A stretch of 64,000 nucleotides of DNA, taken from positions 2,560 through 66,559 of the IMG/VR virus record IMGVR_UViG_2843255297_000002; one strand, written 5' to 3'. Of the stretch, positions 1-64,000 are shown in pieces (the stretch's first letter is position 1; each line of letters opens with the position of its first letter). The notes beneath the pieces were generated by a model. That model had not been told where the DNA came from. It did not search any database and was given only the letters and a program-made list of their open reading frames with translations. Position numbers and translations under genes: made by a program. The DNA is from a virus.

Positions 1-113
1 AACGCATTCAATTTCCGCAATTCTAACTCCCTTGTCTCTTCATCAATGTCGTTTTTATTTAAGTTAGATTGCGTTACCTTAACAGCTTCTTCAATCATCT
101 TTAAAGTCTTCAT
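1..113 (-). CDS. Hypothetical protein, 5' part only (runs off window); paralog of 116..898
   Basis: ATG at 113; translation MKTLKMIEEAVKVTQSNLNKNDIDEETRELELRKLNA resembles the N-terminus of the upstream ORF (VQGRLNSSELSEEVRELELSKLKA). Confidence 0.6.
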   Translation of the reverse strand, partial: MKTLKMIEEAVKVTQSNLNKNDIDEETRELELRKLNA

Positions 114-115
114 TA

Positions 116-898
116 TCACTCTCTCCTTTCACTACTTTTATCCAAAGTTTCTAAATCAGATTCAATAGCAAGAAGAACTATATCGAACTCAATCTGACTG
201 CTGTTATATAAACGAAATGCCTCTTTTGTAGTCGAAAATGCCTCGTCATCATGCTCTAAAATCCCACGTAGTATTACTCTCTTTACCTCGTCTTCTTGCC
301 CATATTTAGCACTCGTTCTATCATGGTTCGCTTGAAAGATTAAAAACTTCTCCTCTGGAGATAAATCTACTTTTGCTGTCAAATCTGATAAGATGTCTAT
401 TAGATACATTGGGTTCCTTAAACCGAAAGCACCCCCTCCATGCTTTTGAGTACAAAATGCTAACAAATCCACTAAATATGACCTTTTAATGTTCCTAAGA
501 CCAGAACTGATACGGAACTGCTTCATTACCCCTTTCAATTCCTCATGAGAACTACTATTTACAATCGAATCAATAGTGCTCTCTCCTACTTTCCTTTCTA
601 TTTCAGCATTAAACCTGTTATTAGAAGCCCTTACTGCATCTTTAGACATGTTTAAAGGTTCCTTTAACCTACCTGCCCATAAATTGTATTTCTTCGTTAA
701 ATCATCGCTAGGCTCATGCCAGAGCAAATAATTTTCGATGTAATAAAATACTTCTGTTAACGCTTTTAGCTTGCTCAATTCTAGTTCTCTTACCTCTTCA
801 CTTAATTCACTCGAATTAAGCCTGCCTTGCACCTTTTTTAACGCTGCACCTAATTTCTGCCATAACATCATCATCTGCACCAACTCCTTTCTTAGCAA
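116..898 (-). CDS. Hypothetical protein (260 aa)
   Basis: Long ORF with AGGAG SD before the ATGs near 872; no recognisable motif. Confidence 0.7.
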   Translation of the reverse strand: MLRKELVQMMMLWQKLGAALKKVQGRLNSSELSEEVRELELSKLKALTEVFYYIENYLLWHEPSDDLTKKYNLWAGRLKEPLNMSKDAVRASNNRFNAEIERKVGESTIDSIVNSSSHEELKGVMKQFRISSGLRNIKRSYLVDLLAFCTQKHGGGAFGLRNPMYLIDILSDLTAKVDLSPEEKFLIFQANHDRTSAKYGQEDEVKRVILRGILEHDDEAFSTTKEAFRLYNSSQIEFDIVLLAIESDLETLDKSSERRE

Positions 899-1520
899 AT
901 TACAAAACTCTAAATAGCTAAATAATTTAATCCCATTAAAACAACTAAAATAATACTTCTTTTCACCTCTTTTATAGGAATTGATGGAATTTAGGAAAAA
1001 TAAGTGACTTATTCTTCGGATTTGATTTGTTTTTATTCCTGCAAAAATTCCGTAAACCTAGTGATAAGCAAATTTAAGAAAAAATGAAAGATAGACCAAA
1101 CCTTTTCCTCAACAAAATCCCCAGAATTAAATCCTAAGTACTGTATTTTATCTGCACCGCATACTCTTGAAATTCGAACCTTCTCCATTCAAAATTCAAA
1201 TTATTTCTTAATCGAATATTTAAGACTGTTGCTAATAATTAAGCGCAGTCTTATACAAGCCTAAATATCGAAAGAAATTATGTATTTGTGCTTATAAAAT
1301 AGATTAAGTAAAGCTAAATCAACGTTTTTAAACGTTTACGTTCCATCTCAACTCCATACGGTTATGAAAAGTTGGAATAGATGAGAAAATCCACTAAAAT
1401 CAAATGACTGTTCAAGCATTTTCTATTAAAAGGGGATAATTTAGCATAATAGAGGTTTTTTATATTTTTAGGGGAACTCTCGCTTTTTGAAGGATTATCG
1501 GTGACATAGACGCACTCTCG

Positions 1521-1860
1521 TTTTATAAAAATGTCTGGAGTTTTATAAAATTTGTCTCCTCCCTGTTCAGTTTTTTATAAAAATGTCGCCTCTTTTATAA
1601 AACTTGTTCCCTCCTTGTTTGGTTTTTATAAAAATCTCTCCACTTTTATAAAACTTGTCACTCGACTGTTCAATTTTTTATAAAAATGTCTTCCCTTTTA
1701 TAAAACTTACTCTCTCCCAGTTCGGTTTTTTATAAAAATCTCTTCCTTTTTATAAAACCTACTCTCCCACAGTTCGATTTTTTATAAAAATGTCTGAACC
1801 GTTATAAAACATTCTGCTCGGTTGTTCGATTTTTTATAAAAATATCCGGCTTTTTATAAT
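1521..1860. repeat. Array of 14 TTTTATAAAA palindromes, ~52-bp unit
   Basis: Starts at 1521,1541,1573,1593,1624,1644,1676,1696,1728,1748,1780,1800,1832,1852 (1800 and 1852 are degenerate); spacing alternates 20 and 31-32 bp. Confidence 0.95.
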
Positions 1861-2061
1861 TCGTTTGACTGCCTCACGTTCCCTGAAACAAAAATAACTC
1901 TGCCAGTAAAAAGTCGTACCCCCATAGCGAGGGGATCACTTACTATTTACCAGTAGAGCTATCACGTACTTTTATTTACACTTTGTGGTGTTTTTACTGA
2001 AAGTCGTTTGTTATTAACCAAATTTATACTTTTTATCATACAAAATCTGTACTTTTAAACA

Positions 2062-2331
2062 TCAATATTCACTCGGCAACATGAACGTATAGTATTTCAT
2101 ACCATCTTGTTCTTCATACACCGCCCAAACAACTTCATCAAACAAAACCTTTTCTATCACCATTAGCAACCTTCCGTTCCCATCTTCTACTATTGTCAAA
2201 TCACCTTCTGTTCTTTTAAACACTAAAAAATCTTCCCTGCCCATGAAGTTTCGAATTACAAGCGATATTACTAAATCCCAATCGTAACATCCTAACTCTT
2301 TTATACCAACCGTTTGAAAGATTTTTACCAA
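2062..2331 (-). CDS. Small hypothetical protein
   Basis: GGAGGAGGGG SD before TTG start; C-terminal TFMLPSEY of a kind seen in small mobile-element proteins. Confidence 0.7.
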   Translation of the reverse strand: MVKIFQTVGIKELGCYDWDLVISLVIRNFMGREDFLVFKRTEGDLTIVEDGNGRLLMVIEKVLFDEVVWAVYEEQDGMKYYTFMLPSEY

Positions 2332-2490
2332 GACGACCCCTCCTCCCTTAAAGTGTTTGATATGTTACCTCGTTAATGACACCAAAGCAACTTTTATTAC
2401 GAAAAAATGACTTTTTACTTTCTAAACGAGATAAAATATACGACTGCCGATCCTTAACTGTCAAAATTTTTAATCCATACCCTAAACAAT

Positions 2491-2529
2491 AAAGCGAGGT
2501 TCCAGATTTACCAATCTGCACCTCGCTTT
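2491..2529 (-). terminator. Intrinsic terminator downstream of the HNH gene
   Basis: AAAGCGAGGT..CAGATT/AATCTG..ACCTCGCTTT hairpin with a T-rich tail on the minus strand. Confidence 0.6.
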
Positions 2530-2654
2530 GCGTTCACCGCTACTCGATTTACCCAATTACTAAATTTACCCATAATATACTCCCTTAACTAATTACTTTT
2601 TACACTTAACCATCAGAATACCTTTTACACAACCACTTCTTGTCTACTTAACCT

Positions 2655-3449
2655 TTAACTAGCTTTTACCTTTTTAGCTTTATTTGCTAAATGACCTACA
2701 CCAAGCGATGATAAAGTCTCCTGAATCTTTTGCTTAATTAGCTTACGAAAGATAGTTGCATGTTCTTTATTTTCATCCTTGTGTACTATTTCTAAGTTCT
2801 CAGGTCGATTATCATCATTGTCTAGATTTCTATGATTAATTTCATAATCAGAATACTCACCCAAAGCTAACTCTATCGCATATTGCCCGAAATATAACGC
2901 TGCTATAATTTGATGGTTTTTATAAGCAATTTTTCTATATCTTAAACTGTTTTTAAGATATAAAATCCCTTTACAAGATTTATCACTTAAAGTCTGCTTA
3001 TTTTCCATTAACCAATCTCTAGAAGATGTTAAAAATCTCTTACCGTCATAAACCATCTTCTCTTCACCAGTGAGATATTTTGTTAAAAAGATTCTATCGC
3101 CCTTTACCCCATATTTATAAACTTTATTGTTATAATGATACACTTCACCCGTTTTCCGATTCACAAAGATGCTATACTCGTCTAATGTAGTATGATGGAT
3201 GCCATCAAATACCTTTACCTTGTTTTTACGCATCACACCTGCTCCTATTTGCTTGTCATCCCAATAAGGCTTTATCTCTACATCATTACTATCCTCATCA
3301 ACAATAGGAACCCACTTTTTCCAATGTTTTTCTACTTCTTCATCAGTAAACGAAACAAATAAGTCATATACTGTACCGTTCGGGAAATCAAAAACTCTGT
3401 ATATCATACTATATTCACCCCTATAAGTTTTTTGTGCTACGCCCAACAA
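2655..3449 (-). CDS. HNH endonuclease-domain protein
   Basis: C-terminal HQIIA...EINHRNLDNDDNRPENLEIVHKDENKEH is an HNH_3-type motif; true start may be the internal ATG (MIYRV). Confidence 0.75.
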   Translation of the reverse strand: MLGVAQKTYRGEYSMIYRVFDFPNGTVYDLFVSFTDEEVEKHWKKWVPIVDEDSNDVEIKPYWDDKQIGAGVMRKNKVKVFDGIHHTTLDEYSIFVNRKTGEVYHYNNKVYKYGVKGDRIFLTKYLTGEEKMVYDGKRFLTSSRDWLMENKQTLSDKSCKGILYLKNSLRYRKIAYKNHQIIAALYFGQYAIELALGEYSDYEINHRNLDNDDNRPENLEIVHKDENKEHATIFRKLIKQKIQETLSSLGVGHLANKAKKVKAS

Positions 3450-4096
3450 CGATTTTCGTAGTGAGCCATTAATACTTCTAACTGTGGCTCGGATAACTTA
3501 CGGTCTTGTTCCCACATTACCATTACAATCTCTTTGATTTTATCTTTTAGACCTAATGCCTTTACTAAAGTTTCATTTTCCAGTATTTTCTTTAATAAGT
3601 CACCAAAGCCAAACTCATCTTTCAATTTTGCTAAACGGTTTATAGCTACTTTGTTATTCATTAACGCTTGTCTGATTACATTGCGAATATTTACACCTTT
3701 TTCTATTGCAATTAATTCCTCTAACTCTTCAAACTCTCTTACAGCTCTATCCATATCAAGGTCTATATCGTCTATTAAACTATCAACATCTAAACCCAAT
3801 TTTTCATCAGCTATATACTCTAGACTAATTCCTTTATAGCCACTTTCAAGTTCCTCTTCACCAATCAGTAAACAGATTTCTTTTTTCCTAGATAACATCA
3901 TTTTTGTATTACGCTCACAACTGTAAGCAAAGGCTCCTAAACTGTTTTCCTCAGGTAAATTACCCCTAAGAGTATTTAATTGACGAAGATAAAATACACC
4001 TGCCCATTCACGCTCTCTACTAGTTGTCGGTGTTCCTACTTCTAACATCACCTCAAACATCTCTTGGCTCGTAGGGTTTATCGAAAATGTTAACAT
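3437..4096 (-). CDS. Hypothetical protein (219 aa)
   Basis: GGAGG SD and ATG; no motif recognised. Confidence 0.7.
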   Translation of the reverse strand: MLTFSINPTSQEMFEVMLEVGTPTTSREREWAGVFYLRQLNTLRGNLPEENSLGAFAYSCERNTKMMLSRKKEICLLIGEEELESGYKGISLEYIADEKLGLDVDSLIDDIDLDMDRAVREFEELEELIAIEKGVNIRNVIRQALMNNKVAINRLAKLKDEFGFGDLLKKILENETLVKALGLKDKIKEIVMVMWEQDRKLSEPQLEVLMAHYENRCWA

Positions 4097-4115
4097 TTCT
4101 CTCTACCTCCAATCT

Positions 4116-4646
4116 TTAATCAAATATTTTCACATAGTTATAAAACGTATGTTGCTGAATTCTTAACTCCTCAGCTATCTCTCTAACCGTCTTTTCCCCT
4201 GCTTTATACTTTAAGAAAGCTTCGTAAAACCCCTCTGGATAACCACTGCTAGGTCTGCCTGTTCTTTTCGACTTACGGAAACGTTCCTCTTCTACCAACT
4301 TATCATTGAATTTCATTGCCTTTTCTAAAATCTCCAACCCCTCTTTAGAAGTAAATGACTCCTCATCATACGTCTTATTTAAAATCTCCAACTCAACGCC
4401 TTTCTTTCTTAAAGACTTTACAAACTCGCAAACCTCATATAACGAATTGCAAATATTACCTAAACTACTGATGACTAATGTGTCGCCACTTCTTAATTGA
4501 CCCATCATCTTTTCATACTGCTTTAAATCCGTGAATCCATTCGGTGCTACCAAGTCGACATACAATTTATCTGGTAACGCTACACCTTCAAAGTTTAATA
4601 ACTCCTGATACTTTTTAGCCCTGATATAACCTACTCGCTTACCCAT
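4116..4646 (-). CDS. Serine recombinase (resolvase/invertase)-like protein with C-terminal HTH; catalytic Ser not evident
   Basis: GYIR N-terminus, LRSGDTLVISSL, KKGVELEIL, TGRP arm and HTH; SD GAGGGGG before ATG 4646. Confidence 0.75.
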   Translation of the reverse strand: MGKRVGYIRAKKYQELLNFEGVALPDKLYVDLVAPNGFTDLKQYEKMMGQLRSGDTLVISSLGNICNSLYEVCEFVKSLRKKGVELEILNKTYDEESFTSKEGLEILEKAMKFNDKLVEEERFRKSKRTGRPSSGYPEGFYEAFLKYKAGEKTVREIAEELRIQQHTFYNYVKIFD

Positions 4647-4666
4647 TGTTATGAACCCCCTCACTT

Positions 4667-4849
4667 TTAAAATCCAACTGCTGCTCCTAACCCAATTAGC
4701 ATACTGCACATCGCCATTAAGCTGATACACGATGCGATCCTCGATACTCGCGAAGAATCTGAATCAAAAAAAGTATGCAATAACGGTATTGCTACGAATA
4801 TTGACACCGCTGTTAAGAAATAGAACATTGCCGATAGGAAATTTGCCAT
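4667..4849 (-). CDS. Small two-helix membrane protein
   Basis: AGGAGG SD; two hydrophobic segments. Confidence 0.6.
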   Translation of the reverse strand: MANFLSAMFYFLTAVSIFVAIPLLHTFFDSDSSRVSRIASCISLMAMCSMLIGLGAAVGF

Positions 4850-5065
4850 TGCTAACAGCCTCCTATTCTTTTTTTAATTTTTTACTCTTTTAGTATTTAT
4901 TACCTATACGTTGTTTGAAGTATAGCATGACGTTACAAACGTAGGCAATACTTTTGTAAAAGTTTTTATTAATTTTATAGAAATTTTTTATCCCCTTAAA
5001 ACCCTTGATAATACTGACTTTTAAAGGCGACCCCCTAAACCAAACGAGAGCCATTTTTTGACCGA

Positions 5066-5280
5066 TTTTGAGCGAGAAAATTTCATTCGAAGGGTTGAAT
5101 AGCCCCCAAACACTAAAAAACGATTTTGGGCGATTTTTGAACCAGAGGTTTTATTTTTTAAAAGAGTTGAAATAAAAATACCCCTACAAGCGATTGTAAG
5201 GGGGTTTTTGAACGAGATTTTTTCATTTTAAGGGTTGAATACTGGAAAACGGCTAAAAACGATTGTAGGCGATTTTTGAA
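5066..5280. repeat. Degenerate ~75-bp direct repeat (5066-5141 and 5206-5280)
   Basis: Shared TTTTGARCGAG..TTTCATT..AAGGGTTGAATA..CGATT.T.GGCGATTTTTGAA, offset 140 bp. Confidence 0.75.
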
Positions 5281-5425
5281 AGAAATAATGATAAAAAACT
5301 TGGACTTAAAACTGATTAAAAAGCCAAAAGATGCATCTATCTTTCTTTTACTCTCAAATTTCTCTCATTGTCGCTACTAGAATGCAAGAATAAGAGTAAA
5401 AAAGTCCCTACAAAATGGCAAGGAT

Positions 5426-5707
5426 TTAATTCAATGCTAATAATTGCTCCATCTCTTTTAACAATTTCTCTGCACCCTCACGACTTAAAATGATTTTACC
5501 GTCTGCCAACTTGAAATTGTCATTAGATACTTCTCCCGTTACCATGCAAGCCATGTCTGGTTTGTATTTTTGTAGAACGATACAATCTTCGTCTAAAAAG
5601 ATTTCCAACGAATCTTTGATGTTAATATCAAGTGTACGACGTAATTCCATAGGTATTACAATACGACCAATCTGATCTAATTTACGAACAATACCTGTTG
5701 CTTTCAT
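5426..5707 (-). CDS. AbrB/Abh-family transition-state regulator
   Basis: MKATGIVRKLDQIGRIVIPMELRRTLDI...LQKYKPDMACMVTGEVS closely follows the AbrB pattern. Confidence 0.92.
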   Translation of the reverse strand: MKATGIVRKLDQIGRIVIPMELRRTLDINIKDSLEIFLDEDCIVLQKYKPDMACMVTGEVSNDNFKLADGKIILSREGAEKLLKEMEQLLALN

Positions 5708-6018
5708 TTACACACCTCCAATTTATCCTATTTTTTGTAATAAATTTTACAATTTTCTTGATAAACAAACAATATTTATATTTTATAGAAAACAGTTATC
5801 AAATGTTTCGACCTAGTTTGTGGTGCGTAGGTTTTTAAATTCCGCCCTTGGGCATAGTTGTTCCAGAACCCCCCACAACAAAAACACTATGCTTTACTTG
5901 TTTTTACTAGTTTGAACGCCTCTACTCTTACCTTTTTATCATAAGTCGACTATTATCTGCATATTTCGACAAACAAAAGAAGGGACACTGTTCTTCTACA
6001 CAGTACCCCACACTACAC

Positions 6019-6954
6019 CTATTCAACGAACTCCTCCTCTACCAAATATGAAGATACCTCGAAATTGCACCAGATGTACTCCTTCTCCTTTTTACCTTTG
6101 CCAGAACTCGGTACAAGTACCTCACCCATGAAATACCGATGGAACCCATTCGCTTCAAGTCGCTCATAGATAGCATTTTTATAACCGCTTATAATAACCT
6201 TGTTCTTAGTGGTAAGTACCATATCAACTAACTTCTCATGGTCAGCGACCGTGAATTTATCGATGTAGCCTGTCGTTTCTTTTGTCTCTTTTGGCTCTTC
6301 TGGCTCTTTCATCTTTTTTCTCCTTCTTGTCTTTTTTCCTTCACCTTTTTCATCTGTCGTGATATATGGAGGATCTAGATACACTAACACATCTGATCGA
6401 TCCTTATACATGTTGAAGGGTACCTTATAATCTCCACAAATCAACTGTACTTCACTGTAGACCTCGTCTAAAAAATAGAACTTCTCCAAAGACTTGATCG
6501 GAATACCCCTATCTGCTTTTTCTTTACAAAACGTCTGCCTGTCTGCCGCCCTACTGTACTTCGCCACGATATACGTCAATGCACCTGAACGGATAAAATC
6601 CGTGTTCTTATCTCTTCTCTCGTCATTCGCCATGTTAAACAAATCCTCATCATTATACTCATCTGCCAATATCACTATGTGATTGATTAACTCGTCTATC
6701 GTGTACGCATTCTGCAAACAACGAAAGAAGTTTACTACACCTAAATCTATCTCATTCGCAATCTTGAACTCTAACTCTTTAACAATGTCTAGGTGCAAAA
6801 ATAATCTGTTTCCACCTGCAAAAAGGTCACTGATGCCGACTATCCCAAACTCTTCATGTGCAAATTCAATAATTCTGCAAATACGATCAATGATTTGAGA
6901 TTTCCCTCCCAATGTTGGGAGGGGATCTACTATTTTTCTACCGTAAAGAACCAT
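6019..6954 (-). CDS. DNA adenine methyltransferase (Dam/D12-like)
   Basis: GGKS, DLFAGG (motif I), NEID, YLDPPY (motif IV), IISGY, EYIWCNF. Confidence 0.88.
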   Translation of the reverse strand: MVLYGRKIVDPLPTLGGKSQIIDRICRIIEFAHEEFGIVGISDLFAGGNRLFLHLDIVKELEFKIANEIDLGVVNFFRCLQNAYTIDELINHIVILADEYNDEDLFNMANDERRDKNTDFIRSGALTYIVAKYSRAADRQTFCKEKADRGIPIKSLEKFYFLDEVYSEVQLICGDYKVPFNMYKDRSDVLVYLDPPYITTDEKGEGKKTRRRKKMKEPEEPKETKETTGYIDKFTVADHEKLVDMVLTTKNKVIISGYKNAIYERLEANGFHRYFMGEVLVPSSGKGKKEKEYIWCNFEVSSYLVEEEFVE

Positions 6955-6958
6955 GTCA

Positions 6959-7735
6959 TTACCCCCTAGGCAAGAAATTGAACTGATATGCCGAAATCTC
7001 TACCTTCTCTGCTACTGTGATGTTCTTACTCAATCTCGGTCTGTCTTTACCACCAATGTCGTCTAGATCTCCCTCGATTACACCTCTCTTTATAAGCTCC
7101 TCAATGATTTCTCTATACAACTTGTCATCTTTAACACCAATCCAATTTCTCAATATCCCTGCTCGAATCGCTACTGGATGGCGATAACCTTTATAATTCT
7201 TTTTGTGGTCTAATATCGCACCATAACTGTCCTCACTGTCAAATTCATCACTCGTCTTAGTAGGGAATCGCCAAGCATTGTTTTCTATCTCCCTCTCAAT
7301 CTTTGATATAATCTCGTCTATATTAACCCAATATGGTAAAGGACTTGCTGCTTTCTTAAATTCGTACATGTCTTCCACTTCTTCGATAGGTACCCCATCT
7401 TCATCGATTACATCGGATATAAATAAACTTACCGCAACTAAATAACTCTGCTCGATCTTCCCAATACGCCCAAGCTTCCGCAAATTGTCTTGCATTAAAC
7501 GCTTGTCCTCTAAATCTTCTTTCATGATCACTACCGATTGCACTATGTTCTTCGGATTCTTCGCTGTGCTCGTGAATCTTACAGCATAATAATAGTTACC
7601 ATCTTCTGAACTCTGTCCCCATAACAAGTCTATCTCCCAATTTTTGTTAAATTCTTCCGATACACGTTTTGACACATAAGTCGATGGTAAGATTAAACCT
7701 TTACCTTGATTCGCGTTAATTACACATTTTACCAT
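6959..7735 (-). CDS. Hypothetical protein (258 aa), upstream of and co-oriented with the methylase
   Basis: ORF with GGGGG SD; lies next to iteron-like repeats. Confidence 0.7.
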   Translation of the reverse strand: MVKCVINANQGKGLILPSTYVSKRVSEEFNKNWEIDLLWGQSSEDGNYYYAVRFTSTAKNPKNIVQSVVIMKEDLEDKRLMQDNLRKLGRIGKIEQSYLVAVSLFISDVIDEDGVPIEEVEDMYEFKKAASPLPYWVNIDEIISKIEREIENNAWRFPTKTSDEFDSEDSYGAILDHKKNYKGYRHPVAIRAGILRNWIGVKDDKLYREIIEELIKRGVIEGDLDDIGGKDRPRLSKNITVAEKVEISAYQFNFLPRG

Positions 7736-7859
7736 AATTTTTTTACCCCCAACGTATAGATTTTTTAAGTTTTAACACTTACATTGGGCATCTCTTGAAA
7801 AAAGTCTTGATTTTCATCTCTATACCTGAAGAAAATAAAAATATCTTAAAAAATTTTTT

Positions 7860-7973
7860 CTATGTGTTGTGAATATTTTCTATGTCTTGCACCATTTTTG
7901 CTATGTACTGCATTCTGCTTTCTTTGTCTTGTATTTCAAATTTCTATGTCCTGCTCTTCATGTTATAGTCCTG
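7860..7973. repeat. Iteron-like CTATGTC(T/C)TG repeats, ~21-bp period
   Basis: Copies at 7860, 7880, 7901, 7922, 7944 and a degenerate one at ~7964. Confidence 0.7.
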
Positions 7974-8654
7974 TGACCGACTTTTAAAATGACCTCATCT
8001 CAATGCCATTGATTAATCATCTAACAATCTGCATGGGTAGGGTGCGCGGTTTGCTCGGTTTGAACCTATTGTCTGGGATTGAGCGAATTGATGTGTTATT
8101 TGGGATTTAATGAAGTTGCTCGATGCGGAAATGTGCTCAAAATGGTCGTTGTCGAGTAATCGCTCGAAATGACTTGGGTTGAAAAATGTGCGAATAAAAC
8201 ACACATGAAAGTCTCATTTCTCATGCGTGAACGAAATTTATCATCGACACAAACACAAAATGCTCAAATTGACCTTAGTTCAAGATTGCTCGAATTGATT
8301 TGAGTTTGTGTTTTTGATTGATTGTTCTGTTGTTTGGTTTGGTCTCGTTTTTGAGCAGACTTTCCCTACTTATTATGTTTTCGCTCGAAGTACAACTGTT
8401 AAATTTATTTTTTCTCTGGTCTTATGTAGAGATTTTTAAAATGACTTATGAGGGTTCATATGAACTTGTGATGAAAATTTTAAAATTTGTTTTAAACCTT
8501 TAAAAATTTATCAGGAACAGGATTTTTTAATGTCCCAAATACCTTTTCATTAAATAAGGAACTAAAAATTACTATTTTTATTTCCTAGAGCCGGTAAAAT
8601 ATCTACCAAACAAAAAGAAGGTGACGTTTTTATCGTCACCTCCTCCCTAAAAAT

Positions 8655-8990
8655 TTATTCTATTAAATCCCGTGAAAACTGCTTGTACTTCTTTACTATT
8701 GTATGAACTTCTGATACGTTAGAAAACAACTCAACATGAATACTGTCAAGTACATTCGCTACTCTATACACTACCACGTCTACAGGCAAATCACGCTGTT
8801 TGAACCAATTATCAATTTCTTCAAACATTTGTTCCAGTAACTTAAATTGTTCTTGACTAAAATCCCAAGGGTCTAAATCATAGAAATATCCCTCACTCTC
8901 ATTCACTTCAGGAACTACCTCTGCTGCCCAAGGGAAACGCTTTATTAACACTTCCCTCGATAATTTAACCATTTTACCACCTCGTTCCAT
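8655..8990 (-). CDS. Hypothetical protein
   Basis: GAGGTGG SD before an internal ATG (MVKLS); terminator-like hairpin at 8616-8644. Confidence 0.7.
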   Translation of the reverse strand: MERGGKMVKLSREVLIKRFPWAAEVVPEVNESEGYFYDLDPWDFSQEQFKLLEQMFEEIDNWFKQRDLPVDVVVYRVANVLDSIHVELFSNVSEVHTIVKKYKQFSRDLIE

Positions 8991-9046
8991 TAGATTATTA
9001 AATTTATTCTGTTCTACTTTAACTCTGAATAATTAGTTAATAAAGA

Positions 9047-9072
9047 AAAAAGATGCCGTTTTCGGCATCTTT
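9047..9072. terminator. Bidirectional-looking intrinsic terminator
   Basis: AAAAGATGCCG TTTT CGGCATCTTTT. Confidence 0.7.
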
Positions 9073-9201
9073 TCATAACTTTAATTATGGTACTTTTAAC
9101 AAGCTAGTGCATTGCATGACTTATAGCATCAACAATGAAATTCGCTATATACACTATATTCTTGAGCTATCAAAGGTAATTTTTTCAACTATTAAAACTG
9201 A

Positions 9202-12200
9202 TTACTGAAATGTGTCAAGAACACTCACGTTACCTACTACGAAAGACTTCTCATGCTTTCCACCAAAAGGTTTAATTTGAGATGAATCGTATTCCATGAA
9301 CGAATCTACTAATCTAAATGTTAATTTCGTGTAACCGATGTATCCTTTGCTAAAGAACTCGTTTTTATTGATCGGTGTTTCTAAATTAGGAACCTGCATA
9401 GGAACTTTATCAGTGTATAAATATGAAGGTAACTCGAACGTGTTAGTATATTCTCTTACAATCAAAACTGTAGTGTCCTCCGCATACCATCCCTTACCAG
9501 TTGCAAGATCATTCGTGCCACGAACTGCGTTTATCAAATCTGCCACTTTTTGCTCCGTTAATTTGGCACCTGTACCATTTTCAAATGTGTTGAAAATGTT
9601 TTGACCGACTGGTGTTGAAATATGCATTTTCGCTAGTGCCTCTTTTAAACCTTGTGGCAAGCTGTTTAAATCATAATTACCGTCAACTGCTACCAATTTA
9701 CCCCCTCGAACAAGCAATGTGTGCTCTACAACATTACGGGATTTCTGTTTCAACTTAATCGCTTTTTTCTTACCACCATACTCAACACCGTTGATTTTTA
9801 ACTTACCTTCAGCATTGAGTGCTACTTCCCAAGTTCCATCCGATTTCTTCGTTGCATAACGACTCAAAAACTCTTCGTTTATCTTATCAGTCGAATAAGT
9901 TGTTGACGGATTCCATGCGTTTTTGAGCGATGTTGCCCCGATATCTAATGCAAATGTTTTTAACTCTAACTGACCTTTTGTTTGGAAGTTTGTAGTGATT
10001 GCTGAACCTTTATAAAGAACACCCTTACCATTAGCTCCTAATCTACTTGCAAGAGCTTTTGCATTCGCATCTGTTGCTACCGACATGCCGGTTACAGAAG
10101 GCTTGATGTCTACATTCACGAATTGTGCTACATTGTAGTAAACTGGTTGCACTTGTCTCATTTTATCTCCTGCTACAAATGCTACTGATGTGTTCCCGTT
10201 AACATCATCATATACCATCGGAACCTCTGGATTGATGTTTAGTACTTGCTTATCTTGTTTCACTTCCGTATATTTACCATTCACTGAAGTTACAACATCT
10301 TTAAACTTTTTAGGTGCTTGATTAGCTTTCGGAATGTGTCTTCTGAAATTAACTGTCACATCATAATCAGCTGTCTTTGCACTACTTGTTGCTTGTCCAC
10401 TCCACGTATAAGGAACATAATAACCTGATGAAATTAATTTGCCATCCTTATCGTAAGTAGGTGGCACCCATCTATAACGTGTCTCGCTATAACCATAAGA
10501 TGCATAAGGGCTTCTTACCCCATATTTAAACATATAATTCTTCACTACCAATGGTTTGTTTTCTGCTACACCTTTATCTGTTACACCAATCCGACCATCA
10601 AATAAACTATACGGATTTACCCAAGATGCTAATTTTACATTACCAACAGAACTGTTATCTTTTACTGCTAATAAATCACCTGCTAAATTAAATGCTGCCA
10701 CCGTGTCATAAGCCGATAAATATTTAATTGTTGTGTCATTAAATAATTTTGCCTTGCTGTAAGCCCATTTCACATTGCTTAAATCTGGATCAATTAAACT
10801 AAAGTTTACATCACCAGTAGGAGATAAAACGGGATTTATAAACGTCTCAGAAGGTAACGTTAATGAGAAAATCGCTTTTGCTACACTATTTTTCGAAATA
10901 TCCTCGAAATACTTCGATAATCTCCACTCTGGTACATCATGACTCGATGCCGATACGTTTGTATCTTCAACTGCTTTTACATATAGCGTTAATCGCGCAT
11001 TTGAAAATACATCTTTACCTTTCTCTTTAACACCTTCGTATTTATTCTCTACTGATGAGATATTATCACCATCTCCACCAAGATATGTGTGTAGATAAAC
11101 TGGTTCTGGTGTGTCCCAACCAAGCATGATTTCCCAAGTGTTTGGATTATTCAATGAGATGTATCCATCTTCACCTTTAGATGACTTTGTTAAAGTAGAT
11201 TTATTGATATTTTCATTGTCACGTTTATCTACTAACGTGAATTTTGCTTTTTCTTCTTGAAGAATTTGATATGTCTTACCGTTATAAACAAATGTCATAC
11301 CACCTTTAATTATTTTGGAATCCTCAGAAGTTAATTTACCTAGAAACTTATTATCACTCTCTGACCAACCTTTTACTGGTGTCCGGAAACCACCTTTTCT
11401 TGCGCCTGTTTTATCTACTATCGATACATCTAACATCACGTCTATTTTCGGTGCTTTAGTGTGGTCTTCAAGATAAATATAACCCCAAGGTTGGTACCCC
11501 CAACCACCAAATGGGTTCTTCGATACATCTGCTGTTAACGGTACGTTTTTACTCATTGGTTTTAACGTTCTCGCATAATTATCTCTAGCATACGTTCTGA
11601 ACGTAAACGGTATATTACCATTCTCTTTATACGGTGACCTTAGTCCATCTGCCTCCGTACTGGCTCCACCTTTTGTTACAGCTTCTGCTTCTCTATTTGC
11701 TGATAACTTCTTTAATTTGCTATCGGTAGGTCTAGCCTTTTTTCTAACCCATAAATACCAATCTGTCGCATCATGAATCGACATAAATGCATAATCCCTT
11801 GATAATGGACTCTTATTATCTTTTACACTGATCCCTACTAATGTTTGAGCAAAGAATACTACCTCTTTATTTCTGTATGCTTCGCGCATCATACGCTCAA
11901 ACTTATCATACTGCTCACCTTTTAAGATTCCTCTGGCTTTAATTAACTCTAAATAACCATTAAACATATCTGACGCTGCTTTAGCATATGCGTCATTATC
12001 GTACCCCTCCATAGATAAAACATACCATTCTAACATATCCCTGAAAGACTCTCCTACAATTCCTGGTCCTGCTAACGTTCTGTTCGGATTTTTAGGGTCG
12101 ATATTGTATAAAGCATTACCTACAATACTTACAAATGCGTTGTCGCTGTTTTTTGATACATCTGCATAAGATAAAGTCCTTTTCATTAACTCTTCACGAC

Positions 12201-14364
12201 TTTGACCACCTGTACTGCCTTTATATAAAGGGTTTTTACCATATAATGTCTTAACTCTGCTACTTGAACCTTTATTCTCAAATGTTATTACACCTGAACC
12301 CGTCTTTCTGAATAATCCATCTGATACCTTGTTTGGTGCCATGTAGAATAACAAATGATCATAGTTGAATTTGAATGGATCTTGAAGGTCTTGCTTACTC
12401 GATTCAGAATTCAATATCCCTACACCATTAGCCTTTAACTTATTTGGAATAAAACCTACTTGTACTACTGCTACTCGATCCGATGTCTGGAATGTTCCAG
12501 CAGGTGTACCACTTGTCGCTCCACCCTTCGCAGGTGGTGTTCCTCCGATATTAGTGTCCGATGCTACTACACTCAATGGTGCAAAAGATGAAAAAATCGA
12601 TGTTAATAATGCACCAACTAATAAAATACTCATCAACTTTGTTTTAGGTGCGGAAATTTTACCATTTTTCCTGTAAAACACATAACTGCCAATAGCCCCG
12701 ATTAGCGATAGAATGAATAACACTAACATGATATAAATATCATCTCCTGTATGAGGTGTTGATACAGAACCCCCAAACACAACTCCTACACCTAATACAA
12801 CCTTTGTCTTAAAAGACTTTAGATCAATCGCTACTGTCGTTATTTTCCCAGTGTCATTATCCTTTAACATATACGATTCACCGGGTGCTACCGCAAAAAC
12901 TTGACTGCTTTTACCCTTGTATGCTTTTTTCGAGATTTTATCTACATTGATTACACTAAAGTTGTAGTCTTTACCGTCTTTATCAACCTCTAAGACATAT
13001 TTAGGTGAAAATACTATACCTAAAGATGCCGTACCGCCCTTTACTGTAACTGTTGAAGTCCTTAATTTCACATTTGCATATTTGGATTTAACAACTTCTA
13101 CTTTATATGTCCCATCTGGAATACCATAAATCTTTTGCGTGTTCAAATTTACCGTTTGTGTGATCACTGTTTTCCCATTTGTTAATTTAATATCTGCTTC
13201 TGCCCACGATTTGCTTAAATCCGTGTTGCCTGACACTTCTGGTTTAAGATCAATTACCCCAAGCTCTTTTTTATGCTCAAATACTACCGAATACGTTAAT
13301 ACTCCAGTCTGCCCACCAGTCACTGCCGATACAGGCAACTCGATTAACGCTTTACCATTTATACCGCCCTTTACTACTCTGTCTTCCGATGACACCAAAA
13401 ATTTCGGTGTTAATTTATCTCTGTCAACCCACACCATTCCTCTATCATCAGATACTAAAGACAAACTCCCTTTCTTATCAGATAACTTAATCTCAATATG
13501 AAACTTCTTAAGTGGTGCGCCTGACTCATCCACTAACGCTAAACCTACTTTATTATTGTCGGTGTAAAGAGCTCCTCCAATTGGACTTAATTTTGTACCA
13601 GTTAAATCTCTTATTGCTACCTCTTTACCTTCCTCCCCTTCATAATAATCAAAAGTCTTAATGCCGAATTTATAATACGTGTTTGGTTTCACATTGTATG
13701 CTTTTTCATCAACAAACTCGATGTACTTAAATACCTTATCTGCCTTGCGAGGAATCAAAGCGAACTCATCGCCTAATTTGTAACCCCTATGATTAAACAT
13801 TAAGTGATATACACCTGACTCACGATCATAATTCTTACTGTTGGCTATCGCTGTACCAATTAATTTATTCTCCTTTACAGACCAAAGCTCTAATGTGAAC
13901 TCTGGAATATATGTGCTCTCGGATTGCTCTGGTGTGTAGTAAATGTCTACATACAGCCCATCTTTTACAACTCTTCCTGACTTGTCCGTTACTACTTGAT
14001 CTTTAACTTGTTCATCCTTTGGTTGAGAAGTAACTTGCTGATTTTCTGGTTGAGATTGTTGATTCTCTTGTTGAGGTGTAACTTGTTGATCCTCTGGTTG
14101 AGGCTGCTGATTTTCTTTCTGAGGTGTGACTTGCTGATTTCCTTCTTGAGAATTAACTGCATCCTGTCCCCCTTCTAAACCATTAGATGCTGACTGATCC
14201 GATATAATCTGATTATTTACTTCTGTCACTGACTCTGTTCGCTGTTGCTCAGTTGCTTGGTTTTCTTGCACCGTAACAACCGAATCGCTATTCGCTAAAG
14301 CCGCTGTCGAAACCGATGAAAATATTAATGATAATGCTAAAACTGAACTCGATACTTTTAACAT
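9202..14364 (-). CDS. Large secreted/cell-surface protein (1720 aa) with internal sorting signal and second signal-peptide-like segment
   Basis: N-terminal signal peptide (ALA-N), Gln-rich 16-aa repeats, internal TPHTG+TM+RKNGK, then KTK-hydrophobic-VVA. Confidence 0.85.
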   Translation of the reverse strand: MLKVSSSVLALSLIFSSVSTAALANSDSVVTVQENQATEQQRTESVTEVNNQIISDQSASNGLEGGQDAVNSQEGNQQVTPQKENQQPQPEDQQVTPQQENQQSQPENQQVTSQPKDEQVKDQVVTDKSGRVVKDGLYVDIYYTPEQSESTYIPEFTLELWSVKENKLIGTAIANSKNYDRESGVYHLMFNHRGYKLGDEFALIPRKADKVFKYIEFVDEKAYNVKPNTYYKFGIKTFDYYEGEEGKEVAIRDLTGTKLSPIGGALYTDNNKVGLALVDESGAPLKKFHIEIKLSDKKGSLSLVSDDRGMVWVDRDKLTPKFLVSSEDRVVKGGINGKALIELPVSAVTGGQTGVLTYSVVFEHKKELGVIDLKPEVSGNTDLSKSWAEADIKLTNGKTVITQTVNLNTQKIYGIPDGTYKVEVVKSKYANVKLRTSTVTVKGGTASLGIVFSPKYVLEVDKDGKDYNFSVINVDKISKKAYKGKSSQVFAVAPGESYMLKDNDTGKITTVAIDLKSFKTKVVLGVGVVFGGSVSTPHTGDDIYIMLVLFILSLIGAIGSYVFYRKNGKISAPKTKLMSILLVGALLTSIFSSFAPLSVVASDTNIGGTPPAKGGATSGTPAGTFQTSDRVAVVQVGFIPNKLKANGVGILNSESSKQDLQDPFKFNYDHLLFYMAPNKVSDGLFRKTGSGVITFENKGSSSRVKTLYGKNPLYKGSTGGQSREELMKRTLSYADVSKNSDNAFVSIVGNALYNIDPKNPNRTLAGPGIVGESFRDMLEWYVLSMEGYDNDAYAKAASDMFNGYLELIKARGILKGEQYDKFERMMREAYRNKEVVFFAQTLVGISVKDNKSPLSRDYAFMSIHDATDWYLWVRKKARPTDSKLKKLSANREAEAVTKGGASTEADGLRSPYKENGNIPFTFRTYARDNYARTLKPMSKNVPLTADVSKNPFGGWGYQPWGYIYLEDHTKAPKIDVMLDVSIVDKTGARKGGFRTPVKGWSESDNKFLGKLTSEDSKIIKGGMTFVYNGKTYQILQEEKAKFTLVDKRDNENINKSTLTKSSKGEDGYISLNNPNTWEIMLGWDTPEPVYLHTYLGGDGDNISSVENKYEGVKEKGKDVFSNARLTLYVKAVEDTNVSASSHDVPEWRLSKYFEDISKNSVAKAIFSLTLPSETFINPVLSPTGDVNFSLIDPDLSNVKWAYSKAKLFNDTTIKYLSAYDTVAAFNLAGDLLAVKDNSSVGNVKLASWVNPYSLFDGRIGVTDKGVAENKPLVVKNYMFKYGVRSPYASYGYSETRYRWVPPTYDKDGKLISSGYYVPYTWSGQATSSAKTADYDVTVNFRRHIPKANQAPKKFKDVVTSVNGKYTEVKQDKQVLNINPEVPMVYDDVNGNTSVAFVAGDKMRQVQPVYYNVAQFVNVDIKPSVTGMSVATDANAKALASRLGANGKGVLYKGSAITTNFQTKGQLELKTFALDIGATSLKNAWNPSTTYSTDKINEEFLSRYATKKSDGTWEVALNAEGKLKINGVEYGGKKKAIKLKQKSRNVVEHTLLVRGGKLVAVDGNYDLNSLPQGLKEALAKMHISTPVGQNIFNTFENGTGAKLTEQKVADLINAVRGTNDLATGKGWYAEDTTVLIVREYTNTFELPSYLYTDKVPMQVPNLETPINKNEFFSKGYIGYTKLTFRLVDSFMEYDSSQIKPFGGKHEKSFVVGNVSVLDTFQ

Positions 14365-14514
14365 TTTTATCCCTCCTAACTTTTTTGTATTGCTTGTAAA
14401 ACTGATAATTGTTCTTCACTCCCTTTTATTCATTAGTGTGTACTCGTATATAAATAAACTAGATGCCCAAACTAGTCTTAAAATCGAACCCATGTCTTGA
14501 AAAATATAAAAAAT

Positions 14515-14548
14515 ATGAGGTTCGATGTTTTGATGCATCGAACCTCAT
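14515..14548 (-). terminator. Intrinsic terminator
   Basis: ATGAGGTTCGATG/CATCGAACCTCAT 13-bp inverted repeat followed by T-rich sequence on the minus strand. Confidence 0.7.
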
Positions 14549-14560
14549 GCTTGGATTACT

Positions 14561-16024
14561 TTACTTTATTTGACCATATGTGGATTGAAAAATTATCTTA
14601 GCACCTTTCTTTAAAGAACTATTGAGGTCTACACGCATGAAAGAACCTGCGCCCGGTTTGAACCAATGTCCCTCAATCTGTACTAACATATCTGCATGAC
14701 CTGAACCTGCAATAATTAATGTGTTATATCCCATCGCATCCCATACTGCCGAATATACTTGCGCATCTGCATCACAATCACTTACTCTGCGAACTAAATT
14801 GTCATAGGCTGAACGAGGTTTCCCATCGCCTGGGTCAACTGTACCACTTGCTAATGTACCTGCTAAAAATCCAGTCTTCCATGCCCTGATTACCCCTTCT
14901 TTACTTACACCTGCACTAACTAAATCTCCTATACTGCCTTGTGCTAAATACAATCCTACATTTCGCTCTGAACGGTCTCTCTTGTCACCATTAAATCTAG
15001 CTCCATCTAAATACTCTAAATAATACTTGTTCCTCGATTCGCCAAAAACAAGCTTGTCGTACTCCTTTGATATATGCTCTCTTACTATTTTCATCACTGT
15101 ATCATACTCTTTTTGATTCCTACTAGCATATGTGTGACCACCGTACAATACCTTTATCCCGTTCACCGTCTGCGCTTTACTCGTGATCACCACTACCTTC
15201 GGTACAGATAACCACTCTACCGAAGAACCTAACGACACCTTCAAGAAATCAACTGGTATCATTGTTACCCCGTTCTTTATAAACATCTTTGCCGATAACT
15301 TTACCGACTTTCCATTTACATATGCAAAATCTTTCCCTCTCGGTAATTTAATCACTGTATTCCCTTTAGTTATGATTACCGTGTTCGTCTTTGTGTCAGA
15401 TGTTACTTTCGCCCCTAACTTTTCATAAATATCTCTAAGTGGAACGAATACTATGCCTTTTTGCTCTATCGGCTGTTGCTTATAAAACTGCGGTACTCCA
15501 TCTATATACACCGATATTGGTGTTAACCTCTTTACAACCGTAAGCGATTCTACATATTCATTCCTAACATCCAACGTGATATTATGCGAAAGTCCAGATA
15601 ATGTTGATTCCGCTAACACAAGTGTTTTATATAAATTATTGGTTGAAGTAAACTGATTTGCATTTATCTTATTCTCTATATCCTTCAAACTAGAATGTAA
15701 CAATGATAATGTTGCTAAAGTCAAACCGTTTTTCTTTAAAACATCTAGTGCTAAATTTACATTTGCTAAAAGTGTAGCATCATCTTGATATTTTTGAGTC
15801 ACTTGTGCTACTTGTGTTGGTGTTTGAGTAGACGAAGCCGCCTCAACCGTACCTCCACTGAAGCCTAACGCTCCCATTAAAACAGTGCTGATTAATAAAT
15901 TACTTATCACAAGACTAAACGATCGTTTTACACTCTTATTTGTACCCTTATTCCTCGTATAAACTGATGTCATGTGAACCTGAGTGTTTGTAGAAACAAC
16001 TGAGTCTTTTTGATTTGGCTTCAA
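14561..16024 (-). CDS. Secreted protein with copper-amine-oxidase N-terminal (stalk) domain and C-terminal transglutaminase-like domain
   Basis: Signal/TM segment; PISVYIDG..FVPLRDIYEKLGAKV..AYVNGK stalk pattern; SDCDADA..MGY..GHAD..QIEGHW Cys-His pattern. Confidence 0.75.
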   Translation of the reverse strand: MKPNQKDSVVSTNTQVHMTSVYTRNKGTNKSVKRSFSLVISNLLISTVLMGALGFSGGTVEAASSTQTPTQVAQVTQKYQDDATLLANVNLALDVLKKNGLTLATLSLLHSSLKDIENKINANQFTSTNNLYKTLVLAESTLSGLSHNITLDVRNEYVESLTVVKRLTPISVYIDGVPQFYKQQPIEQKGIVFVPLRDIYEKLGAKVTSDTKTNTVIITKGNTVIKLPRGKDFAYVNGKSVKLSAKMFIKNGVTMIPVDFLKVSLGSSVEWLSVPKVVVITSKAQTVNGIKVLYGGHTYASRNQKEYDTVMKIVREHISKEYDKLVFGESRNKYYLEYLDGARFNGDKRDRSERNVGLYLAQGSIGDLVSAGVSKEGVIRAWKTGFLAGTLASGTVDPGDGKPRSAYDNLVRRVSDCDADAQVYSAVWDAMGYNTLIIAGSGHADMLVQIEGHWFKPGAGSFMRVDLNSSLKKGAKIIFQSTYGQIK

Positions 16025-16536
16025 GGTGAACCGCCTCCTCTCTTATTAAAAATCAACTACGCATAATCGGTTGTAATTATTATGAATTAGGTTTCCATTC
16101 AACTCTTAAAATTCAGTTGTTTCTAGACGTTTATTAAATTTATGACTACTTAACTATCCGAGATAATCTCTCCTATTTCGTTCAAATCCATCCCTTAAAA
16201 GTTAGTTAAGTGCATGATCAACCGCATCATCCATATAACTTTCTAATTTCTCTAAAACACCATACTCTTCAGCAACGGAATCACTCATTTGCTTTATAAT
16301 AGCTTCGTTTAGCAGTAAATATGAAGTAGGTTAATAAATATTTCTTAAATGTGATATTTTTCTAGTATTTTTAAAATTTATGACGAATAAATTACCTTCT
16401 AAAAATACTTAACTCTTTTTTTCTTTTTTATCTCACACTCCCCTAAAACATAAAATAAAAACCATCCCCGAAAGAATGGCTTTCACCTAATCTTATTATA
16501 CAGTATCATCCAAGCTCTATTTTGAACAAAAATTCC

Positions 16537-17181
16537 TTATATACTGTCCGTCATCTTACCACCACTTCTACACCAGTTTACGAAATGTTCACAATTATTA
16601 AAAACCAAATTATATCTTTTTTCACCTAACCTAGAATATGCTCTACTGATAATCTCTTCTTTAGAGTAGGTAGCCACGCTATCAACAACTCCCATTTCAC
16701 AATCTTTTTTAAAATCTTCTAAGCTATCTATCCTTACTTCACCTTCTGAATAATGAATTACCTGATTGTTACCAATATACAGACCATGATGAGTATAGCC
16801 TATTCCATACTCTATTCGTTTAGCTATTAAGTGATCAGCCAACTCTAACTCAGAACCTCTTTTTAATTCTTTCCATTCTTTTGATTCTCGAAGTATAGAT
16901 TTCATATCTGGCACTATTGTATTTTTTGATTCGAAGATAGGAGGTTCGAAGATAGTAGGATTGGACTTTGTAAAGTTACCAATAGCTTGAGCAAGTCTGT
17001 CTGCTCCTTCAACCGCTTTACCCACAGTAGGATTATGTTCTTTTACAATATCTTTCATGTCTGTTCCAAATTTCTTCATATCTTGCCTTACACCAGACAC
17101 AAATTCTTTATTTACCTCATGCATTTCTTCAAAAAACCACTTAACGTTTTTAAAAAACTCCATGAATTGTCCCCCTCCCAA
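16537..17181 (-). CDS. LRAT-family (permuted NlpC/P60) protein
   Basis: YTHHGLYIG, VIHY and YNLVFNNCEHFVNWC motifs. Confidence 0.88.
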   Translation of the reverse strand: MGGGQFMEFFKNVKWFFEEMHEVNKEFVSGVRQDMKKFGTDMKDIVKEHNPTVGKAVEGADRLAQAIGNFTKSNPTIFEPPIFESKNTIVPDMKSILRESKEWKELKRGSELELADHLIAKRIEYGIGYTHHGLYIGNNQVIHYSEGEVRIDSLEDFKKDCEMGVVDSVATYSKEEIISRAYSRLGEKRYNLVFNNCEHFVNWCRSGGKMTDSI

Positions 17182-17285
17182 ACTTACTAATAAATTCCAC
17201 TATATTTATACAATGTCCTTCTTCCACATTCCTGCCCGTTAATTAAAAAATCAACATTATACGTTAACAACAAAGTGAAAAAATA

Positions 17286-17312
17286 AAAAAAAGCGACATC
17301 ACTGTCGCTTTT
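17286..17312 (-). terminator. Terminator of the element-borne tRNA
   Basis: AAAAGCGACA-gtga-TGTCGCTTTTTTT on the minus strand. Confidence 0.75.
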
Positions 17313-17325
17313 GCTAGTATGTATA

Positions 17326-17397
17326 TGGAGCATATCGGATTCGAACCGATGACCTCTTCGCTGCCAGCGAAGCGTTCTCCCACTGAACTAATGCCCC
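17326..17397 (-). tRNA. tRNA-Ala(GGC), element-borne, no encoded CCA
   Basis: GGGGCAT/ATGCTCC acceptor stem with G3:U70, CTTCG-CTGGCAG-CGAAG anticodon arm, ATCGG-TTCGAAT-CCGAT T arm. Confidence 0.93.
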
Positions 17398-17624
17398 ATT
17401 CTTATGACACTTTTCATTATGGACACTACTTATATTATCATAAAAAACAGAAAAATATCAACTACAAAATGCACTCCCATTCGTCATTTTACCCTATCCT
17501 TTTATAAAAATCATTTCTTGGATTCACCGTCATATTCACATAATAAATGCTATTTGCTATACTTTTGCTTGAATAGAACACGAAGCTGTTTTTCAAGGAT
17601 TTTGGGCAGTGTAACTGACAAGCG

Positions 17625-17646
17625 TGGGAGAGCGTCGTGCTGGCAG
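17625..17646 (+). repeat. attL core of prophage (22 bp)
   Basis: TGGGAGAGCGTCGTGCTGGCAG, identical to 63047-63068 inside tRNA-Ala; ~150 bp upstream of the integrase. Confidence 0.92.
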
Positions 17647-17792
17647 GAGTCAATTCCCTTTCTAGTGCCAAAATTCCCTTGGTTGCAACGTTTTTGGCTA
17701 AAAAGTGCACAGAGCTCACTGACAGAGCTACCCCGAGCGAGAAACAGACCTCATAGCTGGGAAGAAAAATCTCGGCTAGGAGGTCATTTTTT

Positions 17793-18701
17793 ATGCTCAT
17801 CGAACTCGCATGGAAAGAAATGCTTGCTGACAAAAAACTGGAAGGACTTACCCCTAATTCCCTCAGAAGCTATGACTCACTGTGGGGAACTTTCTCCAAG
17901 TATCTCCAAGAAATGGGTATTGAAAGAACAGACCAACTCAACCCTCGAGTCATTAAGGGCTACCTCAAATGGTGCGAAGAACGAGGAAACAACCCTGTAA
18001 CGATTAATGGCAAACTCAAGCTCCTGAGAGCCTTTGGGAAGTGGCTCCATGAGGAAGGAATTACAGAGGAATATTGTTGCAGGAACGTTAAGGCTCTAAG
18101 AGTTGATGAAAGCCCTCGTATAGTTAAAGAGGGGGATATTCGCAAAGCCCTCTCCTATTTAAGACGCATGAAAAGACGTGAGGATAGCTTCTATGCTATA
18201 AGAAACCACACAATTATTATATTCCTTATAGGAACTGGCTTGCGAGCTGGGGAGCTTTGCGCTCTCAACTGGGAGGATATTGACTGGGACGAGTCACTCA
18301 TTATTCTCCGTAAGACAAAAAACAGAAAACTCTCGAGTGTCCCAATGAGCGAGACGGTCAAGAGGGAGCTCTCCTCGTGGCAGGCTTATGTTGACAGACA
18401 CTTTAGAGAGCGTCCAAAACCATTGTTTTGTACTCGAGAAGGTGAACGACTCACTAGAAATGGCATAAGACTTATGTTTCAACGTCTCAGAGAGCGAGCT
18501 GGCATAGAAGGAACATTTTGTGCTCACTCTATGAGAAACGTATTTATTAAGAACTTACTCAAAAACAATGCAAACCTCCGAGAAGTCCAACTTCTCGCCA
18601 GACATTCCAAGATTGAGGTCACTAAGCAGTATGTTGGATACTTTCAGCATGAACTCAAGGACGCAATCGACGAACACGACCCTCTCAAAGGTTTGTATTA
18701 A
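17793..18701 (+). CDS. int: Tyrosine integrase
   Basis: TGLRAGEL (R), KTKN (K), HSMR, LARHS..TKQY catalytic motifs; N-terminal SAM-like domain; AGGAGG SD. Confidence 0.95.
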   Translation: MLIELAWKEMLADKKLEGLTPNSLRSYDSLWGTFSKYLQEMGIERTDQLNPRVIKGYLKWCEERGNNPVTINGKLKLLRAFGKWLHEEGITEEYCCRNVKALRVDESPRIVKEGDIRKALSYLRRMKRREDSFYAIRNHTIIIFLIGTGLRAGELCALNWEDIDWDESLIILRKTKNRKLSSVPMSETVKRELSSWQAYVDRHFRERPKPLFCTREGERLTRNGIRLMFQRLRERAGIEGTFCAHSMRNVFIKNLLKNNANLREVQLLARHSKIEVTKQYVGYFQHELKDAIDEHDPLKGLY

Positions 18702-18732
18702 AAAAAAGTATGTCCATAGTATTAATGAGGTA

Positions 18733-18761
18733 TTGACAAGCTACCTCAGTAATATTACAAT
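18733..18761 (+). promoter_or_regulatory. SigA-type promoter of the RHH-like gene with a degenerate operator in the spacer
   Basis: TTGACA-17bp-TACAAT; spacer contains CTACCTCAGTAATA. Confidence 0.75.
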
Positions 18762-18834
18762 AAAAGTGTAGTCAACAAAAGCCAAAAATAATGGTAAAAT
18801 AAAAAAAACAATAAGTATGGAGGGTGTAAAAATC

Positions 18835-19038
18835 ATGAAAAAAGTCAAGTCGGTTGCATTCAATATTGCTGACCCTATGGAGTATGCTTTGTATCAATAC
18901 GCTAATAAACACAAATACTTTTCCACTTATGTAAAGAGATTAATTCAACGTGACATGGAAAATGGTCACAAAGTAGACCTCAAAGAGATTGAAAAAATAT
19001 CCGAGTTGTTCAAAGAAAATACAAAAGATGAAGAATAA
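18835..19038 (+). CDS. Small ribbon-helix-helix-like DNA-binding protein, candidate repressor
   Basis: KVKSVAFN strand followed by two helices (EYALYQYANK; FSTYVKRLIQRDM); own promoter and terminator next to int. Confidence 0.6.
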   Translation: MKKVKSVAFNIADPMEYALYQYANKHKYFSTYVKRLIQRDMENGHKVDLKEIEKISELFKENTKDEE

Positions 19039-19043
19039 GACTT

Positions 19044-19081
19044 GAGGGAGGAATGCTTAAAACCTCCCTCGTTTTTTTTTT
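19044..19081 (+). terminator. Intrinsic terminator
   Basis: GAGGGAGG/CCTCCCTC stem followed by T10. Confidence 0.85.
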
Positions 19082-19093
19082 GTTAATTGCCCC

Positions 19094-19123
19094 TTGACTT
19101 TGGTATTACCAGAGTATTATAAT
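19094..19123 (+). promoter_or_regulatory. SigA-type early promoter with operator
   Basis: TTGACT-18bp-TATAAT overlapping GTATTACCAGAGTATTAT. Confidence 0.75.
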
Positions 19124-19156
19124 GGTCTTACCAAGAGGTCAAGGAGGTTGAAAACA

Positions 19157-19813
19157 ATGAGAATGAAAATTGTCAACCCTCTCGGCGAGGAACTATTTGA
19201 AAGCATTGTGGAGGTGATTCGCAAGGCTGAAAAGGGACTGGACAGCATTGACAACTATTATGACGAGCTGGCTCAAGGAACTTGTGGCACAGTTTACGCA
19301 ATCAATGAGGAACTAGTTCTCAAAGTTAATGACCTAGTTTACTCACTCAAATATGTAAATGACCACATTGTCCTTGAAAGTTTGCAAGGTTTACCTTTCG
19401 TCCCTACTCTTTACGCTTACACTCCAGATGGAAAATACTTAATTATTCAACGTATTAAAGGTTTAACATTGTGTGAGCTCGGACTCAACAGCAACCCTTA
19501 CCAGTTTAACTACGAGGAGCTAAAACAACAATTCAAAGAGTTTGTTGCTGGCTGTCTCGAGCGAGGCTGGATTCCAAACGACCTCCATGCTGGCAACGTT
19601 ATGGTTTGCCCTCAAGGGGTCTATGTAGTTGACTATGGCTTTTTCAAACGTTGCGACAACCCAGCGAGAATGAACTCATACCGCCGCCAGAGCATGGAGT
19701 GTGAGCTAGACTATCTCGAGGAAATGCTTGAGCGAGTTAGCGCAGACTATAACAGCTCTCGCAAAAAGAGTATAACAGTTAATTTTTTATCCCTGTCAGT
19801 ATTACCGCAGTAA
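19157..19813 (+). CDS. Eukaryote-like Ser/Thr protein kinase
   Basis: LAQGTCGTVY Gly-loop, VLKV, NDLHAGNVM catalytic loop, VDYG; AAGGAGG SD before ATG 19157. Confidence 0.88.
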   Translation: MRMKIVNPLGEELFESIVEVIRKAEKGLDSIDNYYDELAQGTCGTVYAINEELVLKVNDLVYSLKYVNDHIVLESLQGLPFVPTLYAYTPDGKYLIIQRIKGLTLCELGLNSNPYQFNYEELKQQFKEFVAGCLERGWIPNDLHAGNVMVCPQGVYVVDYGFFKRCDNPARMNSYRRQSMECELDYLEEMLERVSADYNSSRKKSITVNFLSLSVLPQ

Positions 19814-19873
19814 AACTATATTAATATAAAGGGGTGAAAACCATGATGGAAGGCAAAAAAACATTTTTCTCAA

Positions 19874-20233
19874 ATGACCGAGCTCGAAAGGGAGTTTCTT
19901 TTAAGAGAGTTTTTCAAAATTCCCCTTCAAGAGTGGAGCTTTACCGACTACTCCCTTAAACGCTTCAAGCAAAGAGGAATTGACCCAGTCCATTTCTTAA
20001 CCCTCTGGAAAAACCCTTCACTCATTGAGTACCACCGCAAAAGCGGAACAAACCGCATTCTCTTGAGAAGTAATATTCCTCGCAAAGGTTATGAGGTTTG
20101 TGCTGTTTTTGACCTCACTAACATAAAAATCGTCACTGTTTGGCTCAACTGGGTCGGTAATAAACACCAAAACCTCGTTATTGAGGCTTACAGCTTCAAA
20201 GATGACATCATGGAGGTGTTTCACAGTGCTTAA
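19874..20233 (+). CDS. DUF4258/RelE-like fold hypothetical protein
   Basis: FTDYSLKRFKQRGI...VCAVFD..KIVTVW pattern. Confidence 0.5.
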   Translation: MTELEREFLLREFFKIPLQEWSFTDYSLKRFKQRGIDPVHFLTLWKNPSLIEYHRKSGTNRILLRSNIPRKGYEVCAVFDLTNIKIVTVWLNWVGNKHQNLVIEAYSFKDDIMEVFHSA

Positions 20234-20417
20234 AGTTGGCTATCGTGTGAAATGCAAGTCCTTCCTGTTTAGTGGAACTGGGAAGGTCGTTTATATCGAC
20301 CCCACCCTTATCCATGCTCCACACCTCTACCCTATTCAAGTTGAACTCGATGAGCCAGACCAAGATGGTCACAAAATAAAACGATTCAACTTTGAGGAGG
20401 TTGAAGTCATTGAATAA
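20226..20417 (+). CDS. Small hypothetical protein (SH3/KOW-like)
   Basis: GGAGGTG SD and GTG 20226; LKVGYRVK..GTGKVVYI. Confidence 0.6.
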   Translation: MLKVGYRVKCKSFLFSGTGKVVYIDPTLIHAPHLYPIQVELDEPDQDGHKIKRFNFEEVEVIE

Positions 20418-20640
20418 ACTACACTTACATGTAGACAGCACAAAGAAAAAGCGCAAAGGTCAACTCTGGTGTCCTTATTGTGGCGAGTGGACATATTTCA
20501 AGATGTTTCGCAAGCTACGCTTCTTCCCTTTCCAGTCCACCTATAGACGTTGTGTAAAATGTGGCATTTCCGTGGAGGACTTCTGGGTAAAAACCGTCAA
20601 TAAGCTCTGGAGCTTTGGAGTCAACTCGAGGCGCAAATAA
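20392..20640 (+). CDS. Zinc-ribbon protein
   Basis: WCPYCG ... RCVKCG; followed by a terminator at 20660-20682. Confidence 0.65.
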   Translation: MRRLKSLNKLHLHVDSTKKKRKGQLWCPYCGEWTYFKMFRKLRFFPFQSTYRRCVKCGISVEDFWVKTVNKLWSFGVNSRRK

Positions 20641-20842
20641 CCCTCTCCCCTACCCTTTTGAGCCCTTCGTGGGCTCTTTTTTATTACTGGAGCATTACTC
20701 TGGAATTAAACACGCTCTCTGAGCCCCGAGAAGGGGTCTCTGAGCCTCGTTTGAGGGGTGGCTAGTATGATAACACCCCCAAACTCAAATTGGGGCATTT
20801 CTGAGGTTCTGAGGGGCATTCTCGCAAAATGACAAAAAGGTA

Positions 20843-20871
20843 TTGACACCTCGGTATTACCATGGTATTAT
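20843..20871 (+). promoter_or_regulatory. SigA-type early promoter with operator
   Basis: TTGACA-17bp-TATTAT with GTATTACCATGGTATTAT. Confidence 0.75.
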
Positions 20872-20916
20872 TAAGGTGTAACCAAGGGAAAACACTAAAA
20901 AGGGAGTTGGTGAGAA

Positions 20917-21288
20917 ATGTTCATCTTCAAAGGCGAAATCAAAATAGGTCAACGAGTCAAGGTCTACAAAAATCTTCACAAGAAATGCTACTCCATCGTT
21001 GACGCTAAGACAGGGCGAGTGGTGGCATACGCTGACGAGGTGCTCCTCAGAGACGCAACCTTTAAGGTCAGCGAAAAAGGTCGCCAGCGAGTTCTCAGAG
21101 AGAAACGCAAAAACGTTCACGCTTATGTAGTTGGAACCTTTGCTCTCACCTATCCAGTTGAAACGCTATTCAAGAAAGTCACATACAACCCTTACAAAGC
21201 TGGTTACTTCTACAACGTTGAAACTGGCGAGCCAGTTGAAAGCTCGAAAGTCGTTCACCTCGGGAAAGACGGTGTTTATTACCTGTGA
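20917..21288 (+). CDS. Phage protein of unknown function
   Basis: VYKNLHKKCYS..GRQRVLREKRKNVHA pattern that I recall from unannotated phage early proteins; good SD. Confidence 0.75.
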   Translation: MFIFKGEIKIGQRVKVYKNLHKKCYSIVDAKTGRVVAYADEVLLRDATFKVSEKGRQRVLREKRKNVHAYVVGTFALTYPVETLFKKVTYNPYKAGYFYNVETGEPVESSKVVHLGKDGVYYL

Positions 21289-21358
21289 GTATGACTACAG
21301 TAAGACTGGGCTGGTACTAAGCCAGCCCTTCCAAAAACAAGGTTGGAGGTTGTAAGCT

Positions 21359-21667
21359 ATGAAAACAATGACATTCAGCGAGTTCAAAAAGAAAGTTCTC
21401 AGTGATAAACACACTAAAGAGTACAAACTATGTCCTTGGAACACACAAGAGGAATTAATGCAACGTGTTCTAGTAGAAAGCCCAAAGGTTGACTCCCTCA
21501 CGATAGTAACATACAAACGAAAAAAGGTTTGTCTTGTTATTCCAAGCATTGACCAACTCGCAAGATATGACCAAGAGGTTACAGGCTTTCTTGGTGTCAT
21601 TCCAACGTACTACACTGTGAGAGAGTTTGATACCAACAAATATGTTGCAACTGTAAGGCTGGACTGA
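21359..21667 (+). CDS. Hypothetical protein
   Basis: GGAGG SD and ATG. Confidence 0.7.
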   Translation: MKTMTFSEFKKKVLSDKHTKEYKLCPWNTQEELMQRVLVESPKVDSLTIVTYKRKKVCLVIPSIDQLARYDQEVTGFLGVIPTYYTVREFDTNKYVATVRLD

Positions 21668-21686
21668 AAAAGTCCAGCTTTTTGTA

Positions 21687-21715
21687 TTGACTTTTTGGTA
21701 TTACTGTAGTATTAT
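21687..21715 (+). promoter_or_regulatory. SigA-type early promoter with operator
   Basis: TTGACT-17bp-TATTAT with GTATTACTGTAGTATTAT. Confidence 0.75.
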
Positions 21716-21758
21716 TTAAGTGTAACCAAGGAAATAAACTTGAAAGGGAGTTGATAAA

Positions 21759-22019
21759 ATGAACGCTATCAGAGAAAAAATTCAAGTCACAATTGAGTCT
21801 TTGCAAGACGAACTTGTCAATCTCGAGCCTTCCCTACCGATTGACGAAAAAATCTTTGACGTTCGCCTCTTGAGGGCAGAAGCCTCAGCGATTAAGTTTA
21901 TTATCACTGGAGTTGAAGGCTACGAGAAAGAGCGCCAGCAACTCAAGGCGATTATTGCAGAGTGTAACAGAGTATTAGATAATTTATATCTAGCTCGAGG
22001 TGAGAAAAATGGTCGATAA
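21759..22019 (+). CDS. Hypothetical protein
   Basis: AAGGGAG SD and ATG. Confidence 0.7.
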   Translation: MNAIREKIQVTIESLQDELVNLEPSLPIDEKIFDVRLLRAEASAIKFIITGVEGYEKERQQLKAIIAECNRVLDNLYLARGEKNGR

Positions 22020-22215
22020 ACTCATTGAATACTTAGAGGCTCGCAAAATGACAATAACAAAGTTATTGGTTGACGCAAAGTCAGACAGAGACAGAGAACT
22101 ATGTGAGTGTGCTATAAGAATGCTTGACAGTATCATTCGTGACGCTCGAGAGGGAAAAATAATTAACCCTCACGAAGAACTCATTCCAGACCGACAAGGC
22201 AGAGAGTTAATCTAA
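22000..22215 (+). CDS. Hypothetical protein
   Basis: GAGGTG SD; followed by a terminator at 22222-22250. Confidence 0.65.
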   Translation: MRKMVDKLIEYLEARKMTITKLLVDAKSDRDRELCECAIRMLDSIIRDAREGKIINPHEELIPDRQGRELI

Positions 22216-22295
22216 CTCAGTGGGCTCCTCGCAAGGGAGCCCTTTTTATTTTACATTTTTGTTACAAATACTGAAAAACGACTCAAAAGTGGACT

Positions 22296-22332
22296 AAAAG
22301 TGTAACCTCCTACTGATATATATTTAGTGAGA
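22296..22332 (+). promoter_or_regulatory. Candidate late promoter, copy 1
   Basis: 34/37 identical to 30442-30478; precedes the packaging operon. Confidence 0.6.
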
Positions 22333-22339
22333 AGAACTT

Positions 22340-22590
22340 TAGAGGGTAACTAAGAAAGTAATACTATATTAGCTCACTAAATAGTTTATAAATAAATAAA
22401 TATAAATAAATAAACTAATAAGAGTGCACTAAATAGTTACTAACTCAGTAAATAAAAACAAAAACATAAATAAATAAACTTACTGAGTAGAACTAATAAG
22501 AGTAAACTAAATAGTTACCCTCTAAGAAACATAAATAAAAATAAAAACATAACCGAGATAGAACTAAAATAATTACCTCTGAGTAGTAAC
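22340..22590. repeat. AT-rich region with ACTAAATAGTT repeats (origin-like)
   Basis: ACTAAATAGTT at ~22376, 22428, 22506, separated by AATA/AAAC tracts. Confidence 0.55.
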
Positions 22591-22716
22591 CTCTCCCAGT
22601 GTTTAAACCCTAGGAAAGTAATTACACGAGTCGGATAAGCTAGGACAGTTTCACTGGCGAGGTGGTTATTACTGGAGTAAAACTACAAGCTGTTAGACAG
22701 CAGGAGTCGAAGCACA

Positions 22717-23202
22717 TTGATAAGCCTTCTACACCGTATCACTCGAGAGGGTGATAAGTGGAGAGTTGACTATAGATTGTTTAACTCTCGAGAGGAAGCT
22801 CTTGAGTATCTCAAAAAACAACGACCGAGCCAGTTTAAGTTTTACAGTGAAAAACTCAAGCGTGGCTTTCGGAGCAACTGGGAGGTGGAACTTACTGAGC
22901 TTCTCGCTGAGTTGGGTATTGAGTTTCTTTATGAACCAAAGAGATTTCACTTTCGAGCTGAACGAGAAAGCTATCTCCCAGACTTCTACCTCCCAGAGTT
23001 TAACTGTTGGATTGAAGTTAAGGGCTATATGGATAAGCGAAGCCTGAGAAGAATAAAGCTCTTTAGGAAGTATTATGGCAAAGATTACGCTTTTATCCTC
23101 TACGAGAAGGAAGAACGTGAGCTCATTCTTAGAGACCCCTCGATATTGTTTGTTCTCCTCGAGGTGGCACAACGTGAGCTTGAACGGAGGCGACGAAAAT
23201 GA
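22717..23202 (+). CDS. PD-(D/E)XK endonuclease (endonuclease I-like)
   Basis: FRSNWE..YEP..YLPDFYL..WIEVKG. Confidence 0.8.
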   Translation: MISLLHRITREGDKWRVDYRLFNSREEALEYLKKQRPSQFKFYSEKLKRGFRSNWEVELTELLAELGIEFLYEPKRFHFRAERESYLPDFYLPEFNCWIEVKGYMDKRSLRRIKLFRKYYGKDYAFILYEKEERELILRDPSILFVLLEVAQRELERRRRK

Positions 23203-23393
23203 TTCAGTGTGAGAAATGCCATAAAGTGCTCCTCACCATACAGCAAAGCTCTGAGTTGTATGTTAGAGGGGAGATTCAACTCGTGGTATTGTGCCAAGAC
23301 TGTCAGCATGTGAACTATATTAGCTTGTTTGAGTATGGAGGTCATAGACGTGATACTCGTGAGGTGTTTAAGGTACAAGGTGCAAGATGGTAA
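23199..23393 (+). CDS. Small zinc-ribbon protein
   Basis: CEKC...CQDC; ATGA overlap with the upstream gene. Confidence 0.55.
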   Translation: MIQCEKCHKVLLTIQQSSELYVRGEIQLVVLCQDCQHVNYISLFEYGGHRRDTREVFKVQGARW

Positions 23394-23532
23394 ACATGTC
23401 TTTCGTAAGGGAGACCTTTATAGAGCTACTGTCAGTGGTGATAGCGTGGAAGTGATTAACCACTATGGGATGACAATAAGACTCTCTCTGAGGGAGTTCA
23501 ACCATTACTTTATTGTCGTGAGTCAACTCTAA
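23329..23532 (+). CDS. Hypothetical protein
   Basis: ORF continuing the operon; GGAGG SD before an internal GTG. Confidence 0.5.
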   Translation: MSMEVIDVILVRCLRYKVQDGKHVFRKGDLYRATVSGDSVEVINHYGMTIRLSLREFNHYFIVVSQL

Positions 23533-23740
23533 AATTTTTGGTTGAAATTTGCCTCGCGAGGTGGAATTTGAGTAGTTTTCCGTCTCGTGGGGTGATTGCT
23601 TGAGAGGTCTTGTCTCTCGAGGTCTCTCGAGGTGTTTATTTGAGTTGCTTCTCTGTTTAACCCTCCCCTCGACGAGGCGACTTGCCCTCATGTAGAGTCC
23701 AGCACTGAGAAAAATTTTCACTTGCGAGGTGATTCACTCA

Positions 23741-24484
23741 ATGAGCAACAAAGACCTTGAAGTTGCAAAACAACTGAGAACGAAAATTTTGAAGGAAGTC
23801 GATGAAATTAATAACATGAAATACACCAAAAGCAGAAAGAAGCGAGCAGAAGCCTTGAGAAAGCAACTCAAAAAGATTGACGTTATTTGCGGAGCTATCG
23901 ACAGAAGCACAGGAAAGATTTGCACAAACCCTCCATATGTCAAAGAAGATGGCTCCACTAATGGCAGATGTTTAGCTCATGGAGGTAACTCTACTGGAGC
24001 TGTCACTGAGGAGGGACGCAAAAAAGCTCTCTCCAAGCTAAACCCTCGAGCTAGACTCGTACATGGTCTATACGCTCGCTTTGTCATGACTCAAGAGGAG
24101 CTCGAGTTCTACACGATGATGATGAACCACTACATTGAGGTGCTCGACCTCGACCCTGCTAACGTCCTCCTCCTAGACAGAGCCCTCCGCAACTTCATTC
24201 TCAACCAGCGCAAAGAGATTGCAGAAGCATACGAGATAGTTGACGAGAGTCAAAGCTACAACGACTATGATTCCAAGTTTCTCCGCTACATGCAAGCTCT
24301 AGCTCTTGACAGACGCTTCAAAGAGAGCAAGGATAACAAGGACAACACAGCTATGATTGACCTTGCAGTGCTCCTCTCTCAAGCTCCAGCTCCAGAGCGC
24401 AAAACTATTGAGCAAACTCCACAAGAACTGGAAGGAGAGCGCAGAGCAGATAGTATTGAGCACACAAACAACACTGAGGAATGA
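23741..24484 (+). CDS. Terminase small subunit-like protein (HGGxSTG domain)
   Basis: CGA..C..GRCLAHGGNSTG..VHGLY; position upstream of terL. Confidence 0.75.
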   Translation: MSNKDLEVAKQLRTKILKEVDEINNMKYTKSRKKRAEALRKQLKKIDVICGAIDRSTGKICTNPPYVKEDGSTNGRCLAHGGNSTGAVTEEGRKKALSKLNPRARLVHGLYARFVMTQEELEFYTMMMNHYIEVLDLDPANVLLLDRALRNFILNQRKEIAEAYEIVDESQSYNDYDSKFLRYMQALALDRRFKESKDNKDNTAMIDLAVLLSQAPAPERKTIEQTPQELEGERRADSIEHTNNTEE

Positions 24485-24806
24485 CCATGGACTCACTGAG
24501 GAGCGCCCTCTGAGGCTCTCTAATGGGTCATTCTGAGGTGCTACTGAGGAGGGCAATACGATAATACCCCTCACCTTAAAGCCCCTTTCTCGAGGCTCTG
24601 AGGGGCTCACACTGGCGAGCTTGCTCGAGGAGGTCACTCTCGAGGGCTGGCTCGCAAGAGCCTCGAAAATTCTGAGGGGTGGGGGGTCTTTCACACACAC
24701 ATTGTGACATTTTTACAAATAATATTTTCCTTTAAGGAATTTTCCCCTCACGAGGTGCTCTCCTCACCAGCCTTCCCTCACAAATTCCCCCTCTGGAGGT
24801 GAAAAT

Positions 24807-26483
24807 GTGCTACCAATCAGTCAACTCAACGAGTTAAAACGCAAACTCCAAGACCCTATTGAGTTCACCACTATCACGGGAACAATCAAAGGGAAACCTT
24901 TTAGCTTTGAAGGGAGAAACCACTTACTCGATGTTTACCGAGACCCTCACCCTCGCATAGTTATCGTTGCAGGACGACAAGTTGAAAAGTCCGAGACGGT
25001 TTGCAGAAAGCTCCTCTATCACCTCTACACAAGACCCCACACAACAATAACCTACACAGCTCCTCGTAATGAGCAAGTCACTCGCTTTGTGAATGACCGC
25101 TTTAGAAAAGCCATAGCAGAGTCCAAAGGAAAATTACTCGAGCACTCCGTTGACAAGAAGCGTGACGCTAAAACAGCCATTGGCTTCTCCAACTCGAGTA
25201 TTGTCTACTTTGGCTCAGCATGGTCTGATGGAGACGCTCTCCGAGGTATCTCTGGAGATATGGTGTTCTTTGACGAGGTGCAAGATATAACTCAAACAGC
25301 GATTGAAGCTATTGAGAAGTCTGTCTCCCACTCGGAGATAAGAGATAACGAACTCGAGATTAATGGACGCTGTTTCTACACAGGGACACCTAAACAAGCT
25401 GGCTCCTACTACCACAGAGTGCTCTGGGGACAGTCAGACCAAAAGAAGTGGCAAGTCACTTGTGTTCATTGTGGTCACGAGCAGTTTCTCTCCATGAACA
25501 ACATCATGGTTGAGAACGAAGGAACCGACAAAGAGCGCAGATACTTTGGCTGTCTCGAATGTGGAGGCGAGCTGGATAGAACTAACGGAAGATGGGTGCC
25601 AACGAAACCACAAAACAAGTTCTACTCTGGCTATTTATTCTCCCAGCTCAACATGCCATGGATTTCAGCCAATCAAATATGGCGAGATTATATGACCATG
25701 GACGCTATGACATTCGCCAATGAGGTACTTGGTGAGTTCTACTCTGGTAGCGAGCAACCAGTCTCCATTGAGGACGTTCTCGCTTGCACAGACAGAAACC
25801 TTGCTCTCAAAACTAGCTCGACCATTCCAACTGTCATGGGTATTGACTATGGCTCTGGAGGCAAGTCGAAAACGATTATTCACATTGGACACCGAGAAGT
25901 TATTGGTGGCAAGCGCAAGCTCGTTATCGACTACATTGAAAACTGCAAGATTGACAACCATGAGGAGCTTGTTGCTCACATTGTCAAACTCGCTGACCGT
26001 TTCAACGTTGAGAAGATTGTTGGAGACATTGGTTATGGCTCCTATGAAGCTCAAAAGCTCTTTGAGATTTTTGGACGAATGGCAATAGCTTGCAGATATG
26101 TCACTTACCAAACTGACCCTAAGAAGCGTGAATACAAGGGAGAATACACTCTCCAAGTTGACCGTACTTACTCCATGGACTGCCTCATTGAGATGTTTAA
26201 GCGCAGAGAGATTGTCATTCCTTACAAGGAACCAGAAAAAGTTGAACCATTCTTTGACCACTATACAGCCCTCGAGTTGAAATTCTCCGAGTCTACAACC
26301 TCCACAGGTCGCAAACTTTACGACCACACTACCCCAGATGACGCATTCCACAGCTTGAACTACGTGAGAGAAGGACTCTACGAGGTCGAAAACCGTTTTG
26401 AGTGGGCTGGAGTCGAACGTGAGGACTTTAATAGCCGCATTTTTGACGACATTGACGAGCTACCTAGCGAGAATGACTGGTAA
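24807..26483 (+). CDS. terL: Terminase large subunit (lambda GpA-like)
   Basis: GRQVEKSE Walker A variant, VFFDE Walker B, GTP coupling motif, CxxC..CxxC, MGIDYG nuclease motif, PDDAFH. Confidence 0.92.
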   Translation: MLPISQLNELKRKLQDPIEFTTITGTIKGKPFSFEGRNHLLDVYRDPHPRIVIVAGRQVEKSETVCRKLLYHLYTRPHTTITYTAPRNEQVTRFVNDRFRKAIAESKGKLLEHSVDKKRDAKTAIGFSNSSIVYFGSAWSDGDALRGISGDMVFFDEVQDITQTAIEAIEKSVSHSEIRDNELEINGRCFYTGTPKQAGSYYHRVLWGQSDQKKWQVTCVHCGHEQFLSMNNIMVENEGTDKERRYFGCLECGGELDRTNGRWVPTKPQNKFYSGYLFSQLNMPWISANQIWRDYMTMDAMTFANEVLGEFYSGSEQPVSIEDVLACTDRNLALKTSSTIPTVMGIDYGSGGKSKTIIHIGHREVIGGKRKLVIDYIENCKIDNHEELVAHIVKLADRFNVEKIVGDIGYGSYEAQKLFEIFGRMAIACRYVTYQTDPKKREYKGEYTLQVDRTYSMDCLIEMFKRREIVIPYKEPEKVEPFFDHYTALELKFSESTTSTGRKLYDHTTPDDAFHSLNYVREGLYEVENRFEWAGVEREDFNSRIFDDIDELPSENDW

Positions 26484-26515
26484 AATAAAAACTTTTGACA
26501 ATGGAGGGAAAGCCA

Positions 26516-27787
26516 ATGGGTTTATTTGATAAAATTCGTCAACGCTTACCTTGGAGCACATACGCTCAAAAGGAACAAGAACTTCTCGAGGTCGCTAGAG
26601 AGCTTTTTGGTGAGGTAGGTATTTACAAGGACGACACTTATGAGCGCCCAGACCAAGAAGATTTCAACCCTAGCGACTTCACTTTTGAGGTTTACGACAA
26701 AATGCTCAAGGACGGTCAAGTCAAAGCTGGGCTTGATATGATTAAGCTTTCAGCGACATCTCGAGGCTTCACTGTTACAGGGGACGACCCAGAGACGAGA
26801 AAATATGCTGACTTCATTAACCAAAACTTTGAAATGCTTCAAGGCAACCTCGAGGACACAATTGCTGAAATGCTTTCAGCCCTAGAGTATGGCTTCTCTT
26901 GCACAGAGAAGGTCTTTGAGTACAAAGACGGAAAAATTATGCTTAAAAAGCTCAAAGTCCTTGACCCTCATACGATTTCCGTCAAAACTAACAAGTTTGG
27001 TGACATTGAGTATGTCATTCAGCGAGTTGGCTCTAAAGAGATTAAGATTCCTCGTAATAAAATTATTTGGTACGCATATGACAAACGCTTTGGGAACTTA
27101 TATGGCAACTCTATTCTCCGCAACGTTTATAAACACTGGTACATTAAAGACAAAATGTACCGTTTCGCAAACATAGCATATGAGCGTTATGGAACTCCGT
27201 TACTCATTGGGAAAGTCCAAGACGCTCGAGACGTGAACAAAATGACAAAGCTCCTCGAGAAGATTAATGCCATGACTGGCTTGGCTATCTCTGGGGGAGA
27301 CGACATTAAAGCGATTCAAGGCTCAAATGCTGACTTTATTGGCTACATTGAACACCATGACCGCAAAATTATGGAGGCTATGTTAGTCCCTCCAATGCTT
27401 CTGGGTCTCTCTCGTGGGCAGTCTGGCTCTTATGCCCTCACTGGGAACCAGTTTGACATTTTCATGATTCGCTTGGAAGCCCTCCAACGTGACCTCAAGA
27501 GCCTCATTGAGGAGGAAATTATTCGCCCTCTCATTGACTTAAACTTTCCGAACGTTAAAGCATACCCTGCTTTCAACTTCAAACCACTTGCCAATGAGGA
27601 CATTGAGAAAATGGCTCGTGTGTTCAACATGATGATTCAAGCTCAAGTTATTGCTCCAACTGAGGAGTGGATTCGTGAGGAGCTTGGTTTCCCTGTTGCC
27701 CCTCGAAAACTCGAAGGAGAACAACCAGACGAGGAAGAACAACCAGAGGAGCAACCTCAAGAGGGGGAGAACTCGGAGGGAAAGTAA
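26516..27787 (+). CDS. Portal protein (Mu gp29/DUF935-like)
   Basis: ALEYGFSCTEKV, NLYGNSILR, ERYGTP, GSYAL, IIRPLIDLNF motifs; follows terL. Confidence 0.92.
   Translation: MGLFDKIRQRLPWSTYAQKEQELLEVARELFGEVGIYKDDTYERPDQEDFNPSDFTFEVYDKMLKDGQVKAGLDMIKLSATSRGFTVTGDDPETRKYADFINQNFEMLQGNLEDTIAEMLSALEYGFSCTEKVFEYKDGKIMLKKLKVLDPHTISVKTNKFGDIEYVIQRVGSKEIKIPRNKIIWYAYDKRFGNLYGNSILRNVYKHWYIKDKMYRFANIAYERYGTPLLIGKVQDARDVNKMTKLLEKINAMTGLAISGGDDIKAIQGSNADFIGYIEHHDRKIMEAMLVPPMLLGLSRGQSGSYALTGNQFDIFMIRLEALQRDLKSLIEEEIIRPLIDLNFPNVKAYPAFNFKPLANEDIEKMARVFNMMIQAQVIAPTEEWIREELGFPVAPRKLEGEQPDEEEQPEEQPQEGENSEGK
27778..27784 (+). promoter_or_regulatory. Predicted -1 ribosomal frameshift site G GGA AAG at the portal stop
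   Basis: In-frame X XXY YYZ heptamer immediately before TAA; AGGGGG 10 nt upstream; 14-bp stem 27790-27803/27900-27913 downstream. Confidence 0.7.
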
Positions 27788-29802
27788 AAGCCTCCGAGCT
27801 CCTACCTCGTAAGTATCTCTCCTTTGCTGAGAGACGGAGACGAGCTGATGTTCAACTCATACAACGAGACTTTGACCGTCTGGAGGACGAGTTTATTAAG
27901 GGGGCTCGGAGGTTAGACACTAAGCGGAGAGCTCAACTCGTGGAGCGTGTCGAGAAGATACTTGACGAACTCCAGCGAGCTTATGAAAATGGAGATAAGG
28001 ACGAAGTTGAGGGCATTCTCAAAAGCATTCAAATGCCAAGCCAGAAAGAATGGCGCAAACTCATTCGCAAGCTCATTTACTCCGCAACGGAGGCTGGCAT
28101 TCTCAGAGCTCACTTTGAGCTTATGAGGCTCAAAGAGCTCTATGAGTTTGCTGAGGACACTTGGACAGTCGTTGACGAAGGCTATGACTATGATGTTATT
28201 TTCCCTCAAGAAGCTCGTGAGTTTCTCGACAAATACAGCCTTGAAATTAGCGTCATTACTGACGAGACTGTCCTTAACCGCATTAGAGAAGAACTCCGCA
28301 AAGGTCTCGAGGAAGGCATTAGCACTAAGGAGCTTATTGAAAACATTCAAAGAACCTCAGAGACTTGGCTCAGCGAGTGGCATGCTCAAACGATTGCTCG
28401 GACGGAAACTGGCAAAATGTATAATGCTGGGAGACTGGCTCGCTGGCTTGACCCTGAGGTTAATGGCTTTGTTGAGGCTCTCCAATATGACGCTATTATT
28501 GACAGACGCACAACCGAGCTATGCAGACACCTTGACGGAAAGATTGTAAGCATTAAGCGAGCTGACGTTATAGCAGAATATACTCCACCAAACCACTTTC
28601 AATGTCGCTCTACTTGGTTGCCAGTCACGAAGCATGAAGAATGGGAAGATGACTTCCCTACTGACATAGAGCCAGAAAAGGGCTTTACATTCAAGGCTCC
28701 CCTCCCTAAACTCCTCCAAGGAAAAACAGAGCCTCTAGTGCAACCTAAGAAGAAAATTGACCCTCGAGAAGTCACTGACCCAGACGTTATTCGCAACTTG
28801 CCAGGCGATGACTTCAAGGTTGCTATTGGTAACATTAAAGACATAGCTCTCAAGCTGGCTCTCGTTAAGGAACGGGCTGAGAAAATGCTCGTCAGAGAAA
28901 CAGGGCTCAAAGAGGAGGTTGTTGACGCTCTCTTTACTTACTGGGGTTATAATAGCGATGAGCTAGAGGGTAGCTTTGAAATGTTTGACACTCTCTACAA
29001 GTTCTATATGACTCCAGAAATGAGGGAAACAGTCGAGGAGCTAGTAAGAAAACTCTATGACGCTGGCGACAACTATGGCAACGAAGCTCTCCGAGAGGTC
29101 ATTGAGGAGTTTGCCAAGGAGTATGGCTCAAAACCAGAGTATGCTGACCTCATAGCAAAACTAAAACAGGGTATTTCACAAGCTCGCTACAAAATGACTT
29201 GGAACGGACTCAAGCCAGTTGAACAAACCGAGGAGTCCAAGAAGTTGCTTACTATGAAAATGCCACCTCGGACGGCTAACTTTAGAAATGCTACTGGCTT
29301 ACAGCAAGCCCTCAAAGAGGCTCAAGCATGGCTCCTCAAGTATGTTGACCCTAAACTTGCTCCTAAAACTGGCATAAAGGTAAGATTCCAATATGACCTC
29401 TACCGAGCATACGCTACTGGAGCAAGCGGAGAGGTTTACTTTGGGGCGATTGAGAAAGAGGCTGGAGTTGTTGTTCACGAAGTAGGACACGTTTTCCACT
29501 GGAATAACAAAGCAGTTGCAGACCTCATAAATGAGTTCTACCAACAACGGACGAAAAACGATAAAATTACACTCTACCAAGGCGAAAAAACCAAGAGAGA
29601 CAACTTCTACAACCCTTATGTTGGTCGAGTTTATGGATGGGAGCGGAGATATGAAAGTTCTAAGTATGCAACTCGTGAGTTTATGGGTCAAGAGGTGCTC
29701 TCTATGGGGATTCAAGCCCTTTATGAGAACCCAGAGAAGTTCTACCAAGATGACAAAGAGCATTTCTTGCTCACATACGCTATTTTGAGGGGGTTGTTCT
29801 AA
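27784..29802 (+). CDS. MuF (SPP1 gp7-like) head protein with C-terminal HExxH metallopeptidase-like domain; frame open from the portal stop
   Basis: TIARTE, DRRTTELC..LDG, PPNHFQCRS MuF motifs; HEVGH and EVLSMG; no ATG/GTG/TTG between 27679 and 27939. Confidence 0.88.
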   Translation, partial: VKASELLPRKYLSFAERRRRADVQLIQRDFDRLEDEFIKGARRLDTKRRAQLVERVEKILDELQRAYENGDKDEVEGILKSIQMPSQKEWRKLIRKLIYSATEAGILRAHFELMRLKELYEFAEDTWTVVDEGYDYDVIFPQEAREFLDKYSLEISVITDETVLNRIREELRKGLEEGISTKELIENIQRTSETWLSEWHAQTIARTETGKMYNAGRLARWLDPEVNGFVEALQYDAIIDRRTTELCRHLDGKIVSIKRADVIAEYTPPNHFQCRSTWLPVTKHEEWEDDFPTDIEPEKGFTFKAPLPKLLQGKTEPLVQPKKKIDPREVTDPDVIRNLPGDDFKVAIGNIKDIALKLALVKERAEKMLVRETGLKEEVVDALFTYWGYNSDELEGSFEMFDTLYKFYMTPEMRETVEELVRKLYDAGDNYGNEALREVIEEFAKEYGSKPEYADLIAKLKQGISQARYKMTWNGLKPVEQTEESKKLLTMKMPPRTANFRNATGLQQALKEAQAWLLKYVDPKLAPKTGIKVRFQYDLYRAYATGASGEVYFGAIEKEAGVVVHEVGHVFHWNNKAVADLINEFYQQRTKNDKITLYQGEKTKRDNFYNPYVGRVYGWERRYESSKYATREFMGQEVLSMGIQALYENPEKFYQDDKEHFLLTYAILRGLF

Positions 29803-29804
29803 GC

Positions 29805-30101
29805 ATGTTGAAGTTTACCTTTGGGGGAGTGCCAGTTGAAATATGGTTTGCTCCCTCTTTCAGCATAAAAACGACTGATAAACGCATAGAAATGCTTTTT
29901 CGTAAAGCGAAAATTGAGACTTATGACCCTTTGAAGAAGAAAATTAGAGAGGTCAGACCGTCTCGCAGTGAGTTTGAGGCTTATTTGTACCTCGAGGAGA
30001 TTAAAAACAGGGTGCCAGAGCTTAAAATTGAGCTCGAGGAGTACCCTCCTCTCCCTACTTCAAGGGATAAAGAGAACAAAGACGCTCCAATTTTGGAGTA
30101 A
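29805..30101 (+). CDS. Small protein, candidate immunity protein of the MuF toxin
   Basis: Starts 2 bp after the MuF stop with GAGGGGG SD; function assigned by position only. Confidence 0.55.
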   Translation: MLKFTFGGVPVEIWFAPSFSIKTTDKRIEMLFRKAKIETYDPLKKKIREVRPSRSEFEAYLYLEEIKNRVPELKIELEEYPPLPTSRDKENKDAPILE

Positions 30102-30189
30102 TAGAGGGGTCACACTATAATAATACACCACCTCGAGGGGATTGTCAAGAGTATTTTATGCTTTTTTTTTCACCTCGTGAGTGGTGTTT

Positions 30190-30335
30190 TATTGTGTTTT
30201 ACACTAAAGAGTGAACCTAATTAGGTTTACTCTAAAGAGTTTTTTATTGATTTTTTACTATCTCGTGGGTTTTATTTATGTTTTTGTTTATGTTTACACT
30301 AAAGAGTTTACCCTAATTAGTTACTCTAATAAGTA
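30190..30335. repeat. AT-rich region with palindromic AGAGT..CTAATTAG..ACTCT repeats
   Basis: TTTACACTAAAGAGT..CCTAATTAG twice (~30198, ~30293); related in inverted orientation to 22420-22570. Confidence 0.6.
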
Positions 30336-30441
30336 TTACTGTAATAATATTATAATAATACTAAATAAAAGTCAACTACCTCGAGGAGAAAAAAAATTTT
30401 TTTTTCTCCCCTAAGTAGTATTATTCTCCTAAAATGGCTCC

Positions 30442-30478
30442 AAAAGTGTAACCACCCTCTGATATATATTTAGTGAGA
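30442..30478 (+). promoter_or_regulatory. Candidate late promoter, copy 2
   Basis: AAAAGTGTAACC-N5-CTGATATATATTTAGTGAGA directly upstream of the head/tail operon. Confidence 0.6.
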
Positions 30479-30519
30479 GGGGAAATAGAGGGGTAATACT
30501 GGGGTTACACCTCGAGGAG

Positions 30520-31839
30520 GTGAAACAAGTGGCGCTAAAGATTGCCAAGGGTAAAGTCAGCGAAAAGGACTGGAGTAGCGTCGACAAATCTTCTATATGG
30601 CGCAGATTGAAACAAGCGCTTGAGAACGGAGAACAAGGCGCTACCGAGGCAGTACGTGAAATGTACGCAGTTGTTAAGGCTCCTATCAATGCTGACTTGA
30701 CACAAGCTGATTGTTGGGCTCCACACCATGAGATACAAGGAGACACTTTAGTGTTGAATAAAAATGGTCTCGTTGCGGCTGTTGCGGCTCTCGCTGGTGC
30801 TCGCTCAGAGCCAAACTTGACAGCTGAGCAAAAACGAAAAGCCGCAAGACATTTGTTGCGCCATTACAGAGCGCTCGACATGGAACCTCCAGAGTCGCTC
30901 TTACGAATGGCTGGCGAGAAAATGTCTAACTCTGAGGAGGTAACTTGCTTGAATGAGAAATTATATTACATTGGCAAATTTACTGAGACAGTAGCCAATG
31001 AGCAAGATGAAGATATGCTCAAAATGGCTGAGTTGTTCTCCGTTGGAGTACACCGAGGAGTTGAATATACCGAGCAAGACCTTGAGGAGTTAGCCAATAA
31101 CTTTGACCCTAGCGATGAGGTACCAATTCAGATAGACCACTCAGAAAGTGCCAAAGATACAGTCGGCTATTTGGAAAGCGTTGAAGTGAAGGACGGAAAA
31201 CTCTTAGGAGTTTTACGCATTATTGATGACTTTGCCAAGGAGCGCATTAGAAAGAACCTAATGAAAAAGCTGTCTATTTCATTCTACTTGAAGCACACTG
31301 AGGAGGGATTCAAGCCTTACAAGTTGCGCGAGGTCTCGCTAGTGGCTTTCCCTCAAGTAAAGACAGCTCGGTTGTTTAGCGAGAATGGATATATTTCCAC
31401 ATACGAGGAAAACAAGGAGGTTGGAAAGATGGCTGATAAAGAAAAAGCTGTCAATCTTAGCGAATTGAGAGCGGAAATTCGCAAGGAGATTGAGCAAGAG
31501 ATTCATGCAGAGTATGCTGAACTAACAAAACGCTTGGAAGCTCTTGAAAAAGTTCAGCAACAATTCAGCGAGTCTCAAGTGAAAGCGAAAATTGAGGCTT
31601 TCCAAGAGGAAAACAAAATTGTCCCAGCACAAGTTGACGCTCTTGAAAAACTCTTGAAAACATTCAACGAGGAGCAAATGGGTTTATTCGATGAGTTTAT
31701 GAAAAACTTCCAAAAAGTTGACCTTTCTGAGCAAGGCGAAGTCCAACAACCAGAGAAAGAGCAAGAAAAAGACCAAGCTCAAGATGACTTTGAAAAATTC
31801 TATGAGGAGTATGTCAAAAAATACGGTCGTACTCTGTAA
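30520..31839 (+). CDS. Capsid maturation protease/scaffold (Mu gpI-like) with extra N-terminal domain
   Basis: PIQIDH..VGY..LSISF..LREVSLVAFP protease pattern; coiled-coil C-terminus; internal SD+start at 30949 and 31429. Confidence 0.82.
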   Translation: MKQVALKIAKGKVSEKDWSSVDKSSIWRRLKQALENGEQGATEAVREMYAVVKAPINADLTQADCWAPHHEIQGDTLVLNKNGLVAAVAALAGARSEPNLTAEQKRKAARHLLRHYRALDMEPPESLLRMAGEKMSNSEEVTCLNEKLYYIGKFTETVANEQDEDMLKMAELFSVGVHRGVEYTEQDLEELANNFDPSDEVPIQIDHSESAKDTVGYLESVEVKDGKLLGVLRIIDDFAKERIRKNLMKKLSISFYLKHTEEGFKPYKLREVSLVAFPQVKTARLFSENGYISTYEENKEVGKMADKEKAVNLSELRAEIRKEIEQEIHAEYAELTKRLEALEKVQQQFSESQVKAKIEAFQEENKIVPAQVDALEKLLKTFNEEQMGLFDEFMKNFQKVDLSEQGEVQQPEKEQEKDQAQDDFEKFYEEYVKKYGRTL

Positions 31840-31866
31840 TTACTGAGACAAGGAGGTTGAAGCTAA

Positions 31867-32283
31867 ATGGCTCGCAATAAGGTAGAATACCACATTCAAG
31901 CAGGAGCGTTTCATACTTTCAAAGTGCAAGCTGACGAAACGCTTTTCATTGGTCAACCAGTTGCCATTCGTGGCGACATGACAGTTGGCTTGGCTAACGA
32001 AGGCGAGGAAGCTATTGGAATTGTTTATGCTGGTAGCGTTGCTAAAGACGGAGTAAACGAAGGCTACAAAGGTGATGACGGAGACATTGTAACGGTTGTA
32101 ATGAATAAGCCAATTGTTTACTTGACAGCAGGAGGCGCAATTCCAGCTGGTGGCGACATTCAAGTTGGAGCAAATGGCAAATTCATTCACCGAGACGGTA
32201 CAACAAACACAGGAGCAGTGATTGCAAAAGCACTAACGACAGCAAGCGCTGACGGAGACTTTGTGATTGCTTACTTGAAATAA
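31867..32283 (+). CDS. Capsid decoration/cement protein
   Basis: Gly/Ala-rich beta protein (AGGAIPAG..AKALTTA..DGD.V) between scaffold and capsid genes. Confidence 0.7.
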   Translation: MARNKVEYHIQAGAFHTFKVQADETLFIGQPVAIRGDMTVGLANEGEEAIGIVYAGSVAKDGVNEGYKGDDGDIVTVVMNKPIVYLTAGGAIPAGGDIQVGANGKFIHRDGTTNTGAVIAKALTTASADGDFVIAYLK

Positions 32284-32306
32284 TTGACCAAAGGAGGTAG
32301 AAGTAC

Positions 32307-33155
32307 ATGGCTGATTTTGTATTAGGTCAACACCCTTTATTAAAGCGAGAGTTCGTTGACAGACGTATTCGTGACTTGATTGGACACCAATTCGTTGCAG
32401 ACCAACTTTTTACTCAAACGAGCGTGAACGCTTTAGCGATTAAATACATGGTGGACGCTGACGCAGACACTAATGGTCGTCAAAACTACGATGAAGTACC
32501 AGAAGTTGGTGAAGGCTCGAACTATAAACGTATTGGTTTGACGGAAGAACAAAAAACTGCCCTCATTAAGAAGTATGGCTTAGAGGTACCAATTACTTAT
32601 GAAATGCAACGGTACGGTACTGACGGACAAATTGAACGAGCTTACCGCAAGTTAGCTATGAACGTCCGCAAAATGGTTGATTCCATGTCTTACAAAGTGG
32701 CTACGAACGAGCAAGCTGGCATTCAAACTCTAACTTCTGGTGGCTGGGACACGGCAGAGAACATGATTAAAGAGTTGATTGACGCTAAAACAGCTGTCAG
32801 AGACTTTGGTTATACGGCTGACACGGTTGTTATTAACCCTCGAGTTGAGGCTATGTTGTTGAAAAACAAAGATGTTCGTGACGCTTTGCGCCAAAACAAC
32901 ACGGACGTTGCTCTGTTACGTGGCTACTTAGGTGACTTCTTAGGTATGAGCTTCATTGTTGACGAGAACTTTTCGGACACTAACGTCCTAGTGTTACAGC
33001 GCAAAGTAATTGGCGATATTGCGGACGCTGAACCATTACGCACAGCAGTATATAACGAACAAAGCAACGACCGCACTATTGTTCGTGCAACTCGCTTCAC
33101 TCAAGCATACTTGACTGACCCTAAAGCTATTATGTTCATTAAGGCTGTCCGTTAA
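32307..33155 (+). CDS. Major capsid protein
   Basis: Size, position, VPEVGEG.NY..KYG..ITYE HK97-fold pattern; strong SD; hairpin downstream. Confidence 0.88.
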   Translation: MADFVLGQHPLLKREFVDRRIRDLIGHQFVADQLFTQTSVNALAIKYMVDADADTNGRQNYDEVPEVGEGSNYKRIGLTEEQKTALIKKYGLEVPITYEMQRYGTDGQIERAYRKLAMNVRKMVDSMSYKVATNEQAGIQTLTSGGWDTAENMIKELIDAKTAVRDFGYTADTVVINPRVEAMLLKNKDVRDALRQNNTDVALLRGYLGDFLGMSFIVDENFSDTNVLVLQRKVIGDIADAEPLRTAVYNEQSNDRTIVRATRFTQAYLTDPKAIMFIKAVR

Positions 33156-33260
33156 TATTACTGGAGCAATACTGAGGTAAAGGGAGAGGAGAGGATACAA
33201 AGGGTTTGAGGTTAGCTCAGACGCTCTCCCTCCCTTGAATTTTTCTGGGAGGTGTGACTG

Positions 33261-33434
33261 TTGAAAATTAAAACATTAGTCGATAACGTCTTGACTTTAA
33301 ACAAGAAAGGGACAATTTTAGAGGTTTCTGACGAGCAAGGCAAGCGATTGATTCAGTTAAAAGTCGCTGAGGAGGTCAAAGACGAGAAAAAGCCTTCTAA
33401 GAAGGAGAAGGCAACCAAAGAAGGTGACAAATAA
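33261..33434 (+). CDS. Small head-associated protein (57 aa, not in ORF track)
   Basis: GGGAGGTG SD, TTG start, KGTILEVSDEQGKRLIQLKVAEEV. Confidence 0.6.
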   Translation: MKIKTLVDNVLTLNKKGTILEVSDEQGKRLIQLKVAEEVKDEKKPSKKEKATKEGDK

Positions 33435-33832
33435 TGTATGCCACAGCCAGTGATATTCGCAACGTCATGACGAAGTTGCCCCCACAAATTAAGGATGAAG
33501 ATATTGAGTTTCACATTCAGAAAGCAACTACATTGGTTGATAGCTACCTCAAGGTTGCTTATGTGACTCCATTCAACCCAGTGCCAGAGCTCATTAAACA
33601 CATTACAATTGACTTGGCTATCTTCTTCCTTGCTGAGTCGCTTTACTCCTCTCAAATGCCAAACTTTGACGAGTATCAAGCTAAACGATACGAGCGAGCT
33701 ATCTCCATGCTCGAGAAGATTGCAACAGGAGACCTCGTGATTGACGCTCCACAAAGAAGCAACTACCAAAGCGGTTTCGCTTCCACAAACAATGAACCTC
33801 CAATATTCACTTTAGATGAACCATACTGGTGA
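33434..33832 (+). CDS. Head-tail adaptor (Mu gp36/DUF1320-like)
   Basis: MYAT..VDSYL..Y..P..VPELI..RYERAI.MLEKIATG. Confidence 0.82.
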   Translation: MYATASDIRNVMTKLPPQIKDEDIEFHIQKATTLVDSYLKVAYVTPFNPVPELIKHITIDLAIFFLAESLYSSQMPNFDEYQAKRYERAISMLEKIATGDLVIDAPQRSNYQSGFASTNNEPPIFTLDEPYW

Positions 33833-34275
33833 TAAATATGGCTGTTACTGTTAATGTCAAAGTTGTTTATAACGGAGCCGACAAAAAACTCAAGAAGTTA
33901 CAAGACTTAGATTTTAGAAAGCCCCTCAAGCAGTCTGGCATTTATATGGAGAAGTCTATTGGAACTCGTTTCCGTCAAGCTAGATGGAAGCCTCTTTCCC
34001 CTGCAACCCTCGAGTGGCACCCTCACCGTATAGGTGGAAAACCTCTCAATGATACTGGCAGGCTCAAGCAGTCAGTAACTTCCAGAGCGATTAAGCGAGT
34101 GAGCAAAAACAAACTCCAGTATGGAACAAACTTGGTGTATGCTCCACTCCATAACTTTGGTGGCAAAACGAAGTTTGGATATGTCCCACCAAGACCTTTC
34201 CTCTACTTTGATTCCAAGGACGAAAAAGTTATTAAGCGCATTTTTGAGGACTATGTAAAGGAGCTGACTGAATAA
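33829..34275 (+). CDS. Virion morphogenesis protein (Mu gpG/P2 S-like)
   Basis: WKPLSPAT..LNDTGRL..GTNLVYA.LHNFGG..PPRPFL. Confidence 0.85.
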   Translation: MINMAVTVNVKVVYNGADKKLKKLQDLDFRKPLKQSGIYMEKSIGTRFRQARWKPLSPATLEWHPHRIGGKPLNDTGRLKQSVTSRAIKRVSKNKLQYGTNLVYAPLHNFGGKTKFGYVPPRPFLYFDSKDEKVIKRIFEDYVKELTE

Positions 34276-34709
34276 TGGCTCAAAATGTTGGAATGTACCG
34301 AGAGATTAAAGAAGCCTTGAGGCAACAAATAAAGAACTATTTGCAGAGCGTCGGAGAAAATATCGAGGTTTACCCAGTACCCTATCAAAATATCGCTTTC
34401 TTTCCAGCGGTTGCGCTCGAGCTAAGCTCACGCAGAAAACCCAAAGTAGGGGTTGGAGTGAAGCAACTCGAGCTTGATATGGTAGTCTGGGTTTACACTG
34501 ATATTCTCGACGCTGAGGACGCTGAAAGCGAATGTCTAAGGCTTCTGGAGCTTGTTGAGGACGCTATCGAACAAGACAAAACTCTTGGAGGAGTTTGCCA
34601 CTACTTGTCTATTGATGACGTGGTTGAGTTTGGAACGGTACAACAAGGAGAAGCGTCCTTCCTGCAAGGAGCTCGTCTCAATGTGCAGATTATTAAGCGT
34701 TTCACATAA
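34275..34709 (+). CDS. Tail terminator-like protein
   Basis: Position before the tail tube; FPAV..D.TLGG pattern. Confidence 0.65.
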   Translation: MAQNVGMYREIKEALRQQIKNYLQSVGENIEVYPVPYQNIAFFPAVALELSSRRKPKVGVGVKQLELDMVVWVYTDILDAEDAESECLRLLELVEDAIEQDKTLGGVCHYLSIDDVVEFGTVQQGEASFLQGARLNVQIIKRFT

Positions 34710-34722
34710 GCGAGGTGTGAAT

Positions 34723-34899
34723 ATGAAACTCATTTACAACGGTAAAAAACCGTTTCGCATTCTCTTTCCAGAGCGCCATGAAGTCTCTGAGGGTTATGTC
34801 ATCGAGACAGATGATAAGGTATTTATTGATGAATTGAAAACTATGGGGTTTGAAGAAGTGCAAGAAACGAAAAAAAGCAAAAAGGCAGGTGACAAATAA
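34723..34899 (+). CDS. Small hypothetical protein
   Basis: GAGGTG SD, ATG 34723. Confidence 0.55.
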   Translation: MKLIYNGKKPFRILFPERHEVSEGYVIETDDKVFIDELKTMGFEEVQETKKSKKAGDK

Positions 34900-35828
34900 T
34901 GGCGAAACAAGCTCATGGCTTTGACAATACAGTGGTTGTCGCCAAGGAGACAGCATTCGCTCAAGCTCCTACAACTGGATTCAAATGGATTGGTATTGTT
35001 GAGAGCTTTGAGCCAGAGGAAAATAACAACTTAGACTCTCGTCTTAGCGTTGGTGTTCGTGCTCCTTTCATGCTCCGAGCTGGAGTCAAGGAAGTTGATG
35101 GCTCCATTTCATTCGCTCTACAAAATGCTCGCATGATTGCTTTGGCTCTCGGAAAGGTTTCGACAACTGGGGACGGCTCAAATGGTTATACTCACACGAT
35201 TACACCAGTTGGAAGCGGAGAGCAACTCCCGAGCTTCACAATTCAAAACCACAACTTACTCCACAACTTCACTCGCAACTATGTTGGGGGAAAAGTTGAC
35301 AGTTTAACAATTACAGCGAGCGCAGAGGAAGCTGTTACAGCTGAGGCTGAAATTCTATTCTCACATGTTGAGGATAGCGGTATTACTCCAGCAACAGTCC
35401 AAGCTGAGCTTGACAACTATTTCATGTTCTATGAAGGCTCCGTCAAAATTAACAGCGTACAAGTTGCGAACGTCCGAGAGTTTGAGCTTGAGATTAATAA
35501 CAACTTAGAAAGACGCTTTGTATTGAATGGCACAAACAAACCAGCTCGCATTGAAGAAGGCAACCTTGAGATTACAGCGAGCTTGACGCTTGACTTCACT
35601 GATACGACTCAATGGGATTCCTTCAAGAATGGAGACAACCTCGTTGTGGAGTTAATGCTCCAAGATGTTCAAAACGCAAACCACTCCATTAAGGTCACTC
35701 TCATGGGTGGAATGTATGACACGAACAGCCTTCCAGTGAATGCTGAGGAGCTCCAAGAACAAGAACTTGAAGCTATTTTCACTGGTATTGAAGCAGTTGC
35801 AAATGACGGAAACGCTACTCTGATTTAA
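34899..35828 (+). CDS. Major tail tube protein
   Basis: KETAF..YTHTITP..LPSFTI..FELEINNNL pattern; position. Confidence 0.85.
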   Translation: MAKQAHGFDNTVVVAKETAFAQAPTTGFKWIGIVESFEPEENNNLDSRLSVGVRAPFMLRAGVKEVDGSISFALQNARMIALALGKVSTTGDGSNGYTHTITPVGSGEQLPSFTIQNHNLLHNFTRNYVGGKVDSLTITASAEEAVTAEAEILFSHVEDSGITPATVQAELDNYFMFYEGSVKINSVQVANVREFELEINNNLERRFVLNGTNKPARIEEGNLEITASLTLDFTDTTQWDSFKNGDNLVVELMLQDVQNANHSIKVTLMGGMYDTNSLPVNAEELQEQELEAIFTGIEAVANDGNATLI

Positions 35829-35879
35829 CCCCTCCTCCCCTACTTCCCCTAATAATTCCCCGAGAAAGGATGATGAATA

Positions 35880-36227
35880 ATGGCAAACAAACCTTGGTTG
35901 AAAAAGAATGACGAGAAAGTGATTGAAGTAATGGGTGCTAAGATTACACTTAAAAAGTTGACGTTTGGTGAGTCTCGTAAAGCAGTTAAAGAAGCTATGA
36001 AATTCAACCCTATTACACAAAAAGCTGAGGTTGACCCTTCTCTTATTGGAGTTCTTCGAGCTCTCTACCAGATTAAAGACTGGGATTTGACGGACGAGAA
36101 CGACAACAAGCTCCCTATTACTCTTGAAACGCTTGACAACTTACATGAGGACTTTGTTGCTCAGTTAATTCAAAAGATTAGCGAGCAAGATGACAATGGA
36201 GTCACAGAAGAAGAAAAAAAGCAATAA
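35880..36227 (+). CDS. Tail assembly chaperone (G-type)
   Basis: IKDWDLTDE..LPIT; ends in A AAA AAG slippery site at 36215-36221. Confidence 0.85.
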   Translation: MANKPWLKKNDEKVIEVMGAKITLKKLTFGESRKAVKEAMKFNPITQKAEVDPSLIGVLRALYQIKDWDLTDENDNKLPITLETLDNLHEDFVAQLIQKISEQDDNGVTEEEKKQ

Positions 36228-36469
36228 GGTCGGCTGTCTTAAAGAGCTTGGAGGGCAAGAAAGTCGAGAACCCTCCAGAAGCCTTGCAAATTTATGAGCT
36301 CTGTCGAGAGTTTGGTTGTCTCCCTTCTCAGTTAGAGCAGGAGGACAACAAAACAATTGAGGAGCTCATTTGTGTTATGAACGCAATTAACGAATACCAC
36401 TCCAGACAAAACAGGAGAGAAAACAGAAAGGAGCTTGCCAGAAAACTTGGTGGAGGACAAAGGAGGTGA
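36221..36469 (+). CDS. Tail assembly chaperone -1 frameshift extension (GT-type)
   Basis: -1 frame open from the slippery site; LCREFGCLPSQL; precedes the tape measure gene. Confidence 0.8.
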   Translation, partial: AIRSAVLKSLEGKKVENPPEALQIYELCREFGCLPSQLEQEDNKTIEELICVMNAINEYHSRQNRRENRKELARKLGGGQRR

Positions 36470-36477
36470 GCTGAGCA

Positions 36478-38952
36478 GTGGCTAATAATGTTGAGATTAT
36501 TATTAACGCTATTGATAATGCGAGTCGCAAAATAAATGATGTCAACCGTGCTCTTGATAAACTTGGAGGCGGTGGAGCAAAAGTAACAGCTATTATAGCT
36601 GGAGTTAGCGGTTCGATTGCCGCCTTAGCCCCTGCCGTTGCTGGTATTGGTGCTATGGCTTCCATGTTTGCTAGTGCTGGCGCTGGAGCTATGGCATTTG
36701 GTGCTGTTGCTGTTTCATCTATTGGAGGAGTAATTGAAGCCAGTGAGAAAGTTGCTGAGATTGAGGAGAAAATTAAACAAGCTGACTCAGCGAAAGAGCG
36801 CATTAAATACCAAAAAGAGCTCCAGCAAGTTATGGCTGGATTGAGTCAAGCTGAGCGTCAAGCTCTCGCTGATTTAAGGGAGTTTCAATCTTGGTGGGGT
36901 AGTTTCACTCAAAGCCTTCAAACGCCAGTCCTAAAGGTCTTTGGTCAAGGGTTGGACTTCATTCGTAATGTTATGGAAGGCTTGAAGCCAGCTATTGCAA
37001 CGACTGGGAACGTACTTGCCAATTTCTTAGAAAAAGTCAATGCTTCTTTCAAGACCGAGCAAGTAAAGAGCTTCTTTGACTATATAAACAGCACAGTTGG
37101 TCAAAACTTGACAGCTATTCTCACGACTGCTGGCAACTTGTTTGTGGGATTCATGGAAATTCTCAAAGCATTCTCTCCTCTGAGTCAGTCATTCGCACAA
37201 GGCATGGTCAATATGTCAGCAAGCTTCAGAAAATGGGCTGAAGGGTTGAGTCAGAGCCAAGGATTCCAAAACTTTGTCAACTATGTCAAAGCCAATACTC
37301 CTGTCCTCTTGAGTTTGATTGGCAACTTATTTAAATTCATTGGGCAGTTGGTTGTTGCTCTAGCTCCCCTTGGTAGTGTCGTCCTCCGATTGGCAAGCTC
37401 CTTTGTTCAGTGGGCGACAACTTCTGGGTTGGTACAAACAGCCTTGAACTTGATAATAGCAACTGGACAATTCCTTTTGCAACACTTAGGGGCTCTCAAG
37501 GTTGTTCTTGCTAGTGTTTTGGCTGGCTTCATAGCTTTCAAGAGTGTTGTGGCTGTTGTCTCTGTTATTAACGCAGTCAAGAACGCCTTTAACATGCTGA
37601 AAACAGTTTTCACCACAGTAAGAACAGCGTTCACATTGTTGCGAGTTGCTATGCTGGCTAACCCATTCGGGTTGGTTGTGGCGGCTATCTTAGCTCTGAT
37701 TGCTGTTGGAGTATTACTGTATAAAAACTGGGATACTATCAAAATGTATGCTCAACAGCTTTGGAGCAAAATTCAGCAAGTATGGCAAGGTATTAAAACA
37801 ACGATAAGCACAGTAATAGCGAATATCGTCACAGCAGTTTCTAACTGGGCTTCAAACATGGTGGATAGATTCAACAACATGATGAGCCAAGCTAGTCAAG
37901 CTGTATCTAACGGTATTCGTAAAATTGTTCAATTCTTTGCTGACTTACCAGCGAATATTTTAAAAGTAATTGCTTACATGGCTGGCTTCTTGGTTGGAGC
38001 TTTTATTGGAGTTATGGTCGCCCTCGGAAATGCCGCCAAAAATGGTGTTGTTGCTATCGTAAATTTCTTTAAACAGTTACCTTCTAAGGTAATGTCTTTC
38101 ATTAGTAGCTTGGCTTCTAAAGCAGTATCAAAATTCAAGCAATTCATGAACAACGCAAAAAGCACTGTAAAAAGTGGAATTGACAACATTGTGAGCTTCT
38201 TTAAAAGCCTTCCTTCTAAGGTATTGAGCTTTATTAGCAGTTTGGCTTCCAACCTCGTGAGTAGATTCAAAAGCATGATGAGCAACGCTCGAAACGCTGT
38301 AAGCTCTGGGATTAATAATATTGTAAGTTTCTTTCGCTCGTTGCCTTCCAAAGTATTGGGAACCATTAGCTCTCTAGCGAGCTCGCTTGTCAGCGGATTT
38401 AGAAGCATGATGAGTAGCGCTCGCTCGGCTGTTTCGAGTGGTATTCGTGGTATTGTCTCTGCAATCAAAGGAATGGCTTCCAGTTTCTTGAGTGCTGGCA
38501 AGGGACTTCTTGACGCTTTCGTTCAAGGAGTTAAAAACGGTATTGCAAGAGCTAAGTCGGCTGTTTCGTCTGGTTTGAGTGCTATTCGGAGACTATTGCC
38601 ATTCTCGCCAGCAAAAGAAGGACCGTTGAGCGACCTTGACAAGTCTGGTGAGTCGTTCTTCCCTACTTGGTACGAAGGAGCTCTCAAGAAAGTGCCAACT
38701 ATGACAAGAGCTATTAGTGGAGCTATGGAGAGACTCAATGGCGAGCTCAACAATAGTTATGGAACAGTTGGCTTAGACTATTTTGGCAGAGCAGGACGCA
38801 CTGTAATTGTCATTCGTCATGAGCATTATGGCGAGGTAGAAGTACGAGGAGACAGCTCTCGCGAGACAATTAGATTTGTGGGTCAAAACATTGAGCAAAC
38901 AGTTGGAACTGACGTTTTTAGAGACCTACGACAAGCCGTTAGACGAAGATAG
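36478..38952 (+). CDS. Tape measure protein
   Basis: Ala/Gly-rich helical 824 aa; MLANPFGLVV..LYKNWD; ~40-aa repeats; LPFSPAKEGPL. Confidence 0.92.
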   Translation: MANNVEIIINAIDNASRKINDVNRALDKLGGGGAKVTAIIAGVSGSIAALAPAVAGIGAMASMFASAGAGAMAFGAVAVSSIGGVIEASEKVAEIEEKIKQADSAKERIKYQKELQQVMAGLSQAERQALADLREFQSWWGSFTQSLQTPVLKVFGQGLDFIRNVMEGLKPAIATTGNVLANFLEKVNASFKTEQVKSFFDYINSTVGQNLTAILTTAGNLFVGFMEILKAFSPLSQSFAQGMVNMSASFRKWAEGLSQSQGFQNFVNYVKANTPVLLSLIGNLFKFIGQLVVALAPLGSVVLRLASSFVQWATTSGLVQTALNLIIATGQFLLQHLGALKVVLASVLAGFIAFKSVVAVVSVINAVKNAFNMLKTVFTTVRTAFTLLRVAMLANPFGLVVAAILALIAVGVLLYKNWDTIKMYAQQLWSKIQQVWQGIKTTISTVIANIVTAVSNWASNMVDRFNNMMSQASQAVSNGIRKIVQFFADLPANILKVIAYMAGFLVGAFIGVMVALGNAAKNGVVAIVNFFKQLPSKVMSFISSLASKAVSKFKQFMNNAKSTVKSGIDNIVSFFKSLPSKVLSFISSLASNLVSRFKSMMSNARNAVSSGINNIVSFFRSLPSKVLGTISSLASSLVSGFRSMMSSARSAVSSGIRGIVSAIKGMASSFLSAGKGLLDAFVQGVKNGIARAKSAVSSGLSAIRRLLPFSPAKEGPLSDLDKSGESFFPTWYEGALKKVPTMTRAISGAMERLNGELNNSYGTVGLDYFGRAGRTVIVIRHEHYGEVEVRGDSSRETIRFVGQNIEQTVGTDVFRDLRQAVRRR

Positions 38953-38969
38953 AAAGGAGGGAGTTTGAG

Positions 38970-41474
38970 TTGGCAACTAAGAAGTTTAACATAGCTTGGA
39001 TGGGACAATACAAAGCGTCAAGCAACTCATATGTTGGTGCTAACTCCCCTATACGAGTAGGTGGAGCAGACAACTACCATTCCTTTATTGGATTTCCTAC
39101 CTCAGTGAGAGACGCTCTGAGAACGTCCAAAACAGCAACTACGCTGAAACTCTGGATATATGTTTATGACGCTTCTCCAGAGTGGGACGTTGGGGCTCAC
39201 AAAGAAACGTATAACAAAGCTGGAGGTACAATGCCATGGTACAAGTACCTCAGAGCTTATCAAGGTCTAGGAACTGGATGGATTAGCTTTGACCTTACTA
39301 ACGTTTTTATGAATGATTACAAAAATGGTACTTACCATGGAGTTGTCCTCTACTCTGGAGCGTCGAGTGGCTATTACGGAGAGGCTTATGGTTATAGAAC
39401 TGACAGCTATTGTGCTTATGTTGAGGTAACTGGTAGCTGGAACAGCCCTCCGAGTGCTCCTACTATCACGTACCCTCAAGGTGGAGAGATTGTTGACCAA
39501 AGCATTACAGTAAGATGGAACAAAGCAAGTGACCCAGATGGAGACCCTCTTTCCTATGAAGTTGCCATTAATGACGGCACTGGTTGGAAGTATTACAAAA
39601 CAGCGACAGGAGCAACAAGCTACACAATTAATACGAGCTCGTTGAGAGAAACTTCAAGCGCTCGAGTTGCTGTCCGAGCATATGACGGTCAAGAGTATAG
39701 TAGCTGGACATATTCTAATTACTTCGCAATTGACCACAACCAACCTCCAAGTGCTCCAACTCAACTCTCTCCTGCAACTGGAGCGGTCATTGACAGAACG
39801 CAACCAAACCGTTTCTCGTGGAAACACAACGATGACGGAGCTCAAGTTGGTTTCCGTATTGCTTGGCGCACAGTTGCGGCTGACGGTACTCGAGGGGCTT
39901 GGAACTACATTCCAAACGCTACCTCGTTCATGAATACAACAAACCAATACTATGACATGCCAGCGAACACCCTTCCGTTTGGTAATATTGAGTGGGGAGT
40001 TCAAACAAAAGACCAACAAGGTCTCCAGTCTCCATATTCTCAATGGCAAATTATTAAAGCGAGCCAGCCAACGAATGCCCCTACTATCCTCAGTCCTACT
40101 GACTTTGCGGAAATTAATACAACTCGGGTGACTGTTACATGGTCGAGTTTGAACCAGATTCAATATGACCTCGCATTGTATGACTCGGATGGTTGGGAGC
40201 TATTTCACGAAGTGAAAAGCGGAGGAACTAAGCAAGTTACTATTCCAGTTGACTTGGAAAACAACAAATTCTATGAAATTCACTTGAGAGTTATGGACTC
40301 CACAACAGGCTTGTGGTCAGACTATACTGTTGTGGTGTTCTCCACAAACTTCACCCCTCCACTCCCTCCAGTTATTGAACGCTTTGAGGAAGCTGGTGAC
40401 GGAGTGATAAACATTTTCTATGGAGCGAGTGACGCTGACATTCTACCGTCTTTCTTGGTCAACGATGGACAGCAAAACCCACTCCTTCAAGGTTATAGTG
40501 GCTCTGTTATAGGTACAGATTGTGAGCTGTTAAGTCCAAGCAGTGTGTCTATTACTGGGGCTCTCAAGGGAGTCGAATACTGGCTCACAAATGAGGAGAT
40601 TCCTCTTGTTGCTGGAAGTGTTTACACCTTGACAGCAACCTTTGATGTTCAAGGAGGGCGGCTTTTTATTGGAGCTTATGACGCAAACAACAACGCAATT
40701 AGCTTCCAAGCGACTGGAGCAGACAAAGCTCTCTCTCCTGTTGGGACAACAGCGCTCAACTATACTTTGCCAGAGAACGCTGTCAAGTTGCGAGTTATTT
40801 TCTACACAACGTGGGACAACACAGGAACGGTCACAATTAGCAACGCAAACCTCCGTATTTCTAACGCAAGCACAGCAACCGAGAAGATTCAAGTCTTTCG
40901 CAGAGAATACACTCCAACTGGCACAGCCCCATGGATTATGATTGCAGATGACCTTCCAACGAGCGGCTCGTTTTTGGACTACACTCCAGCGAGTGGAGTA
41001 ATTTATGAGTATAAACTCCGAGCAGTAAACAACTCCAACAAGACCTCAACAGACTCGAGCATTGAGCAAGTGAGCATTGTATTTAATGACACATTCATTC
41101 AAGAAGCCAACAACCTCTCTAGCATTGTGCTCCTCAAGTATGCTACCTCGAGGGAGACTAAAATGGAACTTGAAAGCGAACTTATGAGGTTTGCTGGCAG
41201 ACGTGACCCAGTGAGAGAGTTTGGCGAGCATGAAGATATTGTCATTTCCGTTGAGTGGATTTTTGACACTTACCAAGAGGTTGAAATGTTTAAAGACCTC
41301 TTGAGACGGAGAGATGTTCTTCTCTATCGTGACCGCAACGGTCGTCGTTTCTGGGTAACTTGTGACGCTTTTGAAGTTAAAGACAATGACGTAAATGGCT
41401 TCACCTTGAAAGCTGACTTCCATGTAACTCATTTCATTGAGGACTTAGCAGTTAGAAACGGAGAGGAGACATAA
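38970..41474 (+). CDS. Minor tail protein (Dit-like C-terminus) with FN3-like and carbohydrate-binding-like domains
   Basis: NSPPSAP/NQPPSAP FN3-type repeats; C-terminal FAGRRDPVREFG..LLYRDRNGRRF; follows TMP. Confidence 0.7.
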   Translation: MATKKFNIAWMGQYKASSNSYVGANSPIRVGGADNYHSFIGFPTSVRDALRTSKTATTLKLWIYVYDASPEWDVGAHKETYNKAGGTMPWYKYLRAYQGLGTGWISFDLTNVFMNDYKNGTYHGVVLYSGASSGYYGEAYGYRTDSYCAYVEVTGSWNSPPSAPTITYPQGGEIVDQSITVRWNKASDPDGDPLSYEVAINDGTGWKYYKTATGATSYTINTSSLRETSSARVAVRAYDGQEYSSWTYSNYFAIDHNQPPSAPTQLSPATGAVIDRTQPNRFSWKHNDDGAQVGFRIAWRTVAADGTRGAWNYIPNATSFMNTTNQYYDMPANTLPFGNIEWGVQTKDQQGLQSPYSQWQIIKASQPTNAPTILSPTDFAEINTTRVTVTWSSLNQIQYDLALYDSDGWELFHEVKSGGTKQVTIPVDLENNKFYEIHLRVMDSTTGLWSDYTVVVFSTNFTPPLPPVIERFEEAGDGVINIFYGASDADILPSFLVNDGQQNPLLQGYSGSVIGTDCELLSPSSVSITGALKGVEYWLTNEEIPLVAGSVYTLTATFDVQGGRLFIGAYDANNNAISFQATGADKALSPVGTTALNYTLPENAVKLRVIFYTTWDNTGTVTISNANLRISNASTATEKIQVFRREYTPTGTAPWIMIADDLPTSGSFLDYTPASGVIYEYKLRAVNNSNKTSTDSSIEQVSIVFNDTFIQEANNLSSIVLLKYATSRETKMELESELMRFAGRRDPVREFGEHEDIVISVEWIFDTYQEVEMFKDLLRRRDVLLYRDRNGRRFWVTCDAFEVKDNDVNGFTLKADFHVTHFIEDLAVRNGEET

Positions 41475-41476
41475 CT

Positions 41477-43579
41477 ATGCAAACGATTGAGAGAGGAGGT
41501 TACACTCGAGAGCAGATTCTTGACGTATTACATGCCAAGAACAACACCAGAAAAGTACGATTTCGTTATGACTTACTCGACAAAAATGAAAACTATATTA
41601 AGACGCTTGATTGTGTGCTTGAGGGGGAGGTTGAAATGTCAGCCTTCTCCACTATCAAGCGCACAGCAAAGTTTAAGATAAAAGAAAATTACATTCCAGA
41701 GCATATTGAGCGAGTAACTTCTCAAGTAAAATCTTACTCAGAAAGTACCTTCACGAGTGGGACTCACTCTGGGACAGTTGCAACAGGGAGCTCTCCTTTT
41801 GACGGAGGCAGTTGGGTACGAATTACAACTCCAAACATTAACCTCTTAACAACAGATGAGTCCACTTTTGGAACAGCAACATGGACGAGTGGGCAACCTC
41901 ACCCAGCTTGGGACGCATGGGGTGCCACTCGAGGAACTTTTAACTATACGACTACTTCATTAGGTGGCATGGCTCAATTGATTACTCGAACAGGAGCCAA
42001 CTCGCTTGGTATTGATTTAAAACGAAGAAATATTTCAGTGACCGCAGGAGAAAGATTGTATCTCTCCTTCTTCTTTAGACCATACAACGACCCTAATGGT
42101 AACTTTGCTGTCCCGAGTTATTGCTACATTATGCACAACGATGGACAGGGAAACCTTTGGATAGGTGACACAAACCATAACGGAGGTTATACAATTACTG
42201 ATTTAGGAGACGGTTGGTATCGTTTTGATGGAGCAGTCAACGCAGACAGAACGGACACCGTTGGAATTTTGATTGCTTGGTACGCAGGAACAGATGGAGG
42301 AGTCATTATTGACAACATTTACTTTGGAAAGGTAGCCCCTACATGGTCGGCTCAATGGGTAAGTGAAGTCATTGACATTAGTGACTCACGTAATACTAAA
42401 GCAGTCAACTCAAGAGTGGGCTTTCAAGTCCAGACACCAAGCTACGCAACAGCAAAACTCGAGTCGAGAGTCTCCACAGATGGAGGAACTACGTGGGGAG
42501 CTTGGACGACTGAAATAAATGGAGCTCAGCTCTCTAGCCTTCCTTATGGAACCGACCTCGCTAATGCTCAAATACAGTTTCGCTTTACTTTCACGAGACG
42601 CAATATAATTGACTTTGTGGGAGCCGACAATCTCTCCTTTACTATTGACGGAGAGTATGATGTGATTGTCCCAGAAACCACAGAGATTAACTACCTCAGT
42701 GACCGCATTCAACCTTATATGGAAATTCAAATGCCAGACGGTAATTGGATTGACTTCCCTCTCGGTATTTTCCTCCTCTCCACTCCTACCAAGAGAGACG
42801 AGAATAATGGAGTCTACCGTGAGATTGAAGCATATGACGGTCTCATTATTCTCAATGACGACAAATTCACCTCTCGCTATTACATTCCAGCAGGAAAAAA
42901 ATACACTGACGCAGTGATTGAAATTCTCATGAGCGCAGGAATAAGCAAATTCAACATAACAGACAGCTCCAAAACGCTCTCAGCTCCTATTGAGTTTGCC
43001 ATTGGAACAAGCAAACTCGAGGCGATTAACTCCTTGCTTAAAGCCATTAACTATACGCAAATATGGGTTGACGCTCGAGGATATTTTACAGCTTCCCCTT
43101 ATGTCTCTCCTTCCGAGAAGGCAGTTGACTATGAATACCTCGACGACGAGCTTTCCGTTATTTACAACGGTATCGAGGAGGAGTTGGACTTCTTTGGAGT
43201 CCCTAATGTGTGGGTTGTTACTCAGTCAAACCCAGAAAAAACACCTCTCGTAAGTACAAAGATAAATGACAACCCAGACTCTCCTACTTCAACGGTCAAT
43301 GTCGGTAGGAACATTGTGGATTTCAGAGAAGTTGATGACATAGCAGACCAAGCAACGCTCGACGCTTACACAGAGCGTATAGCTTTCGAGGCTTCTCAAG
43401 TGTTTGGTCGATTGCGCTTTAAAACAGCTCTTATGCCATTCCATGAGTATATGGACGTTTTGAGGGTTAAATATGACCCTCTCAAGATAGATGACAAATT
43501 CAGCGAGGTAGGCTGGAAAATGACCCTCCGAGCTGGAGGCGAGATGGAGCATGAAGTGAGAAAGGTGGTAAGCATATGA
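41477..43579 (+). CDS. Baseplate hub/Tal-like tail protein with inserted beta-rich domains
   Basis: FPLGIFLLSTP, GTSKLEAINSLL.AINY, PNVWV, SPTSTV..GR motifs. Confidence 0.72.
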   Translation: MQTIERGGYTREQILDVLHAKNNTRKVRFRYDLLDKNENYIKTLDCVLEGEVEMSAFSTIKRTAKFKIKENYIPEHIERVTSQVKSYSESTFTSGTHSGTVATGSSPFDGGSWVRITTPNINLLTTDESTFGTATWTSGQPHPAWDAWGATRGTFNYTTTSLGGMAQLITRTGANSLGIDLKRRNISVTAGERLYLSFFFRPYNDPNGNFAVPSYCYIMHNDGQGNLWIGDTNHNGGYTITDLGDGWYRFDGAVNADRTDTVGILIAWYAGTDGGVIIDNIYFGKVAPTWSAQWVSEVIDISDSRNTKAVNSRVGFQVQTPSYATAKLESRVSTDGGTTWGAWTTEINGAQLSSLPYGTDLANAQIQFRFTFTRRNIIDFVGADNLSFTIDGEYDVIVPETTEINYLSDRIQPYMEIQMPDGNWIDFPLGIFLLSTPTKRDENNGVYREIEAYDGLIILNDDKFTSRYYIPAGKKYTDAVIEILMSAGISKFNITDSSKTLSAPIEFAIGTSKLEAINSLLKAINYTQIWVDARGYFTASPYVSPSEKAVDYEYLDDELSVIYNGIEEELDFFGVPNVWVVTQSNPEKTPLVSTKINDNPDSPTSTVNVGRNIVDFREVDDIADQATLDAYTERIAFEASQVFGRLRFKTALMPFHEYMDVLRVKYDPLKIDDKFSEVGWKMTLRAGGEMEHEVRKVVSI

Positions 43580-43824
43580 AAGCTGACGAGTTTGTAACAC
43601 TCATAAGCTCATTGAACGCTAAAGAGAGTAAAAATAAACCTTTCTCACTGGGGGTAATTGACCCTGCTTACAGTAGCGGTCGCCCTAAAGTGATTTTTGA
43701 TGGGAGCACCACTGTAAGCTCCAAGACTTACCCCTACCTCTCAAGTTACACTCCCCGAGCTAATGACCGAGTGATTCTTGCTAATGTTGGAGGTACTCAT
43801 GTCATACTGGGGAAAATCACTTGA
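43576..43824 (+). CDS. Small tail-tip protein
   Basis: GRPKVIFDG..YPYLSSYTP..DRV..VILGKI. Confidence 0.65.
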   Translation: MKADEFVTLISSLNAKESKNKPFSLGVIDPAYSSGRPKVIFDGSTTVSSKTYPYLSSYTPRANDRVILANVGGTHVILGKIT

Positions 43825-43830
43825 GAGGAG

Positions 43831-44220
43831 GTGAGAAAGGTGTCTATCAAGGAAATTCTTGCTGTTGCCAACAGTGAGGTTGTCTTTGCAGTTTTGTTCA
43901 TTGTTGGTTTGTATTCAGTTGCTCGGTATGTTCAAACAGCTCTCAGAGAACAAAAAGAAGAAAACAACAAACGTGAGGAGCAACTGTTTGAAATGTACCG
44001 ACAACAACTGGAAGCCTCAGCAAGGCGAGAGGCTGAGCTAATGAAAAACCTTGAGAAAAACACCGAACAACTTGGCAATATTGCTGAGACGCTTAAAGAA
44101 GTGCAACGCAACCTCGGAAAGCTAGAGGACAAAGTTGAAACAAACTTTATGGCTGTCTGGAAAGAGCTTGGCTCTAAAGCTGACAAAAACGACTTGAAAG
44201 GAGTTGGTAAGTGTGACTAA
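43831..44220 (+). CDS. BhlA/UviB-like holin-associated protein
   Basis: One N-terminal TM then coiled coil (ENNKREEQL); precedes the endolysin. Confidence 0.65.
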   Translation: MRKVSIKEILAVANSEVVFAVLFIVGLYSVARYVQTALREQKEENNKREEQLFEMYRQQLEASARREAELMKNLEKNTEQLGNIAETLKEVQRNLGKLEDKVETNFMAVWKELGSKADKNDLKGVGKCD

Positions 44221-45061
44221 ATATATTGCCCTTGACGACGGACATGGCATGGAGACAGCAGGAAAAAGAACCCCATACATTCCCTCATTAGGTCGTCAAA
44301 TTAAGGAGAATGAGTTCAACCGAGCAGTTGTGAAGTTTTTAGACCAAGAGCTCAAACGTTGCGGTTTTCGTACTCTGTTGGTTGCTCCAACTGACGTGGA
44401 TACTCCACTAAAAGAACGTACTGATAAAGCAAACAAAGCTGGAGTTGACGCTTATATTAGCATTCACTACAACGCATTTGATGGAACTTTCGCAGGGAAA
44501 AACCCAGAAGGTTTCCAAGCTCATGTCTACCTCGGTCATAGCAACAAAAAAGCTGGCAAACTTGCTAAGTGCATTTTGAAACACCTCGCAGGAGGAACTA
44601 AGCAAGTCAACCGAGGCTTGCATGAAAGCAACTTCCACGTTTTGCGCGAGACGCACATGCCAGCGGTACTCCTTGAGCTTGGCTTCATGGATAACGAACG
44701 AGAAGCTCTCCTCATGATAAACACAGACTTCCAAAAAGAGTGTGCTCGTGAGATTGCTCAAGGGATTTGCGAATACTTTGGGGTGAAATATGTCCCAGAG
44801 AAAAAAGCCAACCCTCCAAAAACAACAACTCCAACGAAAACATTCTACCGAGTTGTTACTGGCTCATTTAAGGAAAAAGCTAATGCAGAGCGCAGAGTTG
44901 CTGAATTAAAGCGCAAAGGTTTTGACAGCTTCATTGACTATAAAAATGGCTGGTATAGAGTCATTACTGGCTCTTTCCAAGATAGAGGAAACGCTAAAAA
45001 GCGTATGGCAGAACTCAAGCGAGCTGGATTTGATAGCTTCCTTGAAAGCCACAAAGCATAA
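44213..45061 (+). CDS. Endolysin, N-acetylmuramoyl-L-alanine amidase (Amidase_3) with two SPOR repeats
   Basis: LDDGHG, E, SIHYNA, PAVLLELGFM; two YRV.TGSF...NA repeats. Confidence 0.93.
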   Translation: MTKYIALDDGHGMETAGKRTPYIPSLGRQIKENEFNRAVVKFLDQELKRCGFRTLLVAPTDVDTPLKERTDKANKAGVDAYISIHYNAFDGTFAGKNPEGFQAHVYLGHSNKKAGKLAKCILKHLAGGTKQVNRGLHESNFHVLRETHMPAVLLELGFMDNEREALLMINTDFQKECAREIAQGICEYFGVKYVPEKKANPPKTTTPTKTFYRVVTGSFKEKANAERRVAELKRKGFDSFIDYKNGWYRVITGSFQDRGNAKKRMAELKRAGFDSFLESHKA

Positions 45062-45162
45062 AACCCCTCCCTTTCCCCTCTCACCCTTCCTCTTTGTCCG
45101 TAAGTCTCCGAGTGAGCAGGTCAAAATACTACACTAGAAGGAGTAGATAAGGTGATGAAACC

Positions 45163-45375
45163 ATGAAGAACTTCATTGAAAAATTCAAACGCAGTAAATG
45201 GGCTTCTCGCAAGTTGTGGACTCTTTTAGGGTCAGCGTTGTTTGTGGTGCTCACTGACATTTTGAACATTCCAATTGACGAGGAAACTTACTGGGCGATT
45301 GTTACTTTAGCGGTCTCCTACATTCTTGGTCAAGGCTATGTTGACGGAAAGAAACACGAGAAAGAACAAAAATAA
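45163..45375 (+). CDS. Holin (two TM)
   Basis: SRKLW..TM..TM..YILGQG.VD; terminator at 45376-45408. Confidence 0.8.
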   Translation: MKNFIEKFKRSKWASRKLWTLLGSALFVVLTDILNIPIDEETYWAIVTLAVSYILGQGYVDGKKHEKEQK

Positions 45376-45607
45376 GAGCTGGCTTCTTGTAGGCTGGCTC
45401 TTTTTTTTACCATATTATTAAAATCGAACTATTGTTCTAGTTTATAACCTAGGTTATTTCAAAGTAATACCACAGTAAATTTTTTTGACTATTTACTCTT
45501 GACGTGTCAAAAAACATCATGTATGATAAAAGTACAGTCGCACCACTACATAAAGCCCTAGGTCGTAACAGGGTATTACTAAATAAAGAACAAAAGGGGG
45601 AACAGAC

Positions 45608-45925
45608 ATGAAGAAGTTTGTACGCTTGACAATTGATGACATGGAAGAAAAGAGAGCCAAAAAAGAACTTGAGGAAGCCCTCGCTGAGGTGTCCGACCTC
45701 ATAAGTGAAAAAATTAATGCCAGTATTACTGAGGTAATTCGTGAGTTGGGTTACAACTACCATGATGACATGACCCCAGAGGAGATTCAACAAATTGGAA
45801 AGCAAATGAAACAAGACGGAATTGACATTGTTGTTGACGACAAAATGGAAGGAAATATATATAAAGTTGATATTAAGGTCGTCCAAGTGGCTCGAGCCAT
45901 TGAGTTCGACCTAGGAGGTGCTTGA
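45608..45925 (+). CDS. Hypothetical protein
   Basis: AAGGGGG SD; upstream TTGACG..TATGAT promoter-like sequence. Confidence 0.7.
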   Translation: MKKFVRLTIDDMEEKRAKKELEEALAEVSDLISEKINASITEVIRELGYNYHDDMTPEEIQQIGKQMKQDGIDIVVDDKMEGNIYKVDIKVVQVARAIEFDLGGA

Positions 45926-45926
45926 T

Positions 45927-46213
45927 ATGCCAGCTTTTAAAATGTGGTGATTGACAACCTTGAGACGCAACTCAAGGCGCAGGAAAGACTCGTCATTGAA
46001 GCTGAGAACGAGCTCGCCAAGCTACAAAGCGAAAAAGAACAGTTTCTCAACGACATGAACCAAAAGATTGAGCAAGCAACCCAAAAGTTGCAACGCTTAA
46101 CAGCGGAAAAGCAAGAGATTGAGCGAGCCATTCAAATTCTTATGCAACAAATGCCAGCGATTCCTTCCGAGGAGCAAATTCCTCCCGAGGGGGAAGCTCC
46201 TCAAGAAGCGTAA
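45927..46213 (+). CDS. Coiled-coil hypothetical protein; SD-linked ATG (45927) is out of frame with the body (45944-46213)
   Basis: AGGAGGTG SD and ATG CCA GCT TTT AAA ATG TGG TGA; one extra A would restore the frame. Confidence 0.55.
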
Positions 46214-46276
46214 TAAACAAACTTTCAAGCGAGAGGACTTCCCTCCTCTCCCCCACAAAAAAATTCAAAATAGGTA

Positions 46277-46305
46277 TTGACATTGTGGTAATACCATAGT
46301 AATAT
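46277..46305 (+). promoter_or_regulatory. SigA-type promoter with operator upstream of the replication operon
   Basis: TTGACA-17bp-TAATAT with GTAATACCATAGTAATAT; second operator at 46353. Confidence 0.75.
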
Positions 46306-46405
46306 TATTCTTGCAGGGTCGCTGGTGGCGACTCAAAAAAAATTACCCTTTGGTATTACCACAGTAAAACCCTAATAAAAACTCTTTGAAAGGAGCTGTC
46401 AGTGT

Positions 46406-47244
46406 ATGACAAATGTAAACAAAGAAGTAATTAATGGTTGGAGCGTTGTGTTGATGATGATAACAACGAAGCTGGTTTCAACGAGGAGCGCAAACTTGAT
46501 TATTTGAAACTCCCAGAAGGAGACACTCGCATTCGAGTCCTTGACGTTGCGCCATACGCTTTTAAAGAATGGTGGGCTCCTCGAGGGAACGGAGGAAAAG
46601 GAACTTCCATTCCTTATAAAGGTAAAGATGACCTCCTCGAGGCTGAAAATAAGGCATTTATGGAGAAAGTATTCCAAGAAGCTGACCGTCTAGGGTTAAA
46701 AGGCGACAAACGTAAGAAGTTTTTACGTGAGAAAGGTTATTCTAAACTGCCATGGGGCAAAGTCAAACAAAAATATGTGATTCATGTCCTTGACCGAGCA
46801 ACTGGCGAAGTTAAACTCCTCGAGAAAGGAAATGGACTATTCAAGGAGCTCAAAAAGTACGCTGTGAACCCAGAGTATGGAGACTTGAGACAGTATGATG
46901 TCACGATTACTCGCAAAGGTTCTGGATTAAACACAGAGTACACTGTCACGCCAGCTCGCCAAAACACTCCGCTCACCGACGAGGAGATTCGCTTGTATGA
47001 AGAAAGCAAAGTTGACCTTGCTAAGTTAAAAGACCACAGCCACATTACCCCTGAGCAGTGTCTAGCAGTTGCAAAGGGAGCTAAATGGGAGGACGTTTTG
47101 AAGAAAAACAACAACGATGAGGAAAAGGTTGACCAAGACACGTCACCTCAAGACGACTACTCGGAGGGCTCCTCGGAGGAACCTATTGAGATTGATAGCG
47201 GTGAAGTTTTAACAGATGAGGAACTCGAAAATTTGGAGTTTTAA
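46406..47244 (+). CDS. Single-stranded DNA-binding protein (gp32-like); SD-linked ATG out of frame with the body (46438-47244)
   Basis: YLKL.EG.TRIRVL..Y..VLDR..YDVTITRKGSGLNTEY.V.P and acidic tail ending in F. Confidence 0.72.
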
Positions 47245-47364
47245 GACGAGGAGGTCTCTCCCCCCCCTCTCGAGAGTTCACCTTGAGGAAGGATTGCTTG
47301 CTTTTCTCTACTCCTCAAGGTAGCTCCGAGAGTGAAAAGCTCAAAGAGGAGCGTGACGAAGGGT

Positions 47365-48720
47365 ATGACCCAAAGAACACTTTCAAAGGAATTAATACAC
47401 CGAGCTGGCTCAGAAAGAGCTTTGCTGAGTATTTGTTTAAATAAGCCAGAGGAGCTCATTGTTGCGAGCTCCAACGGCTTGCTCCCAGACATGTTTGCGG
47501 TTGACGGTCACAAGTACATTTACATGGCTATGAACTACCTTTATTCCAAGGGAGAACAACTCGACCCTATCTCTATTTTGAACGTCTACACAGATGACCG
47601 AGCCAAGCAAGCCATTGAGGAGCTTGGTGGAGTTGACTATATTGAAGCTCTCAAATCAACTCCAGTAGCAAATAATACAAAGCTCTTTGTAGAGCACATT
47701 ATTCAAGCGTCAGCTCGCAGAGAGGTATATGAAACAGCCCTCAAGGTTGCTGACGAGGCGATAAAAGCCAAGGATAAAGACCTTGGCGAGTACCTCATGG
47801 GGGTTGAGTCGAAGTTTCGCAATATTTCTCTTGAGTACCAAGTCTCTCAAGAGGTCGTCCCTATTGGAGAAGGAGTTGCAGAGCGTCTCAAACAAAGATT
47901 ACTCAACCCTCAAGAGGTTATCGGTCTCAAAACTGGCTGGAGAACGTTTGATAAACTCACTCAAGGGTTGAAAGCTGGGGAGCTTACTATTGTGGGGGCT
48001 CGCTCCAAGACAGGAAAGTCTGTCACCCTCCTCAATTGGTCTCGCAAAATATCGGTTGAGGATAAAGTGCCAGCTCTCTACATTGACACTGAAATGTTTA
48101 CCGAGGAGCAACAAGACCGCTTGCTTGCTATGTTGAGCAGAGTCCCAGAGGTTGAGATTAAAAATGGCATGTTTGGAAAGGACACGATAAACGGAAAAGC
48201 TCGAGACAAGATTGCTCGATTGCAAGAAGCGAGTCGAATGCTCAAAGAAGCTCCTTTTTACCATGTTTACCTTCCTCATTTTACCCCAGAAAAGATTGTT
48301 GCTCTAGCGAGAAAATACCAAGTTGAGTATGGCATTGGCTTGTTAGTGTTTGACTACATTAAGCTCCCTAGCTCTGGGGGTCATGTTGGTGAGAAAGAAT
48401 ACCAAGCTCTCGGATACCTCACAAGTACTCTCAAGGATATTGCAGGAACTCTCCAGATTCCAGTTGTTTCAGCGGTACAACTTAACCGAGGAGCTGTCAA
48501 GGCTGAGGAGATTGACGAAAGTATGGTTGCTGGCTCAGACCGCATTCTCCAACTTGCAAACCGAGTATGCTTCCTCCGTTGGAAAACTGAGGAGGAACGA
48601 GCTCTCTCAGCAGGAAACCAACTCTTTAAAATAGCTTTCCAGCGTGGAGGAGCTTCAAACCTCGATGAAATAGATATTGACTTTAAAACGGAAATTCTCT
48701 TGCAGGAGGAAGTCTCATGA
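47365..48720 (+). CDS. dnaB: Replicative DNA helicase
   Basis: GARSKTGKS Walker A, IDTEM, VFDYI, VQLNR, GSD.I.Q.A. Confidence 0.92.
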   Translation: MTQRTLSKELIHRAGSERALLSICLNKPEELIVASSNGLLPDMFAVDGHKYIYMAMNYLYSKGEQLDPISILNVYTDDRAKQAIEELGGVDYIEALKSTPVANNTKLFVEHIIQASARREVYETALKVADEAIKAKDKDLGEYLMGVESKFRNISLEYQVSQEVVPIGEGVAERLKQRLLNPQEVIGLKTGWRTFDKLTQGLKAGELTIVGARSKTGKSVTLLNWSRKISVEDKVPALYIDTEMFTEEQQDRLLAMLSRVPEVEIKNGMFGKDTINGKARDKIARLQEASRMLKEAPFYHVYLPHFTPEKIVALARKYQVEYGIGLLVFDYIKLPSSGGHVGEKEYQALGYLTSTLKDIAGTLQIPVVSAVQLNRGAVKAEEIDESMVAGSDRILQLANRVCFLRWKTEEERALSAGNQLFKIAFQRGGASNLDEIDIDFKTEILLQEEVS

Positions 48721-49073
48721 AAGAACGTGTAGAACAAATTATAAAGTTAATGAGATTTCAAAAGGAGGTTGGAGAAGATAGTCCTTATTATGACTTTTAC
48801 GAGTTGAGTTATGATGATGGAGATTGTTTGATTGACTATATAAAACAACTCGAGAAAGAAAACAAAGAACTCCGCAAACAACTCTCCGAATTATGCCCTA
48901 TTGCTGACTTACCTGTTATTGATTCTCTCCTAGTCGAGAAAGAACACATGAAAGAGTATATTAAAAACCTCGAAACAGCCATTCGAGATTCACTTGCTCG
49001 CATGGAACAAGGTGGAGCTGGTACAAGGTCTTTTGTGTGGAATAGATTGAGTGAAGCATTGGAGGGGTGGTGA
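48717..49073 (+). CDS. Hypothetical protein
   Basis: Overlaps both neighbours; GGAGG SD. Confidence 0.65.
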   Translation: MKERVEQIIKLMRFQKEVGEDSPYYDFYELSYDDGDCLIDYIKQLEKENKELRKQLSELCPIADLPVIDSLLVEKEHMKEYIKNLETAIRDSLARMEQGGAGTRSFVWNRLSEALEGW

Positions 49074-50095
49074 AAGTGAATAAGCGCAAACCTCTTGAGC
49101 GTATTCGTGACGCAGTTGACGTGAGAAAACTCCTCGAGGTGTATGGGGCTCAGCGAATACATGGGAGTGGAAATATTCGCTCCACTTGCCCTATACACCG
49201 AGGAGATAACCCCACAGCATTCGCCTTTAATGAACACACCAAGCTCTATTATTGCCACACTCAGTGTCAAGATGGCGGAGACGTTTTTGACTTTGTTATG
49301 AAAATTGAGGATTGCTCCTTTTTGGAAGCCGCAAAAAAGCTCGCTGAAATGTTTAACATCTCCGTTGACTGGGAGAACGAGGAAATTGATGAGGACTATT
49401 TCCGAGAAGAAGCTCGCAAGTTTATTGAGCAAATGAGAAAGCGCAACAAACAAACGAAGCTCCCTCCTTTCAAGTTCAAGGCAAAGATGGCGAAAATTAA
49501 GGAGTATAGAGGCTTCTCTCCAGAGGCTATTGAACACTGGAAGCTCCGAGTCTGTCTTGAGGGAGAGCTTGCCAACAGAGTTGTCATGCCAATAGAGGAC
49601 ATTGATAAGCGACTCGTTGGAGTCACTGGGCGGAGACTCAAAAATGATATGCCAAACAAATGGATGCACCGTCCAAGAAACTTACACACTGGCTGGGTAC
49701 TCACTGGGTTAGGTCGCAACCTCGAGGAGGTGAGAGCCAAAAATGAGGTTATAGTCGTTGAGGGGATTTTCGATTGTGTCCGAGTTTGGGATTGTGGTCT
49801 CAAGCATGTTTGCACCCCTATTGGAACCTTCTTCACAGAAGAACACGAGCAAGAACTCTATAAGGCTGGAGTAACTCAACTCGTAATTGGACTTGATAAT
49901 GACCCAGCAGGAAGAAATGGAACAAGAAAAATGATTGAGCGACTCAAATACAAGTTTGATATTACAGTGTTAAATCTCCCCGAGGGGAAAGACCCTTGCG
50001 ACTGTACTTGCGAGGAGCTCCTCGAGGTTTACAATACAAGGCTACTCGTTCATGAGTGGTATGAGAAATATGGCAAAGAAAAAGAAAGATTATAG
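49067..50095 (+). CDS. dnaG: DNA primase (CHC2 zinc finger + TOPRIM)
   Basis: CPIH..YCHTQC..GDVFDF; VVEGIFD; LDNDPAG; KDP. Confidence 0.92.
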   Translation: MVKVNKRKPLERIRDAVDVRKLLEVYGAQRIHGSGNIRSTCPIHRGDNPTAFAFNEHTKLYYCHTQCQDGGDVFDFVMKIEDCSFLEAAKKLAEMFNISVDWENEEIDEDYFREEARKFIEQMRKRNKQTKLPPFKFKAKMAKIKEYRGFSPEAIEHWKLRVCLEGELANRVVMPIEDIDKRLVGVTGRRLKNDMPNKWMHRPRNLHTGWVLTGLGRNLEEVRAKNEVIVVEGIFDCVRVWDCGLKHVCTPIGTFFTEEHEQELYKAGVTQLVIGLDNDPAGRNGTRKMIERLKYKFDITVLNLPEGKDPCDCTCEELLEVYNTRLLVHEWYEKYGKEKERL

Positions 50096-50109
50096 GAGGT
50101 AGATGTTAC

Positions 50110-52671
50110 ATGATGGAAGTAACTCGTGAGAACCTACAAAAACCACTAAGCGAGGAGGACAGCTTCTCACTTAAAATTATTGCTGACCGTTACCTCTTGA
50201 AAGACACAGAAAAGACTCCTACTCGTGATGACGTGGCAGTTGTTGAGCTCCAAGTGATTGACGAAAATGGAGCACCTCAACGAGACGAAAATGGAAATAT
50301 TAAGACAGTCAAAGAGATTGCTATTGTCGATGATTACGACCCAGAGACGGAAAAAGTCACTGTCACACTATTCACAGGTGGAGACGACCGAGGGAAACAA
50401 TTCACTATTGACCGCCGAGCTGTTGACATATTGCTCGAAAAGAGCGTCAAAGACCTCAAGAAGCGACTTGCAAAAGCCCTCTCTGGTGGCGACAAACAAC
50501 TCGAGAAAGACATTTACGAGCTCGCCATGGAGCAAATTCTTTTTGGTGGTCGCATTCTTGCTGGAGCTGGAACTGACGAGGAGCTAACATATTTCAACTG
50601 TTATGTTGTCCCTCTAATTCATGACTCTCGTGGTGGAATTGCAAAACACAGAGAGATTGTTATGGAGATTATGAGCCGAGGTGGTGGAGTCGGTACAAAT
50701 GGCTCGACTCTAAGACCAGCGAAAACAAAAGTCCACAAAGTACGAGGTCGGAGCTCTGGAGCTGTCTCGTGGTTGCATGACTTGAGCCAGTTGACTCACC
50801 TAGTTTCACAAGGGGGCTCTCGCAGGGGAGCGCAGATGATAATGCTTGCTGACTGGCACCCAGACGTAATTGAATTTATTACAGCCAAAGTTCAAAAACC
50901 TCTCGAGTGTGAGATTGAGATAGACGGCGAGAAGCAACTCATTAAGTTTGGTGAATATGGCAACCAACAACTCACAGGAGCAAACATTTCTGTCCTCATT
51001 AGTGACAAATTCATGCAAGCCGTCAAGAACGATGAAGAATGGGAGCTTGTATTCCCAGACGTTGCAAACTACACTCCAGAGCAAATGAAAGTATATGACG
51101 AAAAGTGGCACTTGATTGGAGACCCTTGGAAGTTTCACGAACAAACAGGATTACCTCTCAGAGTACACGCTCGAGTTAGAGCAAAAGACCTTATGAAGCT
51201 CATTTCTCTCTGTCAGCGTGAGAGCGCTGAACCGGGGGTGGTATTTATTGACAGATACAATTACATGTCTAACTCGTGGTATTACAACCCAATTATTGCA
51301 ACCAACCCTTGTGGTGAGCAAGGTTTGCCTCCTTGGGGTGTTTGCAACCTCGGACATGTCAACCTTGCAAAACACGTCAAATGGAACGAGAAGGAAAAAC
51401 GCTTTGAAGCTGACCTCAAAGCGATTGAGCGCACAGTGAGAGTTTTAACTCGTGCTCTTGATAATGTCATTGATGCTACTCCTTACTTCTTTAAAGAAAA
51501 CGAGATAAACCAAAAACGTGAGAGACGCATTGGTCTTGGAACAATGGGAATTGACGAACTCCTCAAGCTCGAAGGGCTAGATTATGGAACTGAGGAAGGA
51601 CGCAAACGAGCTGAGGAGATATTTGAGCTTATTACTGTCACAGCATATAAAACTTCTATTGAGCTCGCCAAAGAAAAAGGAGCTTTCCCAGCTTTCAACG
51701 CTGAGAAATATTTACAGTCTGGATTCATGAAGTTTATGGCTGAAAAGCACCCAGAGGTCATTGAAGGTATTAAAAAATATGGTATTCGCAACGTTACACT
51801 CGTAACGCAGGCTCCAACTGGCACGACTGGGACGCTTGCTCAGACTTCCACTGGAATTGAACCTTTCTTTGCGAGAGAGTTTTGGCGCAACTCTCGTATT
51901 GGCTTAACAGTCCAAAAAGCTCCAGTCATTAAACGCCTCGAGGAGAAAGGCTTAGACACTTCTAACCTCAAATTCGCTCAAGACTACACTCCAAAGCAAC
52001 ACCTTGATTTTCAAGCAGTTGCTCAGCGCTGGTGTGATTCCTCGATTAGCAAAACAATTAATGCTCCTCGTGAGACGACCGTCGAAGATGTTTCAGACCT
52101 AATTGAGTATGCTTATGACATTGGCTTGAAAGGCTTCACTGTTTATGTAGACGGCTCTCGTGACCAACAAGTGCTCGGAACAGATAAAACAAATGAAACC
52201 AAAGAAGAACACAAAGAGTTTGAGCGTGATAGCGTCCTAGAAGGTCGCACTCATAGAATTGAGACCTCATATGGTCGCTTGTATGTAACCTTCAACCGAG
52301 ACAAAGAAGGCAAACTCCGAGAAGTATTCTTCAACATTGGCAAGGCTGGCTCTGACACGCTGGCAACTCTTGAGGGATATGGTCGCTTACTCTCTCTCAT
52401 GTTGCAACATAGCGACATTACTGAGGAGCAAATAATTAAACAGCTCCGAGGCATTGTTGGCTCTAACCCTTATGGCTTTGGGGCAAACCGAGTAAGCTCT
52501 ATTCCAGACGCTATTGCCCTCGCCTTCCAGCGTGAGCTCGAAATGCACAAACCTCAAGAAGCGCAAGAAGTCAAAGTCCAAGGTAAAGACCTTTGTGTTT
52601 GTGGAGCTCCAATGGTCTGGGAGGAAGGTTGCTACAAGTGCTATGCTTGCGGTTATTCTAAATGCAACTAA
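50110..52671 (+). CDS. nrdJ: Ribonucleotide reductase class II (B12-dependent) with C-terminal TSCPD-like domain and Zn ribbon
   Basis: FNCYV, GGGVG, RRGA, TNPCGEQ, CNLG, APTGT; no beta-subunit gene; terminator at 52674-52708. Confidence 0.88.
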   Translation: MMEVTRENLQKPLSEEDSFSLKIIADRYLLKDTEKTPTRDDVAVVELQVIDENGAPQRDENGNIKTVKEIAIVDDYDPETEKVTVTLFTGGDDRGKQFTIDRRAVDILLEKSVKDLKKRLAKALSGGDKQLEKDIYELAMEQILFGGRILAGAGTDEELTYFNCYVVPLIHDSRGGIAKHREIVMEIMSRGGGVGTNGSTLRPAKTKVHKVRGRSSGAVSWLHDLSQLTHLVSQGGSRRGAQMIMLADWHPDVIEFITAKVQKPLECEIEIDGEKQLIKFGEYGNQQLTGANISVLISDKFMQAVKNDEEWELVFPDVANYTPEQMKVYDEKWHLIGDPWKFHEQTGLPLRVHARVRAKDLMKLISLCQRESAEPGVVFIDRYNYMSNSWYYNPIIATNPCGEQGLPPWGVCNLGHVNLAKHVKWNEKEKRFEADLKAIERTVRVLTRALDNVIDATPYFFKENEINQKRERRIGLGTMGIDELLKLEGLDYGTEEGRKRAEEIFELITVTAYKTSIELAKEKGAFPAFNAEKYLQSGFMKFMAEKHPEVIEGIKKYGIRNVTLVTQAPTGTTGTLAQTSTGIEPFFAREFWRNSRIGLTVQKAPVIKRLEEKGLDTSNLKFAQDYTPKQHLDFQAVAQRWCDSSISKTINAPRETTVEDVSDLIEYAYDIGLKGFTVYVDGSRDQQVLGTDKTNETKEEHKEFERDSVLEGRTHRIETSYGRLYVTFNRDKEGKLREVFFNIGKAGSDTLATLEGYGRLLSLMLQHSDITEEQIIKQLRGIVGSNPYGFGANRVSSIPDAIALAFQRELEMHKPQEAQEVKVQGKDLCVCGAPMVWEEGCYKCYACGYSKCN

Positions 52672-52718
52672 ATAAGGGGAGTTATTGAGCTCCCCTTTAA
52701 TTTTTTTATAAAAACCTA

Positions 52719-52766
52719 TTGACAATACTTTTAGCAAGTGTTATTATGGTATTACCAAGGTATTAA
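52719..52766 (+). promoter_or_regulatory. SigA-type promoter with downstream operator
   Basis: TTGACA-17bp-TATTAT followed by GTATTACCAAGGTATTAA. Confidence 0.7.
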
Positions 52767-52792
52767 AAAACTAATGAAAAGGGGTTGATTTC

Positions 52793-53131
52793 ATGAGCTT
52801 GCAAGCTGTCAAAATGGAAGTTTCTCAACACATTGAGGAAATGACTATGAAAGGTCTCCCTCGAGACGAGATTCGCCAACGTGTCGCTATTGGAGTAGCC
52901 AACTCGCTTGAAAAGTCATTCGATATGGTTAGACCTTTAATGGACACTGTTTTTGACCTCATTCAATATGTCAAACTAGCTCAAAACGTTATTGAAGCAG
53001 TCAATGAGGTCTTACTCGTCAGAGATTACTTCCCTATTACCATTCACGAGTTAAACAACCAAGTTGTTGTTGCTCTGGAAGATTACTTTGAGCAAGACAT
53101 TGAGGACATTATAGAAGTGTTTGGCTCTTAA
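52793..53131 (+). CDS. Hypothetical protein
   Basis: AAGGGG SD and ATG. Confidence 0.7.
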   Translation: MSLQAVKMEVSQHIEEMTMKGLPRDEIRQRVAIGVANSLEKSFDMVRPLMDTVFDLIQYVKLAQNVIEAVNEVLLVRDYFPITIHELNNQVVVALEDYFEQDIEDIIEVFGS

Positions 53132-53220
53132 TTATACCCATAGTTATTACTGGGGTCATACTGAGACCCCACCTCCCCATTTTTCCTCTCTAAACAACCC
53201 TAAGAAAGGAGACTGATACC

Positions 53221-53529
53221 ATGAGCAAGCACAACGTTGTTATTTCTCCAGAGGAGTTTGCAAAACGACTCAGCGAGGCTGACGTTTTCAGTTTCTCCTA
53301 TAAAAACCCTTTTGTGTTAGCTTGTTTGTACTATGTGGAAGGTATGTCAACGGTTGAAATGGCTGAGTTGCTTGGTTGCGAGCAACGCACAATTAGACGG
53401 TATATGAACTATTACGGTCTCAAGCGATTTACTAAAGATTACGCATTTCTCGTGAAGCAATACGGTATTAAAGGAGCCCTCTCCATGAGAAAGCCTACCT
53501 TCTACCCTCTTGGCAGACACAACGACTGA
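53221..53529 (+). CDS. HTH DNA-binding protein
   Basis: LYYVEGMSTVEMAELLGCEQRTIRRYM. Confidence 0.75.
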   Translation: MSKHNVVISPEEFAKRLSEADVFSFSYKNPFVLACLYYVEGMSTVEMAELLGCEQRTIRRYMNYYGLKRFTKDYAFLVKQYGIKGALSMRKPTFYPLGRHND

Positions 53530-53546
53530 GAAAGGAGCTGGTAAGG

Positions 53547-56500
53547 TTGGCTATAAAAATTGACTTCAACCACATTCATAACCACTCATGTTTCTCCAAA
53601 CGAGACGCTCACTCTCGCATTGACCTTATGGTGAAACGAGCCAAGGAGAACGGACAGCGAGCAATAGCCCTCACTGACCATGGTGTCCTCCATGGTATTC
53701 CAGAACTTTTCCGAGAAGCCAAGAAGCATGGAATTAAGCCAATAGCTGGTATGGAGGGCTACCTCGCTCCAGAAGGTCGCCAAAAGCCCTCCAAACACTA
53801 CCACCAGATTATTATAGCAAAGAACGAGCAAGGCTGGAAAAACCTCATGAAGCTCTCCTCCGAGGCTTTTATGACTGGATTTTACAACAAGCCACGTATT
53901 GACATGGAGCTCCTAATGAAACACAAACAAGGCTTAATTCTTACGAGCTCGTGTCTTGCTGGCTGGATTCCTCAACTCATTCTCCAAGGAGAGCTCCGAG
54001 AAGCCAGACGAGTTGCAGAACAATTCCAAGCCATTTTCGGAGAGGACTTCTACCTTGAGATACAGCCAAACACTATACCAGCTCAAGAGATTGTCAACAA
54101 AGAGCTCATTAAAATGAACAAGGAGCTTGGCATTGAGTTAGTTGCGACATGTGACGCTCACTATGTTGACAAGTCGGACGCTAAAACTCACCAAGCCATG
54201 CTCTGTCTGGGACGTGGCAAGAAAATGCTCACAGAGGACACTCCAAAGTATGACGGAGAGCCAACATACTACTTACAGCATGGCAAAGAGGTCTACATTA
54301 ACCTCAAAAAACAAGGCATTGAACCAGAGATTATTATTCAAGCCATGAACAATACTGGCAAGATTGTAGACAAAGTGAACTTTGAACTCAAGAAAGAGAG
54401 AGACCTTCTCCCAGAGTTTCCTCTCCCAGAGGGAACAGACAAAGACAAACTCCTTGGCGAGCTAGTCAAAGAAGGTCTCAAGCGCAAAGTCAAGCCAGTA
54501 ACAAAGCAATACGTTGAGCGCTTACAGTACGAGCTCAAGGTCATTCGTGAGAAAGGATACCAAGACTATTTCCTCATTGTCTCGGACGCTATAAAATTCG
54601 CCAAGAGTCGAGGCATTGAGGTTGGAAAAGGTCGAGGCTCTGGAGCTGGCTCGCTAGTGGCATACCTCCTAGATATTACCGAGGTTGACCCTATTAAACA
54701 TGGCTTATTCTTTGAGCGCTTCCTTGACGTGACTCGTCAGAAAATGCCAGACATAGACACTGATATTGAGGATACAAGACGCTATGAGGTGATTGACTAC
54801 CTCAAGCAGAAATATGGCAAGGAACAAGTCGCTCAGATTGTCAACTATGGACGAATGACCGCAAAACAAGCATTCAAAAACGCTCTCATGGTCTATGATG
54901 TACCTTTCGCTAAAGCTCAAGAGATTACAAATATGATTGACGACAACGCCAAGACCATTGAGGAAGCATACCAGCTCAACCCTCAACTCAAAGCGCTGAA
55001 AAACAAGAAAGTTAAGCGCAACGATGGAAAAATGGTTGAGTTAAAAGAAGTCTTTGAGGTCGCTGAAAAGTTTGAGTTTGTCGTTGATAAACTAGGTAAA
55101 CACGCTGGAGGAGTTTTGATAACTCCAACGGATATAACAGATTATTTCCCTATTTTCGGTACAGACGACGAGCGAGTTGTCCAGTGGGATAAAGACGATA
55201 TTGAGCAACTCGGAGGGGTAAAATTCGACTTCCTTGGCTTAAAAACACTCACCATGGTTGGCTTGGCAGTCAAGTCTATTGAGCGTGAGCATGGAATTAA
55301 GATTGACACTAACGAGATAGTCCGCAACCCTAATGACCCAAAAGTGTATGAACTCATAGCGAGTGGTAAAACACAAAACCTTTTCCAGCTCAACTCAAGT
55401 GGTATGCAACAACTCTGTAAAGCTGTCAAGCCTACAAAGTTTGAGCACATTGTGGCGATAAACGCTCTCTATCGTCCGCCAGCCCTAGCAAGTGGTGATA
55501 CTTGGAGATATGCTCGCATTAAGAATGGCGAGGAGGAAGAATACTACTCCCACCCAGAGGAGAAAGCCATTACTGGCGAAACTTATGGGATTATTACCTA
55601 CCAAGAGCATGTTATGCAGTTAGTTCACCACTTTGCTGGTTGGGATTATGGCTATGGAGATAAACTCCGCAAAATGACTTCAGAGCAACTCGAGGAGTTG
55701 CGCCCTAAGTTTCTCGCTGACTCCAAAGCTCGTGGATACGACGAAAAGAGCATGAATGAAATATGGGATAGAATTGTCCGTTATATGGGTTATGGCTTTA
55801 ACAAGAGCCATGGAGTTGCTTACTCAATGCTTACCTACCTCACTGGCTGGCTTGAGGTACACTACCCAGAACACTGGATGGCGGCTATTATGAGCGTGAA
55901 AATGGGAGAGCAAGAGAAGGTCGCTCAGATTTTTGGAGAGATTAAGCAAGCTGGCTTTGAGGTACAGCCTCCAGACGTGAATAAGTCTGAGAAACTATTT
56001 ACAGCTCATGGAGGAAAAATTGTCTTTCCTCTTGGAACAATTAACGGAGTTGGAGACAAAGCAGTTGAGGAACTTTTGAGCAAACGACCTTTCAACTCCC
56101 TCGAGGAAGTCATGGAAAAGTGTGATTTGAGGGTTGTCAGCAAACGAGCTATGAAACCGCTCATTTTCGCTGGAGCGTTTGACAGCCTTTACCCAGAGCT
56201 CACTCGCAAGGACATTTATGTCAAATACCTCGAGCTCAAGGGAGAGAAAAAGTCAGAGATTGAGAAAGCCAAACAAATGGAATGGAATGACACTGTAAAG
56301 GCTGAACTCGAGAAGGAGCTCATTGGAGTTTACCTCACCTCTCACCCTCTCGAGAAGTTTAACTTCCGCAAATGGGAGGAATGGTCAGACGGAGCTAAAA
56401 ACGTCCTCATTGGAGGAAAAGTCACGAAGGTCAAAACCTTCCTCGACAAGAACAAAAACCGCATGGCATTCCTCTCAGTGGAAACTCTGGAGGGTATTCG

Positions 56501-56633
56501 TGAGGTGGTCGTATTCGCCAGCACCTTCAAGAAGCACCAAGACCTTTGCAAGGAAGGCTTGTTTGTGATGATTGAAGGGCGAAAAGATGGCGATAAGCTA
56601 CTCGCAAACAAACTCAAGGAGTTGATTGTATGA
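53547..56633 (+). CDS. dnaE: DNA polymerase III alpha subunit (family C)
   Basis: PHP HNHS..TDHG, GRGSGAGS, MPDIDTD, KFDFLGL, YGFNKSH, C-terminal OB fold. Confidence 0.96.
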   Translation: MAIKIDFNHIHNHSCFSKRDAHSRIDLMVKRAKENGQRAIALTDHGVLHGIPELFREAKKHGIKPIAGMEGYLAPEGRQKPSKHYHQIIIAKNEQGWKNLMKLSSEAFMTGFYNKPRIDMELLMKHKQGLILTSSCLAGWIPQLILQGELREARRVAEQFQAIFGEDFYLEIQPNTIPAQEIVNKELIKMNKELGIELVATCDAHYVDKSDAKTHQAMLCLGRGKKMLTEDTPKYDGEPTYYLQHGKEVYINLKKQGIEPEIIIQAMNNTGKIVDKVNFELKKERDLLPEFPLPEGTDKDKLLGELVKEGLKRKVKPVTKQYVERLQYELKVIREKGYQDYFLIVSDAIKFAKSRGIEVGKGRGSGAGSLVAYLLDITEVDPIKHGLFFERFLDVTRQKMPDIDTDIEDTRRYEVIDYLKQKYGKEQVAQIVNYGRMTAKQAFKNALMVYDVPFAKAQEITNMIDDNAKTIEEAYQLNPQLKALKNKKVKRNDGKMVELKEVFEVAEKFEFVVDKLGKHAGGVLITPTDITDYFPIFGTDDERVVQWDKDDIEQLGGVKFDFLGLKTLTMVGLAVKSIEREHGIKIDTNEIVRNPNDPKVYELIASGKTQNLFQLNSSGMQQLCKAVKPTKFEHIVAINALYRPPALASGDTWRYARIKNGEEEEYYSHPEEKAITGETYGIITYQEHVMQLVHHFAGWDYGYGDKLRKMTSEQLEELRPKFLADSKARGYDEKSMNEIWDRIVRYMGYGFNKSHGVAYSMLTYLTGWLEVHYPEHWMAAIMSVKMGEQEKVAQIFGEIKQAGFEVQPPDVNKSEKLFTAHGGKIVFPLGTINGVGDKAVEELLSKRPFNSLEEVMEKCDLRVVSKRAMKPLIFAGAFDSLYPELTRKDIYVKYLELKGEKKSEIEKAKQMEWNDTVKAELEKELIGVYLTSHPLEKFNFRKWEEWSDGAKNVLIGGKVTKVKTFLDKNKNRMAFLSVETLEGIREVVVFASTFKKHQDLCKEGLFVMIEGRKDGDKLLANKLKELIV

Positions 56634-57463
56634 AATACGCTTTACCATATATAAGCTACACTCAGATAAACACTTACCTCAAATGCCCCCATGAGTTTTG
56701 GCTTACTTACTACTCTGGGGATTTTACCCCTATCTCCAATAAATACACCGAGCTAGGCTCCCTCCTTCATGAGATTTTTGAGGAGCAAGGGCGGCAACTG
56801 ATAGCAGGGGAGCCAATGCCAGAGAAAGAAGCCATACGGATATTTAACAAGAAATACTTTCAAATAGACAAGAAGTATTTCAGCGACAAAGAGGACTGGC
56901 TGAAAATGTATAAAAAAGGAGCAGAAGCTATTAAAAACTACTTTGAAGTGTACCGCAACTCCCCTCCCCTCTTTGTAGAGCGCAAATTCTTTGGTGAGAT
57001 TGCTGAGGGTCTACCCCCTGCAAAGTCCTTCATTGACCGAATTGACGGAGACCCTAATGACCCCTCGAGCTGGATTATAACCGACTACAAAACTGGAGCC
57101 AGCACCAAGTCAAAGGAATACCTCAAAAACGATATTCAGCTTGGATTTTACGCCTCTCAAGTGTTTGCTGAGTTTGGTGTCTACCCAAAAGCCCTACAAT
57201 TTTTCCACCCAGTCCCTAACAAGTTTCAAACAGCCATACACATTGGAGACGGAGTTTATAGATTCACAAACCAACGTGAGCCAGTCGTTGAGTTTTCCGT
57301 CTCGGATACGATTATGACCATTCGTGAGGTTGTCAGAAAGATTATTGAGGAACAAGACTTTCACAAAGTCCCAGACCCTTACAAATGTAAACTATGCAGT
57401 CACTACCAGAGCGGAGCTTGCAAGCCTTTCGATAATTCTCAACTCGGCTGGTTTAATGTATGA
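56630..57463 (+). CDS. RecB/Cas4-like PD-(D/E)XK exonuclease with 4-Cys cluster
   Basis: SYTQ..YLKCP, GSLLH, FIDRID, DYKTG, QL.FY, CKLC..C. Confidence 0.88.
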   Translation: MKYALPYISYTQINTYLKCPHEFWLTYYSGDFTPISNKYTELGSLLHEIFEEQGRQLIAGEPMPEKEAIRIFNKKYFQIDKKYFSDKEDWLKMYKKGAEAIKNYFEVYRNSPPLFVERKFFGEIAEGLPPAKSFIDRIDGDPNDPSSWIITDYKTGASTKSKEYLKNDIQLGFYASQVFAEFGVYPKALQFFHPVPNKFQTAIHIGDGVYRFTNQREPVVEFSVSDTIMTIREVVRKIIEEQDFHKVPDPYKCKLCSHYQSGACKPFDNSQLGWFNV

Positions 57464-57488
57464 CCACAGTACAAGCGAGGTGATACCG

Positions 57489-57848
57489 TTGAGTAAAAAC
57501 AGGAACTACAAGCGAGGGAGAGAGCTTGAATACCGCATAAGAAAGGAACTGACGGACGCTGGCTTTTTTGGAGCTACTCGCTCGGCTGGCTCTCATGGGG
57601 TCTTTGACGTTGTGGCGGTTGCTCCTCTCTCTTATGTCCTTTTTATTCAAGCCAAACGAACCAAGGAGCGATTGAACCCAGAGACAGCTTACAAAGAGGA
57701 CTTAGAGAAATGCAGGGAACTCGCCAAGGTACTTCCCCGAGAGGCTCAGTTGGAGCTCTGGGTATGGACTGACCACAAAGGATGGACTGACAAGTTAGTG
57801 ATTAAACAAGCTGGAGAACTATACAGCGAAGGAGTTGACGCAAAATGA
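57489..57848 (+). CDS. Holliday junction resolvase (Hjc-like)
   Basis: YKRGRELE..RSAGS..DVVA..FIQAK; GAGGTGA SD before TTG. Confidence 0.8.
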   Translation: MSKNRNYKRGRELEYRIRKELTDAGFFGATRSAGSHGVFDVVAVAPLSYVLFIQAKRTKERLNPETAYKEDLEKCRELAKVLPREAQLELWVWTDHKGWTDKLVIKQAGELYSEGVDAK

Positions 57849-58522
57849 CTCTACCATTGAACCGCATACAGCTTTTACAAAGACGAGCTTGGAAAGGTGT
57901 TTCCAAACAAGAGCATGACAACAACAGAGACCTAGCTCTCATTAGCGCTTACTTGAATGGCAACGAGGAGGCAGGAATGCAACTAGTGGAGAGCTACCTC
58001 GATGTTTTCTCCTACATTTTACGCAACCCTACTAAGCCCCCTCACCGAGGAAGAATGGTCAAGGGCAAACTAAACCTCAACTACCAAGATTATGAAGATA
58101 TGTTTCAAGAGCTACTTTACCAGTTTTTTAAGCTCATAGAGGAGTTTGACCCTTCATATGGCAAACCTTTTGAGCATTTCATTCGAGCTACCCTCCACCA
58201 GCGTTTTTACAACCGTTACTTTGCTGACCTTCTTGAAGATAAAAGCAAAGTTATTGGCTCCCCTTTTGACGAAGCCCTCTCAAATTCCTACGAGCAAAAC
58301 ATACTCCTCGAGGAAGAAAACAACACCTCAACCAAGCACATTAGACTCTACCAAGCCTTTAATAAACTAACAAAGGTACAGCGCCAGATACTTACCCTCT
58401 CAGTGTTAAAAGGATACAGCCACAGGGAGATTGCTAACGAGCTGGGTTGTAGTGTGAACTTTGTGAAGGTCAATAAGCACAGAGCCCTCGAGAAGTTAAG
58501 AAACTTATTAGGAGGAGAATAG
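57845..58522 (+). CDS. Sigma-70 family RNA polymerase sigma factor
   Basis: EDMFQE..EEFDPSYG..F (region 2); KLT..QRQIL..GYSHREIANELG (region 4). Confidence 0.85.
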   Translation: MTLPLNRIQLLQRRAWKGVSKQEHDNNRDLALISAYLNGNEEAGMQLVESYLDVFSYILRNPTKPPHRGRMVKGKLNLNYQDYEDMFQELLYQFFKLIEEFDPSYGKPFEHFIRATLHQRFYNRYFADLLEDKSKVIGSPFDEALSNSYEQNILLEEENNTSTKHIRLYQAFNKLTKVQRQILTLSVLKGYSHREIANELGCSVNFVKVNKHRALEKLRNLLGGE

Positions 58523-58524
58523 CC

Positions 58525-58830
58525 ATGGTCAATTGCTGGGGTTGTCGGTTTGCTCTGGAAGCTCGAGGAAATAAAGTCCGTTGCGCCAAGGCTGAGCAAC
58601 TATTTGGAGGTGAGCGTTGGGTAAAAGCCCTCGAGGAGGCTCGTTGTGGTGTATATGAGCCTTTCGTTGGAGACAACTCAAGAGCCCCAGACAAAGAACG
58701 AAAGAAAAAGGTAAAAGCCACATGTCCAGTGTGCAAAGGTCACAGACTTATTGAGGTTGTCTTTCTTGATGACATAGCATATATGACCTGTTACAGGTGC
58801 AAAGGAAGGGGGAAAATTGATTTACCATGA
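58525..58830 (+). CDS. Cys-rich zinc-finger protein
   Basis: CWGC, CPVCKG, CYRCKGRG. Confidence 0.6.
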   Translation: MVNCWGCRFALEARGNKVRCAKAEQLFGGERWVKALEEARCGVYEPFVGDNSRAPDKERKKKVKATCPVCKGHRLIEVVFLDDIAYMTCYRCKGRGKIDLP

Positions 58831-58927
58831 TGAACTTTATTCAAGTTATTGTCCTTGCGATTTGTATATATAACCTCCCAGAGGTGTTTAAAGACTTTTT
58901 GAGAGCTCTAAAGGGGGAAAAACGATA

Positions 58928-59119
58928 ATGGAAACTATTTTGGTTATTCTTACTCTACTTTCTTTGTGGTATGTCGGTCTTACGCTTATTGGAGGTCTGA
59001 TATTCCTCAAGGAGGGAAAATTGAAAACGAGTGAGCTTCCAGCTCTTGTGGTATTTTGCTACTTGTTCATTTTGCTCTTTGCATTACTTCTCAGAGGATT
59101 TGTTCAAATTTATTCTTGA
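58928..59119 (+). CDS. Small membrane protein
   Basis: Two hydrophobic helices; AGGGGG SD. Confidence 0.6.
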   Translation: METILVILTLLSLWYVGLTLIGGLIFLKEGKLKTSELPALVVFCYLFILLFALLLRGFVQIYS

Positions 59120-59144
59120 CACCTTGGTATTACTGTAGTAATAT
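59116..59144 (+). promoter_or_regulatory. SigA-type promoter with operator upstream of the nucleotide-metabolism operon
   Basis: TTGACA-17bp-TAATAT with GTATTACTGTAGTAATAT. Confidence 0.75.
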
Positions 59145-59237
59145 ATAGGTGTGACCTCCTCCAGAGTGGCTGGTTATGACGTTGCTCTAACTAGTCACTC
59201 TCAAACATCATTATAACATTAAGGAGGTTGATAACTT

Positions 59238-59549
59238 ATGGTGGAATGTCCTTGCCCTCGTTGTAATGGAAAACTCCATGAAGAACCTCAAAAAAGCCTT
59301 CCAAGCTATGTCATTAATGCAGTCGAACTCGCCAAAGAGAAAATGAGCGTTGCTGAGCGTATTGCCATGGTCTCCGATGAGTTGCAAGACCGAGGAAACT
59401 TTGGAAGATACGTCAACGAACTCAATAGCATTTATGAAGTCATTGACGAGATTGACAGCAAGATTACACAGCTCCAGAAAAAAGCATATGAGCTCAAAGC
59501 TGACGAGTTAGCCATTGAGCTTGGTGAGATTAGTAAAAAACTTTTCTAG
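59238..59549 (+). CDS. Hypothetical protein
   Basis: AAGGAGG SD. Confidence 0.7.
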   Translation: MVECPCPRCNGKLHEEPQKSLPSYVINAVELAKEKMSVAERIAMVSDELQDRGNFGRYVNELNSIYEVIDEIDSKITQLQKKAYELKADELAIELGEISKKLF

Positions 59550-59564
59550 GAGGAGGACGATAAA

Positions 59565-60335
59565 ATGGCTAACATTAACGGAAAACAAGTTGAGACTCCA
59601 ATTATTAAAGTGCTTGATAAAGGATATATTCGCTTAGAGGCTATTACTGGACGTGACCTCACAACAGTAAACTCAGCTCGTGTGTCTTATGACAAAAAGA
59701 GCTATGAGTTCTCTGAGCGAGATAAAAAACTCATTCGCTTCCTTGCAAAACACGGTCATACTTCTCCTTTCCGTCACGCTTTTGTGACCTTTGAGGTATA
59801 TGCTCCTCTAATGGTTGCTCGCCAGTGGTGGAAATACATTGTAGGAAGCGACCACTCTGGTGATGACCTCTTTAGAGACCCATTCACAGCTTGGAACGAA
59901 AGCTCGAGACGTTATGTAACTGAAATTCCACAGTTTTATATAGTTCAACCTCATGAGTGGAGAAGTGCTCCAGAGAATAAAAAGCAAGGCTCTGGCGAGC
60001 CAGTAGACACTAAGCTAGGTCAACAGCTAACAGAGCAATTAATTAACTATGTCAAACTGGGTGAGGACTTATACGAGCAAGCATTACACAATGGAGTTTG
60101 CGCTGAGCAAGCTCGCTTATTCCTCCCTGCTTACGGTCTCTATGTTCGCTGGTATTGGTCAGCGTCACTCCAAGGGGTTGCTCATATGCTTAACCAACGA
60201 CTAGCTCATGACGCTCAAAAAGAGTTTCAAATGTACGCTCGAGCTGTTTATGACCTTATTATTGAACACTTCCCAGTTTCCATTAACGAGTTGGTGAAAA
60301 TGGCTGACAAAGCTGAAAAGGAGGGCGAACAATGA
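59565..60335 (+). CDS. thyX: FAD-dependent thymidylate synthase
   Basis: ARVSY, GHTSPF.H, VARQW, NESSRRY, EQAR..LP, AQ.E. Confidence 0.93.
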   Translation: MANINGKQVETPIIKVLDKGYIRLEAITGRDLTTVNSARVSYDKKSYEFSERDKKLIRFLAKHGHTSPFRHAFVTFEVYAPLMVARQWWKYIVGSDHSGDDLFRDPFTAWNESSRRYVTEIPQFYIVQPHEWRSAPENKKQGSGEPVDTKLGQQLTEQLINYVKLGEDLYEQALHNGVCAEQARLFLPAYGLYVRWYWSASLQGVAHMLNQRLAHDAQKEFQMYARAVYDLIIEHFPVSINELVKMADKAEKEGEQ

Positions 60336-60425
60336 AGAATAAAAAAGCTCGCTACAACAACCAACCTCGAAAAATGGCACACACAAACTGGCTCGGTGTG
60401 AAAATTCCAGAGAAACGGAAAGGAG

Positions 60426-61037
60426 TTGGCAAGGTTGCTAAGTTTAAGCGAGTTTTTTAAGCCCCTTCCTAATATTGCCCTCACAGCTAAAATGAGAGCT
60501 GGAAAAGACGAGGTTTACAAAATTATTGAGTCGATGGGCTTTGACGTTGAGCGAGTCGCTTTTGGCGACTTCATGAAGAAACACTTTTTCGAGACCTTTC
60601 CAAACATACCGAAAGAGCCAAAGCCAATAGGACTCCTCCAAAAATACGGTCAAAGCATGAGAGCTATTTACAACAACGTCTGGGTTGGCAAAGCTATGGC
60701 ATATATAGAGAAACGCTCCAAGGAGCTCTCCCGAGCTGGTTTGAGAGTCCCTACTTTCATTGTAACAGACGTGAGACAACCTAACGAGTATGAAGCTGTT
60801 AGAAATGCTGGCTTTGTTGTTGTCCGTATTGAGGCTCCCGAGGAGTTCAGAGTCCAGAGAATGCTCGCTCTGGGAGAGACCGTCTCGCAGGAAATTCTCA
60901 ACGCTGAGACAGAGCAACACATTGACACTTTCGTGGTTGACTATGTGATTCACAACGATGGCTCTTTAGATGACCTCAAGCGGGAAGTCATTTCTCTGAT
61001 TTATAAAATTCAACAAGAAAAGGGGTTGAGCAAATGA
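60426..61037 (+). CDS. Deoxynucleoside monophosphate kinase
   Basis: AKMRAGKD P-loop variant, AFGD..K, LQKYG..R, VTDVRQPNE, I.NDG. Confidence 0.82.
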   Translation: MARLLSLSEFFKPLPNIALTAKMRAGKDEVYKIIESMGFDVERVAFGDFMKKHFFETFPNIPKEPKPIGLLQKYGQSMRAIYNNVWVGKAMAYIEKRSKELSRAGLRVPTFIVTDVRQPNEYEAVRNAGFVVVRIEAPEEFRVQRMLALGETVSQEILNAETEQHIDTFVVDYVIHNDGSLDDLKREVISLIYKIQQEKGLSK

Positions 61038-61660
61038 AAATTGTTGTGTTTGACTTTGAAACGACTGGATTGAACCCTCAAAACGATTACCCTATTGAGC
61101 TGGCTCTCCTTATTACCGACTTTAAAGACACACATAAAGAATATTCCTCGAAAATTAAGCTCCCTCGAGGTGTGAAACTACCTCCTTTCATTACAAACCT
61201 TACAGGATTGACCGAGGAAGATTTACAACAAAAAGGAAAAGACCTCGAGGAGGTCAAACAAGACATTCTCTCGCTCATTGACATTGAAAAAGACCTCTTT
61301 GTGGCGCACAACGCTAATTTTGACCTTGGCTTTCTCTACCACCACTTTGGTATTGCCCCTAAGCGCTTTGTTTGCACAAGAACGATTGAGTTTTTAACAA
61401 ACCCTCACGAAAATTGTTCGTTAAAAAACACTTACGCTCGATACTATGGCGAGAAAGAACAAACGCACAGAGCCCTCGATGATGTGAAAATGACCCTTGA
61501 AGTGCTAAAGTCACATTTCGAGCACCATGGGGAATATGCTATGGTATTCTTTGTTAATAAGATTGTGCAAACTCCAGAGCGCAACTTGGTTTTTGTCCCA
61601 GAGAACGCAACTGTCTTGGACTTTACTAAGAAGTTCGCTCTCAAGGAGGAAAAACAATGA
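61034..61660 (+). CDS. DEDDh 3'-5' exonuclease (DnaQ-like)
   Basis: VFDFETTGL, VAHNANFD, HRALDD. Confidence 0.92.
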   Translation: MKIVVFDFETTGLNPQNDYPIELALLITDFKDTHKEYSSKIKLPRGVKLPPFITNLTGLTEEDLQQKGKDLEEVKQDILSLIDIEKDLFVAHNANFDLGFLYHHFGIAPKRFVCTRTIEFLTNPHENCSLKNTYARYYGEKEQTHRALDDVKMTLEVLKSHFEHHGEYAMVFFVNKIVQTPERNLVFVPENATVLDFTKKFALKEEKQ

Positions 61661-62079
61661 GAATGAGCTTTGACGAGTATTTCTTGAGAATGGCTCTCCT
61701 CGCCTCTGAGAGAGCCACTTGTCAACGCCTCAAAGTCGGAGCTGTCATTGTCAAAAACAAAAACGTCCTAGCGACTGGTTACAATGGCTCAGCCAGCGGA
61801 GAAGTGCATTGTATTGACGAAGGCTGTCTCATGAGGGACGGTCACTGTATTAGAACCATACACGCTGAGCAAAACGCTCTCCTCCAGTGTGCTAAGCATG
61901 GAGTCAACGTAAATGGAGCCAGCATATATGTTACTCACTTTCCTTGTTTGCATTGTACGAAAAGCCTTGTGACCGTTGGCATTCGTGAGATTGTCTACCT
62001 CAACGATTACAGAAACGATGAGTATGCTCTCTACCTCATTGAACGGTCTGGAATAAAACTAAGAAAGGTGGCAATATAA
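61657..62079 (+). CDS. dCMP deaminase (ComEB-like)
   Basis: TGYNG, HAEQNA, PCLHC. Confidence 0.93.
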   Translation: MRMSFDEYFLRMALLASERATCQRLKVGAVIVKNKNVLATGYNGSASGEVHCIDEGCLMRDGHCIRTIHAEQNALLQCAKHGVNVNGASIYVTHFPCLHCTKSLVTVGIREIVYLNDYRNDEYALYLIERSGIKLRKVAI

Positions 62080-62405
62080 TGGACAGCGTACAATATAGAA
62101 AAGCTATTGAGAGAACGATGAACCATTCCCTCTCCGAGAAAGAAAAACTCGCTATGCTGGCTATGGGTATAGCTGGAGAAGCTGGCGAGATTGTTGACAC
62201 CCTCAAAAAGGTTATTTTCCATGGACACGAGCTCGACAGAGACGAGCTTATAAAAGAGCTTGGAGACCTTGAGTGGTACTTGCAACATTTGAAAAAGCAT
62301 TATAATATTTCAGATGAGGTAGTATTTATTTCTAACATAATGAAACTCAATAAGCGTTACCCAAACGGATTCAGCAAGAAAGACAGTATAAATAGAAAAG
62401 CATAA
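62079..62405 (+). CDS. MazG-like nucleotide pyrophosphohydrolase
   Basis: GIAGEAGE..KK..ELGD..WY..NI.KL.KRYP.GF. Confidence 0.9.
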   Translation: MDSVQYRKAIERTMNHSLSEKEKLAMLAMGIAGEAGEIVDTLKKVIFHGHELDRDELIKELGDLEWYLQHLKKHYNISDEVVFISNIMKLNKRYPNGFSKKDSINRKA

Positions 62406-62428
62406 CATTTCAAAGGGAGGACTCAAAA

Positions 62429-62788
62429 GTGAAAAAGATTGAAAAGCTAAAACTGAAAGCTCAAGAACACCTCGACAATGACGAGAAAGTAATTGCCACT
62501 GTCATGGGAGTTTATGAGAGCACAACTCTTGGAGAAAAAGCAATAAGAAATGGCATATTCTTGGCAACAAACAAGCGTATTGTGTTTTATGCAAAGCGTA
62601 CTTTTGGTTATGACCTCGAGACTTTCCCTTACTCAAATATTAGCTCCATAGAAGTCTCCAAAAAATTCCTTGGACATACAATTACCTTCTATGCTTCTGG
62701 TAACAAGGTCTCCATGAAGTGGATTCAGCAAGGAGATATTGACACATTTTTAAAACACACAAGAAATGCTATTCAAAAGGTTGTTTAA
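62429..62788 (+). CDS. Bacterial PH-domain protein
   Basis: GIFLATNKRIVF..FPYSNISSIE; terminator at 62793-62826. Confidence 0.75.
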   Translation: MKKIEKLKLKAQEHLDNDEKVIATVMGVYESTTLGEKAIRNGIFLATNKRIVFYAKRTFGYDLETFPYSNISSIEVSKKFLGHTITFYASGNKVSMKWIQQGDIDTFLKHTRNAIQKVV

Positions 62789-62833
62789 GTGTGAGCTGGC
62801 TCGCATGAGTCAGCTTTTTTATTTTTCTCGAAA

Positions 62834-62970
62834 GTGAGCGCATAGCAGGGAGAGCTACTTTTTTCCCCGAGGTGTGAGCGCAGTGCAGGAGTGAGCTACT
62901 TTTGGAATTTTAACTTTTGGCTGTTTCCTTGCACAGAGCTACTTGACAAATTCCACTGAGCGCAGTACAG
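62834..62970. repeat. Candidate integrase arm-type sites
   Basis: GTGAGCGCA..GCAGG..GAGCTACTTTT twice (62834, 62874), GCACAGAGCTAC at 62931; similar GCACAGAGCTC/ACAGAGCTAC at 17707-17731. Confidence 0.6.
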
Positions 62971-62971
62971 T
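62943..62971 (+). promoter_or_regulatory. Phage-borne promoter for the reconstituted tRNA
   Basis: TTGACA-17bp-TACAGT, 60 bp upstream of the tRNA. Confidence 0.55.
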
Positions 62972-63030
62972 AAATAGTGTGAAAATTCCCTGCTATGAGG
63001 TCAATAAGGCTCAAACCCTTGATATACCTT

Positions 63031-63103
63031 GGGGCATTAGCTCAGTTGGGAGAGCGTCGTGCTGGCAGCGCGAAGGTCACCGGTTCGAGCCCGGTATGCT
63101 CCA
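63031..63103 (+). tRNA. tRNA-Ala(GGC) containing the attR core (63047-63068)
   Basis: GGGGCAT/ATGCTCC stem with G3:U70, CTGGCAG anticodon loop, GGTTCGAGCC T arm; terminator at 63111-63141. Confidence 0.95.
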
Positions 63104-63334
63104 TTTGCCCAACCCTTGCCGTGCAAGGGTTTTTTATTTTTGTTTCGGGAGATGGCGATGAGCCATCCCCCTGTGAACAAATTCCCAAAAGAAGCCTCCC
63201 ACCATCTAAACGTGAAGGGGCGCCAGCACCAGTGAACGACCTGACTGAACCTCAAATCGTGGGGCACACAAGAAATCGCTCGGTTCACGTCCCGTCATGA
63301 GATGAGACTCCTCGGACTCTTACGCCCTTCGGCT

Positions 63335-64000
63335 TCATCCGTCCGGGTTGGTTTTGTATTTTTTCAGACGTTCCTCCAACTCACGGCGCGCCTGCTCGAT
63401 GTCAAAGTCGTCGTCTTCCGGCTGGCTGTAATCCATCTTCAGCCAATCCGGCACGATCTCGGTGCGGATCGGTTTCCGCATCGTTCTGCCGCCATCGGAT
63501 GAAGGCGGGGCGGATCGTTGCTTCATCCGCTCTTTTCGAAACGCCAACCGCGCGGCGCGCACTTCGTCCACGGTGCGATACCCTTTTTCCGTCCAGTCGC
63601 GCAAAATCGTTTCCACGTACACCCACCGTTTGGCGCCGTTTTCCACCGCGATTTTCAATGCTTCCAACACCAATTCCTCGGACGCATCGTCCACCCATGC
63701 ATTGATCTTTTCCCGCAAATAATCGCCGATCACGCCAAACCCGTTTTCCTCACAGAAGCGAACGATCTCCTTGTATGTGCGCACGCGCGCGTCTTCTTCG
63801 TCTTCTCTTTTGATCTCTGATGTCATCTCTGTTGTCGTCTCTGGTATTGGTCTTGTCAAATTGAGCACCTCGACCGCCCAGTTTGACCAGCTGGATGGTT
63901 CATTTTGTGCAAATGGACGGACTGTTTCGCCCATCGTCTGCTCATTTTGGCCGATCGAAACGCCATCGTAAACGGCCGAAATCTGATCTTGTTGAATCGT
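63335..64000 (-). CDS. DnaD-domain protein, 3' part (probably starts beyond the window)
   Basis: ELVLEALKIAVENGAKRWVYVETILRDW.EKG DnaD signature; GC-rich flank; frame appears open upstream of ATG 63934. Confidence 0.8.
   Translation of the reverse strand, partial: TIQQDQISAVYDGVSIGQNEQTMGETVRPFAQNEPSSWSNWAVEVLNLTRPIPETTTEMTSEIKREDEEDARVRTYKEIVRFCEENGFGVIGDYLREKINAWVDDASEELVLEALKIAVENGAKRWVYVETILRDWTEKGYRTVDEVRAARLAFRKERMKQRSAPPSSDGGRTMRKPIRTEIVPDWLKMDYSQPEDDDFDIEQARRELEERLKKYKTNPDG

Follow-up and report, generated by a model that had tools for sequence, protein, structure and literature searches.

Evidence for a probable programmed -1 frameshift extending the portal protein into MuF in Andromeda-like Bacillus phages

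The head genes of a Bacillus-type phage, present in a 64,000-nt stretch of IMG/VR record IMGVR_UViG_2843255297_000002 (the whole stretch is called the window here), follow the normal terminase-portal-MuF-protease-capsid order. They raise the question of how MuF is translated when its reading frame overlaps the portal stop and lacks an evident start. A preliminary description of this DNA proposed that a programmed -1 frameshift fuses portal and MuF. We consider it very probable that such a frameshift extends a minority of portals into MuF, and likely that MuF is made mainly as a C-terminal portal extension. Features lie on the plus strand unless stated otherwise.

The portal-MuF junction

The terminase large subunit gene (24807-26483; PF05876, PF03237) is followed by a Mu-type portal gene (26516-27787; PF06074, E 1.7e-62), which has an ATG start and an SD duplex of -9.8 kcal/mol. 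Its 423-aa product ends in an unconserved E/Q/P linker, the last 30 residues being only 25% identical to those of relatives. The final portal codons read GAG GGA AAG TAA (stop at 27785-27787), placing a slippery heptamer, G GGA AAG (27778-27784), in frame immediately 5' of the stop, where the preliminary description had located it. Relative to the portal, MuF lies in the -1 frame, which is open from 27679 to 29802 and has GTG 27940 as its first ATG, GTG or TTG; inspection of the sequence bore out both points. A slip at the heptamer would yield a fusion of 1095 aa and 127.5 kDa, close to the ~125 kDa originally estimated.

The portal shares 67-78% identity with its counterparts in Andromeda-like Bacillus phages (38 GenBank records) and 44% with that of Rossellomorea phage phiT1. 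Close loci from GenBank, IMG/VR and metagenomes numbered 71 including the window; six lacked a full junction, and the 65 usable loci gave 39 distinct junctions. Nine GenBank records compared cover seven Ehrlichviridae genera, six by their exemplar or type phage and Gettysburgvirus by 276BB001, with genera and exemplars as given in the ICTV summary (PMC12451628). According to ICTV (2025), this family is delimited by 15 shared core proteins and clade membership; the comparison here is one of portal and MuF.

MuF occupies the -1 register in all 39 junctions. The site is G GGA AAG in 21, A AAA AAG in 14 and G GGA AAA in two, and the remaining two have tetramer sites (G TCA AAG and G TCT TTT), so that each junction carries an in-frame X_XXY_YYZ heptamer (37) or shifty Z_ZZN tetramer (two) of the kind used in bacterial -1 frameshifting. 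The sites of L031, L033, L053 and L067 were anchored by hand. By comparison, a heptamer was found at the last two codon positions of one of 136 other ORF ends, and at 29 of 16169 codon positions inside portals; the 39 junctions are related, hence these heptamer counts are non-independent events. Elsewhere, Gly-Lys or Lys-Lys is written as such a heptamer in 14 of 726 cases, and across junctions the first three bases alternate between GGG and AAA en bloc. Both G_GGA_AAG and A_AAA_AAG are reported among the most efficient bacterial motifs in E. coli, where the best tetramers, A_AAG and U_UUY, match the two exceptional junctions (PMC4066793). Conservation of heptamer and register, together with the stem covariation presented below, agrees with what the preliminary description had anticipated for related phages.

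The position of the site is informative. In L008, L045 and L061, a -1 frame stop directly 5' of the site pins the entry point. Relative to the site, the portal stop is displaced downstream by one codon in phage Anath (L033) and in L067 and by ~25 codons in L053; in all three the site remains 6 nt before the stem core. These loci uncouple the stop while keeping the spacing, and therefore indicate that the site is tied to the stem rather than to the stop, which argues against the earlier suggestion of a mutated GTGA start/stop overlap. Contigs of four runs from four studies, one of which may be the window's own source, showed no indel at 27775-27790; the only difference seen was 12 nt inserted in frame within the linker (at 27721). 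Given these contigs and the same register in relatives, the junction is not an assembly slip.

Some variation was seen around the junction. A Cys/His segment resembling a zinc finger precedes the slip site in the portal C-termini of L017-L026, L034 and L046; DZ1 has a duplicated stretch in the portal end, and MVC_VPHSA1 a further frame break inside MuF, both with a typical junction.

From the slip site, the -1 ORF (27784-29802) encodes 672 aa comprising a conserved N-terminal segment, a MuF/SPP1 gp7 domain (28279-28614; PF04233 E 7.2e-19, TIGR01641 E 1.2e-20), a middle domain and a zincin domain. The first 52 codons (27784-27939), which precede any possible start, had been said to read like real protein, and the relatives confirm this: the -1 frame has no stop in 35 of 35 junctions, versus stops in 34 and 35 of 35 in the other frames, and mean identity to the window is 49%, versus 28% and 26%. 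The next 100 MuF residues average 42%. On the 5' side of the slip site, conservation drops sharply in both frames. From residue 28-29 onwards, the -1 ORF also matches PHROGs 2662 and 19480, both of them portal-MuF fusions.

No MuF start is common to all junctions, and an SD-led start within 90 codons exists in 10 of 39; a normal start shared by the homologues, which the preliminary description had named as telling against a frameshift, was thus not found, and weak ones occur in part of the group. GTG 27940, preceded in the window by an SD of -6.6, is present in 2 of 35 junctions. Six Andromedavirus-like junctions have an ATG at codon 20 (SD -6.4 to -6.6), and codon 30 is Met in 27 of 35 (SD -3.0 or weaker) and Phe in the window phage. 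A weak separate MuF start is possible in some lineages. Annotated MuF starts in the nine GenBank records disagree, the earliest lying ahead of the portal stop and the latest at codon 78; if the frameshift is real, MuF starts would be annotated wrongly throughout a family of cultured Bacillus phages. A weak argument against the frameshift is that virion mass spectrometry of Anath, a measurement of low sensitivity, reported the portal among eight proteins with the MuF product absent (PMC7368026).

RNA elements flanking the slip site

The 14-bp stem of the preliminary description, with three G:U pairs, can pair along its full length between 27790-27803 and 27900-27913. It is a predicted long-range closing stem with a conserved core (27791-27798, 6 nt past the heptamer, and 27905-27912) and variable enclosed inner hairpins, and RNAalifold recovers the same closing helix. 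Region 27785-27920 folds at -52.4 kcal/mol (z -4.57), and none of 200 shuffles was as stable. Across relatives, the stem was analysed in 35 of the 39 junctions, all except phiT1, L053 and two that contain N. Pairing of the closing helix holds in 92.9% of cells versus 84.5% in shuffled and 27-53% in slid alignments, where cells count sequences, not events, and deriving the helix from the same sequences inflates the slid control. The covariation score was 0.336 versus 0.183 +/- 0.017 in shuffles (0 of 500), and two of five helix measures were not clearly above shuffles (26/500 and 95/500).

Two stem pairs swap between C-G and U-A with zero unpaired cells (25/10, and 26/8 plus one U-G), and in L057 and L067 two further pairs are altered on both sides. 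The 5' changes of these swaps fall at third codon positions and their 3' partners alter Gln/Arg and Arg/Lys; thus, the protein sequence follows RNA pairing. In 34 of 35 junctions the stem region is more stable than its synonymous recodings (median z -4.3). The predicted, covarying stem would provide a 3' structure 5-8 nt downstream, as at sites of the dnaX/IS3 type. The helix of L053 is kept across a 72-nt insertion, and phiT1 (L035) has a different predicted stem at similar spacing. In L053 (region 5297-5533), this insertion lies within the stimulator, folds into a hairpin of its own and displaces the portal stop by ~25 codons; here the slip site is reduced to U_UUU.

An SD-like AGGGGG (27762-27767; -11.0 kcal/mol) lies 10 nt 5' of the slip site. 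SD duplexes of -6 or better occur in 16 of 39 junctions versus 14% of control windows, a comparison confounded by the Glu-rich linker codons, and they accompany 15 of 21 G GGA AAG sites versus 1 of 14 A AAA AAG sites. The SD-like element is likely an optional stimulator that would help in some lineages. The dnaX-like arrangement of SD, heptamer and stem is thus complete in the window, as first described, but extends to a minority of relatives as far as the SD is concerned. Within the window's clade only, an alternative hairpin at 27761-27808 (-27.6 kcal/mol), in which the 5' arm of the stem pairs with the SD and with bases preceding the heptamer, could attenuate shifting.

Proposed mechanism, alternatives and known systems

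We propose that ribosomes pause at the branched stem, closed by arms ~105 nt apart, and that the Gly/Lys and Lys tRNAs would shift their pairing back by one base, the two tetramer sites involving the A-site tRNA alone, with the SD assisting in some lineages. The majority of ribosomes would stop and produce the 423-aa portal, and the rest the 1095-aa fusion. Since a minority of portals would be read into MuF, MuF is likely produced mainly as an extension of a few portal-ring subunits. The portal ring has 12 subunits. With an assumed efficiency of 3-25%, a head would contain ~0.4-3 MuF, similar to the few copies of SPP1 gp7. The latter enters the head in few copies via portal binding and aids infection (PMC6316719); recoding would match this outcome by covalent linkage at a set ratio.

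An alternative is that MuF starts at an internal codon (GTG 27940, or other Met or Leu codons in relatives) and that heptamer and stem are incidental or give a minor fused form. The separate MuF gene annotated in 9 of 9 GenBank records, and the weak SD-led starts noted above, fit this idea, but the annotated starts disagree with one another, codons 1-52 are conserved like the rest of MuF, and the candidate starts lie inside or just past the conserved structure. We therefore regard an internal start as unlikely. The heptamer, with its en bloc switch, is left unexplained if MuF is translated separately by termination-reinitiation at a non-standard GTA or ATA that overlaps the portal stop, i.e. 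a decayed GTGA overlap. The first -1 codon is indeed GTA in 31 and ATA in 2 of 35 junctions, the window has GGAGG 4 nt before the GTA codon, and the distant loci L072, L134 and L139 have a true ATGA overlap in the same register. However, the A AAA AAG lineages are mostly without an SD, conserved coding in L033, L067 and L053 starts before the stop overlap, and a stable stem 6 nt downstream would be expected to hinder initiation. Reinitiation thus appears very unlikely.

The last alternative holds that a plain in-frame fusion gene was broken by an indel, that the break is an assembly error, or that transcriptional slippage corrects it; distant relatives bear on this. We compared 70 distant loci (25-32% identity). 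Portal and MuF are fused in one frame in 21 of these and are separate genes in 14; a further 29 gave no MuF hit and six are truncated. Continuous fusions, which the preliminary description had listed as evidence against its proposal, therefore exist at a distance, and as naturally fused portals they also count for the frameshift reading, but our searches, as a weak negative, found none among close relatives, where a stop and the -1 register interrupt the frame in 39 of 39 junctions. The same junction recurs in lytic cultured phages and in the contigs of four studies, and G GGA AAG has no long homopolymer run. A broken fusion is thereby largely refuted and retains hardly any probability. Taken together, the portal-MuF frameshift put forward in the preliminary description is strongly supported, and its SD and toxin components less so.

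The distant loci also place the junction in context. None of the 14 with separate MuF genes has a terminal heptamer. In six distant loci, a profile built from the first 60 transframe residues gave weak matches (E 3e-4 to 0.06) to a portal-contiguous segment. The distant portals of L072, L082, L097 and L111 are ~600 aa long and end in an in-frame homologue of the N-terminal transframe segment; for L072, L082 and L111, a gene of its own encodes the MuF core, so that the gene boundary has moved. A portal tree was built from 50 selected rows, of which 20 were frameshift, 19 fused and 11 separate; a 100/100 branch sets off the frameshift rows on one side, and midpoint rooting gives no order of events.

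The lambda slip site is likewise GGGAAAG. Tail assembly chaperones (lambda G/GT, SPP1 17.5/17.5*) resemble the portal-MuF junction in a low-level -1 shift near the stop that sets a fixed ratio, 30:1 of short to extended morphogenesis protein in lambda (PMC5009743), but different genes are involved and chaperone products are not virion parts. Unlike a chaperone pair, portal-MuF is not a gene pair upstream of the tape measure gene; the chaperone pair of the window is at 35880-36469. There, the ORF at 35880-36227 has an A AAA AAG (36215-36221) one codon short of its stop, and the tail chaperone ORF lies in the -1 frame, as for an ordinary G/GT frameshift. In capsid and major tail extensions (T7 10A/10B, A2, Listeria A118/A500/PSA, and Privateer, whose reported site is GGGAAAG), a share of a structural protein also gains a C-terminal extension, whereas here the portal would be extended by what is elsewhere a head gene of its own, whose product by analogy with gp7 would face the head interior. 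E. coli dnaX and IS911/IS3 share the X_XXA_AAG site, a structure 5-8 nt downstream and an optional SD 6-17 nt upstream, and IS911 has a branched stem, but in our case the closing helix spans ~105 nt of coding sequence and the SD occurs in some lineages only. Single-ORF portal-MuF fusions of Microbacterium clusters EA3/EA5/EA8 and EB have the same architecture (PMC7302621); there every translated portal chain carries MuF, in contrast to the frameshifted share here.

The literature already describes MuF toxins, portal-MuF fusions in one frame, and frameshifting in genes for tail chaperones, capsids and tails. Within what our literature searches and the reviews and papers on these phages covered, no portal frameshift was found; the nearest remark is that of PRFect, which mentions MuF-like genes among unannotated predictions. 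If true, the portal would join the phage genes known to be recoded, and recoding would account for the delivery of a few MuF copies to the portal vertex with no binding step of their own. B. subtilis and B. pumilus support growth of members of the group, so that MuF copy number, role and cargo delivery could be tested by tuning one heptamer, and the branched long-range stimulator with natural compensatory variants would be a useful recoding model.

The peptidase cargo and its genomic setting

The MuF of the window ends in a predicted zinc metallopeptidase domain (29212-29799) with an invariant HExxH (29476-29490), a further invariant Glu (29692-29694) and a zincin fold. Long MuFs with this domain follow the junction in the window and 11 other junction types, and short MuFs without it in 27 of 39, suggesting that recoding serves MuF itself. 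The term portal-tethered toxin is thus too narrow; the peptidase is a putative toxin that may stay on the portal or be cut off. As judged from sequence, MuF1 and MuF2 proteins can bear the domain at their C-terminus as a swappable module: it was found on 42 of 68 scanned, among the 150 matches listed of 3935, and three of these domains sit behind intein/HINT domains.

Directly downstream, a 98-aa ORF (29805-30101) encodes a candidate immunity protein. Homologues (27-63% identity) were found behind all long MuFs whose downstream DNA is readable (8 of 8, plus L006) and were not seen after the 27 short MuFs; no family scored above cut-off. As in MuF polymorphic toxins (Jamet et al. 2017) and SPP1 gp6-gp7, MuF lies directly after the portal gene, with few head copies expected; the C-terminal enzyme and, in long forms only, a small downstream ORF (<150 aa) are further likenesses to the former. 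Unlike SPP1 gp7, however, MuF would not be a separate portal-binding protein, and unlike the polymorphic toxins the peptidase matches no named toxin family; the word 'frameshift' is absent from the main text of Jamet et al. 2017.

From these arrangements, the peptidase and the linked small gene are probably a toxin-immunity pair. The idea that the HExxH domain is instead a maturation, self-release or anti-defence protease comes close to an even chance. It would agree with the lack of a Pfam or NCBIfam toxin family above cut-off, with best fold matches that include non-toxic Pro-Pro endopeptidases, and with the report that the cultured long-form relative vB_BpsS-36 is without an integrase (PMC6375668). 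A toxin is favoured by the swappable module with its intein/HINT contexts, by the strict co-occurrence of the small gene, and by the report that 20% of MuF toxins are metallopeptidases (PMC5576092). To escape from the head, the peptidase would presumably need to be cleaved off the portal, and the prohead protease/scaffold (30520-31839, start uncertain; phrog_976, E 3.1e-46) may process the fusion. More tentatively, and with some doubt, we suggest that portal-MuF recoding may be a general and overlooked third MuF-loading route of tailed phages, next to separate genes and in-frame fusion, in which efficiency would set the number of MuF-bearing subunits of the 12 and make the ring asymmetric by design. 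In long forms, it would further fix how much of a new family of zincin toxins enters the head, as part of a portal polyprotein from which proteolysis would free it in a Gag-Pol-like manner.

In the low-GC flank of the window, a 1720-aa ORF on the minus strand (9202-14364), near a DNA methyltransferase and an invertase, had no PHROG or NCBIfam match. A tyrosine integrase gene (17793-18701) lies beside a tRNA-Ala(GGC) at a GC step from ~35% to 43% (17325-18701), which is likely a prophage edge. MuF polymorphic toxins are a trait of temperate phages; cultured relatives are reported lytic. A second tRNA-Ala(GGC) is found at the far end of the window, on the opposite strand (63030-63104).
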